In this document: piece by piece, positions 1 to 64,000 of the stretch
Layout: every line of letters begins with the position of its first letter
Position numbering within the stretch: the first letter of the stretch is position 1
Assembly (NCBI RefSeq): GCF_000143415.4
Contig: NW_003314267.1
Location: 3,393,137 to 3,457,136, forward strand
Direction of reading: 5' to 3'
Length of the DNA stretch: 64,000 bases
From: Selaginella moellendorffii
Taxonomy: Eukaryota > Plantae > Lycopodiophyta
Position numbers and translations under genes: made by a program
Notes under the pieces: model-generated
Databases searched by the model: none
What the model saw: only the letters and a program-made list of their open reading frames with translations
What the model was told of the DNA's origin: nothing

Positions 1-484
1 CGTCCTTGTTGATGATATCGCCGATAAATCCAACTGACGGCCTCACTACGGAATCCAGGAACTCGAAAGGAGTACACCGATGGTTGCTGCGCGAGTAGAA
101 CGTTGCCAAGCCAGCCATATCTTCTGGAAGGTGTCGCTTCAACGTCTCGAGCTTTGGAGTGCTCAGAAACGGTAAGAGAACGCGCAGAGTTCCCCGCACT
201 TCGCTGGAGTTGTCGAGAAAATCCAAGCTCTGCTCGCCTGCAACGCGGTCCAAGTGCGCAGTGAAGAAACGCTTGTGGCAAATGGATGATATGTCGAGAA
301 AACTCTGCGCGTCCCCGAGAAACGCTACATTGTAGAGAAGCCTTCTGTATCCCTGGAGCTTTAGTTGGAGCTTCTCCTGATGGCTATCCAGGACAGTGGC
401 AAGCATCTCGAGCAAGCCGAGGATAACGACCGTTACTCTCGATTGTGTTGAAGAAATCTCGCTGTGCTTGTGCAAACTCCGGAT
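1..484 (-). other. In-frame continuation of the helicase ORF beyond the TGA at 485-487, open to the window edge
   Basis: Manual translation IRSLHKHSEISSTQSRVTVVILGLLEML...FIGDIINKD gives 161 codons with no stop. Confidence 0.7.
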
Positions 485-3400
485 TCAGTCCAGCCCCGAC
501 TCTAGTAGCTGCTCTTCCAAAAACTTCTTCGCGAGTGATGCTACTCGCTCGGTCCTGTGTTGGCCCCTGCTGCATCCACTGTAAAGCGGCCTGACTGTTT
601 CGTTTTGGAGCCAGAAAGCTCCAACATACTCCACAATGCAGAGCTTGGGATTCATGTCTCGGCTGATTCCCAGGTAGTTCAAAGCCGCTGAAACCGCAGT
701 TCCCCGTGGTAACATATCTTGAACTCCATCGAGAGACTGCACCACGGAGTGGATCCATTGAAACCAGGTGTTCCAAGCCGAGAGCACGAGTTGTTGCAAG
801 TTCTCGACGTTGTCCTGGACGAGCGTCAAGCCAGAGCGCTCGGAATCGAGCTCAAACGAGGCTGCTGCTTTCAAGGCTTCGGACGCTCCTCCCAATAGCT
901 GCCGCAAGGCAATGACTTCGACGTTGGAGTTCTTCGCCACCTTCCAGTTTTCTAGGAGCTCTCTCACTGTGGCAGTGCCTGGAGTCGTCCGGAGCACTTT
1001 GAGTTCGTGCGAGAACACGGGGTTGTCAGCAGCTAGACGTGCCGCCTTGTCGAGAGTCTCACGGTCTTGGAAGCTCTTCAGAGGCCAGCCACAGTTCTGT
1101 CCTCCCCACAAGGACTGGAGCCTGATGTGCTCGAGGATTTTCCGAGCCGCTTCGGAACGCTTGCCGGCATTTTCGAGTAGCTCCGATGCTCGGAGAACGT
1201 TTCCCTTCCTCGCAGCCACTTCTGCAGCTTTCTCGAAGTTGCCAAGGCTGCATGCAAGCTCGATAAGCTCGTCAAGGTACTCCCGTCTTTCCAAGAACGC
1301 AATCTTCCAGTCCGCATCCGACGAGGCTTGCACCGCCTCCATCATCGAGTGAGCGTCTACTTTGCGATGAAAGTACTCGGCAGCGTTCTTCCGAAACTTC
1401 TCCAACGTGTTGGCAGGCACGCTTGGTACTGTCCATTTGCGAATGAAGTCGAGGCCTTCTTTGTACAGTCTTCCCTTGGCACAAGCTTCAAGGCATTTCT
1501 CGTAATGGTTCCCCTCCGCATATACTTGTGAAGCTTCGCTGTGGAGATTTGCGGCCATGTAGCAGTCTCCCGAGAGTTCTAGCTTTGAGCATTGCTTGTA
1601 CAAAAAACCTACACAACAAATCAGTATAAGCACGAGAGAGAGGGAGAAAAGAAAAGAGCTTTATTCATCACAGTACCTGCCCTTTGAAAGTCTTTCATCA
1701 ATCTGAAACACTTTGCTACAGCATCCTTCTTTTCCACGGACTCGTACAGTGCGGCCGCACGTTGTAGGTCCCTTTTTGCAGCACTCTGGTCGACTCTAAG
1801 GAATTTTTCTCCCCTCTCTTGAAATTCCGCAGCTTCAGATAGTTTTGCTCGGTATCTATCGCCTGCTCGTTTGAAGGAAAGCTTTGCCATGTCAAACCGG
1901 CGAGCATTAAACATCTACACAAACCAGCCAATACATTTTTTTAAAGAGTGAATCCACTCCACAGATATTTACCTCAACACCACGTTGGTGCCACTGCTCG
2001 GGGGAGCTTATCTGGTGAATCGAGGATATCAGTGACGCATCCAACGCACCTCTCTTGACAACGTTCAGACTCTTCCAGTAATCAAGCATTGGCCGCTGAT
2101 ATTCCAGGTTCTCGTCGATGATCCACAGCCTCCGTTTAGTCCTCGTGATGGCAACATATAGCTCCTTGAGTTCATTGCACAAAATGCTGGGAAGCTGAGC
2201 GGGTAAACAATTAGCTGGACGGCTTCTACCAAAAACAGAAGAAAGTGTTTTCCACGCTTCAGGGCTTGCCGAGTCAGTGAAGAAGTTAAAGATCAATACA
2301 TCCTGTGTAAGAGTAGCTTAGAGCATGTTAGAAGAAAATAAAGCGTACCTCAAACTCTAATCCTTTACTGTCCTCCACCGTAAGGACGAGGCATCTTGTG
2401 CCGAGTTCCTTTAGCAGCTGCTGCTTCTGGGACTTGTTCCGGACTAGTACGGCTTGATCCGAGCCAAACTCGTAACCGGAGCTGGATCCATGACTGAAAA
2501 ACAAAAAGTTGATAGACGTGCTATCGTCTGGGAGATTCAAAACAACTGGAACTTCGCCGAGTACAGAACTACTTTCCGGCTCGAGCCTGTCGACCCTGAG
2601 AGGGAAGAACCGAAGTATCAGCTCCATAACACTATTTGCAACCTGGACAATGGCGCCCGTTGTCCTGAAATTGTCTATCAGCTGCACGATATCCGGACAC
2701 CTCGCCTCGGCTTCCAGAAACTCTGTATAGAAAACCCGACGTACATCTTCGAACCGGAATTCCACACCTCTAGTGATGGTCTGAGCCGTATCTCCAGCAA
2801 AAATGAAGCCTTCCCGATAATTCGTGCATACGAACTTGAGCAGGCAAACCTGAGCCAGCGTAAAATCTTGCACCTCGTCAATATAGACAAGATCAAGCTT
2901 GTCTCCCTTGAACCCCTCCACCCTGAGCTGCCGGTACAAATGCCAAACATAGTCTGCCATGTCGTAGTCGTCGTTTTCTTTCTTGAGTTTCTCGTAGTGG
3001 AGATAGAGGTCGTAGATCGTGTCCCGTTGCCCCTCATCGAACACCGAAATACGCTGTGATGCCAAGTTGATGAAAGCCTCGCGAGAAAGCCTTCCGTCCG
3101 GACAGTGAAGGGACTCAGCGCTTCCCTTGATGTGAGACACGATAGCTGCGTAGACATCTGATGCATCGTACGTCTTCCTCAAAGAGGCCTTCATCATACG
3201 CGGCCAGTAAACCGACACAAAGACGTCGAAGTCCACTTCCCGATCTTCAAGTGTTCTGCTTCGGAAAGGCCTCGACACAGTTCCATGAACCATATCCAAA
3301 AGCTTTTTGAGGGTCAAGACGAGAGGAAAGGCCTCAGGTTGGATGTTGATGAAACTGTCTGGAATGCTGCCTTGAAACTCTTCGTCAAGCATCACATCTT

Positions 3401-6400
3401 CGTTGCAGGTGTCCCCAAAAGCAGCAGTATAAGCATCACTTCGTAGTAAAGACCTGAAATGTAAGAAAAACTGGTGACGCTGATGAGTAACAGGAGTTCG
3501 TCGCATACCTTTTAAACTTTTCGAGGTAGTTCTTGACTGCGAAACACAGCCTCTGGCTAACGGTAATGAACGCTTAACGCAAGCACGTCCCCTCGGCGCT
3601 ATCAAAACTCCCGTTATCACCAAAACCACACCTTGATATGCGATGGAGCTGCTCAATGCGCATCATCTTAACACTGATAACCGTGGTTTTGCCTGTGCCC
3701 GACCTTCCGATAACAAAAGCCGACGAAGAAGACAACATCAGCTCGGTCTGTGGATGACTTAGAGGGAATGGCAGCTCGATTTCTGTACCGCCACTGTCTG
3801 TCAGAACGTAGTTCGCAATTCCAGATGACTCTGAATAGAACTTCAGTAGAGATAGATTCTCTGAAACTTTGGGACCACGCTGACTAATTGGAGGCGCTGC
3901 ATTGCCGTCGTCGATGACTTTCTGGACAACATCTCCGCTCCATACTTCCGGAACAACGATTCTACCGCAAACGGACGTCTTTGTCGTCATAGTTCGACAG
4001 CGTTCCACGTAATCCAATGAGTAAGTCGAGCTGACAGTATTCAATCGTTGGACAGTTCGCTGTAGTCCTTGAACGCCCACCACATCACATAGCTCGATGG
4101 CCTGAGACCTTCTATTGCTCGTCAAAACCACTCTCCAGACTAGAAGCAAACCGTTCATGCGAAACACGTGAATATCCTCTGAGAGTGTCAGCGGCATCGC
4201 AGAGTTAAACTCAGGCCAGTGACCTCTAGCAAGTCCCAGGACAAATCTCGTGCAGCCATTTCTGAAGGACGCCGATTGACGAGCGTAACTGGTCTTGAAC
4301 TCCTTGCTGAAGAAGACCTGCAAAGAGAAAAACATGCTCAGGTAGGCAAGAAAACCGATGAGGACACTCACCTTCCAGATACAGTTTTCGAGAAGAGAAC
4401 TGTTAATCAGGATATCATAAAACTGGTCCACTTTGCCTCCAACACGCTTCTCCAGCTCTGGAACGTCGGTCGAGTCCACAAAGCAATCTCTGCTTTTTGC
4501 ATTCTGAACTAAATCCCTCCAAATGGTCTCGTTCTTAGCCAAGGTATGCTCGTTACCAACAATGCAAAGACAGTATCTGCATGGGAAAAACTAAGTAGAG
4601 GCTCAAACATTATGGCAACCACCTGGCTCGAGTTATTGAAACATTCAGACGTCGATGATCTTTCAGAAAGCCCAAATCTCCGGAAGGGTTCGATCTGACA
4701 GTCGACAAAATAACTACGTCCATTTCACGACCTTGAAATCCGTCGACAGTATTGGCCTCGACCTTGAAAGAAAACGAAGCATGTTGTATGCGACTTCTTA
4801 GTGCAGTAACTTGTGCCTTGTAAAAGGAGATAACTCCCACCTCAAGGTTGCTGCAGTTACGTTTCTCTGGAGAATCACATCTTAGAAATTTCAACCAGCT
4901 TCATTCTGTACCTTTTTGGAGTTTCTCCAATAGAAACATGATGACTTCAATTTCTGTGGGATTTTCCAAGCTCCCCTCTTTGGCAGTGCATTCCGAACTG
5001 TTCGCATGGATAAATATATATGGGCCGTATAAGAGCGAGCGGAACGCTGCGCCGTAAGAACTCACTGTTACATTCGGGCCATCTTGGATTTTTCGCTTGT
5101 AGAATTCATAGTTTGAGAACTGGCAAATAGATGGGTGCATGCGGTACTGAACATTAAGCATAATATTCGGGTGGTCCAGCGCATGGAGCCTCTGGAACAA
5201 GCTCCTTCCATAACCGGACATTTTAGACTTCTGTAAACACATACAGGCATCGAATCAGTACGAAGTTTGCACGGTTAAAAGTACCTCGCTAAGAACAGTG
5301 GGTGGTAACTGCCGGTGGTCTCCAACAAGGACGAGTTGCTTTAGACAAGAAAGGCCCATAATGATAGCTGTTTCCGCTTCGATAGCTTGAGAAGCCTCGT
5401 CAAGAACAGCTACGTCAAAGAGCACCGCCGAATTTTGCACCAACGGCATAGCAGCGCAAGACAGCGTGCAAAACACCATGGTCGAATGCCTGACGAGCTG
5501 CCTTCTGATGAAGCTTGTCATGCGGTCAGCGCTCACTTGAAGGCTCTGAAGGAGGACAGCAAGTTTGTCAAGGTTGTTCTTGATGCTCCTGTTGACACCA
5601 AAGCAAGCAATAGCATCAATAAGATCGCTTATCTTGGCGAGGAGGCTTTTCACTTTGACGATTTTAGCCGACTGAACGAGTGTGGTCGGCAGGTCCGAAA
5701 GAGCCTGAACCATCTGCTGTTCAAGACTGGCGAACGTTCTTCGTACGACGTCCGAGAAGTTTTGAGAGGCCTCCATATTCAGAAAGTCGACCATGGAAGA
5801 CGCTTCTGATTTGCAGCAGCTTAAGGTCGACGATATCCTGTTCAAGCGATATGGAAGAAACACTTCGGACAGCAGCTTGTCACTAACACCAGTCAGCCTC
5901 GTCTCATTTCCTATGAGCAGAATATCGTTGGAGCCAGAGTCGTTTGTCTTCAGAAACCGAGTGACTAGTTCCTGAACGGCCATGTTTGTAGGAGCGCAAA
6001 CCAATACACGCCTTCCAGAGCTCCGTAGAACAGAAAGAAGTGCGGCTAGCACCGACGTTTTCCCTGTACCCGGAGGTCCCTGTATCAGCCTCACGTACGG
6101 CTTTTGATTTTTCTCAAGCGCCAAAACGGTGCTGGACACGGCCCTTGATTGAAAATCGTTCAGATGCGAGCATCTTGTTCCAGAAAGAAATCCTTTGTCA
6201 GCATCATCCACCCAAAGTGCCTATAAACGAAAACATGAAGTTAGCGAAAAATACGTTACTTCAGTGACAGAAAAATTCTCTAGGTACCTGCTGCAGCACC
6301 TCGTCGAAAATCGGGAACCGATTTTCATCGGCAAACAGCGGCCGCTGCAACGCATTCCAAATCCTCGAAGCTGATACCAGGGACTCCAAGCCAATGACGT

Positions 6401-7011
6401 ACCAGGGTCTCTCCGGATCAGTCAGAGCGTTCTCCATCTGGGATGTGGAGTATATCTCGGCCTCCCAAAAGCCCGTTGGAACATCAAAGCCGGTCAGTAG
6501 AACCAGCGCGTGCATCTTTCCCGAAGCTTGCACGTCCTTCGCGGAGGAAGTTGGGCTTGTCGCGAGTAGGACAACATCCATTGGCTTGAAAGAGGAGTTG
6601 TCTTTACCGTCCACCTTGAGCCAGACCCGTCGAAGCGTTTCGTCTGTGTCTTCCATCTTCACTCGTACCATAGCCCAGCCATCTTTTTTAATCCGTGAAA
6701 GCCCGCGGCTTAATCCTTCTCGCACTTCATCGAGCAGCGGCAACTTGAAGCTCGCGAGGTACTGCCTCAAAGAGGTAAACTCGAGAGGAATTTTTCTCAC
6801 CTGAAACACCATCTTCCTTGTCAAGCAAAGTGCAAGCTCAAAGAAAGAAGAGAAAAAAAAAAAAACAACTCACCTGAATGAGCGAGCCATTCTCGATGTT
6901 GTCCAGCGACCACTTGAGCACGCGTGATGAAAGCGTCTCAAACCTCGACGATTCATCGGCGGCAGAAGTGGATGCTTCGATCGATTTCCCAGTCGAAGAT
7001 TGCACCTGCAT
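485..7011 (-). CDS. Multi-exon double SF1 helicase: UPF1/SEN1-like module + UvrD/REP-like module + TPR-like helical region (TRANK1-like architecture)
   Basis: Module 1 motifs: GPPGTGKT, DEASQ, GDHRQLPP, QYRMHP, VDGFQGRE, RRLNVSITRAR. Module 2 motifs: GRSGTGKT, DEVQD, GDTAQ, NFRT, SKGLEF, LYVAITRTK. Ala/Lys/Glu-rich helical repeats follow. Short GT-AG introns join the ORFs; ATG at 7011. Confidence 0.88.
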
Positions 7012-7399
7012 TTTGCACCACCCGAACGAGAATCCGCAGGAAGGAAGAACTACAAACACGAAGAAGAAATCGTATGGAGTGTATAGATCACGGAATCAAG
7101 AACTTACATCCGCGAGCAGAGCGTTCGAAATCGTTAAATGCTCCACATTTAAGTGGCGTGAAAGCACGAGGCCCTGGAATTTCCAATCACATCAAAGATC
7201 ACATCCAGCGATAGCGCAATCTCTTGCATTGCGCTCCTGGCCACTTACAAGCATCTCGTCTCCTCCGCTTCTTCGTGCGCCTTCGCCCGCCTCCTCCTCC
7301 ATTGCACAAAGCCCTAAACCCTTCAATGTGATGCAATATTCACAGTAAAATAATTCAATTTTTGAAATATTTTAGAAACTTCTACGTTCTTATATATAT

Positions 7400-7615
7400 A
7401 ATTTATAAACACATTTATAATTTTTTAGATTTTCTTAAACACTTCTTAATGTATTCTAACTTATTCTACTAGGTTGATATGCATTAACAAAAATTTTTTT
7501 TTAATAAATTATACACATTTTTATAATTATAAATTTCCATTTGATCAATTGGATTGATAAATGTGAATAACACTACTATTAAGCAACCAAACAACATATA
7601 ACAAATTATTTTCTC
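7400..7615. repeat. AT-rich dispersed repeat, copy 1
   Basis: Shares GTTGATATGC, ATAATTATAAA, TTTGATCAATT and ACAAATTATT with 10030-10235, and in reverse complement with 57430-57598. Confidence 0.7.
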
Positions 7616-8014
7616 TTTTTATACTTTACTTTTATTTAGATTAGAAAAAAGAAATGTTTGGTTTACTAAAAAGGCAAACATAATTTACCAAGGAAAAAAG
7701 TTTGATGTGGGGCAGGATCTTCTGGATCTGCTTCTCCATCTCCATCTCCATCTCCATGACCCGCTTCTCATCGAAGTCCAAGCCAAAAACAACGTGTCTA
7801 TACTGAAAGGAGACTTCAACCACACTTATAAATGCAATATTTCTCAGGAGATGTTGAACCATCGCCTAATCACACCTTCTTAGTTCTTTCTAGGTGTTTC
7901 TGAAGTCTATAAATTGCTGTCCAATCTTTTGTGTGTGTGTCTCGAATTGTTCCTCAAAGTCCATTGCCCACTTCTAGTTGAGCCCTCTTCCCCTTCTTTA
8001 TCTATCCACTTCTA

Positions 8015-9280
8015 ATGGCAGCCACCGTCACTCTTGTTGGCAATGGTTATGTGTACCCAAACGACAGTTTCGGTTCTATTTCTAATGATGGCCTTGAAGG
8101 ATGGACCGATGCCACTGGATCAACCCGTGTCTTCTTTTTGCCACAGAAAACTGGATGGATCTCTGTTTCAATCCAGGCAAGATCAGTTGACAACACTAAC
8201 ACCTTGCGCTTAAGCCTCGATGGTAGTCCCAATGCTGCACACGACGTAGTTTTGCCCATGTCCTCTGATTTCAAAACTTATACAGTGGGAACTTATACCA
8301 TTTTCAGCGCAGAGTATCACTATCTGGAAATACGTGCAGTCACCCAAAACTCAACCTACCTTCCTGAAGTGCAAGCGCTGATCATCTCTGGTTCTGCTGC
8401 CGAAGGCCTCAGGTATAACAAGAGCTCCAATCGCGCTGCACCCTCAACGCATCTCTGGTACAACACAGATGCTATCCAGGGGGCTATCACTGGGTTCTAC
8501 ACTGAATTCTATGTAAAGCAAGCCGAAGATCCCGTAAACTCCTACTACATGACGAATGGTTTTGGAGATGGCTACTTCGGCATTCAGGTAAGTTCCAGTC
8601 TATACCATGGTGACCACTCTCTAATACTGCTATCTATATGTTCCTAGGTGATCTCTCCGACTGAAAGGAGAGTATTGTTTTCAGTATGGAGCAATTATAA
8701 TACTGAAGACCCAGGGCAGATCCCCGATGACTACAAAGTGAAGCTGGTGAAGAAAGGCACTGATGTGATTTCAGGAGAATTTGGTAATGAAGGGTCGGGT
8801 GCACAGAGCTACATCCAATATATGTGGAATACTGACACCGTTTACAGAGGGCTTTTGACGGCTGAAGCGGATGGCAGCGACAACACTATATTTTCAGGTT
8901 ACTTCTTTTTGCCGGAGTCGGGCTGGAAGCTGATAGCTCGATGGAACAAGCCAAAGACTGGAGCTCGCTTGTTGACAGGGCTTTACTCCTTCGTGGAAAA
9001 CTTTCGAAGCAATGGAAACGACTACTTCAGAGCTCACTACGGCAACCAGTGGGCTTATGGTGAGGGTGGATGGGTGCAGCTGACCAAGGCTACATTCGAC
9101 ACGACCGCCGGTGAAGGCGACTATCAGCGATATGATTATGGCGCTGGGGCAGAGGGTAATTGGATGTATATGTTCAGTGGTGGATTTAGGCAGACCAACA
9201 ATGTGAAGGTTGGAGATGTCATAGAAAGGAGCGTTGGTCCTGATCCCGACGTGGACTTCGCAATCTTGGATGCTCTCTAA
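8015..9280 (+). CDS. DUF5077+DUF3472 family protein, copy A (exons 8015-8587 and 8648-9280)
   Basis: Motifs PSTHLWY, YYMTNGFGDGYFGIQV, ERRVLFSVWS, GEFGNEGSGAQSY, SFVENF and GNQW are typical of bacterial DUF3472 proteins. One phase-0 GT-AG intron of 60 nt. Confidence 0.85.
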
Positions 9281-9412
9281 AGCCTACATGCCAGAGCTCA
9301 AAGGCTTTGCTTGGACTGTACCTTTACAAATAACATGGCTGGCGCTAGATGTTTCGATCCATGCCGATCCATCGCACCTATCATAATCTCCTGGCAATCT
9401 ACCTTCAGTTTT

Positions 9413-9670
9413 CTAATGTAATTATATTAATGCAATAATAAGTGGTTCGAACCCCAATTGTATGCTTGCCAGTTGTCGCACACACCGGCGATGGCAAGCT
9501 CCAAGGTACCACAGCCGAGACCAAAGCTGGAAACAAGCAGGCAAACGAAAGAAACTTCGTTTCCCTAAGAACAAATTAGAGTTCTAGACATATATAATCA
9601 CTTTAAATCGCAACAGCAGAGGCTTTCCAACGCTAGAATGAGCGAAGTACCAGCTCGATGGAAAGACAAC
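9413..9670 (+). pseudogene. Heavily deleted duplicate of the tRNA-Leu flank, tRNA T-arm and subtilase 5' exons
   Basis: TAATGTAATTAT matches 11932. GGTTCGAACCCCA matches 12019. CACACCGGCGATGGC...GGAAACAAGCAGGCAA matches 14844-14907. ATGAGCGAAGTACCAGCTCGATGGAAAG matches 15493-15520. Confidence 0.75.
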
Positions 9671-9675
9671 AATCA

Positions 9676-9912
9676 AGACCAGCTATCTTTTTCAATCCGT
9701 GAGAGGCTGCCGAGGTAAAGAGGTAAACTAGAGAGGGATTTTTTTCCAGCTGGAGCACATTGTCATTGTCAAACGAAGTGCAAGCTCAAAAAAAAGAAGA
9801 GAAAAATAGAACTCACTGAAAGAGCGACCCATTCTCAATGAGCACTTGAGCACGTGATGAAAGCGCCAAACCTCGATGAGTCATTGGATGCTTCGATTGT
9901 GCATTTTGCATC
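9676..9912 (-). pseudogene. Heavily deleted duplicate of the helicase gene 5' end
   Basis: Colinear matches to 6671-7017, including AATCCGTGA, AAAGAGGTAAACT, AAGTGCAAGCTCAAA, CACTTGAGCACG, GGATGCTTCGAT and TGCATTTTGCA. Confidence 0.8.
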
Positions 9913-10029
9913 TAATGTAACACAATAAACTGTTTTTGATTTACCTAAGCAAAAGATGGTAGTGAATATATTTAAAATATGCTTGAATATTCAGGATATT
10001 ATACCATCTAATGGTTGTTATTTATTTAG

Positions 10030-10235
10030 ATTAATTTTATATTTATAATTTATAAACTTTTCCCTTTCTAGTATATATTTTTTATTCTATTATCTAATGG
10101 TTGATATGCGATAAAATTAATCTTGTGTTTATAAATTACAAACATGCTTATAATTATAAAATTTATTTGATCAATTAAATTAATAAATAAAAATAACATT
10201 ACTAGCTATGTTTTCTTTAGCAAACAAATTATTAT
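10030..10235. repeat. AT-rich dispersed repeat, copy 2
   Basis: Close match to the reverse complement of 57430-57598 and to 7400-7615. Confidence 0.7.
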
Positions 10236-10255
10236 CTGCGGTGGTGTTTTAGTTT

Positions 10256-11518
10256 TTAGAGAGCATCCAATTTTTTCAGGTCCACATCAGGACCAGCGCT
10301 CCTTTGTATGATATCTCCAGGTTTCACATTGTTCGTCTGCTTAAATCCACCACTATACATATACATCCAAATGCCTTCTGCCCCAGCGCCATAATCATAT
10401 CGCTGATGCTTCTCTTCACTGGCGGTCGTGGTGAATCCGGCCTTGGTCAGCTGCACCCATCCATCCTTACCATAAGCCCACTGGTTGCCAAAGTGAGCCT
10501 TGAAGTAGTCGTTTCCATTGCTTGAAAAGTTCTCCACAAAGGAATAAAGCCCTGTCAACAAGAGAGCTCCAGTCTTTGGTTTGTTCCATCGAGCTATGAG
10601 CTTCCAGCCCGACTCCGGCATATAGAAGTAACCTGAAAATATGGTGTTGTCGCTACCAGAAGCTTCAGCCTTGACAAGGCATCTGTAAACGGTGTCAGTT
10701 TTCCACATATATTTGAAGTAGCTCTGTGCACCCGACCCTTCGTTACCAAATTCTCCTGAAATCACATCACTTCCTTTTTTCACCAGCTTCACTTTGTAGT
10801 CTTCGGGGATCTCCTCTGGTTTCTGAGTATCATAGTTGCTCCATATTGAAAATAATACTCTCCTTTCAGTCGGCGAGTTCACCTATGGATAATAAGAGTA
10901 TTAGGAGGTGGATAATGCAATTAAACTGGAACTTACCTGTATACCAAAGTAGCCACCTCCAAAACCATTCGTCATATAGTAGGAGTGAAGGGGATCTTCG
11001 CCTTGCTTGACATAGATTTCACTGTAGAACCAAGTGATACCCCCCTCGATACCCTCTGTTTTGTACCAAAGATGCGTTGAGGGTGCACCGCGGAAGGAGC
11101 TCTTGTTATACTTGAGGCCTTCGGCGGCAGAACCAGAGATGACCAGTGCTTGCACATCTGGAAGGTAGGTCGAGTTTTTGGTGACTGCCCGTATCTCCAG
11201 ATAGTGATACCCTGAGCTGGAAATGGTGTATGTTCCTACTGCATAAGTTTGGAAATCAGAGGACTTGGGCAGGACTACGTCGTGTGCAGCACTGGCACTA
11301 CCATCGAGACTTAAACGCAAAGTGTTAGTATTACCAACTGATCTTGCCTTGATTGAAACAGAAATCGACCCAGTTTTCTGTGGCCAGAAGTAGACACGGG
11401 TGGATCCAGTGATATCTGTCCATGCTCCAAGCCCGGCTTCAGAAATAGAACCGAAACTATTGGACCCCTCTCTTGGGTACACATAAGCATTGCCAACAAT
11501 TGTGAGGGTGGCTGCCAT
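10256..11518 (-). CDS. DUF5077+DUF3472 family protein, copy B (exons 11518-10937 and 10882-10256)
   Basis: Full-length paralog of 8015-9280 with the same intron position (GIQ|V); intron is 54 nt. Confidence 0.85.
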
Positions 11519-11956
11519 CTTAGAACAGATTAAGAAGGAAAAGAATGCTCAAAAAAGAGTGCTCAGCTATTGATAGTAGAAATGGGCTTCAAATTTATGG
11601 ACTTCTATACTGTTCATTTTGCGGACTGGGTAGGACCAGCTGGTGGGAGGCCACCATCATCATCAACAAACACGTTGTAAACAAATTGATGTGGATTTGG
11701 AATGCGTTACAGCTGGAATGCTTATCCTGGTATGTTTTTGATATGGACTTTGAACTGAATTTTTTTTCTTTCCCGACACATGATGCGAATAAAACGAGAT
11801 TCTCGCACCTGAACGATCGTGTACTGGTTTGCGACATGGCAATTGTTCTGAAGACAACTACCGTCTAACCTTCTGGAGGAGTTTGAACATGGCTTTTGTA
11901 AAATTTACAGATTAGCCTGCCTTAAGCCCTTTAATGTAATTATGCTAAGGCGATAA

Positions 11957-12040
11957 GCTGGTTTGCCCGAGTGGTCTAAGGGGGGTGACTTAAGATCACC
12001 TGCATTTCAATGCGCGTGGGTTCGAACCCCACAGCCAGCA
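11957..12040 (+). tRNA. tRNA-Leu (anticodon TAA)
   Basis: Acceptor stem GCTGGTT/AGCCAGC; anticodon arm GGTGA-CTTAAGA-TCACC; long variable arm; T arm GTGGG-TTCGAAC-CCCAC. Confidence 0.95.
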
Positions 12041-12232
12041 AATTATAGTTTTGGAATCTGTATCTCAACTAGAAACTTTATGAGCGCTAGATTAGAAATA
12101 GTAGTATGACTAAAAATGTAAAATGTCGTATACACGCAGCAATTTTGTTACATTTTCTCCGATACTCTGGAATTCCTTGGCGAGCACTTCAAAAGAAACT
12201 GATTCCATCCCACAAGATTCACACACCACAAA

Positions 12233-13736
<1,504 letters not shown>

Positions 13737-13824
13737 AAGATTTTCTCCCGTCCAAATTTGACGGCCGAGATTGCCGATCTGGACGGCTCAGATGTCGAAT
13801 ATATAAATGTGCCTAAAATTAAGA

Positions 13825-13868
13825 GGCCTGGTGCTAGAAGGTCCCAGGTTCGAGGCCTGCATAGGCCA
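13825..13868 (+). pseudogene. tRNA-Ile relic with internal deletions
   Basis: GGCCT..GGTGCTA..GAAGGTCCCAGGTTCGAGGCCTGCATAGGCCA resembles plant tRNA-Ile(AAT) lacking the D arm and part of the anticodon arm. Confidence 0.6.
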
Positions 13869-14124
13869 ATTTCCAATCCGGTTTGACACTCTTCAGTAAC
13901 ACTTTCCTTGGATCTTTTCAAAGCGTTTCGTCTCCTCGTACGTGCCAGTCAGGATGTTTGAAAGGAGAATCTAACATCCTAAGAGAAACCAAATTACAAC
14001 TCAATTAGACATATCTCAAGCAACTGTGAGGAGCTCAGGCTCTCAGAGAGCCCTCAGCAGCTGTGCAATGTTTGAGTTTATAAAATGATCATGCACGAGC
14101 TCATAACAAAGAATTTATCATGTA

Positions 14125-14175
14125 GCAACCTTGGCGTTATTAGCACCACGCTCTGACCAGCTGAGATAATAGGCC
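14125..14175 (-). pseudogene. 3'-truncated tRNA-Ile(AAT) relic
   Basis: Minus strand reads GGCCTATTATCTCAGCTGGTCAGAGCGTGGTGCTAATAACGCCAAGGTTGC, then no T loop or 3' acceptor strand. Confidence 0.75.
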
Positions 14176-14765
14176 TCTTACAGAAAATTGTCTTCCTTGA
14201 ACCGCTGGAAATCAAATCGACTTTCTAGCGAAGCTGGATGGCAGAAACGTTGGCGACTCGCGTTTGGACGAGAGCTGGATCGTCTCTTGGAGATGTCTCG
14301 GTCGCTGCCGCTTAAATGCTTATAAGAAAGAAGCCTTGGTTTTTAGAACTTTCCTTGAGAGAACGATGGTTTTCGGGCCATCATTTCTACTTTACTTCCA
14401 TTCTGCGGAAAAATATCTCACCACTCGTATACAACAGTTGACGACGTGCGTACTTTTCCCTGAGACTGAGAAAAAAATAAGATTGGTCAGTTGCGACAAA
14501 TCACACAAGAGAATGGTAGCTTTCACCTCTAGTATTGGAAGCTTTTGAAGGCGGTGTGCGTGCTTCTCCCTGCCATCTCGTCCCTAGTGTATAAGTCAAT
14601 AAATAATACGTAACTAAAGACCAGAGGGATTACAACACCTTAATTCCTACGTTCGTGTTAAGCGACACTCCATCCATTGGAAACTCCATCGTCCGTTTTG
14701 TCATCCTGCCGGACAAAAGCGCTTTAAAAAGAGTTCGCAGATTCGCAGATTCACTCACCACAGAC

Positions 14766-17691
14766 ATGGACTCCTCCCACGGAGCCATCCTCGTCGCGTG
14801 CTTGCTACTGGCAGCGGTTGCAAACCAAAGTGATGCTTATTTCCACACCGGCGATGGCGGGATCCAAGGTGCCAGAAGCGAGCTGAGAGCTGGAAACAAG
14901 CAGGCAAGTTTAAGATGACTCGTAAGAAAGTAGAAACTTATTACCTTTCGTTTTTTTCTTTAATCATTCCAGAAATATGTTGTATACACCGGAGGGAAGA
15001 GAGAGGATGTGGATCCTGCAACAGTTGTTTCATCGCTCGCGAGCATGCTTGCAGGAATCGTCGGAAGCGACGATGAAGCCACAGCTTCTATGGGATTCAC
15101 CTACAAGAAGGCGTTCACAGGATTCTCAGCATGGCTTACTGAAGACCAGGCCGAAACTCTTTCAGGTGATGAATCAAATTTACCTCGAGTGAAGCTCTCA
15201 TTGGTTTGACGTGTTGCAAAACAGCTACTCCGGGCGTTGTCAAGGTCTTCCCAAACAGAATGCTGCAACTCCAGACAACGCACTCGTGGGATTTCGTTGG
15301 AACGCCGAACGTAACAGTTCCTTCCAAGAATGAATCCAAAACGCTGCCCGCAGCAGCTGATGTTATCGTTGGAGTTCTAGACACAGGTAATCAATCAGCT
15401 TAAGTCGGCCATGATATCTTTTCAAACGCTTACTTGTGAGCTATAAATCAACAGGTGTCTGGCCCGAATCCAAGAGCTTTTCCGATGCTGGGATGAGCGA
15501 AGTACCAGCGCGATGGAAAGGAACCTGTGACAACAAAGGCGTCACCAATGCATCAGTGATCATCAACTGCAACAAGTAAAAGAAAAGTTCAAGCTCACCT
15601 TTTTCAAAAAAAGATCTATAACGTGTTCATCAGGAAGTTGATTGGAGCTCGCAACTACTTGACCGATGGCGAGTTCAAAAACGCGAGGGACGACGCCGGG
15701 CACGGAACACACACAACTTCCACCATCGGCGGAGCTCTCGTTCCTCAAGTGAGTGAGTTTGGACTGGGAGCCGGAACAGCGAGAGGAGGATTTCCAGGTG
15801 CCAGAGTCGCAATGTACAGAGTTTGTTCCGAAGCAGGTTGTGCCAGCGACGCCATCCTTGCTGCATTCGACGATGCCATCGATGACGGCGTAGATATCTT
15901 ATCGTTGTCTCTCGGAGGATTACCTTTAGCTTATGACGAGGACCCCATTGCGATCGGTTCGTTCCACGCCATAGAAAGGAAAATCTTGGTATCATGCGCG
16001 GGAGGAAACTCCGGGCCGGCTGCATCCTCTGTGTCCAATGGTGCACCTTGGATTCTCACGGTCGCTGCAAGCACTATAGACAGACATTTTTCAGTAGACA
16101 TCAAACTCGGCAACGATAAAACTCTACAGGTAAGAAAGAACTCTCTTTTGTCTTAAGCAAGATCATGCCTTTTTGTCTTTCACAGGGCACAGCTCTCAAC
16201 TTCGAGAACATCACATCCGCTTCTTTGATCTTGGGTAAAGATGCAAGCTTAAGTTCTGCAAATTCCACACAAGCAAGGTTACGTAGTGTCTTCTTTCTTG
16301 AAAGTAAACTGACATTTTACCTCCACAGTCTTTGTCTTGTGACGGTTCTGGATCCGGCAAAAGTAAAAGGAAAGATTATTGTGTGCGAATTTGATCCTTT
16401 GGTGATCCCGACAATCATACTCTTAAAAAGCCTCAACAACTGGGGAGCTGCTGGAGTGATCCTCGGGAATGATGTGATCGCGGATATAGTACGATACTTC
16501 CCTCTGCCAGGAGCTTTCATCAAGAAAGCAGCGTTGAAAGATCTGCTTGCCTACACGAGTTCAAGGTGCTTGTTTAGTACGATCCTTATGAACCATGAGA
16601 AACTAACGTTGCAAAAACGCCTTGCAGCAACTCGACAGCAGCCACGATTTTTCCAACCAAAACAGTCCTCGATGTTGAACCTGCACCCACAGTCGCTGGC
16701 TTTTCATCAAGAGGACCTCACATAGAAAACCTGGACATTCTCAAGGTATATATACGTACCTCACCCCTCGGTTTCTTTTGGTAACAGTTTTTGCTTTTGG
16801 CAGCCCGATATCACCGCACCGGGTGTAAATATTTTAGCAGCATGGTCCGCCGCAGTACCAGTCTTCCTCGAAGATTTAGACGCCACTAAGCCCGTGTTCT
16901 CCGACTTTAACATCATTTCTGGAACGTCCATGGCATGCCCTCACGCTACTGGAGCTGCGGCGTATGTCAAGTCGATCCATCCTGACTGGAGTCCAGCGGC
17001 AATCAAGTCAGCACTAATGACCACAGGTAAATCAAAGGGAAAAAAAAAACAAGAGAGAAAAAAAATTCATACCTCAGTGCGTGATCTTCTTCCAGCAAAA
17101 AGAAAAATTTCCATACCTCGAGGCTGTTCTAAACTGTGTGATCTTCTTCTTCTTCCAGCGAAATCCGTTGACAACGAAAAGAAGCCTTTGAAAGACTTTG
17201 ATGGAAGCGACGCAACTCCATTCGCGTTTGGAGCCGGCCAGATAAGTCCTCTCGACGCGGCAAATCCAGGACTCGTCTATGACACCAGCGTGGAGGAGTA
17301 TCTCCTCCATCTCTGCGCGAGTGGATACAACGCCACGCAAATCGCCGTGATCTCTGGTCGCACCGTAAGGTGTCCCGAATCGCCTGGAGCACCAAAGTTA
17401 AACTATCCGTCAGTGACAATCCCGGAGCTCAAGAACCAGACCAGCGTGGTAAGAACAGTGACCAATGTAGGAGCTCCAAAATCCGTGTACCGAGCAATCG
17501 GATCCCCGCCTCTCGGAATCGAGCTGATCGTATCGCCTGGAACGCTGGCGTTCAATGCCACCGGACAGAAGATCGCCTACACCCTGACGTTCGTACCTCT
17601 TCAAAATCTATCCAAGAAATGGGCATTTGGAGAGCTCATCTGGACGAGCGATTCCATTTCCGTGAGAAGCCCTCTTGCTGTGAAGGGCTGA
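14766..17691 (+). CDS. Subtilisin-like serine protease (S8A: signal peptide, I9 prodomain, PA, FnIII)
   Basis: Signal peptide MDSSHGAILVACLLLAAVANQSDA. Catalytic motifs VGVLDTG, HGTHT and SGTSMACPH. First intron is GC-AG (14904-14972). Confidence 0.95.
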
Positions 17692-17861
17692 AGAACCCTA
17701 AAGATTTTCCCCCTCTAAATTTGACGGCTGAGATTGTCCGATCTCGACGGCTGAGATTTAAAGTGACGTTTTGCTCTGAATGGTCCAGATTTCAAGGCAT
17801 TTCGAATATGCTGTTATACAAAATCTTTAAAATCGCGCGAAGGAAGTTAAAGAGAAGCGTT

Positions 17862-20652
17862 TTAGGCCGCAGCGACTGTTTGAGCTTTGGAGGTGATTTG
17901 CGTTTGGACATGCTGTGGCACGATCTCGAATTTGGAGAGCTGCATCGAGTAGCTTGCTCGTCCCTTTGTCATTCCTCGGAGATTACTCACGTACTGGAAC
18001 ATCTCCGCCAGTGGAACAAACGCATCCACAACCTGGAACCAAAGCAAACCGAGCTTAGATTCACTCTCACCAGAGAAGAAAAGCTATGAAGCGAAAGATT
18101 CGTGAGAAGAACCAGCCTTACCTTCAAGCCACCGGGCTTCTCTCCCAAGCTGTTGATCTGGCCTCTCCTCGAGTTTAAGTCTCCGATCACGTCTCCCATA
18201 TGCTCCTCCGGCGTCACCACTTCCACCTTCATCACTGGTTCCAGAAGCTTGGGCCCCGCTTTGGGAATCCCCTCCCTGAAAGCTCCTCGAGCTGCGAGCT
18301 GGAACGCCAGGATACTGGAGTCGACGTCGTGGTAAGAGCCATCGACCAAGGTTGCTCGAAAGTCCACCACCGGGTAGCCTGCTAGGATCCCGTTGCTGAT
18401 GCTGTCCTCGAGGCCTTTCACCACCCCCGGAACGTATTCCTTGGGAACGGTTCCACCTTTGATCTCGCTCTTGAATTCGTATCCGCTGCCAGGCTCCAGT
18501 GGCTCGAACTTAATCACAACCTCTGCGAACTGGCCTTGTCCTCCTGACTGTTTCTTGTGTACGTACTTCACCTCAGTTGGCTTGGAGATACTCTCGCGAT
18601 AGTTCACTTGTGGAGCACCCACGTTAGCTTCCACCTGAATCAGAAAAGACTTTAGAACCACAATCTTGTAGCGAATTCACGAAGCAAACCTTGAACTCCC
18701 GTTTCAGCCTGTCAACGATGATTTCCAGATGGAGCTCTCCCATGCCTTCGATGACTGTTTGGTTTGTTTCGTCGTCTCTGGAGAAATGGAACGACGGATC
18801 CTCTTGCGCAAGCTTGATAAGGCCAGTTGACATCTTGTCGACATCAGCCTTCGTCTTTGGTTCTATTGCCACCTTGATGACGGGATCAGGGAAGTCCATT
18901 CTTTCCAGGATCACTGGCTTCTCTGGATCACACAGCGTCTCCCCTGTGATCGTGTCCTTCAAACCAGCGAGAGCTACGATGTCTCCAGTCACTGCAACCT
19001 TGACATCTTCCCGTGAGTTTGCGTGCATCTGGAGCAGACGCCCGATCCTCTCCTTCTTGTTCTTGTTCGCATTGAGGGCGTAAGATCCGGCCGTGAGAAC
19101 GCCGGAGTAGACCCGCATGAACGTCAGTGCTCCAACAAAAGGATCTGTCATCACCTTGAAGGCCAGCCCCGAGAATGGTTCTTTGTCACATGGTTTTCGC
19201 TCGAGAACGACCTCCGGATCGTCCATGTCAGTCCCTTTGATCGAAGGCAACTCCACTGGGGAAGGAAGAAACTCTATCACCGCATCCAGCAGAGGCTGCA
19301 CACCTTTGTTCTTGAATGCCGATCCGCAAAGAACTGGGACAAAGCTGTTTGAGATCGTTCCCTGCCGTATAAGTCTCTTGATGGTTGCTTCATCCGGCTC
19401 CACTCCTTCCAAGTACTGCTCCATAACTTCACCGTCTTGTTCCACCACCAGCTCGACAAGCTGTGCCCTGTAATCTTTCGCGTCCTTTGCCAAGTTGTCG
19501 GGAATCTCCTCGTAGCTAAACTTCGCACCTAGCTGTTCTCCGCTCCACAAAATAGCCTTCATGGTAATCAAATCGACCACCCCTTTGAATGTATCCTCTG
19601 CTCCTATCGGAAGCTGTAGTACCAGCGGTTTGGCTCCTAAGTTGCTGACGATCATGTCCCTCGTCCGGAAAAAATTGGCTCCCATCCTATCCATCTTATT
19701 TACAAAGCAGATCCTCGGCACCCCGTATTTGTCAGCCTGCCTCCACACGGTCTCTGACTGTGGCTCCACACCGGCAACGCTGTCGAAGAGGCAAATAGCC
19801 CCGTCCAAAACTCTGAGAGCTCGTTCCACCTCAAGAGTAAAGTCTACGTGCCCCGGAGTGTCAATGATGTTGATCCGATGGTTCTTCCACACGGCGGTTG
19901 TGGCAGCGGAAGTTATAGTAATGCCTCGTTCTCTTTCCTGTTCCATCCAGTCCATGGTCGCATTTCCTTCGTGAACTTCGCCGATCTTGTAGTTCTTGCC
20001 GGTGTAGTAAAGAATGCGCTCGGTTGTTGTAGTCTTGCCAGCGTCGATGTGAGCCATGATTCCAATGTTTCGGTAGTCCTCGAGTGGAAACTGTCGTGTA
20101 TCTGTGTGAGAAAATAAATTGGATTGTAGGCAACCAGAAAAAGTATGAAGTGTATGAAAAGAAAAAATTTCTTGATAGAAGCAAGCAAAAAAAAAAAAAA
20201 CTGTGGAACATTCTTTTCGTGCTATAGCTACGTAAATTTGCAAGAACACAAAGAAAATTCTTCGTGATAGAGGATATGACTATGATGCTCGCGTAAAATC
20301 TATAAACCAAGATGCCAATGAATTGCAACTCATAGCACGACCGACCATATCCAAAGGAACCAAGAAAAATCTCGATGACAAAAATCCATAGCTAGCTATG
20401 TAGAATCACAAAAGACTTACCGGAATCAGCCGCCATACACACAATCCCACGCCTCGCAGCATTGCAAGCCCGCGCATTCTTGGCCGCGCCATTCTGCCCT
20501 GAAAATCTGAGCCCTGGAAAGCCCCGGAGGGCCACAAACGGCGCTCTCGATTTGGCGCCGCAGCATAATCTCGCTTGCGAGCTCCCGGCGACGGATGAGC
20601 AAGATGGGGACTTCGCTGCTGGAAGAGTAGCGGCCGCTTGCGCCATCGCCAT
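17862..20652 (-). CDS. fusA: Plastid translation elongation factor G
   Basis: [40 protein letters not shown]. An Ala/Ser/Arg-rich transit-peptide exon lies at 20652-20421. Confidence 0.96.
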
Positions 20653-20792
20653 TGCCGCCTCGCTTATTCCCACACTGGCCCAATACGCTGGGAATGGATA
20701 TAAAGGTATGGTTTTAAACCATATAGTGCGAGAAAATATAAATCGATTTATTGTGGTACATTGTGGATCTTCGCGGGTGGGTTGACGTTCGT

Positions 20793-20946
20793 CCACGTGG
20801 ACGCTTGGAAGCCGATAAGAGAAGAGTGGGAGCTCGCAAGATTTGAGACGAGGACTTCCACGCTCCCGGACGCCAGACTCGGAGTAAAATCGCGTTAGTT
20901 ACACGCGTCGCTTGTCGAGCCACGTGTTGACACGCGTCGAGCCAAT
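20793..20946 (+). promoter_or_regulatory. ABRE/G-box and CE3-like cluster upstream of the LEA gene
   Basis: CCACGTGG at 20793, ACACGCGTC at 20901 and 20930, CCACGTGT at 20920, CCAAT at 20942. Confidence 0.6.
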
Positions 20947-21375
20947 AGACTTACAAGAAACCATACATTAGGGCAAGTTATTTCCTCACACAAGAGATTT
21001 GAAGAAGGCGGAGCTTTGGAAGCGCTAGAAGAGGTATGTTTTCTACTCGATCGCGATTCTTTCATTCTTCTTGGCCTTGGATAGCAAATGCGTGCTTAAT
21101 CGCATTCTTGTGAGTAGTTCTTGGAATTAATTTGTGTGTTCTAAGATGTAGAAATGCTTGGGGGGTGTTTAGCTTGATTCTTTTGCTGATCTAATCTGTC
21201 GGTCTATTTGCTGCTTGAATCGCTTTAGCTATGGAAAGCCTGCCTTTTAGTCACTTATCTCTTGTTTTAGAGCATTTTCTCACAACTAAGTACTTACAGG
21301 TTAAGGAAAAATCCTTTTTTTTTCTCTCTTTCAACCCACAACGCACCAACAATCTAACTTCCAACGTGAAAAAAA

Positions 21376-22268
21376 ATGAGCCAAGACCAGATGCAGCGAC
21401 CAGTGACTTATGGAGACATTTTCAACGTTTCGGGAGAGATGGGTAAGCAGGCCATCACTTCCGAGGACGCGTCCTTGATGCAAAGCGCCGAGACTCAGGC
21501 TTTCGGTCAGACGCAGAAGCACGGCGCGGCATCGCTCATGCAAGCCGCGGCCGATCACAACGTGAAGACTGGAGCTCTTTCACCCGACGCTCACAGCCCG
21601 GTAGCAGACATCGGTGTGACTGTCCGAGAGACCGTCGTTCCTGGTGCCGCCATTGACACGGAGTTTGTAGCAAACGTTCCAGTCACCGGTGTGGTTCGTC
21701 CGTTGCCTACTGCTCCAGAGGTTGCTTCCGCCAATGCCGTCACCATTGGAGAGGTGAGAAAGTTCATAGAGTTCTCCATTTTTCTCTCGGTTTTCTTCCT
21801 GTGCTCTAGCTAAAGTTGCTCTGAGCAGGCTTTAGAGGCCGCAGCGCTGGGAGCAATCGACCAGCCGATCGAGCATAGCGACGCTTGCGCCATCCAGAGC
21901 GCCGAGACACGAGCAACTGGAGCTCCCGTGACGAGCAAGGGAGGTTTGTCTTCCACGGCACAGTCGGCCGCGGAACTTAATCCTCGGGTGGACGACTTTG
22001 CGAAGACAACCATTGGAGATCTCCTCACGGTAATCCTTATTCGTTGCTTCTCCCCGTTTCACTTGTTCCTTTTTTGTTTTGCCAGGATGCTACGACTTAT
22101 CTTGCAACGGACAAAGTTGTAACGCAGGAGGACGCGATCAAAGTGATCGAAGCGGAAGCTCGTCACACTCCCACGGGATTGCCTCGTCCGGGAGGAGTAG
22201 GAGCAGCTATGCAGACCGCAGCCGATTTGAACGAACGAGCCGGACTTCTTCCGCCTTCGATTGTCTGA
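21376..22268 (+). CDS. LEA protein of the SMP/D-34 family (3 coding exons)
   Basis: PVTYGDIFNVSGE, DASLMQSAE, VTIGEALEA, AIQSAETRATG, PGGVGAAMQTAADLN. Confidence 0.92.
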
Positions 22269-22410
22269 GATCGAGAGATTCTCTCCAAGTAAGCTTGCTG
22301 TGTATACGAGAGTGTATGTGTGAGGAAAGTGAGAACAGGAGAGGAGAGGAAGAAGAGATAACTGTTCATATATGTAGTTTCTAGATGTACTATCAAGCAG
22401 AAGAAGATTG

Positions 22411-22737
22411 TCACTCGAGCTTCGTCCCTCCCGATTTCCTAGGAAATCTGAGCCTCAGTTTCCTCGATGAGAGTCGCCAGTTGAGAGGAACTTGCGTGAC
22501 TTTCTCCGCGCCGGTTGCTGTTTCCTCTTCCAAGCTCTCTTCAAAGTTTTCTTCGAAGTTCTTTAGATCTGGAGACCTTGGAACTGAGATGGATGAGAAA
22601 ACTCACTAAACTTTACCTTGCTTGGGTTGGGAAGAAGAAGCGTTGCTCGCTCCGTAGAGAATGAGCAAACACAGGATCAAAAGCAGTGGAATGAGATGCA
22701 AGGCTTTGATCCTCCTGCTGCTAGCCATGCTCGACAT
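22411..22737 (-). CDS. Putative small secreted peptide precursor (~92 aa, 2 exons)
   Basis: Hydrophobic N-terminus LHLIPLLLILCLLILYGASNA. A GT-AG intron at 22616-22569 joins in frame to DLKNFEENFEESLEEE...SSRKLRLRFPRKSGGTKLE*. Confidence 0.55.
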
Positions 22738-22999
22738 TTCCTGTTTTACTAGAGCTTTGGTCGTGGAAGGAGGAAGAGGAGGCCTTGGAGGCCTCGAAGC
22801 ACTGGCCATTCTCATAAAAAACTCTAGCTTTCCTAGAACGAAACACCAGACTCCTCCACACAGTCACGGCCGTTGCAAGCTTATGTAACATTCACGTAAG
22901 AAACTCTAAACAATGAGAAATAGTATACAAAGTTTTTGGAATCTGTGGCACTACTCGCAAAGGTATCGTTTTTGTGGAGACAAACAATGTTGGCGCTCC

Positions 23000-25609
23000 A
23001 TGGCGCGCTCGCGAATGGGAACTCTTCCACGCGCTGGAGCTCATTCCCGGCAAAGAACCATCCTCAAGCCACACGTAAGTGATCAATCCAAGCTCTTGGA
23101 GACTTTAGTTTGCAAAGCCCTTGAATTTCTTCGCAGGGACGAGAATCCAAGTCGCAGCGAAGAAAAACAATGGCGATGGAGAAACCCAGTGTAAGATGTC
23201 AAAATTCTTTCTTCTCTGGAATTTGTCTTCTCGTGGTTTTTTCTTTGTTCTTCTTCTCCAGCTAACAGCTTTGGCGTGATCGGAGACCTCCTCGCAAAAT
23301 GGACCGAGAAGTGGAGTTCACAAAAAGCAGAGAAACAATTTCCCGTGGCTCGAGCAGACGTGAGAGCCATCGCTGGAGAGCCATTTTTCGTGCCGCTCTA
23401 CAACTTGTACATCCAGCATGGTGGGATTTTCAGGCTCTCGTTTGGGCCAAAGGTACTTCGAAAAAGTCTGTCTATGATTCCATGGCTCTCAACTTGTTCT
23501 TTCAGTCTTTTATCATCGTCTCCGACCCGCAAGTCACGAAACACGTTCTCAAGGACAATGCAAAGTCCTACTCCAAGGTCCGAGCGTTCGATCTTTTTCT
23601 TTTTTACTCTGTTCTCTTGTCTTTGCGTAAGATCCATAGCTCATTCTCAAAGTTACAGGGAATCTTGGCAGAAATCCTCAAGTTCGTCATGGGAACCGGA
23701 CTTATTCCTGCTGATGGAGAAATCTGGCGAGCGCGAAGAAGAGCGATAGTTCCATCGTTGCATCGAAAGGTATACCGATATCCCTTCTCAAAGGTGTTCA
23801 AGCTCACGTTTTCATTCTACGCAGTACGTGGAGAAAATGATAGAACTGTTTGGAAGAGCAAGCTTGAGGCTCTGTGACAAGCTTGATGCAGCAGCAAGCA
23901 AGGAAATCTCGGCCGAGATGGAGTCACTCTTCTCGAGATTGACGCTCGATATCATTGGAAAGGCAGTGTTTAACTACGAGTTTGATTCTTTGTCTACAGA
24001 CACGGGGATAGTAGAGGTACGATTCCTTACATTTGTTGTTCTTGACACTTACACCATTTTTCTTCTTTTGTTCTTCTTTCTTGTGATGACTAAAACTTTT
24101 GATCTTGCGTGTAGGCAGTGTACACTCTTTTGCGAGAGGCCGAAGCTCGAAGCACTGCTGTAATTCCTTACTGGAATTTACCATTTGCTACGAGCATTTT
24201 CCCGAGACAGAAGAAAGTAGCAGTGGCATTGACGCTGGTGAACAAAAGCCTGGACGAATTGATCTCGACTTGCAAGGTTTGCCAGTCGATTGGTTATATG
24301 GTTTGCTTGTTCTCAATCCTCTGTGTAGAGTCTGGTAGATCAAGAGGACGATCTCTTCCATGAAGAGTATGTGAGCGATCGGGACCCAAGTATCTTACAC
24401 TTTCTTCTAGTGTCAGGAGAGGAAGTGAGCATTCTTTGATCGTTACTTAGAGTTTGTAGTAACAAAACTGATGGAGTTCCATCAGGTTTCTAGCCAGCAG
24501 CTACGAGACGACTTGATGACAATGCTGATTGCGGGTCATGAAACTTCTGCCGCGGTTTTAACTTGGACACTACATCTTCTAATCCAGGTGAGCTACCTTC
24601 GTCTTTTACAAGAGGAAGACGATGGAAAAAAAAAAGAAAAAAGCCCAGGAGAGAAAAAGAATCTAACTGATGAGATGAAATGTGTTAAAAGAATCCAGCA
24701 GCCATGACAAAGCTTCAAGCCGAGGTAGAATTCTTCTATCTTTCCAAAGTTTAGACTACAAGTTCTTCAAATTTTCAGGTTGATGCTGTTCTAGGGGACA
24801 AATGCCCGACTCTGGAGAATTTGAAGCATCTCAAGTTCACAAAACGAGTCATTAACGAGGTAAGTTACTATCCATTGCTTTCAACGTTAGCAAAAAACTT
24901 CCTTTTTCTCTGGCAGTCCTTGCGGCTTTACCCGCAGCCTCCAGTGTTGATAAGAAGATCACTCCAGGACGATGTACTCGCAGGCTATCCACTTAAAAGG
25001 TTTTCCAAACACTCCCTCGTTATCTCTTGCTCATACTTCTCAACTTCATCCATGTTTGCGTGTAGAGGAGAGGACATTTTCATATCTCTATGGAACTTGC
25101 ATCGCTCTCCATCGCTATGGGAGCACTCTCACGAGTTTAGACCCGAGAGGTGGCCTCTGGATGGGCCAGATCCAAACGAAGTCACAGAGAATTTCAAGTA
25201 AGATAAAGTATTGTGAAGTTCGCTTCTTGGATCAAGCCATTCGGTTTTCTCAGGTACTTGCCGTTTGGAGGCGGCCCTCGCAAGTGTGTTGGTGATATGT
25301 TTGCCACATTCGAGGTAAAACTGATCACTGCCTCTTTAACTTCTTAATGAAAATCCGTGTGCTTTGCTCTAGACTGTCACGGCAGTAGCGATGCTTGTTC
25401 GTCGTTTTGATTTCAAGCTGGCCCAAGGAGCTCCACCAGTGAAGATTTCTCCTTTTTTTCTCTTTTGCTCAGATGATTCAACTAACGTTTCTTCATAGGT
25501 GGGAATGACTACCGGAGCAACCATTCACACCACCGCAGGTCTCCATGTAGCCGTGACAAAAAGGATCGCTACTCCCAGTGTCCAGAAAATTAAACAACTC
25601 CAAAGTTGA
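23000..25609 (+). CDS. CYP97A: Cytochrome P450 CYP97A, carotenoid beta-ring hydroxylase (LUT5-like)
   Basis: [66 protein letters not shown]. Many short introns; 5' exon structure is less certain. Confidence 0.92.
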
Positions 25610-27926
25610 TACATTTTCACAAAAACAAAATGAGAAAAAGTTGGATACTATGATATCAATCTAACGATTGTGATTCTTTGCTCTTTACTTTATCAAACCA
25701 TATTTACATTCAAAAGGTAGAAAGATTTGTTTTGTCTAGTAATTGAAACTCCAACAACATCATATACTGATCTTCATTGAAGAATCACCACCACTACATG
25801 CATGTAAACCTTATATTGTTTTATTGGTCTAGACACCAAACGGGGTCTTACCAGTCATAAACTTTAAATCCCACATTCTCTTCCATATAAAATCAACATG
25901 ATGTGCAAGAACTATTTGACGTACTTGTTCACAAGCTAAAGTTAGCAGCTGTGTTTCACTCCTCCTTACCTTCCAGCAATATACTATTAGTATTTGAGAA
26001 GCATCAGATGTCCAGGACACAAAGGAAGGGGCTTGCTGGCCATCCAAAACGGGCATGTTTTGTAAAGGCCGAGACATCTTATCTATGTGAGGAAACTGAT
26101 AACCTCTAGCTCTCCTTGGAAATCATAGTGTTTATGAGAATCATTTGGATTGAATGTTCCTCCTTTGAGACTACAAAGCCAAGGATTCTTTATGCTGTCA
26201 ATTTTATTTGCATAAAATAGAGCAAACCATAACCAGCTATCCTGATGATGATTAATCATCACTAATGATTTCAAGATGTGGAAAAAAATTGAGCAGGCAG
26301 AATGTTTTCTTTAATAACTCTTAACAAAAGGGAAAAATGAACATAACAACTAAGTTTGAAGAATTAATATTAAACTTTTAGATAATAATGATTATAAATT
26401 CTGTATCAACTAATTCTAATGCAACCCATAATGTGAGATCTCTTCAACACATCCATAAACCAAAAGTTTATAATGAAAAAGCCAATGATTGCATCAATTT
26501 AAAAATTAAACACGATAAGTTATGCTCAACAAATTATGATCCTTTATGGATCCATCTTCTACATCAAAACTTCATAACAAACAAGTCTTAATAAAAAGTC
26601 TTTAAGTCTTGATAAACATTATTAATAATAAATTATCCCAAGTTAAATTTAACATAAATGAACAATTAACTGCTATGTAAAACTAAACTACTTTTTGAAG
26701 AAAAGCCAAAGCTTAAACCTCTTTGTAATTTTGTCTAATTTACTACTCTGTTTATTTAAACACCAATATAATTAGAAAATTCACTAATGTTAACAATGAT
26801 ACTACTTTGCAAGTAGACTACCACCACCATAAACACTTCATAAGTATATTATTATATCACAAGGATATAATACATAAATCACAATGACTTAATCACTAAT
26901 CAAGTAATACCACAAGCAAAGCCATATCACTACTATAAAGGTTTATATTGTATTAAGTACTTAATAATAAAATGCAATATAAATGCTATACCTTTTACAA
27001 CAGCCAATAAAACAATATAATATTATCCTTTTTCCCACTAAACTCAAAACTAATTTAACACCAAATTACTTAAGAAGAAATAGTAAAGTTCCTAAAAAAA
27101 AACTGAGCATTGCAACTTAATCCCTTTAATAGCAAGTTTAAGCAAAACAATTTAGAACTTATCACAACTAAATGCATCAAAGTAGGAATCTTGATTGCAT
27201 GATTTGAAAATAAGCAATAAAATCATGTTTTGTTGTTATTTAATCCTTCATCTTCAATAACTCTGTTTTTTAGTCTCAACTTTGACTAAATACTTTTGCA
27301 TTACTTTAAATTCAATCTCAAAAATGTTTATGGGAAAGTACTGCAAACTACTTGAACTTGCCCCAAGACACCGCAAGAAGATGTCTTCATCATTCTCCTA
27401 GGAAATCTTGATAACCTTTTGAGAATGATCTCAGTGCTATTTTCCTCAATATGACTTAAGTTAGTATTATTAACAAGAACTTGAGATCGATCAGTAATTT
27501 TTTTCATTATAGCGATAAATATTTTGTGAAATACCTCTGGCCAACTATAAAAACCAATAGATCAAATGCTTAAACTAGGCATTTCTTATATGTGAAAATA
27601 CAAAATAAAAACCCCTTTACAACAGGTTCAACTTCCTTGAAGTCACTGACATAAATTTCTAGAATTTATCATCACTTGAACAAAAGTGAAAATGTTAACT
27701 ATTTAACCACCCTTTAAAAAAAAGTAGAATGTTATTGCTAAATTGACAAAATAGTTTTCATGTGTCTAACTATAAAGGTAATTCAGTATTAAGCCCTGGA
27801 TATCTTATACTAAATAAGACTGTGTTGGCTGATTATAGGAATGAAGAAAAGAGCAATCATTACTATTAATATAAAACTAAATAAATCTAATGCAAAGCTC
27901 AATATTCATTTATAAATATCTATATA

Positions 27927-28799
27927 TTATCTTAAACAATTCTGGTGATTATATGTTTTTGTATCCCATATTACACTGTGTGGTCTAATTGAATTATATA
28001 TTACAAAATTACAGTCATTTTGTATAATTGAGTATGTAAAAATTAAACAATTTGAACAATAATATTGTATTGACCATAAAGCTTTATTCTTCTCAGTATA
28101 TATCACAGAATTTCCATCAATTTGGGTTTTCCAATAACAAAATTTAAAATAATCTTCAGAATTACTAGATTGCCACAAACGATATTTTCCTGAATAAAGT
28201 GTAGCTTTACAGTTTGATCCAATATAAAATATATTTTTACCATTTTCAGATATTAACATTTGTTCTTTATAAAGGATATTATTTTTAAAACCAGCATTTA
28301 AAGTGCTTTTAGTTGTATCACATCTGATATATCCTTGATAACTATATGAGTGCAAATTAGTAATAAGTTTTATTTGATTGTTACTAAACCATAAAAGAAA
28401 ATTATATTCAAGTATATATATATCACCCACAATTTTACAAGATTTTGAACCAGTCTGGATCATAATCATTTTATAGAAATTTAACTTACGTCCAAAATTT
28501 TGTTTTAGCGCTTGACCAACAATAGTATTAGTTTCAGTTGAACATGTTGACTGTGCTAAACCAGTGCGTTTAATTCTTACGGCAACGGCTCCTCTACTAA
28601 AATCTACATAAGTGAAATCATTAAAATCTGGTGGATAATCACCATATGTTTGAATTTTTTTAATAAGAAATTGGAAACCATGTTTTATAATATACTTCAT
28701 CTCATTTTCAGTAAAAGTATTATTTTCTCCCCATTCAACATATCCCATACAATAAACATTACAAATGAAAGTAATCAGAAAGAAAACAACAATAGCCAT
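27927..28799 (-). CDS. Intronless AT-rich secreted protein: unknown N-terminal domain + C-terminal GNA/bulb-type lectin domain
   Basis: Signal peptide MAIVVFFLITFICNVYC. QIDGNSVIY and QNDCNFVIY match the QxDxNxVxY mannose-binding motif. 290-aa ORF is open despite very low GC. Confidence 0.75.
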   Translation of the reverse strand: MAIVVFFLITFICNVYCMGYVEWGENNTFTENEMKYIIKHGFQFLIKKIQTYGDYPPDFNDFTYVDFSRGAVAVRIKRTGLAQSTCSTETNTIVGQALKQNFGRKLNFYKMIMIQTGSKSCKIVGDIYILEYNFLLWFSNNQIKLITNLHSYSYQGYIRCDTTKSTLNAGFKNNILYKEQMLISENGKNIFYIGSNCKATLYSGKYRLWQSSNSEDYFKFCYWKTQIDGNSVIYTEKNKALWSIQYYCSNCLIFTYSIIQNDCNFVIYNSIRPHSVIWDTKTYNHQNCLR

Positions 28800-28889
28800 T
28801 AATAATCGACAATAACAAGTTTATGGTGCTGATATACCAAGGCTCTTTGTCTTTTCCACCTTTTTCTAAAGTTTATATATACATGTTGC

Positions 28890-29080
28890 TCATGTTGATC
28901 GATCCCCAGACAGCTCCCTACCCGTTAAGAACCGTGGGCATTGTCTCCCGTACAACGATCATCTTGGGTTACCATGCTCCGACCATCTTGGACGAGAGCC
29001 GGGCTGGAGCAAGCGGTTAGGATCGTCACCATAGCCTTGATACACCCAGTAGCAAAGTTGCCATGGAAAGCGTGGCCACA
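28890..29080 (-). pseudogene. PPR gene relic
   Basis: Translates to GHAFHG...MVTILTACSSPALVQDGR (PLS L-motif-like). Homologous to 60330-60430. Confidence 0.5.
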
Positions 29081-29168
29081 ACAGACGTAATATTGGATTT
29101 TAGAACACTTACAATGTCTTTTTATCGATTCTCCAAGAAAAATAACATCATTCCATCACGTATTCAAT

Positions 29169-32100
29169 TTACTTGAAGATCGCAGTCCTGTTACCAGACT
29201 TTGGAAACACGGTCCTCCTCTTCCCGCCTTGCAGGACACCGTTTAGCTTTGGTTCGGCACTCACGGCCGGATCGAAGTGAGGCTCTCTCTTGTCCCGCTT
29301 CACGCTGAACGGCGTCACCTCGGCCTCGTCTTTGGCACCAGCGTCACCGGTCGCGGAGTCGCTTGCTCGCTTCCGGCCCTTTCTCATCCGTTCTCTCTTC
29401 CTGTTCTGCTGCTGCTTGCCGCTACCACCGTAACGTTCGTTGAGCGAGAGAGGTAGCTCGCTTGCTCCGGGATCTCTCGTAGCAGGCGTACCATCTTCGT
29501 CGCCTTGATCAGCCCCGGCTTGATCCACCCCCGTGGTGTCCTTGGTTTCGTTATCGCCATCTTCAAGCAATATTACTTCTTCCAGATTGGAGACCGGGCC
29601 AGTAACTTCCACCACCGGAGAACAGATCTCCAATGCCGCCACTGAGCTAGTCTTCCCGTCGGGAACAATCTGCTGTTCCTCCATAGGGACTGCCTTGACG
29701 CTCGGGAACGAGAGTGAAGCCCGTATGGCCAGAGCTTTTGCCATCGCCTCTTCATCGTCGTCTTCGTCGCTATCGAGATGTGCGGAGGAAGCCCGGAAGA
29801 GTGCGTCTGCGACTGATGACCTCTTGACTTGCATCGTAGGCACAGTCTCTTGTTGTAGCTTCGCAGCGGACGTTTCCAAGGCTTCTTCAACGGTTTCGAA
29901 ACCTGGTTCATCGAACACGGCAAGCGAAGTGCCTTCCGGGACCGATGGAACCGTCTTCACAGTGGTCACCACGTCAAGCTGTTGGACAAAATGTTCGGTG
30001 GCTGCCGGACTGGTTGGCACCATTGTATCGTTGATTTCGCCTTCTTCAACTTCTTCTGGTTTGGATGGCTCTGGAACTGGTACTGGTTGCTGCGTGACAA
30101 CGGTCTTTGCCGCGTCTCGAATCACTTTCAGAAGAGCAGCTGAGTGAAAGGCCGCAACAGGGTGCCCACGCCTTAAAATTCCTTGTAGCCTTTTCACATC
30201 TTGAGGAGCATCCTCAGCTGTATTCATCACTATGTCAAGTACCTGAACTGTAATAATAAGAAGCACATACCAAGACGGAACAGTAGACTATTAGGTAGAA
30301 TGTATCCAGTGCTTTCGTCTTCGCTTCGACAAAGTTTGTCCCTCCAAGCGTACAATCCCTGAAAATTCAAAGACGTTAGGCTGCAACTAATTTAATAACC
30401 CAAATGACTTACAGCAACTATCGCAAGTTTCTCAGGGGTCAAGTTCTTTTCGGCTAGCCTGTACAGTGAAATCCAATATTTCAAATGAACAATTGCTGTC
30501 AAATACGTACCCATAAATATGCAAAAACGAGCTTTCAGTGAAGAGTTCCTTCTCATACAATTGTAAGCAAAGGTCGCGGCTCCGTTGACAGACCTGAAAT
30601 AATATCCATAATGATACCAAAATAGTAACAAAAACAACGCCCCTACCTCCAGATAAAGGTCCTCAGTAGTTTCTGCGTCTCGAAGCAGCCCCTTCATCTT
30701 GTCATAAACGTACAGCAAGTAATGTGTGTCCTCTCTCGCATACCTGAGAAAGAAAGGCGAACAATTACTTGGAAATGAAAAAGGAAACGGCTTACTTTAA
30801 CATTTCAGCACTGAGTGGACGAAGTCTCCAATCGGCAAGCTGATACCTGACACCATGTTATAATAAACCCCAAATCCTTTAGAGAAACTAATTTAAAAAC
30901 CGCTTATCAGGAGTAACTTCACAAAATGTCTGCAGTAAAAAAGCCAATCCAAATCTCTCCATCCGCAACACTCTCGCGGCCTACATCAGTCGATAAGAAG
31001 GAAGCCAAAGCACATTAGATACTAACAGACCTGACCAGTGTCGAACAAGTTACACACGTAAATGCCAAAATCCCGTTGAAGCCACAGAATATCACGGTCT
31101 GATCCATGTATGACCTGCACTGAAGTGCTCAAATCTCTGTACAGCAGATGAAACAGAAATACCTTTCGGATAGAAGGATTTGCGAAGACACTTCTCAAGA
31201 CTGGGCCAATATGGCTTCTGAGAACCAAGGTATCCACAATAAAGTCTTGGGAACGCGTAGAGACTTGCATTAAGCATACAAAGCCTTGAAAAGACCGATA
31301 GTGATGATTTTCCAGGTCCACCTACATGAACAAGAGTATCCAGTTAACAAGAATGAGCAAAAGAAACAAGTACGGTACCGCGATTTCGGAACTCGCACGC
31401 AGCTTCGCAGCCATCGTCTCTAAAGCCGGAAGGCTTTCCACGATAAACAATGGCGTCTCACTCAAAGACTTTGGTTTCACAGGCTCATCAGGTCCATCAG
31501 CAGGAAACTCCTTCATATACTCCATACTTGTCAGCTCCTCCTGCAACAAAATCCTGTCAATCATGTTGTAAGTCAAAACCACGCAAATGGCTTTAAACAA
31601 TGGAATTAGAGACATGTATCTCACCTTGAGAGGATGCACAGCCGGTGTCTCCATCAAACCCAAGCTCTTAGCATGAAGCTCGAGTGCTGACTGAGGCTTG
31701 GCACTTCCAGTCTCCTCCATAGCCATAGCCTGTGACCGACCCAGCAGCACCTCTCTAGACAGATGCTTGAAAGGCGAGTTGGAGTTATCAGCCGGGTAGT
31801 CGAACTTGTCCTGTGGGCGAGGAAGAGACCTGACATGAAAAGGAACTGGAAGCCGCTCCTTCTTCTGAGAAGCCACTTTCACAGCTCTCTGCGACGTGGT
31901 GGAGGATTTACTCTCGCTCGCATTGCCGCTCGCAAAAGGAGCGTTCTTTTTCTTGCCCTTGCGGAGAAGAAAATCCGGCGGTCTCTTCCCAGCTCCCAGG
32001 CCCAATTCATCCAGAGCCGATCCAACGCCTTCCAGAACATCGTCTTGGACACCAACAAGCCAGTCGTATGATTCCTCCACATCCGCCGGCCACGCCGATG

Positions 32101-32329
32101 CCTCGGATCTAAGCTTCTTGCACGTACCGATCTCGGAGAGCAGCGCCTGGGCGCGCGCATTCATGCTCGCCACGGGCCCCCGGAAATTCGAGAAATTGGA
32201 GTAGTAGTGGAAATCCTCGGCCGCGGGAATCCTCCGCGACAGGAGCTCCACATCCTTGATCGCGACCTGGAGCGGCGCAATGCAGGCCTCGATCGCCTGG
32301 GCTTGGCGCCGCAGCTCGTCCTCCTCCAT
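29169..32329 (-). CDS. RRP6: Exosome 3'-5' exonuclease RRP6-like (PMC2NT, DEDDy, HRDC)
   Basis: [51 protein letters not shown]. Acidic/basic disordered tail. Confidence 0.92.
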
Positions 32330-32351
32330 CGCTAAAGCCCTAGAAAAGTAG

Positions 32352-32360
32352 AAACCCTAA
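32352..32360 (+). promoter_or_regulatory. Telo-box in the 130-bp bidirectional RRP6/CRIPT promoter
   Basis: AAACCCTAA, with related GCCCTA/TAGGG motifs nearby. Confidence 0.5.
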
Positions 32361-32458
32361 AATATATTTTCCATTTGATACTTTTAGGGCTTTCGTATAG
32401 CCCTAATTTTGTTCTTCCATCGCGCGAGGCGAAATCGAGAGCGCTTGATCGAGCGAGG

Positions 32459-32977
32459 ATGGTGTGCGACAAGTGTAAGTAAGCCCTCTCTCTCGATTCT
32501 TTCCAATGCTGAGATGGAGCTCTCGGATCTTGATGGATAGGCGTCAAGAAATTGGGCAAGGTCGTGGTTCCAGACAAATGGAAGGACGGCGCGAGCAACA
32601 CAATCCAAAGCGGCGGCCAGAAGATCAATGAGAACAAGCTGCTATCCAAGAAGCACAGGTTTCTTGCAAAATTTCTCCTCTTTTCATTCAAGCTCTTACG
32701 TTTTCTTCTTTGGTTCTCTAAAACTTTGTCTAGATGGACGCCCTATGGAACAACAAAATGTGTCATTTGCAAGCAGCAGCTCCACCAGGACGCAAAGTAC
32801 TGCCAGTCGTGTTCCTACAAGAAAGGTATCCTTCTCTTTCTTTTTCACTTTGTGTGTGCTTTCGTTCCCTCTTGTGATTCCTCTAAGAACTTTGTATCGT
32901 TGGGATTGACAGGAGTGTGTGCTATGTGCGGGAAGCAAATTCTCGACACATCCATCTACAAGCAGAGCAATGTTTGA
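32459..32977 (+). CDS. CRIPT: Cysteine-rich PDZ-binding protein (4 exons)
   Basis: MVCDKC..KLGKVVVPDKWKDGA, INENKLLSKK, CVICK, YCQSCSYKKGVCAMCGK..YKQSNV. Confidence 0.95.
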
Positions 32978-33331
32978 GTAACTCCACTGTACAGTAAGTC
33001 CTGTTCTTCGATTTTATCCACCAGTGTTAATAGTAGCTACCTTGAAAGTTCTTTTTTGTGGTTTAACCTTGCTCTCTGGGAATCGTCGCTTCGCGAAAAG
33101 CTGTCACTGATGGAGTCCCAGCAGAGCGTGTTGCCAGATCCATCGCTCAGGATGCTCGCAAGAGAAGCTTGCTCGAGACTTAAGCCTTCCCCCGAGCCAG
33201 AAACATGGGCGATTCCTTGGCCTGAGCTGTGAGATCGTCCAGAAACTTTTCCATAGCTTCAAACTTTAGGATTCTTCCATCTATATACAACTATCGATCG
33301 TTTGTACAAGCTTGAGAATTCGATCACGCCT

Positions 33332-35304
33332 TTACCAGTATCTATCTTTGTTGACGCTGAAGAAGCCAACCTTGAGCTTCCCACCCGTGAGCCTCAATCC
33401 ATCGATCAAGAAGCTCCAAGTCGAGCCCAGCCCTCCAACAAAGTGATCACAGTCCACGGCCATCAAGAGATTGACAAACGCGTTGTTACTGCTCAGTCTC
33501 GTCCCCAAGCTCCTCTCGTAGTCACCCATGCGTGTTGTTCCATTTTGCCTCGCCACCTTTGTGAAATAGAAGCTCCAGTACGTAAAGTTTGACACTGCCT
33601 CATCCACAACACTCTAGAACGAGAAAACCAAGTTAAATCGATGACGGATTTCGAGGGACTCCTTACTTGCATTTCTGTGGAGAGCCAGATGCCTTTGATA
33701 TCGGGGAATCTTGCTCGGATCATCTCGGCCAGAGCCATATGCGACTTTAGATCGAAGATTTTCATCTCCGCAGCTTTGTCACCTTGTCTTACGTGAAGGC
33801 TTATGAGAGGTCTTGGTATCCATGGCCTGTGCTTTGCCCACAACAATTTCATAACATCACGCTGATTAATCACCTGATAGAAATCTTAGAGATCGATGGA
33901 ACATTGCAAAAATGATTGAAGATTCTACCTTTCGCCAGTTCTTTTGTGAGCTTTGAATGACAGCTTGAGCAGCCTCTTTCCCAAATGCTTTATGCCTGGC
34001 CCCATTGAGGAGGATACAAGTGTACTCACTGGAAAATCTCATGTAATATCTCACTGCCTACAAAATAAAAACAATAATATCTATAGAAAATAATAATTTG
34101 GAGAAAAAACTATATAAAATAACCTGAGCTCTCCACCACTGTCGGTCCATGCCTTTGTGTGTAGTAAGAAGCTCCCCATCCACCACGTCAAATGTTTGCA
34201 TGGTTTCCCATGGTCTTCCCCAATACCTGGAATGCATTGTAGTGAAAATATTAGAGTCAATATCTTTGATCAATTGATAGCTATGATCCTTACTCTGGAA
34301 CAGGTCCCGTCCACACCGAAGTTCGAGAAAAATTGTCAAGACCAACGATTGTCCCTTGGTTCCATGCCTTGACATCGCCCTCGAGCTCCATCGCCCGAGC
34401 TCGGCATTCCTCCGAAGTCTCGGGAACAAAGTAACACGACCATCGTCCATGCGCAGCTCCTATACGATTGAAATAAACAAGAGAAGATCTTCGAGAAGAT
34501 CATCTCATACCTTTGCAATCTTCGTGCTTGGCTCGATCAAAGTCTGTTAGAACGAGAACCCTCTTTTCTCGCAAAGCAATGGCCAGGATCCCGGCCATTG
34601 CCACAAGCTCGGCTCCGAGGCCCAGTCCCCGGCTGTTTAGCCAGTTTGTCACCAGAAACTTCACGCTGGGATCAGTACAATTTTTTGGATGCTGGTGGCG
34701 CCACAAATCTCGTTGGACTGCTCGGGTCAGTGGCAGATTGTCCTCGTCGCCACCTTTGATCTGTTCGAACAGTAGAAAAAACAGAATAAAAAAAAGATTC
34801 AAGCCAAAGTTAGATCGTACCCAAGGTGGATAGAGATTTTTTATGGAACGCTTTGTGGAGTTCTTGATCATGAGCTCCAATTCCAATTCCTCATCCTCCC
34901 TGCTCCACAGTGGTGGTCTTCCATTTGCATCGCGATTGTCAAATTCCATCCACTCCAGTGCCTGCTGTTGACAATTTTCCAAGTGTGGAGCAACTGGAAA
35001 ACTCTTGCTGGTGCTTAGAGAAGTTCCATTTAAGCTACATGATTCTTTCCATAGCTTCATCAAATCATCCACATGAGATTCTCTACAATCAACATCGTTG
35101 CTCTGAAATGGTAGCCGGAAAAATTTCGTTGGAGCTATGGAACCACAATTCACAATTCACATCATGACATTGAATCAATTTATACTTACGAGTCGCCCAA
35201 AGGAGGAATAGAACAACAATCGGGAAAAGAACCATGGATTTCCGAAAGAACCCCTCCAACAAATCGATCTCTTGCTTGACTCCAGGTCCAGATTTCATGC
35301 TCAT
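33332..35304 (-). CDS. FUT8/GT23-like putative fucosyltransferase, paralog 1
   Basis: N-terminal TM segment; PHLENC, QHPKNC, LHVRQGDK, IWLSTEMQ, DCDHFVGGLGSTW. Confidence 0.85.
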
Positions 35305-35840
35305 TGTCGCTCGAGCCCTCCACACTCCAAAACGGATTATATCCGATGGTCATGACTCAAACATATACATGAGATCCGACGGCTATAATTCAAACAGGAC
35401 TTGTACGCGAGAGGTTCCTTCGTTTTAGTGCGCGAGGGGCCCTCTTTCCTACACTCACCTGAAAGGAAAACTTTTCAGTGTCTCAGGAGGTGTCATTGTT
35501 ATATGGATTGAAACTTCAGACGTCTATGTTTCACCTAATGGTTGGAAAATCGTTGATCTACCTTGTAAAATTGATTGAATTCTAGTCTTTGTTTGGAAAA
35601 TGGGGTCTGGTATCTGGAATTTTTGTGGGTAATTCTGTCAAGCTTTTGTCTCACGGGTCAAGGAAGTCCAGCTATCTACTGGCACAAAGTTGATGGACTA
35701 TAGATATCCTATCAAAGAACCAACCCAAAGAGGGTCCCTCGAACTTAAATATCTTTTTTCTCAGGAAATCTCCGTGAAACATTAATTTAGCAAAAAATTA
35801 ATTGAAAAAACAATGAGAAACTTATCAAGTTGTTATATGG

Positions 35841-37944
35841 TTACCAGTATCTATCCTTGTTGACGCTGAGGAATCCAGCTCGCAGTTTGCCACCAGTAGC
35901 TCTCATTGCATCAATGAGGAAGCTCCACGTCGAGCCCAGAGCGCCCACAAAAAAATCACACTCACTAGCCATGACAAAGTTGACAAAGGCATTGTTGCTG
36001 CTCGCTTTCACTCCCAAGCTTCTCTCATATGCCCCCATACTTGTAGTTCCATTTTGTCTTGGGATGTCTGTGTAGTGAAACCTCCAGTTCGTGTAGTTTT
36101 TTGACTCGTCAATAACATTCTTATATAGATCAAACAAAAATTCTCTTAGATGAAAATTGGAGATGTCAAGCATGTAATATAATTTTGTTACCTGCATTTC
36201 TGTTGAAAGCCATATTTCTTGAAGTTGAGGAAATTGAGTTTGGATTTTTTGAGCCAGCTCCATGTATGATTTAAAGCTAAAGATTTTCATCTCTGAAGCC
36301 TTATCCCCTTGTCTAACGTGAACACTCAACATTGGCCTTGGTAGCCATGGCTTCGGAGTTGTCCAAATTTTCTCTCGAAGGCTTGCCTGCTGATCCTGCT
36401 GCTAAATTTCAAATAAATGACATTTGTTGCAAAAGAAGTTGGAAATATTATTCTTCACCTCTGAGCCAGGCCAGTTTGTAGGGAGAGTTTTAATAGTTAA
36501 TTCTGCTGCTTGCCTGCCAAATCTGTGATGTCTAGCAAGATTAAGCTGCTTGCAAAGGTACTCACTTGGAGCTCTCATAAGATACCTCAATGCCTGTTTC
36601 AGAAAAGAGATAAGAAATGGCAAATTAGCAAAGCTTCCTTACTTGTGCCCTCCACCATTGCCGGTCAGTAGCCTTGTGCCTCCCAAGAATCTCACCGTCA
36701 ACCACATCCAAAGGTTGCATTGTCTCCCACGGTCTTCCCCACTTCCTGCATTGACCAACACGTTGACTATCTCCTTCTCAAAGGTCAAAGCCTTCTTACT
36801 CTGGAACCTTTCCAAACCACATGTAGGCTTTGGGATACGAGTTGGCATTGGTCACCACCTTTTGCTTCCATGCCTTTTTCTGAGACAAAAGCCTCTTGGC
36901 CTGTGCCCTACACTCCTCGGAGGTTTCCAAAACAAAATAGCACGACCAGTGAGCCCTCGCTGACCCTACAAAGAGATGGTCAACGCCGTGGTTGAATAGT
37001 TAGTCAACCTATTGTGTTTTACCTTTGCATTCATCATGGTCTGCTCGGTTGAGGGTGTCAGTGACGAGTACCCGCTTCTCGTTGACGGCAATGGCAAAGA
37101 TACCCGCCATCGCCACCATTTGACCTCCAAGCCCCAGCTTGGGCGAGTTGACCCAGTCGTTGACCAAGAACTTGGTTGACTTATCAGTGCAGTCCTTGGG
37201 GTGCTGATGCAGCCATAGATCCGTTTGGGCTTGCCTTGTCATGGGCAAATTATCATCATCGCCACCTTCAATCTATACTATGATCATGGGAAACCTGTGA
37301 TTACGTTGGAAAGTGCTATACACGTACCCACGGAGGCTGTGGACCACCTCGGAAGAACACGTCTTCATTTGGAGCTCTTGGATTGTGACTTTCACGCGCG
37401 GTGGGAAAGATCCAATTGGGTCGATTTCCACTGGCATCGACTGTGTCCCAAGCGCTAGTTTGCTGCGAGCAGTTCTGGAGGTGTGGAGCTCGGGGGGCGC
37501 TTTTGATCGAAGAAGAAGAAGAAGAAGTTCCATTTCCAAGATAGAGCTCCTGCCAGTACTTCAGTAGGAGCTCCACTCTGGGATCAAAATCTCTGGAGGG
37601 TGTTTCCTTGGAGCAATTCGCCGCGACGATCGGGTCAGTGGTCGAAGAGACTGAAAAAATTGGAAGAACAGAGAAGGAATTCTAATCGATTTCTTCCTTG
37701 CACACAACTTACGGGACTTTAAATCCGTTGTAAGCATCGCGCGAGGAAACGTGAAGAAGAGGACGAGCGAGATCGCTGTGATCGACGCAAACGTGTTGAG
37801 AATTCCCTTCCTCGTCCACAAATCCATGGCCATTACATTAGAGAGGCGCATTCGCATCGTCGTGAAGTCGTGCCTTGGAAGAACAGCGTTATTATTTTCT
37901 TTCGGCACTTCAATGCCGGCATCCAACGGCTGTGAATGGCCCAT
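35841..37944 (-). CDS. FUT8/GT23-like putative fucosyltransferase, paralog 2
   Basis: TM segment; PHLQNC, QHPKDC, VHVRQGDK, ECDFFVGALGSTW. Confidence 0.85.
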
Positions 37945-38129
37945 TTGGTCGCTTAATCCAAGCTCCACCCGCGTGGAAAAAAGGAATTGCGTAGTCGTGA
38001 CTCGCTCGACTACGATGAATTTCAAACAAAGATTACAACGATTCCGGAGAAAAATACTCGTGAAATTTGACTTTAAACTTCTCGATCACACTGTTTCGAG
38101 CTTTTGAACTTACGCTCCAAATTCGATTT

Positions 38130-41122
38130 TTACGAATTTTTGCCGCAAGTCCAGTCGTGCTGCCCGAGAAACTGGAGCGTTTTGTTGTGGAGCAGAGTGT
38201 TCTCGAGCTCTAGAATCAACTTTACGAGAGAGAAAAGAGAAGAAGAGTCAAGAGAAATTGGAAAGTTTTAACGGGGAGACTTACAAGCTGGTTTTCTCCT
38301 TGTCTTAGCAGTGGTCCAGGAACATACAGGGAGCATTGCGGGCCAGCATCCTTAAAGATAAAGTTGTGTGTGATGGACGAGAAAAAGGCATAAAATCGAG
38401 AAGGGAATTAGAAGCTTTGTTCCTTACCGGCCAAAATCGACCAAGGTTGAAACCATTCACGAACGCCACCCCTTTGCTCCAGCCTTTGAAAGAGATGAAA
38501 GTGTCCATTTGAGCTTCACTCTCAAACGTGGCAGCATAGAAAGCAGGGCCATCACAATGTGGAGCTGCCAAAGAAAGAAAGAAAAACTTTGAGTGTATGG
38601 CAAAGTTGATTAAAACCTCTTGACTCAATGCGAATGCTTCCATGTCGTTGGAATCCAGCAAGGTCATTTGGCATCGCTTGAAACTTTTCAGCGACATCTG
38701 CGAGGCTTAAAGTGTAAGCTCTCCAGCCAAGCATTGGAACATTGTCAAGGATAACGGAAGAAAGAATCCCCTAAACACTCAAGGAAAAAAAGAGTGAACT
38801 TTACTTCTCGAAGAAAAAGAAAAAACCAGACCTTTTGGTCGAATATGAAGGGTCCATAGTTGATACGTCCCATGTTTTCCACCTACACAGACATGGAAGT
38901 TTTAAAAGTAACTCCACCGGAGACAAATTTCTAACCAAAATGTAGATTTCCAATCCTGCCGATGATCCATCAGGAAGTTGTAGCGAGGAATTGGACCATC
39001 TTTGCAGTGTTCCTACGAGTCTCAGGCTTTGAGAGCTCTTTCCAACGTAAACTTGAGCTCGATCATGAATCTGTTCATGGTACCGATGAACCCATACTTC
39101 TAAATCTCGAATCAGGAGCTTACCTTCTTTATTTCAAGGATGGATCCTGGTTTTGCATGAGACGGGAGTCTGGATCTATAAACGATGAATCCAAAACTCT
39201 AGAAACAACATAAAACTTAAGACATTGGTCCAGCACGAAACAAGCCCGAGTTACCTGGTTGAGAAGCTCCATGGCCACTGGAGCTTGTTGAAGATAGAAT
39301 TCATGACTGAGAGACTGGAGGACTTGGAAAAGATTTGCGAGCTTTTGCAGCACCACAGTCCCAGTGTTTCGTCTCGATGGAAGTTGCGGGGGATCTGGAA
39401 GTGGAAAGTTGACATAGCTCGAGAGCACTTCACGAAATCCTGCAAAGAATATAAGAAATAGCACAAACACAATAAGAGCTCAAACTCACTCCAAAACTTT
39501 TCTCCAAGATCTCCACCTTCCCCAATGGGGGCGTCCTAGAGTTTCCTGGAAACAATTCTCAAACCATGGTTTAGAAAGAGCGGGCAGCTCACATAATCAT
39601 AAGACGTGATATCCGGCTGATAGATGGTTTCTTTCCCCCCAGTATTTGCACCACTGAAAAATCCAAAGTTGGAGCCTCCGTGAGCCATCTAAACAAAGAG
39701 TTTCAATGCCAAGAACGTAAGCTAGAATGAAAAAAACTCACATAAAGCACGACAGAACCATTAGCACTCAAAAGCTTGTCCAGTTCTGCCGCTGCAACAT
39801 ACGGGCTTGTTGTTGCGAGATTTTCTCCCCAGTGAGTAAGCCAGCCCGTGTAAAACTCACTGCAAAGAAATTTCTCAGTGAAGAGTCCAAAAACAAATTG
39901 GAACTTACGTTGACAATGCAGGAGACTTTCCAGGGGAGTTGTAGTTCTTTTGTAGTGCAAATGCTGCGACAGGATCCCAGCCGGTGGGAAAATCCACAGC
40001 TGAAGAAAATTCGAAGGAACAGTAATCCAAAACCACGAGATTTTGATAGAGATACACACCAGCATAAACATCGTCTCTAGATATTGTACCCCGTTGCAGA
40101 GCGTCATCTGTAGCTCCATCAGTCGTGTATCTGAAAGTAGTAAAAGCTGCTTAGTTGAAGAGCTTCGAATCAAAAGAACCCACAGGATTATTTCGTTTCC
40201 CAAGTATTCGCGAGCATCGCTGACAAGGTGGTGGAGATACTGCTTGTCAGATCCGAAAGATCCATACTCGTTTTCAACCTGCGAGAAGAACAGCAAGGAA
40301 GTTTAGAAAATCAAAAGTGAGCAAACCTGTAGCATGATCAGTGGACCACCACGAGAGTAGAGAAATGGAACGAGTTTAGGAAGAAGAACATTCCACCATT
40401 GGTCAACCTGTAACTCCAGGATCTAGGATAGAAGAATCGAAAAAAACAGTAGAGGGAAGAACTTACGAGCTTAAGGTACGAAGAATCGGAAGTCCTGAGC
40501 TTTAACTGTGGTTTTTTGGACAGTAGCCACGAAGGAAATCCTCCAAGGTCCCATTCTGGAAGGAAAATCTTCGAAAACCTCCAAGAGGAAAAAAGCCAAA
40601 CCTCCACAAACATATGGTCCCATGCGAAGCATGACCAAAACTTCGAGCTCTTGTGCGAGCTTTAGAAAGGCCTCGAGGTTCACCGGATCGCCAAAGAAGA
40701 ACTCGCCTTCCGATGGCTCGTGAACATTCCAAGGAACGTAAGTCTGGATGGTGTTAAGACCCATTGCTTTTGCTCGCTGGATCCGGTCTTTCCAGTACTG
40801 CGAGAGCATTTTTCTTCGATGAAAAACACAAGAATTCGAAGAGATCGAGAAGAACTTTACCTCTGGAACGATCCGGAAGTAGTGGATTTCACCACCCAGA
40901 ATGCGGAAGGGCTCTCCATCCTTGTAAAACGCGTCGTTTTCTATAGAAAAACTTCTGGATTGCTGCGGTGGGGAAAAGAGAGACTCCATAGCTAAACCAT
41001 CAAAGCGAAGAATCGAAGCTTACCACTCCCTGGGAGGCGCCCAGTGTTTGCAGCGCAGCCAACGCCATAGACACAAGCAACATTCGCGTGAGCGCCATTT
41101 TCCCAGCGCTGGAGAAGCGCAT
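38130..41122 (-). CDS. GH35 beta-galactosidase (BGAL17/GLB1-like)
   Basis: Signal peptide; ILGGEIHYFR, MGLNTIQTYVPWNVHEP, QVENEYGS, SEFYTGWLTHWGE, KGVAFVNGFNLGRFWP. Confidence 0.92.
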
Positions 41123-41211
41123 GACAAAAAATAGAGGAAGAATCAGCCACACCACTTTTGTGTCATTATTTTTAATTGGTAAAATAAAAGTTAATGATTA
41201 ATATAACATGA

Positions 41212-41285
41212 GCTGGAATAGCTCAGTTGGTCAGAGCGTGTGGCTGTTAACCACAAGGTCGGAGGTTCGAGCCCTCCTTCTAGCG
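41212..41285 (+). tRNA. tRNA-Asn (anticodon GTT)
   Basis: GCTGGAA/TTCTAGC acceptor stem, TGTGG-CTGTTAA-CCACA anticodon arm, GGAGG-TTCGAGC-CCTCC T arm. Confidence 0.97.
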
Positions 41286-41475
41286 CATTGAAGTTAAACA
41301 TTTTTTATTCTGGTTATGTTTAACAACAAATAATTTAGTGAATTGAGATTAACAACTTTTCTTTTAGTCTTGCAGTTACACAAAAATTTCAGCAGTATCG
41401 CGTATAAGCCAAGTAACACTTGTAACAGACTAAGAAATTTTCCACCAAAGGCTGGAAGTTTGGAAGCACAAAACC

Positions 41476-43512
41476 ATGGCTGCTGCTGCTTCATCTTCCA
41501 GCCAAAGTAGTGGGATCTTCATCGTTTGCCTGTCGCTCAGCCTGCTTCTCATCGTTGGAGTGATCCAACTCGACAACGCGAATCAAAATGGTGAGCCGTC
41601 TGCAAAGCTCTCGCAGTTTCTCCTTCGTGGCAACTTGCCTTGCCAATCCGTGCAAGTATCATCCGTGTCCAAAACTTCGTCTCGCAACACCGAGCTCCCT
41701 GCGCACGACGAGACGAGCGAGAAGATTGAGTTGCTAATGGAGATCTGGAATTCTTCACCATACCTCAAGGAGGACGCCAAAGTTTCGGAGGAAGAGCTTT
41801 CTAGCATCACTCGGCCTCCTCACCTGGAGAATTGTAAAGCTCGTTACATGGAGTATACCAGGATGGACAGCCGGAGTGACGATGGAGAGCGTCCACACTG
41901 GAGTTTGTGGAAAGGCCTCTTGGGAGCTGAGCTCGGAAAGCACGTCCCCTACGAGGACGATGGAGAGGAGCTCCTCCTCAACAAAACAGCTCTGCTGCAA
42001 GGTCCATTTCCTCCCTGGGTGAGAATCCAGAGATCTAGAGTTAGAGGCTGGTTTTATAACTTAGATCCGGTTTGCAAACTGTCCAGATCGATGGAGGAGA
42101 GGAAGATAACTTACCATACACAAGACGCGTCCAGCGAGATCTGTGGTTGCATCAGCACCCGAAGAACTGCAGAGATTCATCTCTTAAGTTCTTGTACGTA
42201 GACTTCGCAAACATATCGACATGGGGTACCGGAGCACAGCTGAACGCCATCTCGGGAATGGTCGCAGTTGCTATGAACGAAAATAGAGTTCTGGTCCTGG
42301 AGTATTTCAACCGAGCCGATCACGAGGGCTGCAAAGGTACGCAAAAGCTTAGGAGAAAGAAAAAAAACAGTTAAACTTACCTTGGCACTTAGGATCTGGA
42401 CACTCTCGTTGGACATGCTATTTCATTCCCGAGACATCAAAGGAATGTCGTGAGCGAGCGCTGGAGCTCGCTGCTTCGCAGGAAGCGAGAAAGAATAAAA
42501 CTATCACCGACATGAGCAACTACTGGGGAGGGATAACATGGTTCGCACCCATTCCAGTGTAAGACCACAGAGAATCCATAATGCAACAGTGTGAAATCTT
42601 CTATCTTCCACACAGGATCTGGGGAAAGCCATGGGAGCATCTGCAAGCAACGAGCCAAGTGAATGGTGAGCTCACAGTTCATCACAACCAAATGCACATA
42701 TGGTGGTGGCGTGCACAGGTAGTTGTGCTTTAAAACGAAAGTGAATATGAAGTGCTTGATATCAGGCCATCAGATATCTTACTCGATATCCAAGCGAGTA
42801 CCTGTGCGTACTTCTCAACCGTGCTCGTCACGAAGCGTTTGGCCGTGCGGCTGCTGCGTTGGTCGTCGACACACTTCCCAAAGAGTGGCCAAAGGTCTGG
42901 AAACAATCAGAATAAGCTTGGTTTCAAGGAAATATAAGCATAGCTTTGATGCCTTACAGGTTGAAAGTTCGAGAAGAAATATCACCGCCATGGAGAAGCT
43001 TGTGTGGAGCAACCATATCCACAGGCCATGGGTTCCGAGGCCCCTGGTAAGTGTTCACGTTAGACAAGGCGACAAGGGCCGAGAAATGAAAATCTTCAGC
43101 TTCAAATCTTATATGGAGCTTGCTCATAACTTACGTGGTCGCTTTCCTAATGCCAAGCACATATGGCTTTCGACGGAGATGCAGGTACGAGAAAAAACTC
43201 CAGCTTGATCAATTCCAAATGAATCTCCCGCAGAACGTCGTAGACGAAAGTAAGAACTACACAAAGTGGAACTTCTACTACACGAACATTAGAAGACAAA
43301 CCGGAAGCACGACGATGAAAGACTACGAAACCGGCCTGGGAAGATGGAACAGTAGCACCAATGCTTTTGTGAACCTGATGATGGCAGTGGATTGCGATTA
43401 CTTCATAGGAGCGCTTGGATCCTCCTGGGGTTCCATCATCGACGGACTGCGAAGCACAGGTGGTAAAGCTCTTGCGGGGATAGTAAGCGTCAATCCTGGC
43501 CAGTTCTGGTAA
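41476..43512 (+). CDS. FUT8/GT23-like putative fucosyltransferase, paralog 3
   Basis: Type II TM anchor; PHLENC, QHPKNC, VHVRQGDK, DCDYFIGALGSSW. Confidence 0.88.
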
Positions 43513-43597
43513 GATCAGTACGAGCGAAAAAAAAAGCTCAAGAAAGAACAGACTGTTAAAACGGAAGGGCTTCATTGTCAAAATCAAGCACTACACC

Positions 43598-44326
43598 TCA
43601 GAGTTCATTTTTTTCATCACCCTTGCCATTAACTGACACGAGTTCGGTCTCAAAAATCAGTGTCGCACCACCTGAACATATGCAGAAGTTTTACATCAGA
43701 ACAAAGAAAAAAAGAGAGTGGAAACCAAGGAGTTTTACCTGGAATCTTTGGTGGTTGTCCTTGATCCCCATAACCGAGCTTGGAGGGGATCTTAAGCTTT
43801 CTCTTCTCGCCGACGCACATTCCTAGAAGCCCTTGATCCCAGCCTTGACATCAAAGTAATATAAGTTCCAAGCTTTAGAACAAAACTAAGAACTCACCTT
43901 GAATCACTTGTCCCTGGCCTAAGGTAAAACCAATGGGATCGCCCCTGGTGTAGCTCGAATCGAAAACGGTCCCATCCGTGAGAGATCCCTGAAAACAACT
44001 CGTCCAGTGCGATAGAAAAATTGGACACATTTCCTACCTTGTAATGGACCTTCACTTCATCGCCTTTGTGAGCTCGAATTTCGCAAGTCGAAGGTTTGAA
44101 CTGGCAGGAAATCTCTCATCAGTCCACAAGAAGAAAAAACGAAAAAAAAAGGAAGACCCGATCACATACCTTCACTCCGATCTGGAGCTCCTTCACATCA
44201 CTGACTTTAGCGATCGCTGCTGGAAAGGGAGCCGAGAAGATCCAAGAGTGCTGGAACGAAAGAAACTTTACCTTGAGAAGCCAGCAGCGCTAGCGCCAAC
44301 GCGAGAAATAAACTCGTAGACGCCAT
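43598..44326 (-). CDS. FKBP15: ER FKBP-type peptidyl-prolyl isomerase (FKBP15-like)
   Basis: Spliced by hand: signal peptide, [56 protein letters not shown]-terminal KNEL. Confidence 0.93.
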
Positions 44327-44439
44327 AGCCAACCCTAAGCGCGAGCTCTGGTTTTAGAGCTGGAATAACTTTGTTTGATTAACGCAAAGATAAACAATTA
44401 TAATGAAGTGTGTGGCCTGTGCGAAGCTTCCATGGCTTC

Positions 44440-45473
44440 CTACTGGCGAAGGGTCTCCACGACGTAGGCCGCGTACAAATCCCTGGAAAACACGAGCATA
44501 GCTTTCAAAAGAAACAAGAGAAAAGAGAAATGCCTACATTGAGTTGCGCACAGCTTCTATGGCTTTCTCTGCGGGAAGGAAGTCTTCCACCTCTACTTGC
44601 TTATTCTCGTTCTTCTTGTCTGTCACTCGATCGTGAAATAGAACGGTAGAGAATCGAAAGAACCAAAGACGATGCAAAGGATACAATCCTCGAAGAACCT
44701 GCGAATCTCCGCTAGCCTGTGAGGCGGGAGCTGCTTGATGTCCGTGCAATGCTTGTACTCTGGATCATCAGCGCACACTGCTATGATCTTATCGTCCTTC
44801 TCCCCCTGATCAGATAGATGACACTCTTAGAAAAACGCTGAAAAGGATGTAAACATTTTGCTACCTGATCGATCATCGGCATGAGCCCGATGGCTTTGGC
44901 TCGGAGAAACGCTCCTGGAAGAACAGGCTCCTGTTCATGAAAAGTTCACTTGGCCGAGAGCGTTTACTAAGACAAAACCAGGGAAAAAAGAAAAAAAGAG
45001 ATGGAAGCTCACTTGCATGATCACAAGAACGTCAAGCGGGTCATTGTCTTCACACAGCGTGCGTGGAACAAATCCATAGTTGTGTGGATAAACCACCGAG
45101 GAATAAAGGACTCGATCAACCTGGAAGAACGACCAAAGCATAACTGGAAAGTAGCGAAAGAAAAGATCAAACTATTCACACCTTGATCAATCCACTTTGC
45201 TTGTCGAGCTCATACTTGACTTTGCTGCCTTTGGCGATTTCCACGACCTGGAAAACCGATTCAAGCAATGCTACCAAACAAGAGGATGAAGCTCACGCAG
45301 TTAAAAACCGAGGGAGCTCCAGAACCTTGGGGTTTTGGGGCAAAATCCACGAAACAAGACGGTCGATCGCGTGAGAAGATCGCAAGAACAGCCTGAGAAT
45401 CAAGAGAACACGAGACGAGCGTACCGATTTCGAGGTCGTGCCAGGGATGCGCCGCGACGAATCGGTCCGCCAT
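44440..45473 (-). CDS. PPa: Soluble inorganic pyrophosphatase
   Basis: [53 protein letters not shown]. Confidence 0.95.
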
Positions 45474-45628
45474 CGCCAGCCAAAATATTTTGCTTGGCTT
45501 TGCGTCGACCTAAACGTATGGCGTGGATAAAAAAACAAATGTACTTTCTCAAACGAAAACGATTTTTTACAACGAATTTATTCTCCTCCCAAAGAATGGT
45601 GTTCTGGCTTTCTTTTTTTCTTTCACTT

Positions 45629-47277
45629 TTACCGGCAGCTTCTCGAGCAGTAAACATTATCACTCGTGGGAGAAGTGACTGAGGGCCATTCTCTCGATCG
45701 CGTTCTATCTTCACAAACCACCGTCAAGTAGCCTTTGTCAAAGTTATACTGCATCAATCGAAAATGTGTGAAAGTCAAAAGGAATCATACAAGAGAAACG
45801 ACGAGCGCGGACGACGACGATTTCTAAGAGACGCGGAGAAAATAGAAAAACAAAAGGAGAGCGAAGAACATACCTCGCATTCAAACGTTTTGCTGCCATT
45901 ACAATTCCAATGCGACGTAGGAACGCAGCTCAAGTAGTGACACCAGCTACATTTCTTGTTCACGTCAACTTCTTTGTACAAGAGAGCAATCGCGGTCGAG
46001 TACCTGGAGAAGATTGACAAGCACAGTTGAAGGATCACTCAAAAGAGCAAAAGATGGTAAGAGGAAACTCACCCGGCAACTAAGAGGAGCACGGCAACGA
46101 TGAGAAGGACGATCTGATAGATCTTGTGTCTCGACTTGACAGGAGCACCGCCCGGCATCCCAGCGTGTCCTTGATGCCGGACCCATCCAAGTTGTGGTCT
46201 CATGAGCAGCACGAAGCCGAGCAGAAACCCGGAGACAAATCCTCCGATGTGTGCGAAGTTGTCGACGTGAGGCAAGATGCCCACCGCCAAGTTGATGCCG
46301 ATGATGATGACCAATGTGATCAACGCGGCAATCTGCAAGCCAAAGCAACGAAAAAAAAAAAAGAATAGAAGCTTGTGTTAGTCGCAATACGTGCTTGGCA
46401 AGGGATCACCACCAAAGAGAGAAAACTTTGAAGCAAGCTATAAGAAGGTACCTTGTTGGAATAGATGGACCAGTTGGTGATGAGCTCCGAGACCATTGCT
46501 CCCAAAAGACCGAAGAGGGCTCCCGACGCTCCGACCGAGATACGGTCCTGGATGAACAACGCGGATAGGAGGCTGCCACCAAAACCAGATAGGAGATACA
46601 AAAGCCCGATCTTCACTGCAGAGAAAACAAGTTTGAGGCAAAGAGAAGAACTTTAGAAAGATTTTCGTCAACTTACCAAAGCCGAATTCCCTCTCCAGGC
46701 GAATGCCGATTAAGAGAAGGCATATCATGTTCGCGAGCAAGTGAAGCACACCGGCGTGTAACCACATGCAAGAGATTAGCCGCCACCCTTGATGTTTTTT
46801 CACCACCAGTGTCGAGTTCAATGCCCCCATTTTCTTCAATCTATAGAAGCAGCGATCGATCAGTGAAGAACACACACACCCACACACAAAGGAAGAATCA
46901 TCCAAGCGAAGAAAAAAAAATCAAACGAACCAGGAAGGAAAGACAAAAAAAAAAGGAGAGAGAGAGAGAAGAACTTACGTTTCGGAGGATGGACCAAGAA
47001 GAGGATTGTCCCTGAGCGATTCGAAAGAGAGCCTCTTGAGGAAGGTGAGCCTGCAATTGAACGAGTTCTTGGGGCAATTGTTGACATACATGGTGACAAT
47101 GAAGACGATGACATTGGCGACGACGAAAAGGGGGATGAGCCACGAAATCCTGGACGCGCGAGGCGGCATCTCCTCATACGAGCTGGAAGCCGGGACGGGA
47201 TACACTGAGCGCCCCCGGTGGCTCGAGAATGACCCCTTTCTTTCGATGTCGAGAGGATGAGCCGCCTCCCTTTCCAT
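45629..47277 (-). CDS. Rhomboid-like intramembrane serine protease (RBL)
   Basis: [12 protein letters not shown], catalytic GASG, AHIGG, Cys-rich C-terminus [11 protein letters not shown]. Confidence 0.93.
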
Positions 47278-47552
47278 CACTGCCGCTCCAAATCGATCGC
47301 CCGGCCCCGAATTAGATCACACTACCGAGCTGAAAATCACCTAGCGCGCGCGGTCAATCGCTCGCAGATCCCACCAATTCCAAAAACCTAGCTCGGAATG
47401 CCGCCATAGCTGCGAGGAACAAGTCTCCCATATCGGGACGGGAGTATTAGAGCTTGTGCTGAGTCAGCAAACAACACGGTGTGACGCATCATCCACGCGT
47501 CGTGCCACGTCGGCTCCTAACTAGAGGAAGAAAAATTTGATCGTTTGATTGA

Positions 47553-47801
47553 TCAAGAGGGTGGAGCTCGCGCTCGCGCCCGCGGCGGGGATGGCGATGG
47601 CGCTCCTCCTGCCCTAGCGCCTCCAGCCTCGCATGCGCAACGGAACGCTTCGATTTCTTCACGGCATTTGCTGCGATCGCCACGATTCTCCTTGAGGCAG
47701 CGCTGGAGGGCGTCCGTGTCGCAGATTACCTTGTTTCTTGGCGCCGCCGATGCTGCTGGCGCTCGCGCTGACACTGCCGCTGCGCCATCTCGATCCGCCA
47801 T
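47553..47801 (-). CDS. Small CHCH-like (twin-Cys helix) protein, 82 aa
   Basis: CDTDALQRCLKENRGDRSKCREEIEAFRCAC; GC-rich single exon. Confidence 0.7.
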   Translation of the reverse strand: MADRDGAAAVSARAPAASAAPRNKVICDTDALQRCLKENRGDRSKCREEIEAFRCACEAGGARAGGAPSPSPPRARARAPPS

Positions 47802-47900
47802 AGCTGATTCTAGGTCTTCTTGCAAGAACCGGTAGAATATGTGGAAATTCGCTTTTCTTGACTTGGCTGATCGATTTGCTACCTGCATTCTTGCGCAGGA

Positions 47901-50401
47901 ATGGAAGAGCTTCTGGCGAAAATCCGTGAAGCAGAGGCTTTGGCACTGCGGCTGAAAGAGAGCGAGCTCAAGAAGAAGATCAAGAAGCCACCTCCTCCAA
48001 CTACAAAGGAAAAGGTATGGTGTTTCCCTTTTGTGGAGATTTTGCATGCAATGTGAGAGTGTAGGAGGAGTTTCCGGAGCACGGAGACTGGCTTGACGCT
48101 TTCCGGAGAAACCTTGGAGCTTTGGATCGCCGCTTGGTTGTTCTGAGCCTCTTTGATGGAATCGGCGGCACTTGGGCTGCTTTGGATCGTCTCGAAGTTC
48201 GGTACAAGGGATATAGCTCTGAGATTGTAGGCGCTGCTTTCTTCCTTCGCGTGCTTATGTTCTAACGCTGGGCTCTCTTTGCATTTCCAGAATCCTTACG
48301 CTGCGCGCGTTCTCAAAGCCAAGTTTCCAAACGTTACACACCTGGGAGATGTAAAGGACATTCGACGAGGAGACATTGAGGAAGAGATTGATCTCGTTGT
48401 TGGTGGTTTCCCTTGTCAAGACTTGACCTCTATGGGCAAAAGGGATGGGTAAGTTCGAAAGCATTGTTTGCATTTTCACTGCGACTCGCTGCTAACATGA
48501 GAGCGCAGGCTGCATGGCTTTCGCAGCCGTCTATTTTTCGATATGCTCCGTATACTGCATCTCTTTCGGCCCCGATGGTGTGAGCCTTTCCTCTTACCAC
48601 CTTTTTAAGCAGTGTTCCTTTTCAGGTTCTTGGTGGAGAATGTGGCCTCCATGACATGGATAGACCGAGAAGAAATATCCAAGTATCTCAACTGTCTTCC
48701 TATTGAGATCGACTCCCAGGATCTAACAGCCAGCAAGCGCAAGCGTCTGTATTGGACAAACATCCCGCATCCAGAGAAGCTGCCTGACGTGAGAAATCAC
48801 GCATCCAACCTTTTGCAACATGCTCTTGACGACGCGACGGCTCTGGAAGAAAAGATCGGGGTATCTTTCTACTTTTGTCTTCTCGTTGCGTGCTAACTTT
48901 CAGCACTTGCCCAGTGTGTCATGACGTGTAACTATTACGTGGGAGGATTTGGACAACTACAACGTGTCTTTGACCGCAAAGATAAGGTGCTGAGATATGT
49001 CACCGTAACAGAACTAGAGAAGGTAATGGGGTTCCCTGCTGGACACACTGACATCGATTTTGGTAATCTGGACGACTTCGTGTAAGTTTCTTTTGTTTTA
49101 TCTTATTTTAGACTGATGACAAAAGATATGAATTCGTAGGCCGTTCGCACCCGAGCAAACTCCTAAAAGGAAATGCAAGCTTGATGACAAGGCTAAAACC
49201 ATTCGGTGGAATCTAATTGGCAATAGTTTTTCTGTTAAGTGTCCTTGCAGGATTTGTGGCATTTCTAATCTGTTCTTCTCACTGTAGGTTACAGTAATTT
49301 CTTACATGCTCAGTCCACTCATGCTACCTTCGACTTGGGAAGCCCATGTAATCTACAACTTCTCTCCAAAATTCAGAGAGAGCGAGTGCGCCGTACTCGA
49401 GACGGGGGAGGTACGACAAGCGGGAAATGCCGTCTTTAGTTCTCATAATGTCTACGTTTGGCAGCTTTGGGCACTTTATAACACCAGGTCACAACCAAGC
49501 TGGTACGCAGTTATTCTATCCAGGAGTGGAGATCGCTTCGACACATTGCAGTCCAAGAAAAAGAAGAAAGGGCTGCAAATTCACGTGTAAGTGTTTAAAG
49601 CTCTGTTTGGCGTTACGCAACGATCTTTCCTGGTTTTCTATAGATGCTTCCTGGAGCTGGACACTGGCTTTCTTGCTGCAAACGACGACCAATGGAGCCC
49701 CCTCCGCGGAACCGGACAATACAACAGGATTGACAAAGCTGATCTTCAGACATCCTGGGTCACATTTTCTCACAGGTCAATAACTCCTACTGCTGGTTTT
49801 AGAAGCCTGCGACAAGTTTGTTTTTCCTTTAGAATGACCACCTTCAAGAAGCTCGGAGATAGCTACTTCATCTACCCTGGAGAGAATGAAGTCTGGGCAG
49901 TTTTTGATCGCGATTCAAGCCGGCCTACGCTGTACTATGTGGTACGCTTTTTTTTTTACTTTCACGTTATTCATTGCTCATAGAGTTGATTTGAGCAGCT
50001 TGTTTTAACCACGGAGATTGACTGGAACTTGGTAACGAGGACCCCATCGGGGGTAGAAGGATTTGCGTCTCGCTGTAGACTTTTGCAGCAGACAAGTGCC
50101 TCAGACATTTTCAGGTTGCTATGTTCTTCTTTCTCTGTTTTCTTTTCACTCAAACGTGAGCTTCTCCCGCAGACTCACTGACACGGAAGTGGCATTCAAG
50201 GATCTGGCACAGTTTTGTTTCAAGGTGCCATACTACTTCAAAGGCGAGGGGAGCGTCTTTAAGCTGGAGCTGAGCAAAACCGGCAAGTATCTCAATCACA
50301 AGGTTGGGAGAAAGAGGAGGAGGAAGAAAGGGGGCAGCGACGGCGAGGAAGAAGATGAGAGCGAGTCGGACGAGATGGAAGAGCAAGAACAAGGCTCGTA
50401 A
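47901..50401 (+). CDS. DNMT3: DNMT3-type C5 DNA methyltransferase with C-terminal DUF3444
   Basis: Motifs in non-permuted order: I LSLFDGIGG, IV GGFPCQD, VI ENV, VIII RKRLYW, IX ELEKVMGFP, X LIGNSFS. Then DUF3444-like LWALYN..WYAVI, FSH, IYPGENEVWAVF, an NLS and an acidic tail. Confidence 0.88.
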
Positions 50402-50480
50402 TCACAAGGAAGTCGTACGGAAAGAAAATATCTTTGTACGCTAAAACCCCCCTAAACCCTACACTCCAAAATCCTTGGCT

Positions 50481-50915
50481 ATGGCGTCTATCGCGTCGAG
50501 GTTCACGCCGCTGCTGGATCGAGTGCTCGTCGAGAAGCTCGTGCCGCCTGCCAAATCCGTGGGCGGCGTTCTTCTCCCGGAGACGCAGAAGCACGTAAGT
50601 AGTTGATCGATCGATCGTTGGCGCGTTTCTAGGGTTTGAGCGTTGCTTTGGCAGATCAATGGCGGGACTGTGGTCGCGGTAGGCCAGGGCGTGTACAACT
50701 CCGACGGCGAGATCGTGCCAAATCTCTGCAAAGTGGGCGACAAGGTTTTGCTCCCGGATTGGGGCGGTGTGGAGATCAAGCTCGAGGACAAATCGTAAGA
50801 GTTTGCTTTTGTGTTTTCTCTTGCTCTCCTTCGCTCATCTCGTTTTGTCGATCGATCCAGGTACGAGGTCTTCCGCGACAAGAGCATCCTCGCGATTATG
50901 AGCGACTTTGAGTAG
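50481..50915 (+). CDS. CPN10: 10 kDa chaperonin (mitochondrial-type, 3 exons)
   Basis: FTPLLDRVLVEK, GGVLLPE, GTVVAVGQG, KVGDKVLLPDWGG, FRDKSILA. Telo-box at 50454. Confidence 0.93.
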
Positions 50916-51029
50916 GATAGAAGACGATTTTGGTGGTACCACTCAAAGGTTTTGTTTCATCATTTTTTTTCTCTTCTCGCATCGATCTAGCATCCTCTCA
51001 CTCTTCTAGATCATGGTAGCAACTAGGAT

Positions 51030-51205
51030 AATTCTCTTCCTCTACTATGGCTAGAAGAGGTGAGAGAGGTTGCATAGATGTCAGACAATACAGTGTAAGG
51101 AGATCCATTCCCAGCCACTGTAGCTCCTCGATCGGCATCGTAGTGGACGCATTGAGCAGCGCCCCCCACGCCACTGGATCCGGCACGAAAGGCATGGAAT
51201 GCGAG
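51030..51205 (-). pseudogene. Inverted relic of a PPR E-domain, close to 55008-55180
   Basis: SMPFVPDPVAWGALLNA followed by a frameshift; nucleotide match to the 3' end of the PPR gene. Confidence 0.8.
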
Positions 51206-51255
51206 GAAGGGCTATTGACGCCATAGAATATCATGCTACTTTTTACTGATGCTTA

Positions 51256-51360
51256 CGTTTCCTTGACGAAGTTTCTCACAACTACCGTCTAATCGAAGCT
51301 CACGTAATCCTGAGAGCGTTTCCTTGACGAAGTTTCTCACAATCTCACGTAATCCGAGAT
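51256..51360. repeat. Imperfect direct tandem repeat
   Basis: CGTTTCCTTGACGAAGTTTCTCACAA...CTCACGTAATCC occurs twice. Confidence 0.8.
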
Positions 51361-51639
51361 GATTGTTATACAGGAGATAATCCTTAGAGCTGTCTAGAAA
51401 CTAGAAAGTTTGGAAAATTAGAAAGAACGGCTAGTGCTGGCGTCTTTGCACTTGGAGTAATCCGCTAGCTGTGGGGTAAGCTCGGGCAAGACTGTTGGGG
51501 GAGGTGTGGAGAGATCAAGCGGGCTTGCAGGATTTTCGAGGGGGTCCATAGCAGGCCAAGAGAAACTCCTACCCAGGTTTTGAAGAGTGATTGTTGACTT
51601 GTTTGTATCATTTTTCATATGTAACTAACATATTTTGTT

Positions 51640-52430
<791 letters not shown>

Positions 52431-52434
52431 TTAA

Positions 52435-53050
52435 ACATGAGTTCCTGGAGCAGTTGAGTTGAGAATCTGGCCACCCTGTCATTATGTAAAACAGAGTAGC
52501 CTTTCCTTATCTCATCCTGGTATTTAGGAAGCAACAAAAATCTTCAATCTGTGTCATAAACTTGCACATGGAATTATCGACTTCAATGGTGCTCACTTGC
52601 TCCACAAGCCACAGTGTGCCACTTCTGGAACTTGGCACAGTGCTACTCTATTCCAGCCTCAACAGCTTGTTTAATTGCAAGTTCCTTTGCTCATTTCAAG
52701 TTAGTTCTATAGTAGTTCTGGAAACTCCTCATTCTGGGTCACTACAGTGCCTTCTTCAAGCTTAATTCAAAGCTAAGAATCATGACAAGGCCCTTCACCT
52801 GTTGAGACCCTTACCAATTGGACATTCGCAGCTGTTGGATTAAACAATTTTATATCTAAGAACACTCCACCCACATGGGCCACCCAGGGTCATTATTGGG
52901 GGTAATATGCAACTAGCCTCCATCTTAAGTAATAATCTTTTCAGAAACTTGATGTCCATACTTGGCATATTGGCAACAATCATATTCTTTTTGAGATCAA
53001 TTGGACCCAACCTAATCCAACATACTAGGTGCTAAAGCACACACTAAGTA
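52435..53050 (-). pseudogene. Degenerate PPR-E+/DYW gene relic
   Basis: Fragments YAKYGH, STIEVDNSMCKF (E+), HNDRVA (HSERLA-like) and STAPGT. Homologous to 58720-59520. Confidence 0.65.
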
Positions 53051-53203
53051 ACAAAAACATAAGAAGGTGATATGCAAAAAATGAGAAAGATAAAGTTCAA
53101 GAAAAAAAACAATTAACAGCAGATTAAGATTTTTAAACTGTTAAGAAACAAATCACAACCATTAATAACTATAATATATTGATGAACCCTAAAACATAAA
53201 AAA

Positions 53204-55225
53204 ATGTTTATAGAAGAAGTCGCAGCCGTTTTGAGGGACTGCTCCAGTTGCCGAGATTTGCATCTTGGCCGGCAAATTCACTCCCAAATCCATGCCAGCC
53301 ACTACAAGAGCGATCGATACCTTGCTAATCTCCTCATAGAGATGTATGGAAAGTGTGGGAGCGTACAAGATGCCCGAGCTGTCTTTGATGATCTCGCTAG
53401 CCCCAATTCCCATTCTTGGGCATTGCTCATTTGTGCAATTGCCAACAATGGGCATCTTGATCATGCTGAGATGGTTCTTGATTCTATACCCGAGACCAAT
53501 GTCGTAGCCTGGAATTCACTTCTTACTGCATTTTCCAACCACAGCCATTTTGACGAGGTGGAGCGCTTCTTTTCTAGAATGCCAGTGAGGGATACTGTTT
53601 CATGGAACGCAATGTTGGTAGCAATTGCCAGAACTGGGCATATGATAAAAGTCAAAGATTTCTTTCAAAAAATTCCTAATCCCAACACTGTTTCATGGAA
53701 CATTCTCCTTCAAGCCCATCTTGATAATCAAGAGCTATCCATACAAGAGGTTGAAAAATTCTTCTTTGAAGTCTTTCCTAACAAGGACGTTATTTCCTGG
53801 ACAACTATGCTAACGGCATATGCCCGCTCTGGGTATCTTGAGAAGGCCAAAGAAACCTTTGACCGCTTAATGCCACGTTGCAACCTGGTGACGTGGAACT
53901 CTCTCCTGCAAGGTTTTGCAGATGCGTGCCACGTGGATGAGGCAAAGCGTCTGTTTGACCAGATGCCTCTGCGAGACATTGTCTCCTGGACAGCTATGCT
54001 TACGGCATATGCCTCTTCCGGGCATCTTGAAGATGCCAAGCGTGTGTTTGAGAACATCCCTGCACGGAATGTAGTGACGTGGAACGCAATGCTCCAATCG
54101 TACGTCCACGCCAGGCGCCTGGAATCTGTCAAGTGCATATTCGACTCCATGTTGGAGCGGAACATTGTGACGTGGACGACCATGCTCGTGGGATATGCCT
54201 GGGATGGCCAGGTGGACAGTGCCACGTTGCTCTTCTTCACAAGAATGCCAGAGTGGCACATTGTGTCATCGACCGCAATGGTGACGCTATATGCCCAAAA
54301 CGGGTATCTGGAGGATTCCAAGTGCGTGTTTGATTCTATGCCTGAGCACAATGTGGTGTGTTGCACAGCACTTATGCTTGGATATGCCCAGTCTGGGTAT
54401 ATTCAAGAAGCAAAGAAAATATTCGACAGAATGCCAAACCACGACCTCATCTCGTGGAATGTTTTAGTGGCCGCTTATGCCCAAAACGGGTATATGCAAG
54501 ACGCATCAACTTTGTCCACTCTAATGCCCGCCAAAGACACGTCGAGCTGGAACGGGATGATGGGGGCTCTCATAGGCACCATGAATCTTCACGATGCCAA
54601 TAGCATCTTTGCGGAGATCCCAGACAAGGACAAGTTCTCGTGGAACATCGCCATAACCGGGTGTGTGAGGAACGGTCGCGTGAGTGCCGCGAGAGTCCTT
54701 TTCGAGAGGATGAGCGAGTGGGATCTAGTCTCGTGGAACAACTTGATCGCGGCGTATGCCCACTATGGGCATAGCATCGACGCCATCGAGCTCTTCCAGA
54801 GAATGGAGTTCCATGGCGAGAGCCCCGATGAGATCTCGCTCGTGAGCGTTCTTACCGCGTGTAGCCGCGGGGGGCTGCTCGAGAGGGGCCATTCTTACTT
54901 CCTCTCGATGAAGGAGAGGCAGCTGCGATCTTGCAGAGATCACTACTGCTGCATGGTGGATTGTCTCGGTCGATCGGGCCACTTGGGCAGTGCGGAGGAG
55001 TTGATCCATTCCATGCCTTTCATGCCGGATCCAGTGGCGTGGGGCGCACTGCTCAATGCGTGTCGCCTCCACTGCGATGTCGATCGAGGAGCTAGAGTGG
55101 CAGAAAACATTCCCGGGAATGGAGCTCCTTACACTCTATTGTCTGAGATCTATGCAACCTCTCACATCTCTTCTCGTAGAGAGTTCTTGCCTTTCCACCA
55201 ACGAGGAAAACGCAGTGATTTGTAG
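53204..55225 (+). CDS. PLS-class PPR protein with E domain, no DYW (organellar RNA-editing factor type)
   Basis: Intronless 673 aa; tandem 31-aa repeats (DVISWTTMLTAYARSG); HYCCMVDCLGRSG; MPFMPDPVAWGALLNAC. Confidence 0.95.
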   Translation: MFIEEVAAVLRDCSSCRDLHLGRQIHSQIHASHYKSDRYLANLLIEMYGKCGSVQDARAVFDDLASPNSHSWALLICAIANNGHLDHAEMVLDSIPETNVVAWNSLLTAFSNHSHFDEVERFFSRMPVRDTVSWNAMLVAIARTGHMIKVKDFFQKIPNPNTVSWNILLQAHLDNQELSIQEVEKFFFEVFPNKDVISWTTMLTAYARSGYLEKAKETFDRLMPRCNLVTWNSLLQGFADACHVDEAKRLFDQMPLRDIVSWTAMLTAYASSGHLEDAKRVFENIPARNVVTWNAMLQSYVHARRLESVKCIFDSMLERNIVTWTTMLVGYAWDGQVDSATLLFFTRMPEWHIVSSTAMVTLYAQNGYLEDSKCVFDSMPEHNVVCCTALMLGYAQSGYIQEAKKIFDRMPNHDLISWNVLVAAYAQNGYMQDASTLSTLMPAKDTSSWNGMMGALIGTMNLHDANSIFAEIPDKDKFSWNIAITGCVRNGRVSAARVLFERMSEWDLVSWNNLIAAYAHYGHSIDAIELFQRMEFHGESPDEISLVSVLTACSRGGLLERGHSYFLSMKERQLRSCRDHYCCMVDCLGRSGHLGSAEELIHSMPFMPDPVAWGALLNACRLHCDVDRGARVAENIPGNGAPYTLLSEIYATSHISSRREFLPFHQRGKRSDL

Positions 55226-56669
55226 CAGCTTCTCGGAGTCGGCCAACGATCTCGGTGGCCAGCGCTTCTTCGAATCCTCGAGCCTGCGATGGAGAGGGCT
55301 GCACGGCCTGGTAAAGGACGCCACTTCTACGTCGCGCGCGATACCATCGAGCATGGAGTCCCAAAATCCGTCCAGCTCGTGCGCGCCGGATTCATTCTGG
55401 CCGTCAAGGAAGAACACGCCTTCCCTGAACCCAGAATACTTTGTTCCTCTTCTAGGAATCTTGGAGATAGCTGACGATTCAGTTCGCATTGGAAATTTCT
55501 CCATCAGGAGGTAGATTTTGTAAGCCTAGCATCCGATTGAAGAGTCTTTCTTCGATTGTTTCTCTCTCTTTTCTTCCATTGGAAACAGTTAATCCTTCTT
55601 TTCTCAAGGAAGAAATTTGGTTCTTATTTCTTTTTTTAGTTCTCTATCCCATATTTCTGGAGATACAAGCTTTTGTAAGCCAAGCTTTTTCCTCTGATTC
55701 GTACGCCATAAAAGAGCAGGGAAGCATATATGTTTCGTGCCAAGCAAGAGAGATCCTTACAAAGGACCAGTGACCAAAGGCTTCTCCAATATCCAATCTT
55801 TGTCACTATCAAACAACTCGCCCATATCTCATATGTTTAAACAATATACCAAGTGATTAATGTTTTGTTACTACATTTGGGTAACAATGGGAGGATTTCG
55901 AAATGAACTAGTTATTTCTCTGCCACAGCACTTTCAGCCTTCCATCAGCTTCCCCCTTCCATTTTCCCACAAAATCTGTAAGTCCATTGCCATTGCTTGA
56001 TGGAAACTGGTATGATATTTAACATAAAATATGGTTGGCTATTCTAGGATATCTTACAGTTGTTCATTTCGATTATTTTTGTGTTTATAATTATAATAAT
56101 GTTTAAGATTTTTTAATCTTTTAAATTTACTAGTCTAGGACTAAAGACCTTTTGGATAGAGCAAGTGAAAGGAACAGGTTAAAGTAAATTTTGAAGCAAT
56201 TTTAAATTCACAACATAAAGTAAATTTTTGGGATATTAGGTGGTTGACAATCTAAAAGGTAGGGTACTAATTATGTCTTTCGTCTAACAAAATAGTTTTT
56301 ATGGTGATTTAAGAAAACAGGCCTATTTGTGGGGAAGCTCTTAGTGCACACCCTAACTCTGGATTGCGCTTCTACACAACCATGTGTGTTCTTTGAAGGA
56401 GAGAGTTGAGCAATCTTGTAAAATAAGAATAAGAAAAATGCTATTTCTAGCTTTTTTTTAACACAAAGAAAATTATTATATCATTTTATAGGAATTAAAT
56501 TAACCAATATCAGCTAAATTATTAAGTTTATTTTAAAAGCTTAAGCTAGTTTTTGCAAAGTTTCTTTTGTAATTTTGTAAAGTGGTCTAGATTTTATTTG
56601 TGCTTTGATTTTAAAAGCCTTAACTATGAGTCAAAATTTCCATGATTCCTAGAAGTATTAATAAGAGAT

Positions 56670-57290
56670 ATTATCCATTGTTATCCAACTCTCTCTTGCT
56701 TAACTTACTTTTAATCCAATCCCTATTGTGAGAACATACTGTGACCATTGTTGTCCAAGTCATACAAGTCTCTAGTGTCAAACATCTCCACTCATGACAA
56801 CCACTTTGTCTGAGTATATATAGACTGTACATAGATAGACCACCCAAGAGCTTGCAGTGATTGTTTAGAAAAACTAAAACCATGCTTCTTTAAGGCTTGG
56901 TATATTTATGGAGGATTTTGGTTGAGAGTCACCATATAGAAGGTGATGCAATTGAAAGCAAGCATATCATATTTTCTTTCTAAGTCAAGGAAAAACCACA
57001 AGTATTTGGTTATCTGATGTTTAACATTCTTTGCAAATTCCTCAAAAGCATAGTGGGAATGGAGCCTAGGAACAGTTGACTTTATTGATAACAGATCCCT
57101 CTGAACAAAATGTCTAAATATTCAAGTGATCTGATATATTGGAAAAGAACAACTTAGAGGCATCACTCATCATTTGTAACAAAAGGCTCTATTTCATTCT
57201 TGATGTCTATTGTTGCTAATTGAGCATATATAGGAGTAGGACTTACACTTAGCTATGCTAGCACCAAGGCAAGGCTGCCACACTAAGCTT
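56670..57290 (-). pseudogene. Possible highly degenerate PPR relic
   Basis: TWTTMVTVCSHN and MFD..RDL fragments only. Confidence 0.3.
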
Positions 57291-57429
57291 ACAATATCCT
57301 TATTCAACAATGAGTATTAGATACATGTGATTTAATATATATTTACTCTTCCTCTCTTTATAGTCTCTTTAGTTCTTAGTAAAATGACATTTAACTCTAA
57401 ATATCTTAAAATCCTTAATAGATTGATAA

Positions 57430-57598
57430 ATAATTTGCTACACAATGCATGTAGTAATGTTTGGTTTGCTTAATAGTAATGTTAATCTTACTTATAATCC
57501 AATTGATCAAATAAAAGTTTATAATTATAAACATGTTTATAATTTATAAACACAAGATTAATCTTATTGCATATCAACTACTAGAATAAAAAAGAATA
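57430..57598. repeat. AT-rich dispersed repeat, copy 3 (inverted, abuts the gap)
   Basis: Reverse complement matches 10080-10230 and 7460-7600. Confidence 0.75.
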
Positions 57599-57729
57599 NN
57601 NNNNNNNNNNNNNNNNNNNNNNNNNNNNNNNNNNNNNNNNNNNNNNNNNNNNNNNNNNNNNNNNNNNNNNNNNNNNNNNNNNNNNNNNNNNNNNNNNNNN
57701 NNNNNNNNNNNNNNNNNNNNNNNNNNNNN
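57599..57729. other. Assembly gap (N run)
   Basis: Run of n characters. Confidence 1.
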
Positions 57730-57874
57730 TGTGATATAGCTTTTATTTAGCCTCGTGATCTAGCTCATGACATTAGTTCACATGACTTCAATTGCTACCT
57801 TTTAGGCTGACACAATTAGTCAATCAATAATACTCTAACATCTGCTACAAGAATACAAAAGTATAAGAAAAGAC

Positions 57875-57913
57875 ATTCTTTATATCACATATAACATCAT
57901 GTGGTGTAATTGA

Positions 57914-57986
<73 letters not shown>

Positions 57987-58565
57987 CAAAATTAAAGTTG
58001 TTTTGTAAGTGAAAATAAAAAAATCTGAACAATAGTATTATATTGACTATAATGCCTTTTTTATTTTCTGTATATATTATAGAATTTCCATCAATAAGAA
58101 CATAACTTAAAATGTTAAAAATAATTCATAGAGAAACTAGTAATAGATGTCATTTGATTGTTCTTGTACCATAAAAGAAAATTATATTGAATTTTATATT
58201 TATCATCTATAATTTTACATGACTTTGAACATGTTTGAATCATAATATTCTTATAGAAATTTAGTTTACATCCAAAACTAATTTTTAATAATGAACCAAA
58301 AATAGTATTACTTTTATGTGAACATGTTGATGGTATATGTTGAAATTTTACTGCAACTACTCCTCTATAAAAAACAACATAAGCTAACTTATTTAAAATC
58401 TATTGGATAATCTCCATATGCTTCAATTTTCAATAAAATTTTGAAAACCATATTCTATAATAAACCTCATTTTATTTTCAGTAAGAGAATTAATTTCACC
58501 CCATTCAACAGATCTTAGACAAAATATTAGACTAATTAAAATTAGAAAAAAAATATATTAGCCAT
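57875..58565 (-). pseudogene. Pseudogene paralog of the secreted lectin gene
   Basis: Colinear with 27955-28799 from the ATG (GCCAT 58561-58565), e.g. CCCCATTCAACA, GAACATGTTGA, ACCATAAAAGAAAATTATATT, AGAATTTCCATCAAT. Carries stops, indels and a TA expansion. Confidence 0.85.
57917..57984. repeat. (TA)n microsatellite
   Basis: Directly visible. Confidence 0.98.
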
Positions 58566-58669
58566 AAAATATATATATTTAAAGTGGGAAAAGATAAGGT
58601 TATTAGTGGATATGCCAAGAAAGCTATACTCTCTATTGTTATAATATTTTATAAGACACAAAGCTCATT

Positions 58670-60520
58670 AACAAGTGACCTTTGAAATGATGGAACTTTA
58701 TTGAAGTCATGAGTTTAATAGTTCCTAAAGTACTCAAGTTGAGAATCTACCTAGCCTCTCACTGTGCAAAAAGTGCAACCCCTTTCTCATCTTAGTATCT
58801 AAATGCATCCAAATTTCTCCCATCAACATCATAAACTTGTGTTTGGATTTGTCAACTTTGATGGTGCTCACTTACTTTATAATGAACTTCTAGACTTTAG
58901 CCATAACAGCCATTTCTAGATCTCAGTATAGATTTTTAACAGTGCTACTATGTTCTAACCTCAACAACTTAATTTGTTGCAAATTCTTTAGCTCATTTTA
59001 AGTTTATATGGTTCCTTATTTTGGGCCACTATATCTAAGAAGATTAACAAGTGCTTTGTTCAAGCTTAATTTAAAATCAGGAATCATGACAAAGGCCCTT
59101 TAACTTTTGAGACCCTCAAAAATTAGACTATTGCAGTTGTTGGATGAAAAAGAAAAACAAGAATAGATCTTCTTAGTTGTTTTAAGAACACTTGCACTCC
59201 ACTATATCTTTTTGGTTTGCTTTAAGGGAGTGTACAGAAAATATGTAGAATATTCAAGCATATTCTAGGATATTTTTTAATCTAATAATTGTGATTTTCT
59301 CATTTTAAAATTTTTATTGGTTTAACATAATAATCATTAATATAAACCAAATAAGTAAATTTCAAGGAGAGTTACAATAAATTATTAAGGAGGGTAACAT
59401 ACAGGCCTCCACAACCAGCCTCTATCTCAAGAAAACATCTTATTAAAAACTGGTTAAGCTTCTTGATGATTATGTTAACTCAATCCAGCATCCTAAGTGC
59501 TAGAGCACACACTCATATAAGTCACCTTGTCAGGTCTCAAGTGCACCTTTGGTAAATCTAAATTGCATCTTTACCTCAATTATTATTTATATAGGCTAAG
59601 AGCATTTTTTTCTAGAACACCATATCCTGAGAGCTTTGTCAATAGCATCAAAAACTTCTATAGTGTCCATACATTGTTATCATTGCATTGACAACAAGCT
59701 AATGCAATGGAGCTTCTCATTAGAGGTTTTTGACACTATTGATGTGGTGTTGTGGAATTGTATGCTTTTGTAAATAACCAAAGATGATAACTCAAACAAT
59801 GATTTAAATATAAAGGGAAAGGCCCATGAATGAGAGTGCACCCCCTTTTTCAATCGATTAAGGATTTGGGATATTTAAGGTTAAGTGTCCTTGGGTTTTA
59901 GTATACTAAACTTATTAGCTTCCCAAGACCAAAACACCATAGGCTGAGAGATATAAAGTCCTGCTTGTATGATTTACTTAAAGCAAACACAGTGATTGCT
60001 ATATATGGACAAATAAGGAAGGTGATGGGGAAAGTTTAATTGACAAATATACAAAGGCTCTTTTACTTTCCAGCTAAGAAGTAGGGTGGCTGTTGTGTTC
60101 TTGTTATTGATTTTGAGTTTTTGCCTTTGCAGAATATACCCACTAAATTATCTTGAAAAGATTGAAGACCATAACAGTTATTCTTATATTTTAGAGATTA
60201 ACAGTCACTCTTCAAAACTTGCAAAGGAATTCCTCTTGGCCCCTCAAAAAATCCTACAAGCCTACTCAATTTCATATAGAGTTTGGATAGTCTTGTCCAA
60301 GTTTACCCTATAGCTAATAGCTTATCATGGACTAGAACCACAAGTAGTTAGGATTTTCACCATGGCCTTAGTAGCAAAGTGGCAAAAAGCCTTTTAGATA
60401 TTGCCATAAAGAGCATGAGGCCTAGCCATGGTACTCTAGCTATATGTAGCCCATTATTGCTACCCCTACACTGCACATTGTTCCTCACACAGCCTCTCTA
60501 AATCACTACAAGAGCCCAAG
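58670..60520 (-). pseudogene. Degenerate PLS-PPR-DYW gene relic
   Basis: Fragments AMVKILTTC, VVNAMITMYG, RPDKVTYMSV, STIKVD, HSERL and KFHHFKG appear in PPR-E+-DYW order. Confidence 0.7.
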
Positions 60521-62809
60521 GTAGTAAATGGAAGTTAGGATTGGTGTTAGGATCTTAGCTCATGAGTCCTAGACTAGCAAGTCTTAGCTCATGAAGCCTA
60601 AAACATGAAAGATTTGACATGTATAAGAAGCAATTGGAAGTGGGTAGAGCATTATACAAGAGCTAAGAGTTATCTTCTAGGATTCAAAAACCCATTTGAG
60701 GAATAAGATCTTCTAGGATTCCTTTGATCTAGCAATAATGAAGAATCCCAAATGCTGGGTGATATTAATTGGAAGCCTATTGAGCATGCTAAATTGTGAG
60801 TTAAATAAGCTAAATTATGTAAGCTTTATTTTGAATAATGAAGTTTTGGTAATGAATTTTTGGATTGATAACATCTAAATATCTAAATGATTTTTTTTCC
60901 ATTGAATTGTTGCTCTTTTAGCCTTTCTCATTAATTTTTTAAGCCACTTGAACTCATAAATATTTAATGAGCATTCATCCATTAGTCAAAATAGAGACTA
61001 TTGAACAATGTGACTGCATACAAGTAGTACAATAACATTGTTATAATTCTTGTTATTGTTTACTTGAAAAGTACAAAGTGGATCATTTGGTGTTGGTTTG
61101 TTTTTCTAATCTTAAGGTATGTGGGTTATAATGCACATAGTTTTGATTTTATACTCTATAATAAATTATTATAGGATAACCATGAAGTAGAACTTATCCT
61201 TAGATACACAAAACTTGAGTTTTAGGATTTAGGCTACTAAATGAAAGAATAAAGCCAAATTGCTAAGTGTATAGCCAAGAAGTGAAAGAATAAAAACACA
61301 AAGTGATATTATAACAATCTTAGAACACTTAGAATGTGAAATAGAGATAAAATAAATTTAGTGTTATTTTAGCTTACAAATGGCCTAACATAAGGATATG
61401 GGAACTTTAGGTACTTGTAAGCCCTAAATTTTCCTTTTCTAATTTTTTAGTTTACCTTGTAAGTTCTCTTGTTAAGGTTTATATTATTGTACCTTCTACT
61501 TAGGTTTATGTCACAAAAGTAACTATAGGTATCAAAAATTACTTATGTGCAAGTCCTTTTAAATATTCTTCTTTTACTGCCACAACAGCAAAGGGTCAGT
61601 AGTGCTAGACCCTTTATTAGTCCCTTTTATACTAACTAGGCATTTCAACTGTACTTAGACCAGACAAGTATAAGGATGGAATTCTTATTGGCCATCCAAG
61701 GTGGGACACATGAAGCCCATAAGTTGACATGGATCTTTTTTTATATTGGATTTTGAAGGTAATTAAAAAAAAGTGTTAGTGCAATATGGATATCCAAAGA
61801 TATGATTTATATTATTGAGTCTTGGGCGTGTAAGCGACTAATTTTTTTATTCTACTTTAGTTACTTAATCACACCTTCGACCACTTAGAGGAGTCTCACT
61901 CACAACCTCCATAGGTCTTATTTCGGACTTGGGGACTTGTTAGCCCCATGAATAGCATTTATGCCACTTAGCCTTTACATTTGGTCTAAGTGCTCTATGT
62001 GTCCAATCCCATGACTGACACACAAAGGTACCACTAACATATCGGCCTGTTACGCTAAGGCCATGCCCATTCACCCTTGTCACATCGGTAATCAAAGACC
62101 ACTTACATCACAATCCTGTCTCTCAACGACTATGCCATCTGTCCATGAGTGGTCATCCTTTGACCACACCTTAGCACCTTTAGGATGCCTAAAGACATGG
62201 GGAACACCCTTCCCCAATATCCCTTCTTCCATCCCCACCAAATCCCTCTCCATCCACGGTCGTGCTTGTTAACATTGCCACTGGGTCAAGGCCCAAATGC
62301 CCAACCATTAAGTCCCATTGACCTTTAGGACTTTCTCACCATATGATCACTATACTAGAAGATTACTCCTCTTCCTTTCCATAATCTGGGATTTTGGGAT
62401 GACATTTTGAAATATTATAGCCTTATGCAAGCCTAGTGGGTACTCTCCTTAGCTTCTGCTTTTAAGTGCCTTAGCCATGTGGCAAAGCAAGGTTTCGATA
62501 AGCCACACAAGATATCCAAGTAGGTAGTGCCACCCACGCTTGGATTGGGAGTATCAACCATTCGATCTCCCAAGAGAGTTAGAGCCATCACTTGAACGCT
62601 TCACTAAACTACCCTGCTTGTCTATCTATATTCACTTTATCCTTGGACTCCTTAGTGGATATATCATCACCCAACACATGGGTATAACCTTCCTTGGTCA
62701 TATTGGCTTTTCTGGCCAAATTGGCTCCACAGAGTCCTCCCTCTACTATACTTTTGGAGCTTACCAAACCCCCCAGGGTTTGGGAGATGATCCCCTTGGG
62801 CTTTTACCC

Positions 62810-63225
62810 TTGGACTCGGACACAAACTTGGACTTAGACTTGGTCTTGGACTCGGTCTCAGTCTTGGTCTCAGTTTTGATCTTGATCTTTGTCTTGGTCT
62901 TGGTCTCAGTCTCAGCCTTGACCATGGACTCCATCTTAGGTCCATTTCAGACTCGATCTCAAACCCCATCTTGGGTCCATCTCGGACTCCATCTCAGATC
63001 CATTTCGGATCCATATTGGACTCCATATCAAACTCCTTCTCGGGTTCATATCAAACACTATCTCGGACTTCATCTTGGACTCCATCTTAGACTCCATCTC
63101 GAGTCCATATCAGGTCCATCTCAGGTCTATATTAGATTCCATCTCAGACTCCATTTCGGACTCCATCTTGGACTCTATCTCAGACTCTTTCTCGGGTCTC
63201 ATCTTAGACTTGTTCTTGACACTTC
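62810..63225. repeat. Degenerate 6-bp and 12-bp tandem repeats (GTCTYR; GACTCCATCTYR)
   Basis: Many consecutive GACTCCATCT-like units inside decayed, possibly retroelement-derived sequence. Confidence 0.8.
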
Positions 63226-64000
63226 CATGTTTCATGACACTTGCCATGTATTAGTCCTTCTTGTATCCCTTTTTAGAGACTCATTCACCAATTACTTCAT
63301 ACTCATTCCTTAGGCACTTTATTTGGAGTTCTACTCCCACTCTCAACTTTCCAAGTTAGCATTTTTGGTCCAAACATGTTACACTTGTTGAATTTCCACT
63401 TCAACCATTACCATGTGGCACATTTTCAGCTCCACTTTGGGGCTCAAGGATTTGTGTCTCACAACTCCACCACCCATAGATGAAGTTTAATGTCTTCATC
63501 GAATGATAAATCATTTTATAAAGTAACCCTATCATGGATTACCATTTTCCTTAGCACTAAGCCAATATTTGTCAATGGTTCAACACCAAAGGCTCACCAT
63601 GCCTTTCCCCTCTAAAGAGTATGGTGTCCCCAACTTAAACTCATTAGACCACTTGTGGTGGTTCTCTCCCTTTATTTGGTTTAGTTATCGCTAAACCTGT
63701 TAAAGACCCCTTCTCTATCTTAATTCAACTGCTTATTCCCGAGTAATCTTAGCTTCTATCAACATAACCATCACACTTTGGAATTTTTAATTTTGACTTC
63801 TTGAAGTCAATTTCTTAGGTATCTCTAATACCTTGTATTACATATGTTGTGCAAATTCCACTTTCCCATCCTAGGAAGTTTTTTACTTGAGGGCATCATC
63901 ATCCTCTCTTTTATTTCATACCACTCTAGACACTAAGTTCTATTTATCCATAATTTGTCGTAGGGCTATCCACGGCCTTATCGTTTAGCTATTTTGCTAT

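Follow-up and report, generated by a model that had tools for sequence, protein, structure and literature searches.

A predicted RelE/ParE-fold domain between the two helicase modules of a land-plant protein family, and its nonsense-bearing copy in Selaginella moellendorffii

RelE/ParE toxins are regarded as prokaryotic, and in E. coli RelE the catalytic or mRNA-contact residues are K52, K54, R61, R81 and Y87. Among RelE-like domains in the PDB, that of Cami1 (CARF-RelE, 8phb) is a signal-activated, ribosome-dependent RNase, and the C-terminal one of TrmO (7btu) is probably a non-nuclease domain of a tRNA methyltransferase. In bacteria, an RTL (RNase toxin-like) domain with a RelE/colicin-D-like fold is part of CnuH, the UPF1-like helicase of Type II/III-A CoCoNuT systems; it came to light solely through the comparison of AF2 structures, its sequence is not conserved with those of characterised toxins, and it is uncertain whether it acts as a nuclease (PMC11090510). 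We found no Pfam model, and in the literature searched no paper, describing the plant domain or its like in eukaryotes, and literature searches combining TRANK1 with RelE, UvrD or toxin-antitoxin, as well as searches for DUF6469, returned nothing on the plant double-helicase family described below.

We analysed a window of 64,000 nucleotides from Selaginella moellendorffii (contig NW_003314267.1), in which a minus-strand segment forms the middle domain of the gene LOC9634966, with the RefSeq protein XP_002966061.2 (P0001 below). The gene encodes, in this order, a weak DUF6469 match, a UPF1-like helicase (AAA_11/AAA_12), the RelE-like domain, a UvrD-like helicase and helical repeats, with the segment sitting between the Pfam matches to AAA_12 and UvrD-helicase (Table 1). 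From 4380 to 4075 the minus strand reads ..CIWK followed by VFFSKEFKTSYARQSASFRNGCTRFVLGLARGHWPEFNSAMPLTLSEDIHVFRMNGLLLVWRVVLTSNRRSQAIELCDVV, which is exactly the protein stretch quoted in the initial annotation once the RNA-supported 54-nt intron is removed. This intron is stop-free and is skipped by RNA-type contigs from four runs and three studies, and P0001 splices it identically, joining WK to VFF. In the RNA contigs, the introns flanking the UPF1-like exon are also removed, and the joints 4867-4911 and 4577-4622 within the AAA_12 region are present. The W-K codons at 4377-4372, the last two of the AAA_12-tail exon, open strand b1 of the RelE-like domain. The neighbours of LOC9634966 in the window are DUF5077/DUF3472-type genes.

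Table 1. Features of LOC9634966, in window positions; residue numbers refer to P0001.
Feature	Position	Strand	Basis or detail
UPF1-like helicase, N-terminal half exon (AAA_11, Walker A GPPGTGKT)	5285..6220	-	Pfam AAA_11 E=5.6e-46; P0001 129-440
AAA_12 and tail, three exons (5230-4912, 4866-4623, 4576-4372)	4372..5230	-	Pfam AAA_12 E=8e-62; P0001 447-637
54-nt in-frame GT..AG intron splitting b1 (WK/VFF)	4318..4371	-	Sequence; RNA contig joint 4315/4370, cut +2
Predicted RelE/ParE-fold core, P0001 residues 697-776	4078..4317	-	b1 (rest), a1, a2, GHWP loop, b2, b3, b4
Helix a3, then family-specific a4 and b-hairpin	3940..4077	-	AF2 secondary structure, structural alignments, conservation
Low-confidence acidic linker with a conserved helix of the 'LMKFYSLSS' type (LLKFYSESS in this copy), ahead of the UvrD-like module	3790..3939	-	pLDDT 46-64; family alignment
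UvrD-like helicase Walker A GRSGTGKT	3685..3708	-	Translation; weak AAA_19 match; UvrD-helicase P0001 901-1151
In-frame TAA, 39 codons past the last Walker A residue, directly before the conserved AFITVSQRLCFAVK motif	3574..3576	-	Other haplotype CAA (Gln)
RNA-supported 55-nt intron	3454..3508	-	Joint 3451/3507, cut +2, contig continuing unspliced to 3808
Remaining UvrD-like helicase (UvrD-helicase, UvrD_C), with intron 2302-2347 inside	2117..3453	-	Pfam; RNA joint
In-frame TGA, C-terminal helical-repeat region	485..487	-	Other copy TGC (Cys); frame then open to window start

Upon structure prediction, we observe a RelE/ParE fold in two AF2 models (core pLDDT > 90), and the Foldseek, VIA and Atlas structure searches agree, with almost all of their best matches being members of the RelE/ParE superfamily. 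The secondary structure is predicted as a strand and two helices followed by three strands and one more helix, which comes near the order of one strand, two helices and three strands described initially. It follows the b1-a1-a2-b2-b3-b4 order of the superfamily, in which two helices pack against an antiparallel sheet and a C-terminal helix comes last. The last three core strands read IHVFRM (b2), LLLVWRVVL (b3) and SQAIELCDVV (b4). Past the core, the AF2 elements are H89-103, H108-115, E118-122 and E125-129; a3 overlays the C-terminal helix of RelE-type toxins, and the toxin structural alignments extend into it. The extension formed by a4 and the b-hairpin has the consensus RL..YT..Y..RC....G.LEVP..W, with L99, C114, P130 and W133 being near-invariant. 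By these models, the segment holds a genuine domain of the RelE/ParE (BECR-type) fold, ~85 residues long and continued by a3, a4 and the b-hairpin.

Sequence and profile searches, by contrast, were blank. No RelE/ParE-clan profile matched the segment ORF in Pfam and none did in NCBIfam, and for the 142 family members Pfam at E-values up to 10 returned no RelE-clan family, only spurious scattered ones (PsbU, Methyltrn_RNA_4 and others). The PDB, searched by sequence and by profile, gave no matches. A HMMER search with the segment against 1.84 billion representatives retrieved only 29 matches, the named ones from plants and the rest on eukaryote-type contigs, with no recognisable bacterial toxin among them, and among proteins of 76-241 residues a profile word search turned up no stand-alone relatives, its matches being fragments of exons from the plant family. 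Against the E. coli RelE profile, which is narrow (Neff 2.2) and hence a weak test, hhalign gave P=0.19-0.31 with all or with plant members; only the GEWPK subgroup reached P=0.008, and its alignment was in the correct register. Overall, the sequences suggest nothing significant that would link the plant domain to RelE/ParE. The initial annotation counted as refutation a missing fold together with blank profile searches; the searches were blank, but the fold is present, and the RelE/ParE reading is thus not refuted.

The middle domain is conserved in a pan-land-plant family of giant DUF6469/UPF1-like/UvrD-like double-helicase proteins. We found 1198 homologues, which cover angiosperms, one gymnosperm, one fern, one moss and one lycophyte, and the domain also appears on non-plant-like eukaryotic contigs with identical domain order. 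The Pfam order of the family, which LOC9634966 shares, is DUF6469, AAA_11, AAA_12, middle domain, UvrD-helicase, UvrD_C and helical repeats. Far from being a chance feature, the domain is detected by an HMM of the segment in 154 of the 160 family proteins examined, with E-values down to 1e-74, and the family HMM matches P0001 at residues 691-871 (E=3.1e-53). Mean column identity is 49% across 142 members, in all of which the net charge is positive (median +9, compared with +7 in the window copy and +7 in E. coli RelE). D71 and Q79 are found in 100% of the family, and W84 and K/R82 in 99%.

Upon mapping the E. coli RelE residues onto the domain by the hhalign register, which is approximate, we find that only the K52 equivalent is present, at column 60 (R in the window copy). 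At column 65, the equivalent of R61, land plants have Y, the GEWPK subgroup has R and the window copy has L. K54 and R81 have gaps opposite them, and no conserved Tyr was found as an equivalent of Y87; the set of basic catalytic residues whose conservation was initially in question is therefore largely absent, and the corresponding His/Glu/Tyr sets of YoeB, YafQ and HigB were not found either. Columns 57 and 60 are basic. The window copy has V71, E82, C84 and R69 where the family has D71, K/R82, W84 and S/T69, and of the other residues invariant in the family it keeps Q79, G39 and D85. RelE/BECR nucleases change active-site residues yet stay active (PMC3710099, PMC11090510), so a domain that lacks the residues of E. 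coli RelE is not thereby proven inactive. At this locus, the replaced family residues together with two nonsense codons make an active RNase improbable, and the ribonuclease effector proposed in the initial annotation is not supported here. The TPR sensor and the immune or RNA-surveillance system that it also proposed are putative roles. We consider it somewhat probable that the domain is a genuine RelE-fold module without catalytic function, and that the window allele is degenerate and carries nonsense codons. The RelE catalytic set would have been lost from the domain or never present in it. Wedged between the two motors, the domain would most likely serve either to couple them or to bind RNA or the ribosome, a putative binding role to which the fold and the charge point.

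The reading frame of the window copy is interrupted by the TAA and the TGA, whereas the other haplotype (P0032) lacks both stops and reads as intact. The two copies are 97.6% identical, with a dN/dS of 0.42 over 2142 codons, no frameshifts and only two 3-nt indels. LOC9634966 is transcribed and spliced, with spliced contigs in four runs, and one RNA contig (X1, record 3) spans 3526-3936, TAA included, with 0 differences. The TAA follows closely on the UvrD P-loop, and a protein made from this allele would therefore be cut short to the UPF1-like helicase and the RelE-like domain; since TAA-bearing mRNA is present, such a product is possible. For genome annotation, it matters that the RefSeq model, instead of the 55-nt intron, removes 3453-3630 (178 nt), thereby hiding the TAA behind an intron unseen in the RNA contigs examined; P0032 reads ..EKFKR/SLLRS there.

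The two nonsense codons that the sister copy lacks, the dN/dS, the changes at positions conserved in 99-100% of the family and the family HMM score of the window copy, in the lowest tier (173 bits compared with up to 243), would all fit a decaying pseudogene allele, whose RelE-like segment would be a relic, inactive whatever its role in other members. We regard this as possible, though rather unlikely. V71, C84 and E82 are common to the intact P0032, so these replacements predate the stops, and the absence of frameshifts, the continued transcription with correct splicing and the helicase motifs, which look intact, also argue against it.

We judge it unlikely that canonical members use the RelE-fold domain to cleave RNA, as an active and possibly ribosome-dependent endoribonuclease delivered or licensed by the two helicases. 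D71, Q79 and K/R82, on b3-b4, could then form an alternative active site with basic b2 residues, the window copy would have decayed, and the family would make up a plant system for RNA surveillance or antiviral defence, with CnuH of the bacterial CoCoNuT systems as its analogue. A-site mRNA nucleases have this fold, the invariance of D71 and Q79 and the conservation of K/R82 and of the basic columns 57 and 60 would suit such a site, and the GEWPK subgroup keeps YRL[VI]W, similar to the G-YRLVY of RelE with its catalytic R61. Land plants, however, have Y rather than R at that position, the gaps at K54 and R81 and the unmatched Y87 weigh in the same direction, and catalysis of the RelE type does not typically rest on Asp and Gln. 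Bacterial precedent favours an RNase, since a defence system predicted to target RNA has a UPF1-like helicase that carries a RelE-like domain (PMC11090510), as does the capacity of BECR nucleases to change their active sites (PMC3710099), whereas neither sequence nor profile searches tied the domain significantly to any RelE/ParE family, and the window copy is without D71, K82 and W84 and bears nonsense codons. Less likely still is a wider form of the same proposal, in which land plants and some other eukaryotes would possess an RNase that is licensed by the helicases and may act on the ribosome, as a eukaryotic counterpart of CnuH-like CoCoNuT defence; if true, this would be an undescribed plant RNA-surveillance or antiviral effector, with the Selaginella window copy being a decayed allele of a divergent paralogue. 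Finally, it is very unlikely that the fold likeness reflects analogy or modelling bias, with the domain being an unrelated small alpha/beta module of the helicase family that has a common two-layer arrangement, as RelE/ParE do.

A predicted RelE fold conserved across land plants between UPF1-like and UvrD-like motors offers a testable handle on an uncharacterised family, and it links this plant family to a precedent in bacteria, where the UPF1-like helicase of a defence system predicted to target RNA bears a RelE-like domain. If the canonical members do not cleave RNA, as in the reading of a non-catalytic module that we prefer, they would neatly illustrate how a toxin fold can be put to structural or RNA-binding use; if they do, plants would have an RNA-surveillance or immune effector of a new kind.

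Compared with the RelE/ParE toxins (RelE, YafQ, YoeB, HigB and ParE, of the BECR fold), the plant domain is alike in predicted fold and has no significant sequence similarity. It is an internal part of a multi-exon eukaryotic gene, in proteins of 1,900-2,900 residues, and not a stand-alone toxin of ~90 residues with an antitoxin gene, and it adds a4 and the hairpin as well as the invariant D71/Q79/W84 signature. Cami1 and TrmO, which unlike the plant domain are not helicase-linked, show that active and non-catalytic outcomes are both possible. The family goes under 'UvrD-like helicase ATP-binding domain-containing protein' in databases, and its further names there, TRANK1-like or 'Lupus brain antigen 1'-like, point to the UvrD-like helicase and the repeat region in common with animal TRANK1, to which the plant proteins add DUF6469 and the UPF1-like motor.

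A bacterial fusion of RelE to a UvrD-type helicase, which the initial annotation had taken as established, found no support in the literature checked; the precedent found is instead the RelE-like RTL domain, N-terminal to the CnuH helicase core and past an SmpB-like OB fold (PMC11090510). The plant domain, in the opposite order, is C-terminal to its UPF1-like motor and is followed by a second, UvrD-like motor. CnuH acts with McrBC-type CnuB/C and HEPN nucleases in an operon, whereas LOC9634966 is eukaryotic and monocistronic, with no such operon. LOC9634966 is predicted to combine a RelE-like fold and a UPF1-like SF1 helicase in one polypeptide, as CnuH does by its published description, and on this analogy the RTL domain of CnuH is the closest published analogue of the plant domain.

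We found that the segment lying between the two helicases adopts the RelE/ParE toxin fold, as the initial annotation had proposed. The AlphaFold2 model, built on a 29-sequence alignment, has a core pLDDT >90 and comprises b1 (7-10), a1 (12-19), a2 (23-37), b2 (56-61), b3 (64-72), b4 (78-87) and a3 (89-103), with a4 and a hairpin beyond. Foldseek against the PDB returned almost exclusively RelE, YafQ, HigB2, ParE and YoeB as top matches (best 4fxe_E; probability 1.0, TM by target 0.73, E=2.3e-3), and the ESM Atlas shape search retrieved ParE_toxin, YafQ_toxin and YoeB_toxin clusters (TM by target 0.72-0.85). Language-model features gave ParE_like, Toxin_YhaV and ParE_toxin with weak scores.

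The segment is a conserved domain rather than a linker. A 176-residue query matched 29 cluster representatives in a full HMMER search, a word search restricted to the region yielded 1198 proteins, with land plants accounting for all of the 120 best (angiosperms, Cryptomeria, Adiantum, Ceratodon, Selaginella), and the segment HMM matches 154 of 160 proteins with E-values down to 1e-74. The consensus reads W.V.FS..F..SF.KL....K..V...LL.L..G(WRPK or EWPK)...K..KV..LY.V.S.DI.K...Y.QVLK.WD.L......L..RL...F..YT..Y..C....G.LEVP..W, and database names of members include "UvrD-like helicase ATP-binding domain-containing protein", "TPR and ankyrin repeat-containing protein 1" and "Lupus brain antigen 1-like". 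The second group, the GEWPK subgroup, occurs on ENA and JGI eukaryotic metagenome contigs as long, nearly intron-free ORFs with the same order of DUF6469, UPF1-like helicase, RelE-fold domain and UvrD; its organism is probably a non-plant eukaryote, and a Duc1 domain in one neighbouring gene hints at a fungus. Among the matches listed, many plant genomes carry several members on one chromosome-scale record, including six proteins in Euphorbia peplus and, in Cryptomeria, four genes whose locus tags lie close together (SUGI_0684140 to 0684590), which hints at tandem expansion, as in fast-evolving gene families.

Positions of features in the window, in its RefSeq protein XP_002966061.2 (Selaginella moellendorffii LOC9634966) and on GEWPK-subgroup contigs
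Feature	Position	Strand	Remark
RelE/ParE-like segment	4380-4075	minus	between AAA_11/AAA_12 and UvrD-helicase/UvrD_C (Pfam)
GT..AG intron	4371-4318	minus	54 nt; the 18 in-frame codons inside the segment
AAA_11/AAA_12 (UPF1-like SF1 helicase)	protein 147-637		Pfam
UvrD-helicase/UvrD_C	protein 901-1355		Pfam
In-frame TAA	3576-3574	minus	39 codons past last UvrD Walker A residue, immediately before conserved AFITVSQRLCFAVK motif
Second in-frame stop, TGA	485-487	minus	TGC in sister copy
RefSeq intron	3453-3630	minus	178 nt; bypasses TAA, deletes AFITVSQRLCFAVK motif
Transcript intron	3454-3508		55 nt
Open frame past TGA, to window start	2-484	minus
Convergent paralogous gene pair	8015-11518		long ORFs reading like DUF5077/DUF3472-type proteins
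GEWPK-subgroup loci	5002-13406 on one contig; 1737-10364 on a second; also on a third

Minus-strand translation reproduces exactly the residues quoted in the initial annotation, reading ..NCIWK, 18 in-frame codons and then VFFSKEFKTSYARQSASFRNGCTRFVLGLARGHWPEFNSAMPLTLSEDIHVFRMNGLLLVWRVVLTSNRRSQAIELCDVV. Those codons are skipped precisely by transcript-type contigs from four public runs in three studies, and XP_002966061.2 carries the identical junction; searches were made with exon sequences or with this protein. The gene is transcribed, and its product also has a weak N-terminal DUF6469 match and C-terminal helical repeats. Its introns are tiny (45-73 nt in all ten seen in transcript contigs over window 1500-7000). 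Contigs of one run differ from the window gene by a few percent, indicating that an orthologue is expressed in a related accession or species.

The window locus is a nonsense allele. The sister copy on the other haplotype (XP_002971430.2, 2496 residues, scaffold GL377582.1) has CAA in place of the TAA, with 97.6% DNA identity over 7.4 kb, dN/dS of 0.42 (dS 0.034, 2142 codons) and no frameshifts. Transcript contigs read through the stretch that RefSeq removes: one spans 3526-3936 with 0 mismatches, and another splices the 55-nt intron and runs on to 3808; since the 178-nt splice was not seen in transcript contigs, the RefSeq annotation hides the nonsense codon. The window allele would make at most a truncated protein of UPF1-like helicase and RelE-like domain. 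The frame that stays open past the TGA implies that the 3' end of the gene lies outside the window. At columns that the family otherwise keeps, the window copy has R69, V71, E82 and C84, all shared by the sister copy, and the domain's divergence is older than the stops. We lean slightly towards a putative non-catalytic module, RNA/ribosome-binding or motor-coupling, that has degenerated in this allele; a possible but more doubtful reading, which overlaps the former for this locus, is that the allele is a pseudogene and the segment a relic without function.

Conservation of middle-domain alignment columns and their RelE counterparts (hhalign register; percentages from per-column counts)
Column	RelE residue	Plants	GEWPK subgroup	Window copy
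G39		99%	100%
S/T69		95%	100%
D71		100%	100%
Q79		100%	100%
K/R82		99%	83%
W84		99%	100%
D85		93%	75%
60	K52	K/R	R or H	R
65	R61	Y	R	L
gap	K54	none	none	none
gap	R81	none	none	none
no clear counterpart	Y87	none	none	none

The ribonuclease-like activity suggested initially was examined at the RelE catalytic residues, which we take to be K52, K54, R61, R81 and Y87: the K52 equivalent is retained, that of R61 only in the GEWPK subgroup, K54 and R81 fall in gaps, and Y87 has no clear counterpart. Net charge is basic in every member (median +9; +7 in the window copy and in E. coli RelE). That canonical members are active RNases licensed by the helicases is unlikely. Inactivity of the family is not proven, because BECR/RelE nucleases are stated to be able to alter their active sites and diverge strongly without losing activity (Aravind and Koonin groups; PMC3710099, PMC11090510). 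At the sequence level, membership in RelE/ParE fails: neither the segment, its profile nor any of 142 members (E up to 10) matched Pfam, NCBIfam or PDB, a profile search among small proteins gave nothing beyond exon fragments from this plant family, and hhalign of the whole family against a narrow E. coli RelE profile was insignificant (P=0.19-0.31). The GEWPK subgroup aligned to that profile with P=0.008 in a structurally correct register, YRL[VI]WSVD pairing with RelE G-YRLVYQV, i.e. catalytic R61, which is suggestive, short of proof. A mere analogy of fold is improbable.

The Pfam copy searched returned no family for the segment, and the literature searched made no mention of the domain, be it in plants, in TRANK1 or in DUF6469 proteins. 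The papers checked gave no instance of the bacterial RelE-UvrD fusion initially called established. A close precedent for the plant fusion of RelE fold and helicase comes from Type II/III-A CoCoNuT systems, whose UPF1-like helicase, CnuH, carries a RelE/colicin-D-like "RTL" domain (PMC11090510). The RTL and plant domains are alike in that each was detected by AF2 structure alone and is of uncertain activity, and in CnuH, which is encoded in an McrBC-type operon, RTL precedes the helicase core on its N-terminal side (PMC11090510).

Follow-up and report, generated by a model that had tools for sequence, protein, structure and literature searches.

Two spliced DUF5077–DUF3472 genes of Selaginella moellendorffii with a probable origin in a Chitinophaga-like bacterium

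Introduction

Two genes of the lycophyte Selaginella moellendorffii encode proteins of a type that is known chiefly from bacteria, which raises the questions of how they entered a plant genome and what they may do there. They lie in a 64 kb stretch of DNA that was analysed as a whole and is referred to here as the window. The initial annotation, made from the sequence alone, described two convergent ∼400-residue paralogs with open reading frames, one shared intron, a conserved TATA-like motif upstream and no signal peptide, and proposed that a bacterial gene had been acquired horizontally, had gained an intron, had been duplicated and had been retained.

Gene structure and expression

Gene A (8015–9280, + strand) encodes 401 amino acids and gene B (11518–10256, − strand) 402, in both cases with a DUF5077 domain followed by a DUF3472 domain. 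The genes are convergent and arranged as inverted repeats, with 79% identity at the protein level and 87% at the DNA level. Their spliced translations agree in every letter with two annotated proteins of the species, P0164 (SELMODRAFT_407288) for gene A and P0163 (SELMODRAFT_407289) for gene B, and the two convergent open frames of the initial annotation are thereby borne out. The features of the locus are the following.

7902..7915 (+): TATA-like promoter motif of gene A (GAAGTCTATAAATT), unique on its strand in the window
8015..8587 (+): gene A exon 1, DUF5077 (CBM6/35-like) and the start of DUF3472 (Pfam, spliced translation)
8588..8647 (+): gene A intron, 60 nt, GT..AG, phase 0, with a terminal in-frame TAG (RNA-like versus DNA runs)
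8648..9280 (+): gene A exon 2, most of DUF3472 with Glu239 (FGNEGSG) and Glu308 (FVENF) (Pfam, residue mapping on HC7)
8396..9187 (strand not assigned): stretch of gene A, 792 bp, missing on the scaffold of the other haplotype (GL377582.1) and spanning the entire DUF3472 domain (blastn)
10256..10882 (−): gene B exon 2, DUF3472 with Glu242 and Glu311 (Pfam, E = 1e-66)
10883..10936 (−): gene B intron, 54 nt, GT..AG, placed at the codon boundary that is also interrupted in gene A (spliced junction in runs)
10937..11518 (−): gene B exon 1, DUF5077 and the start of DUF3472 (Pfam)
11592..11605 (−): TATA-like promoter motif of gene B (GAAGTCCATAAATT), differing in one base from that of gene A

Both domains score above the gathering threshold. 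For genes A and B, respectively, Pfam gives DUF5077 (PF16871) with E values of 2e-20 and 7e-23 (73.5 and 81.5 bits, cut-off 24.6) and DUF3472/BPSS1860 (PF11958) with E values of 6e-62 and 1e-66 (210 and 225 bits, cut-off 24.8), in agreement with the precomputed Pfam annotation of both proteins. Exon 1 of gene B gives an additional weak match to CBM35/CBM6, and none of the NCBIfam models matches the proteins.

The single shared intron is real and lies in phase 0 at the same codon boundary, GIQ|VNS, in both genes. That of gene A is excised exactly in contigs of the RNA-like runs X2, X6 and X9, which come from three studies, and is retained in the DNA run X1; the spliced junction of gene B is present in two of the RNA-like runs (X2 and X6). 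Both genes are thus transcribed and spliced. Their introns have the first 12 nt and one CTAATACT block in common. At the corresponding site the bacterial DNA is continuous and reads CAG followed directly by GTA/GAAC, so that the proposed intron gain is placed at a CAG-GT site. An origin of the intron from tandem duplication of the adjacent exon was rejected, as the similarity does not rise above that of shuffled sequences.

The motif GAAGTCYATAAATT occurs once per strand in the window, at 7902–7915 (+) and 11605–11592 (−), before each gene, at a distance from the ATG of ∼100 nt for gene A and 74 nt for gene B. The RNA-like contigs of gene A start at 7926–7961, which is 12–47 nt 3′ of the motif, and those of gene B extend to 11530 and then for a further 27–48 allelic letters. 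Weak similarity persists throughout the two 5′ UTRs. Bacterial promoters and terminators were also considered; a scan for sigma-70 promoters and terminators returned fewer matches than shuffled sequences, as expected for a eukaryotic locus.

An in-frame stop codon is found 11–12 codons 5′ of each ATG, and the transcribed leader contains no other ATG. The plant proteins begin at the point where the ∼43-residue lipoprotein leader and linker of the bacterial homologs end, and the reported absence of a signal peptide is confirmed. The Chitinophaga homologs bear a lipobox leader, and two of the three genomic contexts examined adjoin SusC/SusD, with LacI or FecR regulators. The plant proteins were examined for an N-terminal lipoprotein signal that includes a lipobox cysteine, and their genes for susC/susD neighbours; neither is present. 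The neighbours of the gene pair are instead plant genes (an SF1 helicase, a subtilase with fn3_6, EF-G and a PPR gene), and the flanking plant genes are collinear between the two haplotype scaffolds. Genes A and B are genuine nuclear genes of S. moellendorffii that are transcribed and spliced.

Bacterial origin

In a search of 5.8 billion proteins the closest matches after the paralog (79%) are proteins of Chitinophaga spp. with 53–58% identity. Other named plants are found neither in the best 120 of the 4367 matches nor as short fragments, although it is doubtful how well the database covers the transcriptomes of lycophytes, ferns and bryophytes; other Selaginella transcriptomes may be absent from it, since no Logan source is listed even for the S. 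moellendorffii proteins. In maximum-likelihood trees the pair falls into a Chitinophaga-level clade (support 97 in fasttree and 85/99 in the careful tree) that sits inside a Chitinophagaceae clade (99/97), and bacteria are the neighbours of the pair in every tree. An attempt to force the nesting by AU tests did not reach significance: a position just outside the Chitinophagaceae crown is not rejected (p = 0.13), nor is one outside both the crown and its sister group (p = 0.06). The fine-scale assignment of the donor is therefore moderate and not proven.

Indels common to the Selaginella pair and the subgroup of Chitinophaga sp. CF118 also occur in Puia. These states are therefore ancestral and only rule out membership of the C. 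niastensis subgroup, and an affinity to the CF118 subgroup was dropped. Base composition and GC3 were likewise set aside as foreign marks: host, donor and both genes all have 45–52% GC, and composition is therefore uninformative on origin.

Within the reach of the databases, neither a vertical spread in green plants nor a position outside the bacterial clades was encountered, and the bacterial origin proposed initially is upheld by both the searches and the trees, with the AU results as a caveat. Both genes appear to descend from a single gene of a Chitinophaga-like soil bacterium (Bacteroidota, Chitinophagaceae), with moderate confidence in the fine-scale donor. We regard it as likely that one such gene was transferred, lost its leader, gained an intron and a TATA promoter, and was duplicated. 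No paper naming the three locus tags or the UniProt identifiers of the genes was found in the literature, and DUF5077 is named in one paper only.

Duplication and constraint

The duplication is inverted and includes the promoter. Between the paralogs dN/dS is 0.40–0.51 at a dS of ∼0.25, which is below 1 but rather relaxed, while the alleles of gene B give 0.28–0.44. The plant proteins retain 54–55 of 57 family-conserved positions; in gene A the near-invariant Asn193 is altered, and its branch in the tree is 2.5 times as long as that of gene B. On the other haplotype gene A lacks 792 bp comprising the whole DUF3472 domain, leaving a truncated ORF of 156 amino acids (scaffold L001, L001:8140-8610), whereas both haplotypes carry a complete gene B. 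Gene A is dispensable in single copy. Retention, as first proposed, thus holds fully for gene B and in part for gene A, which is without DUF3472 on the other haplotype; both genes are nevertheless expressed and open, keep the conserved residues and have a dN/dS below 1.

Age of the transfer and alternative origins

Two Logan contigs, L083 and L085, which are tied to runs SRR6920682 and SRR17638753, encode a leaderless relative. In L083 an 81 nt insert is located at the Selaginella intron site, and 14 of 16 nt match the intron of gene B at the same offset. Because other sequencing runs contain a leaderless relative that is interrupted at this site, the transfer probably predates S. moellendorffii as a species, and judging from these sequences the gene probably occurs outside it as well. 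It seems improbable to us that S. moellendorffii alone received the gene recently and that L083 and L085 go back to a second transfer, into a different eukaryote, although several observations point that way. P0383 is nearer to the bacterial protein P0225 (70% identity) than to the Selaginella proteins (57–62%), is not sister to the Selaginella genes in the free careful tree and has different splice-site letters. On the other hand, the insertion site is identical and the start of the insert resembles that of the gene B intron (p = 0.002–0.008, before allowing for the shared position), the leader is lost at an almost identical point, and a constrained tree joining P0383 and the Selaginella genes has a likelihood above that of the free search. 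Separate transfers are disfavoured, since two independent gains of an intron with similar sequence at one site are unlikely. Short DUF3472-only proteins (P0320 and P0380), considered as exon ORFs, proved to be bacterial, one being from a frameshifted long-read contig and one from an operon.

Two further accounts would remove the transfer altogether. Bacterial contamination or mis-assembly, with the genes lying outside the plant genome, would fit soil bacteria as nearest relatives and a GC content that does not tell host from donor; it is refuted, with virtually no probability left to it, by introns that are spliced in RNA-like runs and retained in DNA, by the plant genes that flank the pair and by the repetition of the arrangement with allelic differences on two diverged haplotype scaffolds. 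Neither a bacterial leader nor bacterial neighbours are found. It is also very improbable that the pair was inherited vertically from an ancient gene of eukaryotes or plants which was lost nearly everywhere, or that Chitinophaga received the gene from a plant. DUF3472 does occur in scattered eukaryotes (a rotifer, a springtail, ciliates and centipedes), and a position of the pair deep inside the bacterial crown cannot be enforced by the AU tests. However, the Selaginella pair stands apart from the rotifer sequence, which has bacterial sisters of its own, and belongs to a Bacteroidota radiation that comprises hundreds of sequences with ancestral lipoprotein leaders, some of them beside SusC/SusD; the best 120 of 4367 matches contain no other named plant. 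Transfer from a Chitinophaga-like bacterium remains the preferred explanation.

Structure and putative active site

The AlphaFold2 model has a pLDDT of 96.9 and agrees over its full length with PDB entry 4QHW (Z = 50.2, TM-score 0.91, r.m.s.d. 1.8 Å for 387 residues). The N-terminal domain is CBM6/35-like, matching CBM35 and CBM6 structures with Z scores of 14–16. The C-terminal domain is of the HC7 type: HC7 (PDB entries 8PN3, 8PN5 and 8PMU) superimposes with Z = 28–29.4 and an r.m.s.d. of 2.4 Å for 239 residues, double the Z scores of the next matches, glutamic peptidases and GH16 (13–14). Profile A2 matches 8PMU, a 'DUF3472 domain-containing protein', with E = 2.4e-10. Glu200 of HC7 (residue 200 of the 8PMU chain, in FQEDW) aligns with the invariant glutamate of the F-x-E-N-F motif, which is Glu308 in A and Glu311 in B. 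Glu131 of HC7 aligns with the only other invariant glutamate of the family (in FGNEGSG), which is Glu239 in A and Glu242 in B and a candidate for the second catalytic residue. The initial description of DUF3472 as a function-unknown family no longer fully holds, as 8PMU (the HC7 mucinase) is a DUF3472 protein.

Three proteins are informative comparisons. BACCAC_02064 of Bacteroides caccae (PDB entries 4QHW and 4QHX, labelled 'putative two-domain sugar hydrolase' by structural genomics) has the two-domain architecture in common with the plant proteins over the full length (E = 1.5e-64, 35–37% identity); it is bacterial, secreted and without published activity, whereas the plant proteins are leaderless and their genes bear introns. 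HC7 of Bacillus cereus K8 is, according to PMC13003899 (citing Narimatsu et al., 2024, Nat. Catal.), a di-glutamate mucinase that carries other modules including CBM5 and acts on mucins with Tn/T O-glycans. Its catalytic domain is DUF3472, and both the glutamate replaced in the E200A substrate complexes and the second invariant glutamate are also present in the plant proteins; HC7 has 659 amino acids and no DUF5077, and because its identity to the plant proteins is only ∼18% its substrate specificity is not transferable to them. BPSS1860 of Burkholderia pseudomallei, from which PF11958 takes its current name, is a DUF3472 surface protein for host-cell attachment and virulence (PMC7998038). It belongs to the same Pfam family, but is displayed on a bacterial surface, was studied by genetics only, has another domain context and is distant from the Chitinophaga clade.

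Proposed mechanism

The bacterial ancestor would have been a lipoprotein, encoded beside SusC/SusD nutrient-uptake genes in two of the three contexts examined. In the plant lineage its leader would have been lost, a spliceosomal intron acquired at a pre-existing CAG-GT site and a TATA-type promoter gained. A later duplication, head-to-tail with inverted orientation (dS ∼0.25), would have given gene B, kept whole on both haplotypes, and gene A, evolving ∼2.5 times faster and losing its catalytic domain on one haplotype.

The modelled fold suggests, tentatively and with slightly less than even confidence, a two-domain hydrolase. Its N-terminal CBM6/35-like β-sandwich would grip a glycan, and its C-terminal HC7-type β-jelly-roll would cut a glycoconjugate using Glu239 and Glu308 in A or Glu242 and Glu311 in B; the target may be either a densely O-glycosylated protein or a glycan. 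A cytosolic location is expected, since signal and transit peptides are both absent, and this is an odd site for an O-glycoprotein enzyme. An extracellular or foreign substrate would be reached only upon cell damage or by unconventional export, and a defence role therefore fits better than cell-wall housekeeping. It is conceivable, though we think it unlikely, that a spikemoss lineage has very long kept a bacterial di-glutamate O-glycoprotein cutter, leaderless in the cytosol, as a wound-released weapon; its targets could then be, for example, the mucin-like lining of herbivore guts, or fungal and oomycete glycoprotein walls.

Two other readings compete with hydrolysis. The proteins may be lectin-like or adhesin-like glycan binders rather than enzymes, to which we give a low but appreciable probability. 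Many cytosolic defence proteins of plants are lectins, and the CBM-like N-domain and the ConA-like jelly-roll fold would suit such a role. A BPSS1860 mutant attaches at ∼10% of the wild-type level (PMC7998038), although this attachment is also compatible with catalysis; moreover, both family-invariant glutamates and 54–55 of the 57 conserved positions are retained, and the sole biochemically studied DUF3472 member is a hydrolase. Alternatively, the genes may be expressed relics heading for loss and without present function. The missing catalytic domain of gene A on the other haplotype, its long branch, the change at Asn193 and the dN/dS of 0.4–0.5 agree with this. It is nonetheless rather unlikely: gene B is whole on both haplotypes with a lower dN/dS, ∼400 codons are still open after a dS of ∼0.25, both genes are transcribed and spliced, and the divergence from P0383 is saturated, yet the reading frame and the catalytic motifs are intact. 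A hydrolase thus remains the reading that we favour for the plant proteins.

Discussion

The transfer into S. moellendorffii is a clean case, though precedents exist. The microbial-type terpene synthases of Selaginella are another such transfer. A DNA-3-methyladenine glycosylase gene also passed from a bacterium to early land plants (PMC5570899). In these cases, as here, a non-seed plant has fixed a gene of bacterial origin that has introns and regulatory signals of plant type; the earlier cases are land-plant-wide or concern other families, whereas the present one has so far been seen in S. moellendorffii and one relative. Within the same family, the DUF3472/DUF5077 proteins of centipede venom are of bacterial origin, gained introns and were duplicated (Undheim & Jenner, 2021; PMC7864903). 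Family and type of event are the same, a bacterial DUF3472 gene entering a eukaryote, but the recipient differs, the transfer was separate and the venom proteins are secreted, unlike the plant proteins, which have no signal peptide. The tree of that paper already has unnamed Streptophyta tips, and the word 'Selaginella' is absent from its supplementary text (PMC7864903).

A single 3.5 kb locus displays, besides the donor group, the gain of an intron, the loss of the leader, the promoter, the duplication and a deletion that is segregating. A plant joins the eukaryotes that have acquired DUF3472 (centipedes, a rotifer, a springtail and ciliates), most of which share soil or water films with Bacteroidota. 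A wound-released weapon, if true, would parallel the independent recruitment of the family into centipede venom. As a DUF3472 member has recently been shown to be a glycoprotein-cutting enzyme of a new class, the genes of the plant offer a concrete and cheap functional test. They could reveal the role of a widespread bacterial family beyond the gut, and why eukaryotes repeatedly borrow DUF3472.

Gene models and genomic context

The initial annotation described two convergent paralogs of about 400 residues with open frames and one common intron, and this description stands. The window comes from the nuclear genome of Selaginella moellendorffii, and the gene models were read from its sequence.

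Gene models and neighbouring features in the window
8015–8587, forward strand: gene A exon 1 (sequence reading)
8588–8647, forward strand: gene A intron, 60 nt, GT..AG (sequence reading; skipped in RNA-like contigs)
8648–9280, forward strand: gene A exon 2 (sequence reading)
11518–10937, reverse strand: gene B exon 1 (sequence reading)
10936–10883, reverse strand: gene B intron (sequence reading; spliced junction in two RNA-like runs)
10882–10256, reverse strand: gene B exon 2 (sequence reading)
2328–6824, reverse strand: SF1 helicase exons (AAA_11/AAA_12, DUF6469), left flank; annotated as 2496 aa on the other haplotype
11957–12040: tRNA-Leu(UAA), 439 bp upstream of the gene B start codon (Rfam and ARAGORN)
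41212–41286: tRNA-Asn(GUU) (Rfam and ARAGORN)

The spliced translations of gene A (401 aa) and gene B (402 aa) are identical to the database proteins SELMODRAFT_407288 (P0164, XP_002965689.1) and SELMODRAFT_407289 (P0163, XP_002966062.1). In both, DUF5077 is followed by DUF3472, each far over the Pfam threshold. The genes share 79% of their protein and 87% of their DNA sequence and form an inverted duplication that takes in about 110 nt of upstream sequence as well as the intron and coding region. The upstream motif noticed initially, GAAGTCYATAAATT, occurs exactly once on each strand of the 64 kb, about 100 nt (A) and 74 nt (B) 5' of the ATG. The absence of a signal peptide is likewise upheld: an in-frame stop lies 11–12 codons 5' of each ATG, and the transcribed leader sequence of neither gene contains an earlier ATG.

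Four public runs were mapped on positions 7800–11750. Three of them (X2, X6 and X9, from three studies) are only presumed to be RNA; the evidence is the exact loss of a GT..AG intron that the DNA run X1 retains. The 60 nt of the gene A intron are skipped in contigs of all three, and a 1389-nt contig spanning 7955–9403 represents the complete spliced gene A mRNA. Coverage of gene B runs from 10246 past 11530, with a spliced junction in two of the RNA-like runs. Both genes are therefore transcribed and spliced.

The flanking genes are those of a plant (EF-G, PPR, a giant SF1 helicase and a subtilase that carries an fn3_6 domain). Scaffold GL377582.1 (L001), the second haplotype in the v1 assembly, is collinear with window positions 3737–18260 at 95–98% identity, and its allele of gene B (P0305, SELMODRAFT_441509, 404 aa) is intact, which excludes bacterial contamination.

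Two further features lie close by. Just past the gene B stop codon, the very AT-rich stretch 9912–10307, with short inverted repeats at 10018–10048 and 10148–10178, reaches a contig depth of 400 to 27,000 in the DNA run, compared with 10–20 in its surroundings; the element is either a high-copy repeat or of low complexity. Positions 4251–5498 of L001 match 12344–13438 (95–98%) and 14803–16109 (83%), and pieces of the subtilase region match 12387–13470 at 83–84%; these two segments are diverged local duplicates adjoining the subtilase gene.

Bacterial origin

We searched 5.8 billion proteins both with a profile and with a single protein, and examined the best 120 of 4367 matches. After the paralog, these are headed by unnamed metagenomic proteins (57–58% identity), then by Chitinophaga niastensis, C. 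nivalis, C. jiangningensis, C. dinghuensis, C. caeni, Chitinophaga sp. CF118 and others (53–56%), with Puia, Hanamia, Ginsengibacter, Flavitalea and Mucilaginibacter behind them. No other named plant is among these 120. The database lists no Logan source for the two S. moellendorffii proteins, yet Logan contigs of that species contain their mRNAs, so its silence on other lycophytes is weak evidence. When 185,579 prokaryotic species genomes were scanned, Chitinophaga again came first (53–54%), and everything else reached at most 45%.

In a FastTree phylogeny of 222 rows, the pair falls within a 13-row Chitinophaga clade (support 97), itself inside a 145-row clade (97) that is almost wholly Chitinophagaceae with a few Sphingobacteriaceae. 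A careful IQ-TREE analysis of 72 rows places the pair as sister to the bacterial homolog P0225 plus (P0226 plus Chitinophaga sp. CF118) (92/68), nested in a 99/97 clade, and one of 55 rows gives a 16-tip Chitinophaga-level clade (85/99). AU tests rejected neither a sister relationship between the pair and the Chitinophagaceae crown (p = 0.13) nor one between the pair and the crown plus its sister group (p = 0.06). Support is therefore good for the direction, from bacterium to plant, and for the donor family, and moderate for the precise branch from which the gene came. The bacterial origin first proposed is thus borne out.

Changes since the transfer

The Chitinophaga proteins open with a lipoprotein leader (lipobox cysteine) and linker of about 43 residues; the plant proteins begin directly at the first strand of the domain. 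In two of the three bacterial contexts examined, SusC/SusD adjoin the homolog together with a LacI or FecR regulator (L003:9417–16128 of Chitinophaga sp. sic0106 and L002:3101–8745). The FecR gene of the L003 locus is of the anti-sigma type, a kind of regulator that marks host-glycan loci in gut Bacteroides.

Where the plant genes have their intron, the bacterial genes have an uninterrupted CAG|GTA/GAAC, so the intron appears to have entered a ready-made proto-splice site. Since the introns of A and B share their boundary and their beginning, the gain would predate the duplication, in the order that the initial annotation had suggested.

Two Logan contigs bear on the age of these events; this evidence for a gene common to another lineage is new relative to that annotation. 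A search with exon 2 alone found P0318, encoded by L083:1–1485 (SRR6920682), a leaderless eukaryote-like relative starting MATQFDSSN. An insert of 81 nt interrupts it precisely where GYFG.. meets VNS, the Selaginella intron site. Over its first 16 nt the insert agrees with the gene B intron, in the same register, at 14 (p = 0.002–0.008, uncorrected for the shared position). At the old boundaries the canonical GT and AG are altered; with a GT shifted 4 nt inwards and an AG shifted 1 nt onwards, the frame would be preserved (GYFGYPINS versus GYFGIQVNS). The splice boundaries may have slid, or L083 may be a dead copy. The second contig, L085:1–1853 (SRR17638753), encodes another leaderless eukaryote-like relative, P0383, and reads through as GIQVNS, as expected of a spliced mRNA or of a copy that lacks the intron. 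P0383 is 57–62% identical to the Selaginella proteins and 70% to bacterial P0225, and synonymous sites are saturated between it and the Selaginella genes. A tree uniting P0383 with these genes has a likelihood 2.97 above that of the free search (p-AU = 0.63). We read these sequences as pointing to a single acquisition and a single intron gain in an ancestor common with another deeply diverged organism, for which another Selaginella is the obvious guess.

Selection on the two copies

Retention of the duplicated gene holds for gene B and only partly for gene A. The dN/dS ratio is below 1 between A and B (0.40–0.51; dS 0.23–0.27) and is 0.28–0.44 between the two gene B alleles. Across 68 mostly bacterial relatives, 57 positions are conserved in 90% or more, and of these gene B retains 55 and gene A 54; the terminal branch of gene A is 2.5 times as long as that of gene B in the 72-row tree. 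Gene B, intact on both haplotypes, is the constrained copy. On the other haplotype, gene A (L001:8060–8972, corresponding to 7643–9344) has 10-bp and 11-bp deletions and lacks the equivalent of 8396–9187, so that the whole DUF3472 domain is gone and a 156-aa ORF is left. Loss of gene A from one haplotype, at least, is tolerated.

Predicted structure and function

The AlphaFold model is confident (pLDDT 96.9, pTM 0.92). As a whole it matches PDB entry 4QHW (E = 1.5e-64, Z = 50), a structural-genomics entry from Bacteroides caccae that bears the label 'putative two-domain sugar hydrolase'. Residues 1–130 resemble CBM35/CBM6 modules (Z = 14–16). Residues 140–400 superpose on HC7 (PDB entries 8PN3, 8PN5 and 8PMU; Z = 28–29, r.m.s.d. 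of 2.4 Å over 239 residues), the primary report of which is said to be Narimatsu et al. 2024, Nat Catal. The next best matches are glutamic peptidases (neprosin, scytalidoglutamic peptidase and YncM/CPAVM1) and GH16 glucanases (Z = 13–14). Entry 8PMU, deposited as 'DUF3472 domain-containing protein', is also matched by the family profile (E = 2.4e-10).

Residue 200 of the HC7 chain, the site altered in the Glu200Ala substrate complexes, aligns with the family-invariant glutamate of F-x-E-N-F (Glu308 in A, Glu311 in B). Glu131 of HC7 aligns with the other invariant glutamate, that of FGNEGSG (Glu239 in A, Glu242 in B), and we infer that it is the second catalytic residue. PMC13003899 describes HC7, from Bacillus cereus K8, as a di-glutamate mucinase cutting mucins that bear Tn and T O-glycans. 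PF11958 is now named by Pfam after BPSS1860, a Burkholderia pseudomallei surface protein required for attachment and virulence (PMC7998038). We read the plant proteins as putative CBM-guided di-glutamate hydrolases of a glycoconjugate, a link to a recently characterised enzyme class that the initial annotation lacked. As they have no signal peptide, they should be cytosolic, which would favour action after cell damage, in defence, over cell-wall work.

Relation to known transfers

Our literature search found no paper naming or discussing the three Selaginella genes (A, B and the other-haplotype B allele). Bacterium-to-early-land-plant transfers are a known class (for example PMC5570899). A DUF3472/DUF5077 transfer from bacteria to centipedes has been published (PMC7864903), with introns and duplications, and its tree already contains unnamed Streptophyta tips. 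DUF3472 proteins (P0001, P0358) are also named from the springtail Orchesella cincta and the rotifer Didymodactylos carnosus, the latter 54% identical to gene A exon 2, and atlas cluster 2, labelled 'nematoblast specific protein', is 47% eukaryotic, mostly ciliates. In our trees the rotifer sequence groups with bacteria of its own, so the eukaryotic copies do not form a single clade. Eukaryotes of soil and fresh water seem to have acquired DUF3472 genes repeatedly, and the Selaginella pair is a well-resolved further case of transfer from a bacterium to a plant.
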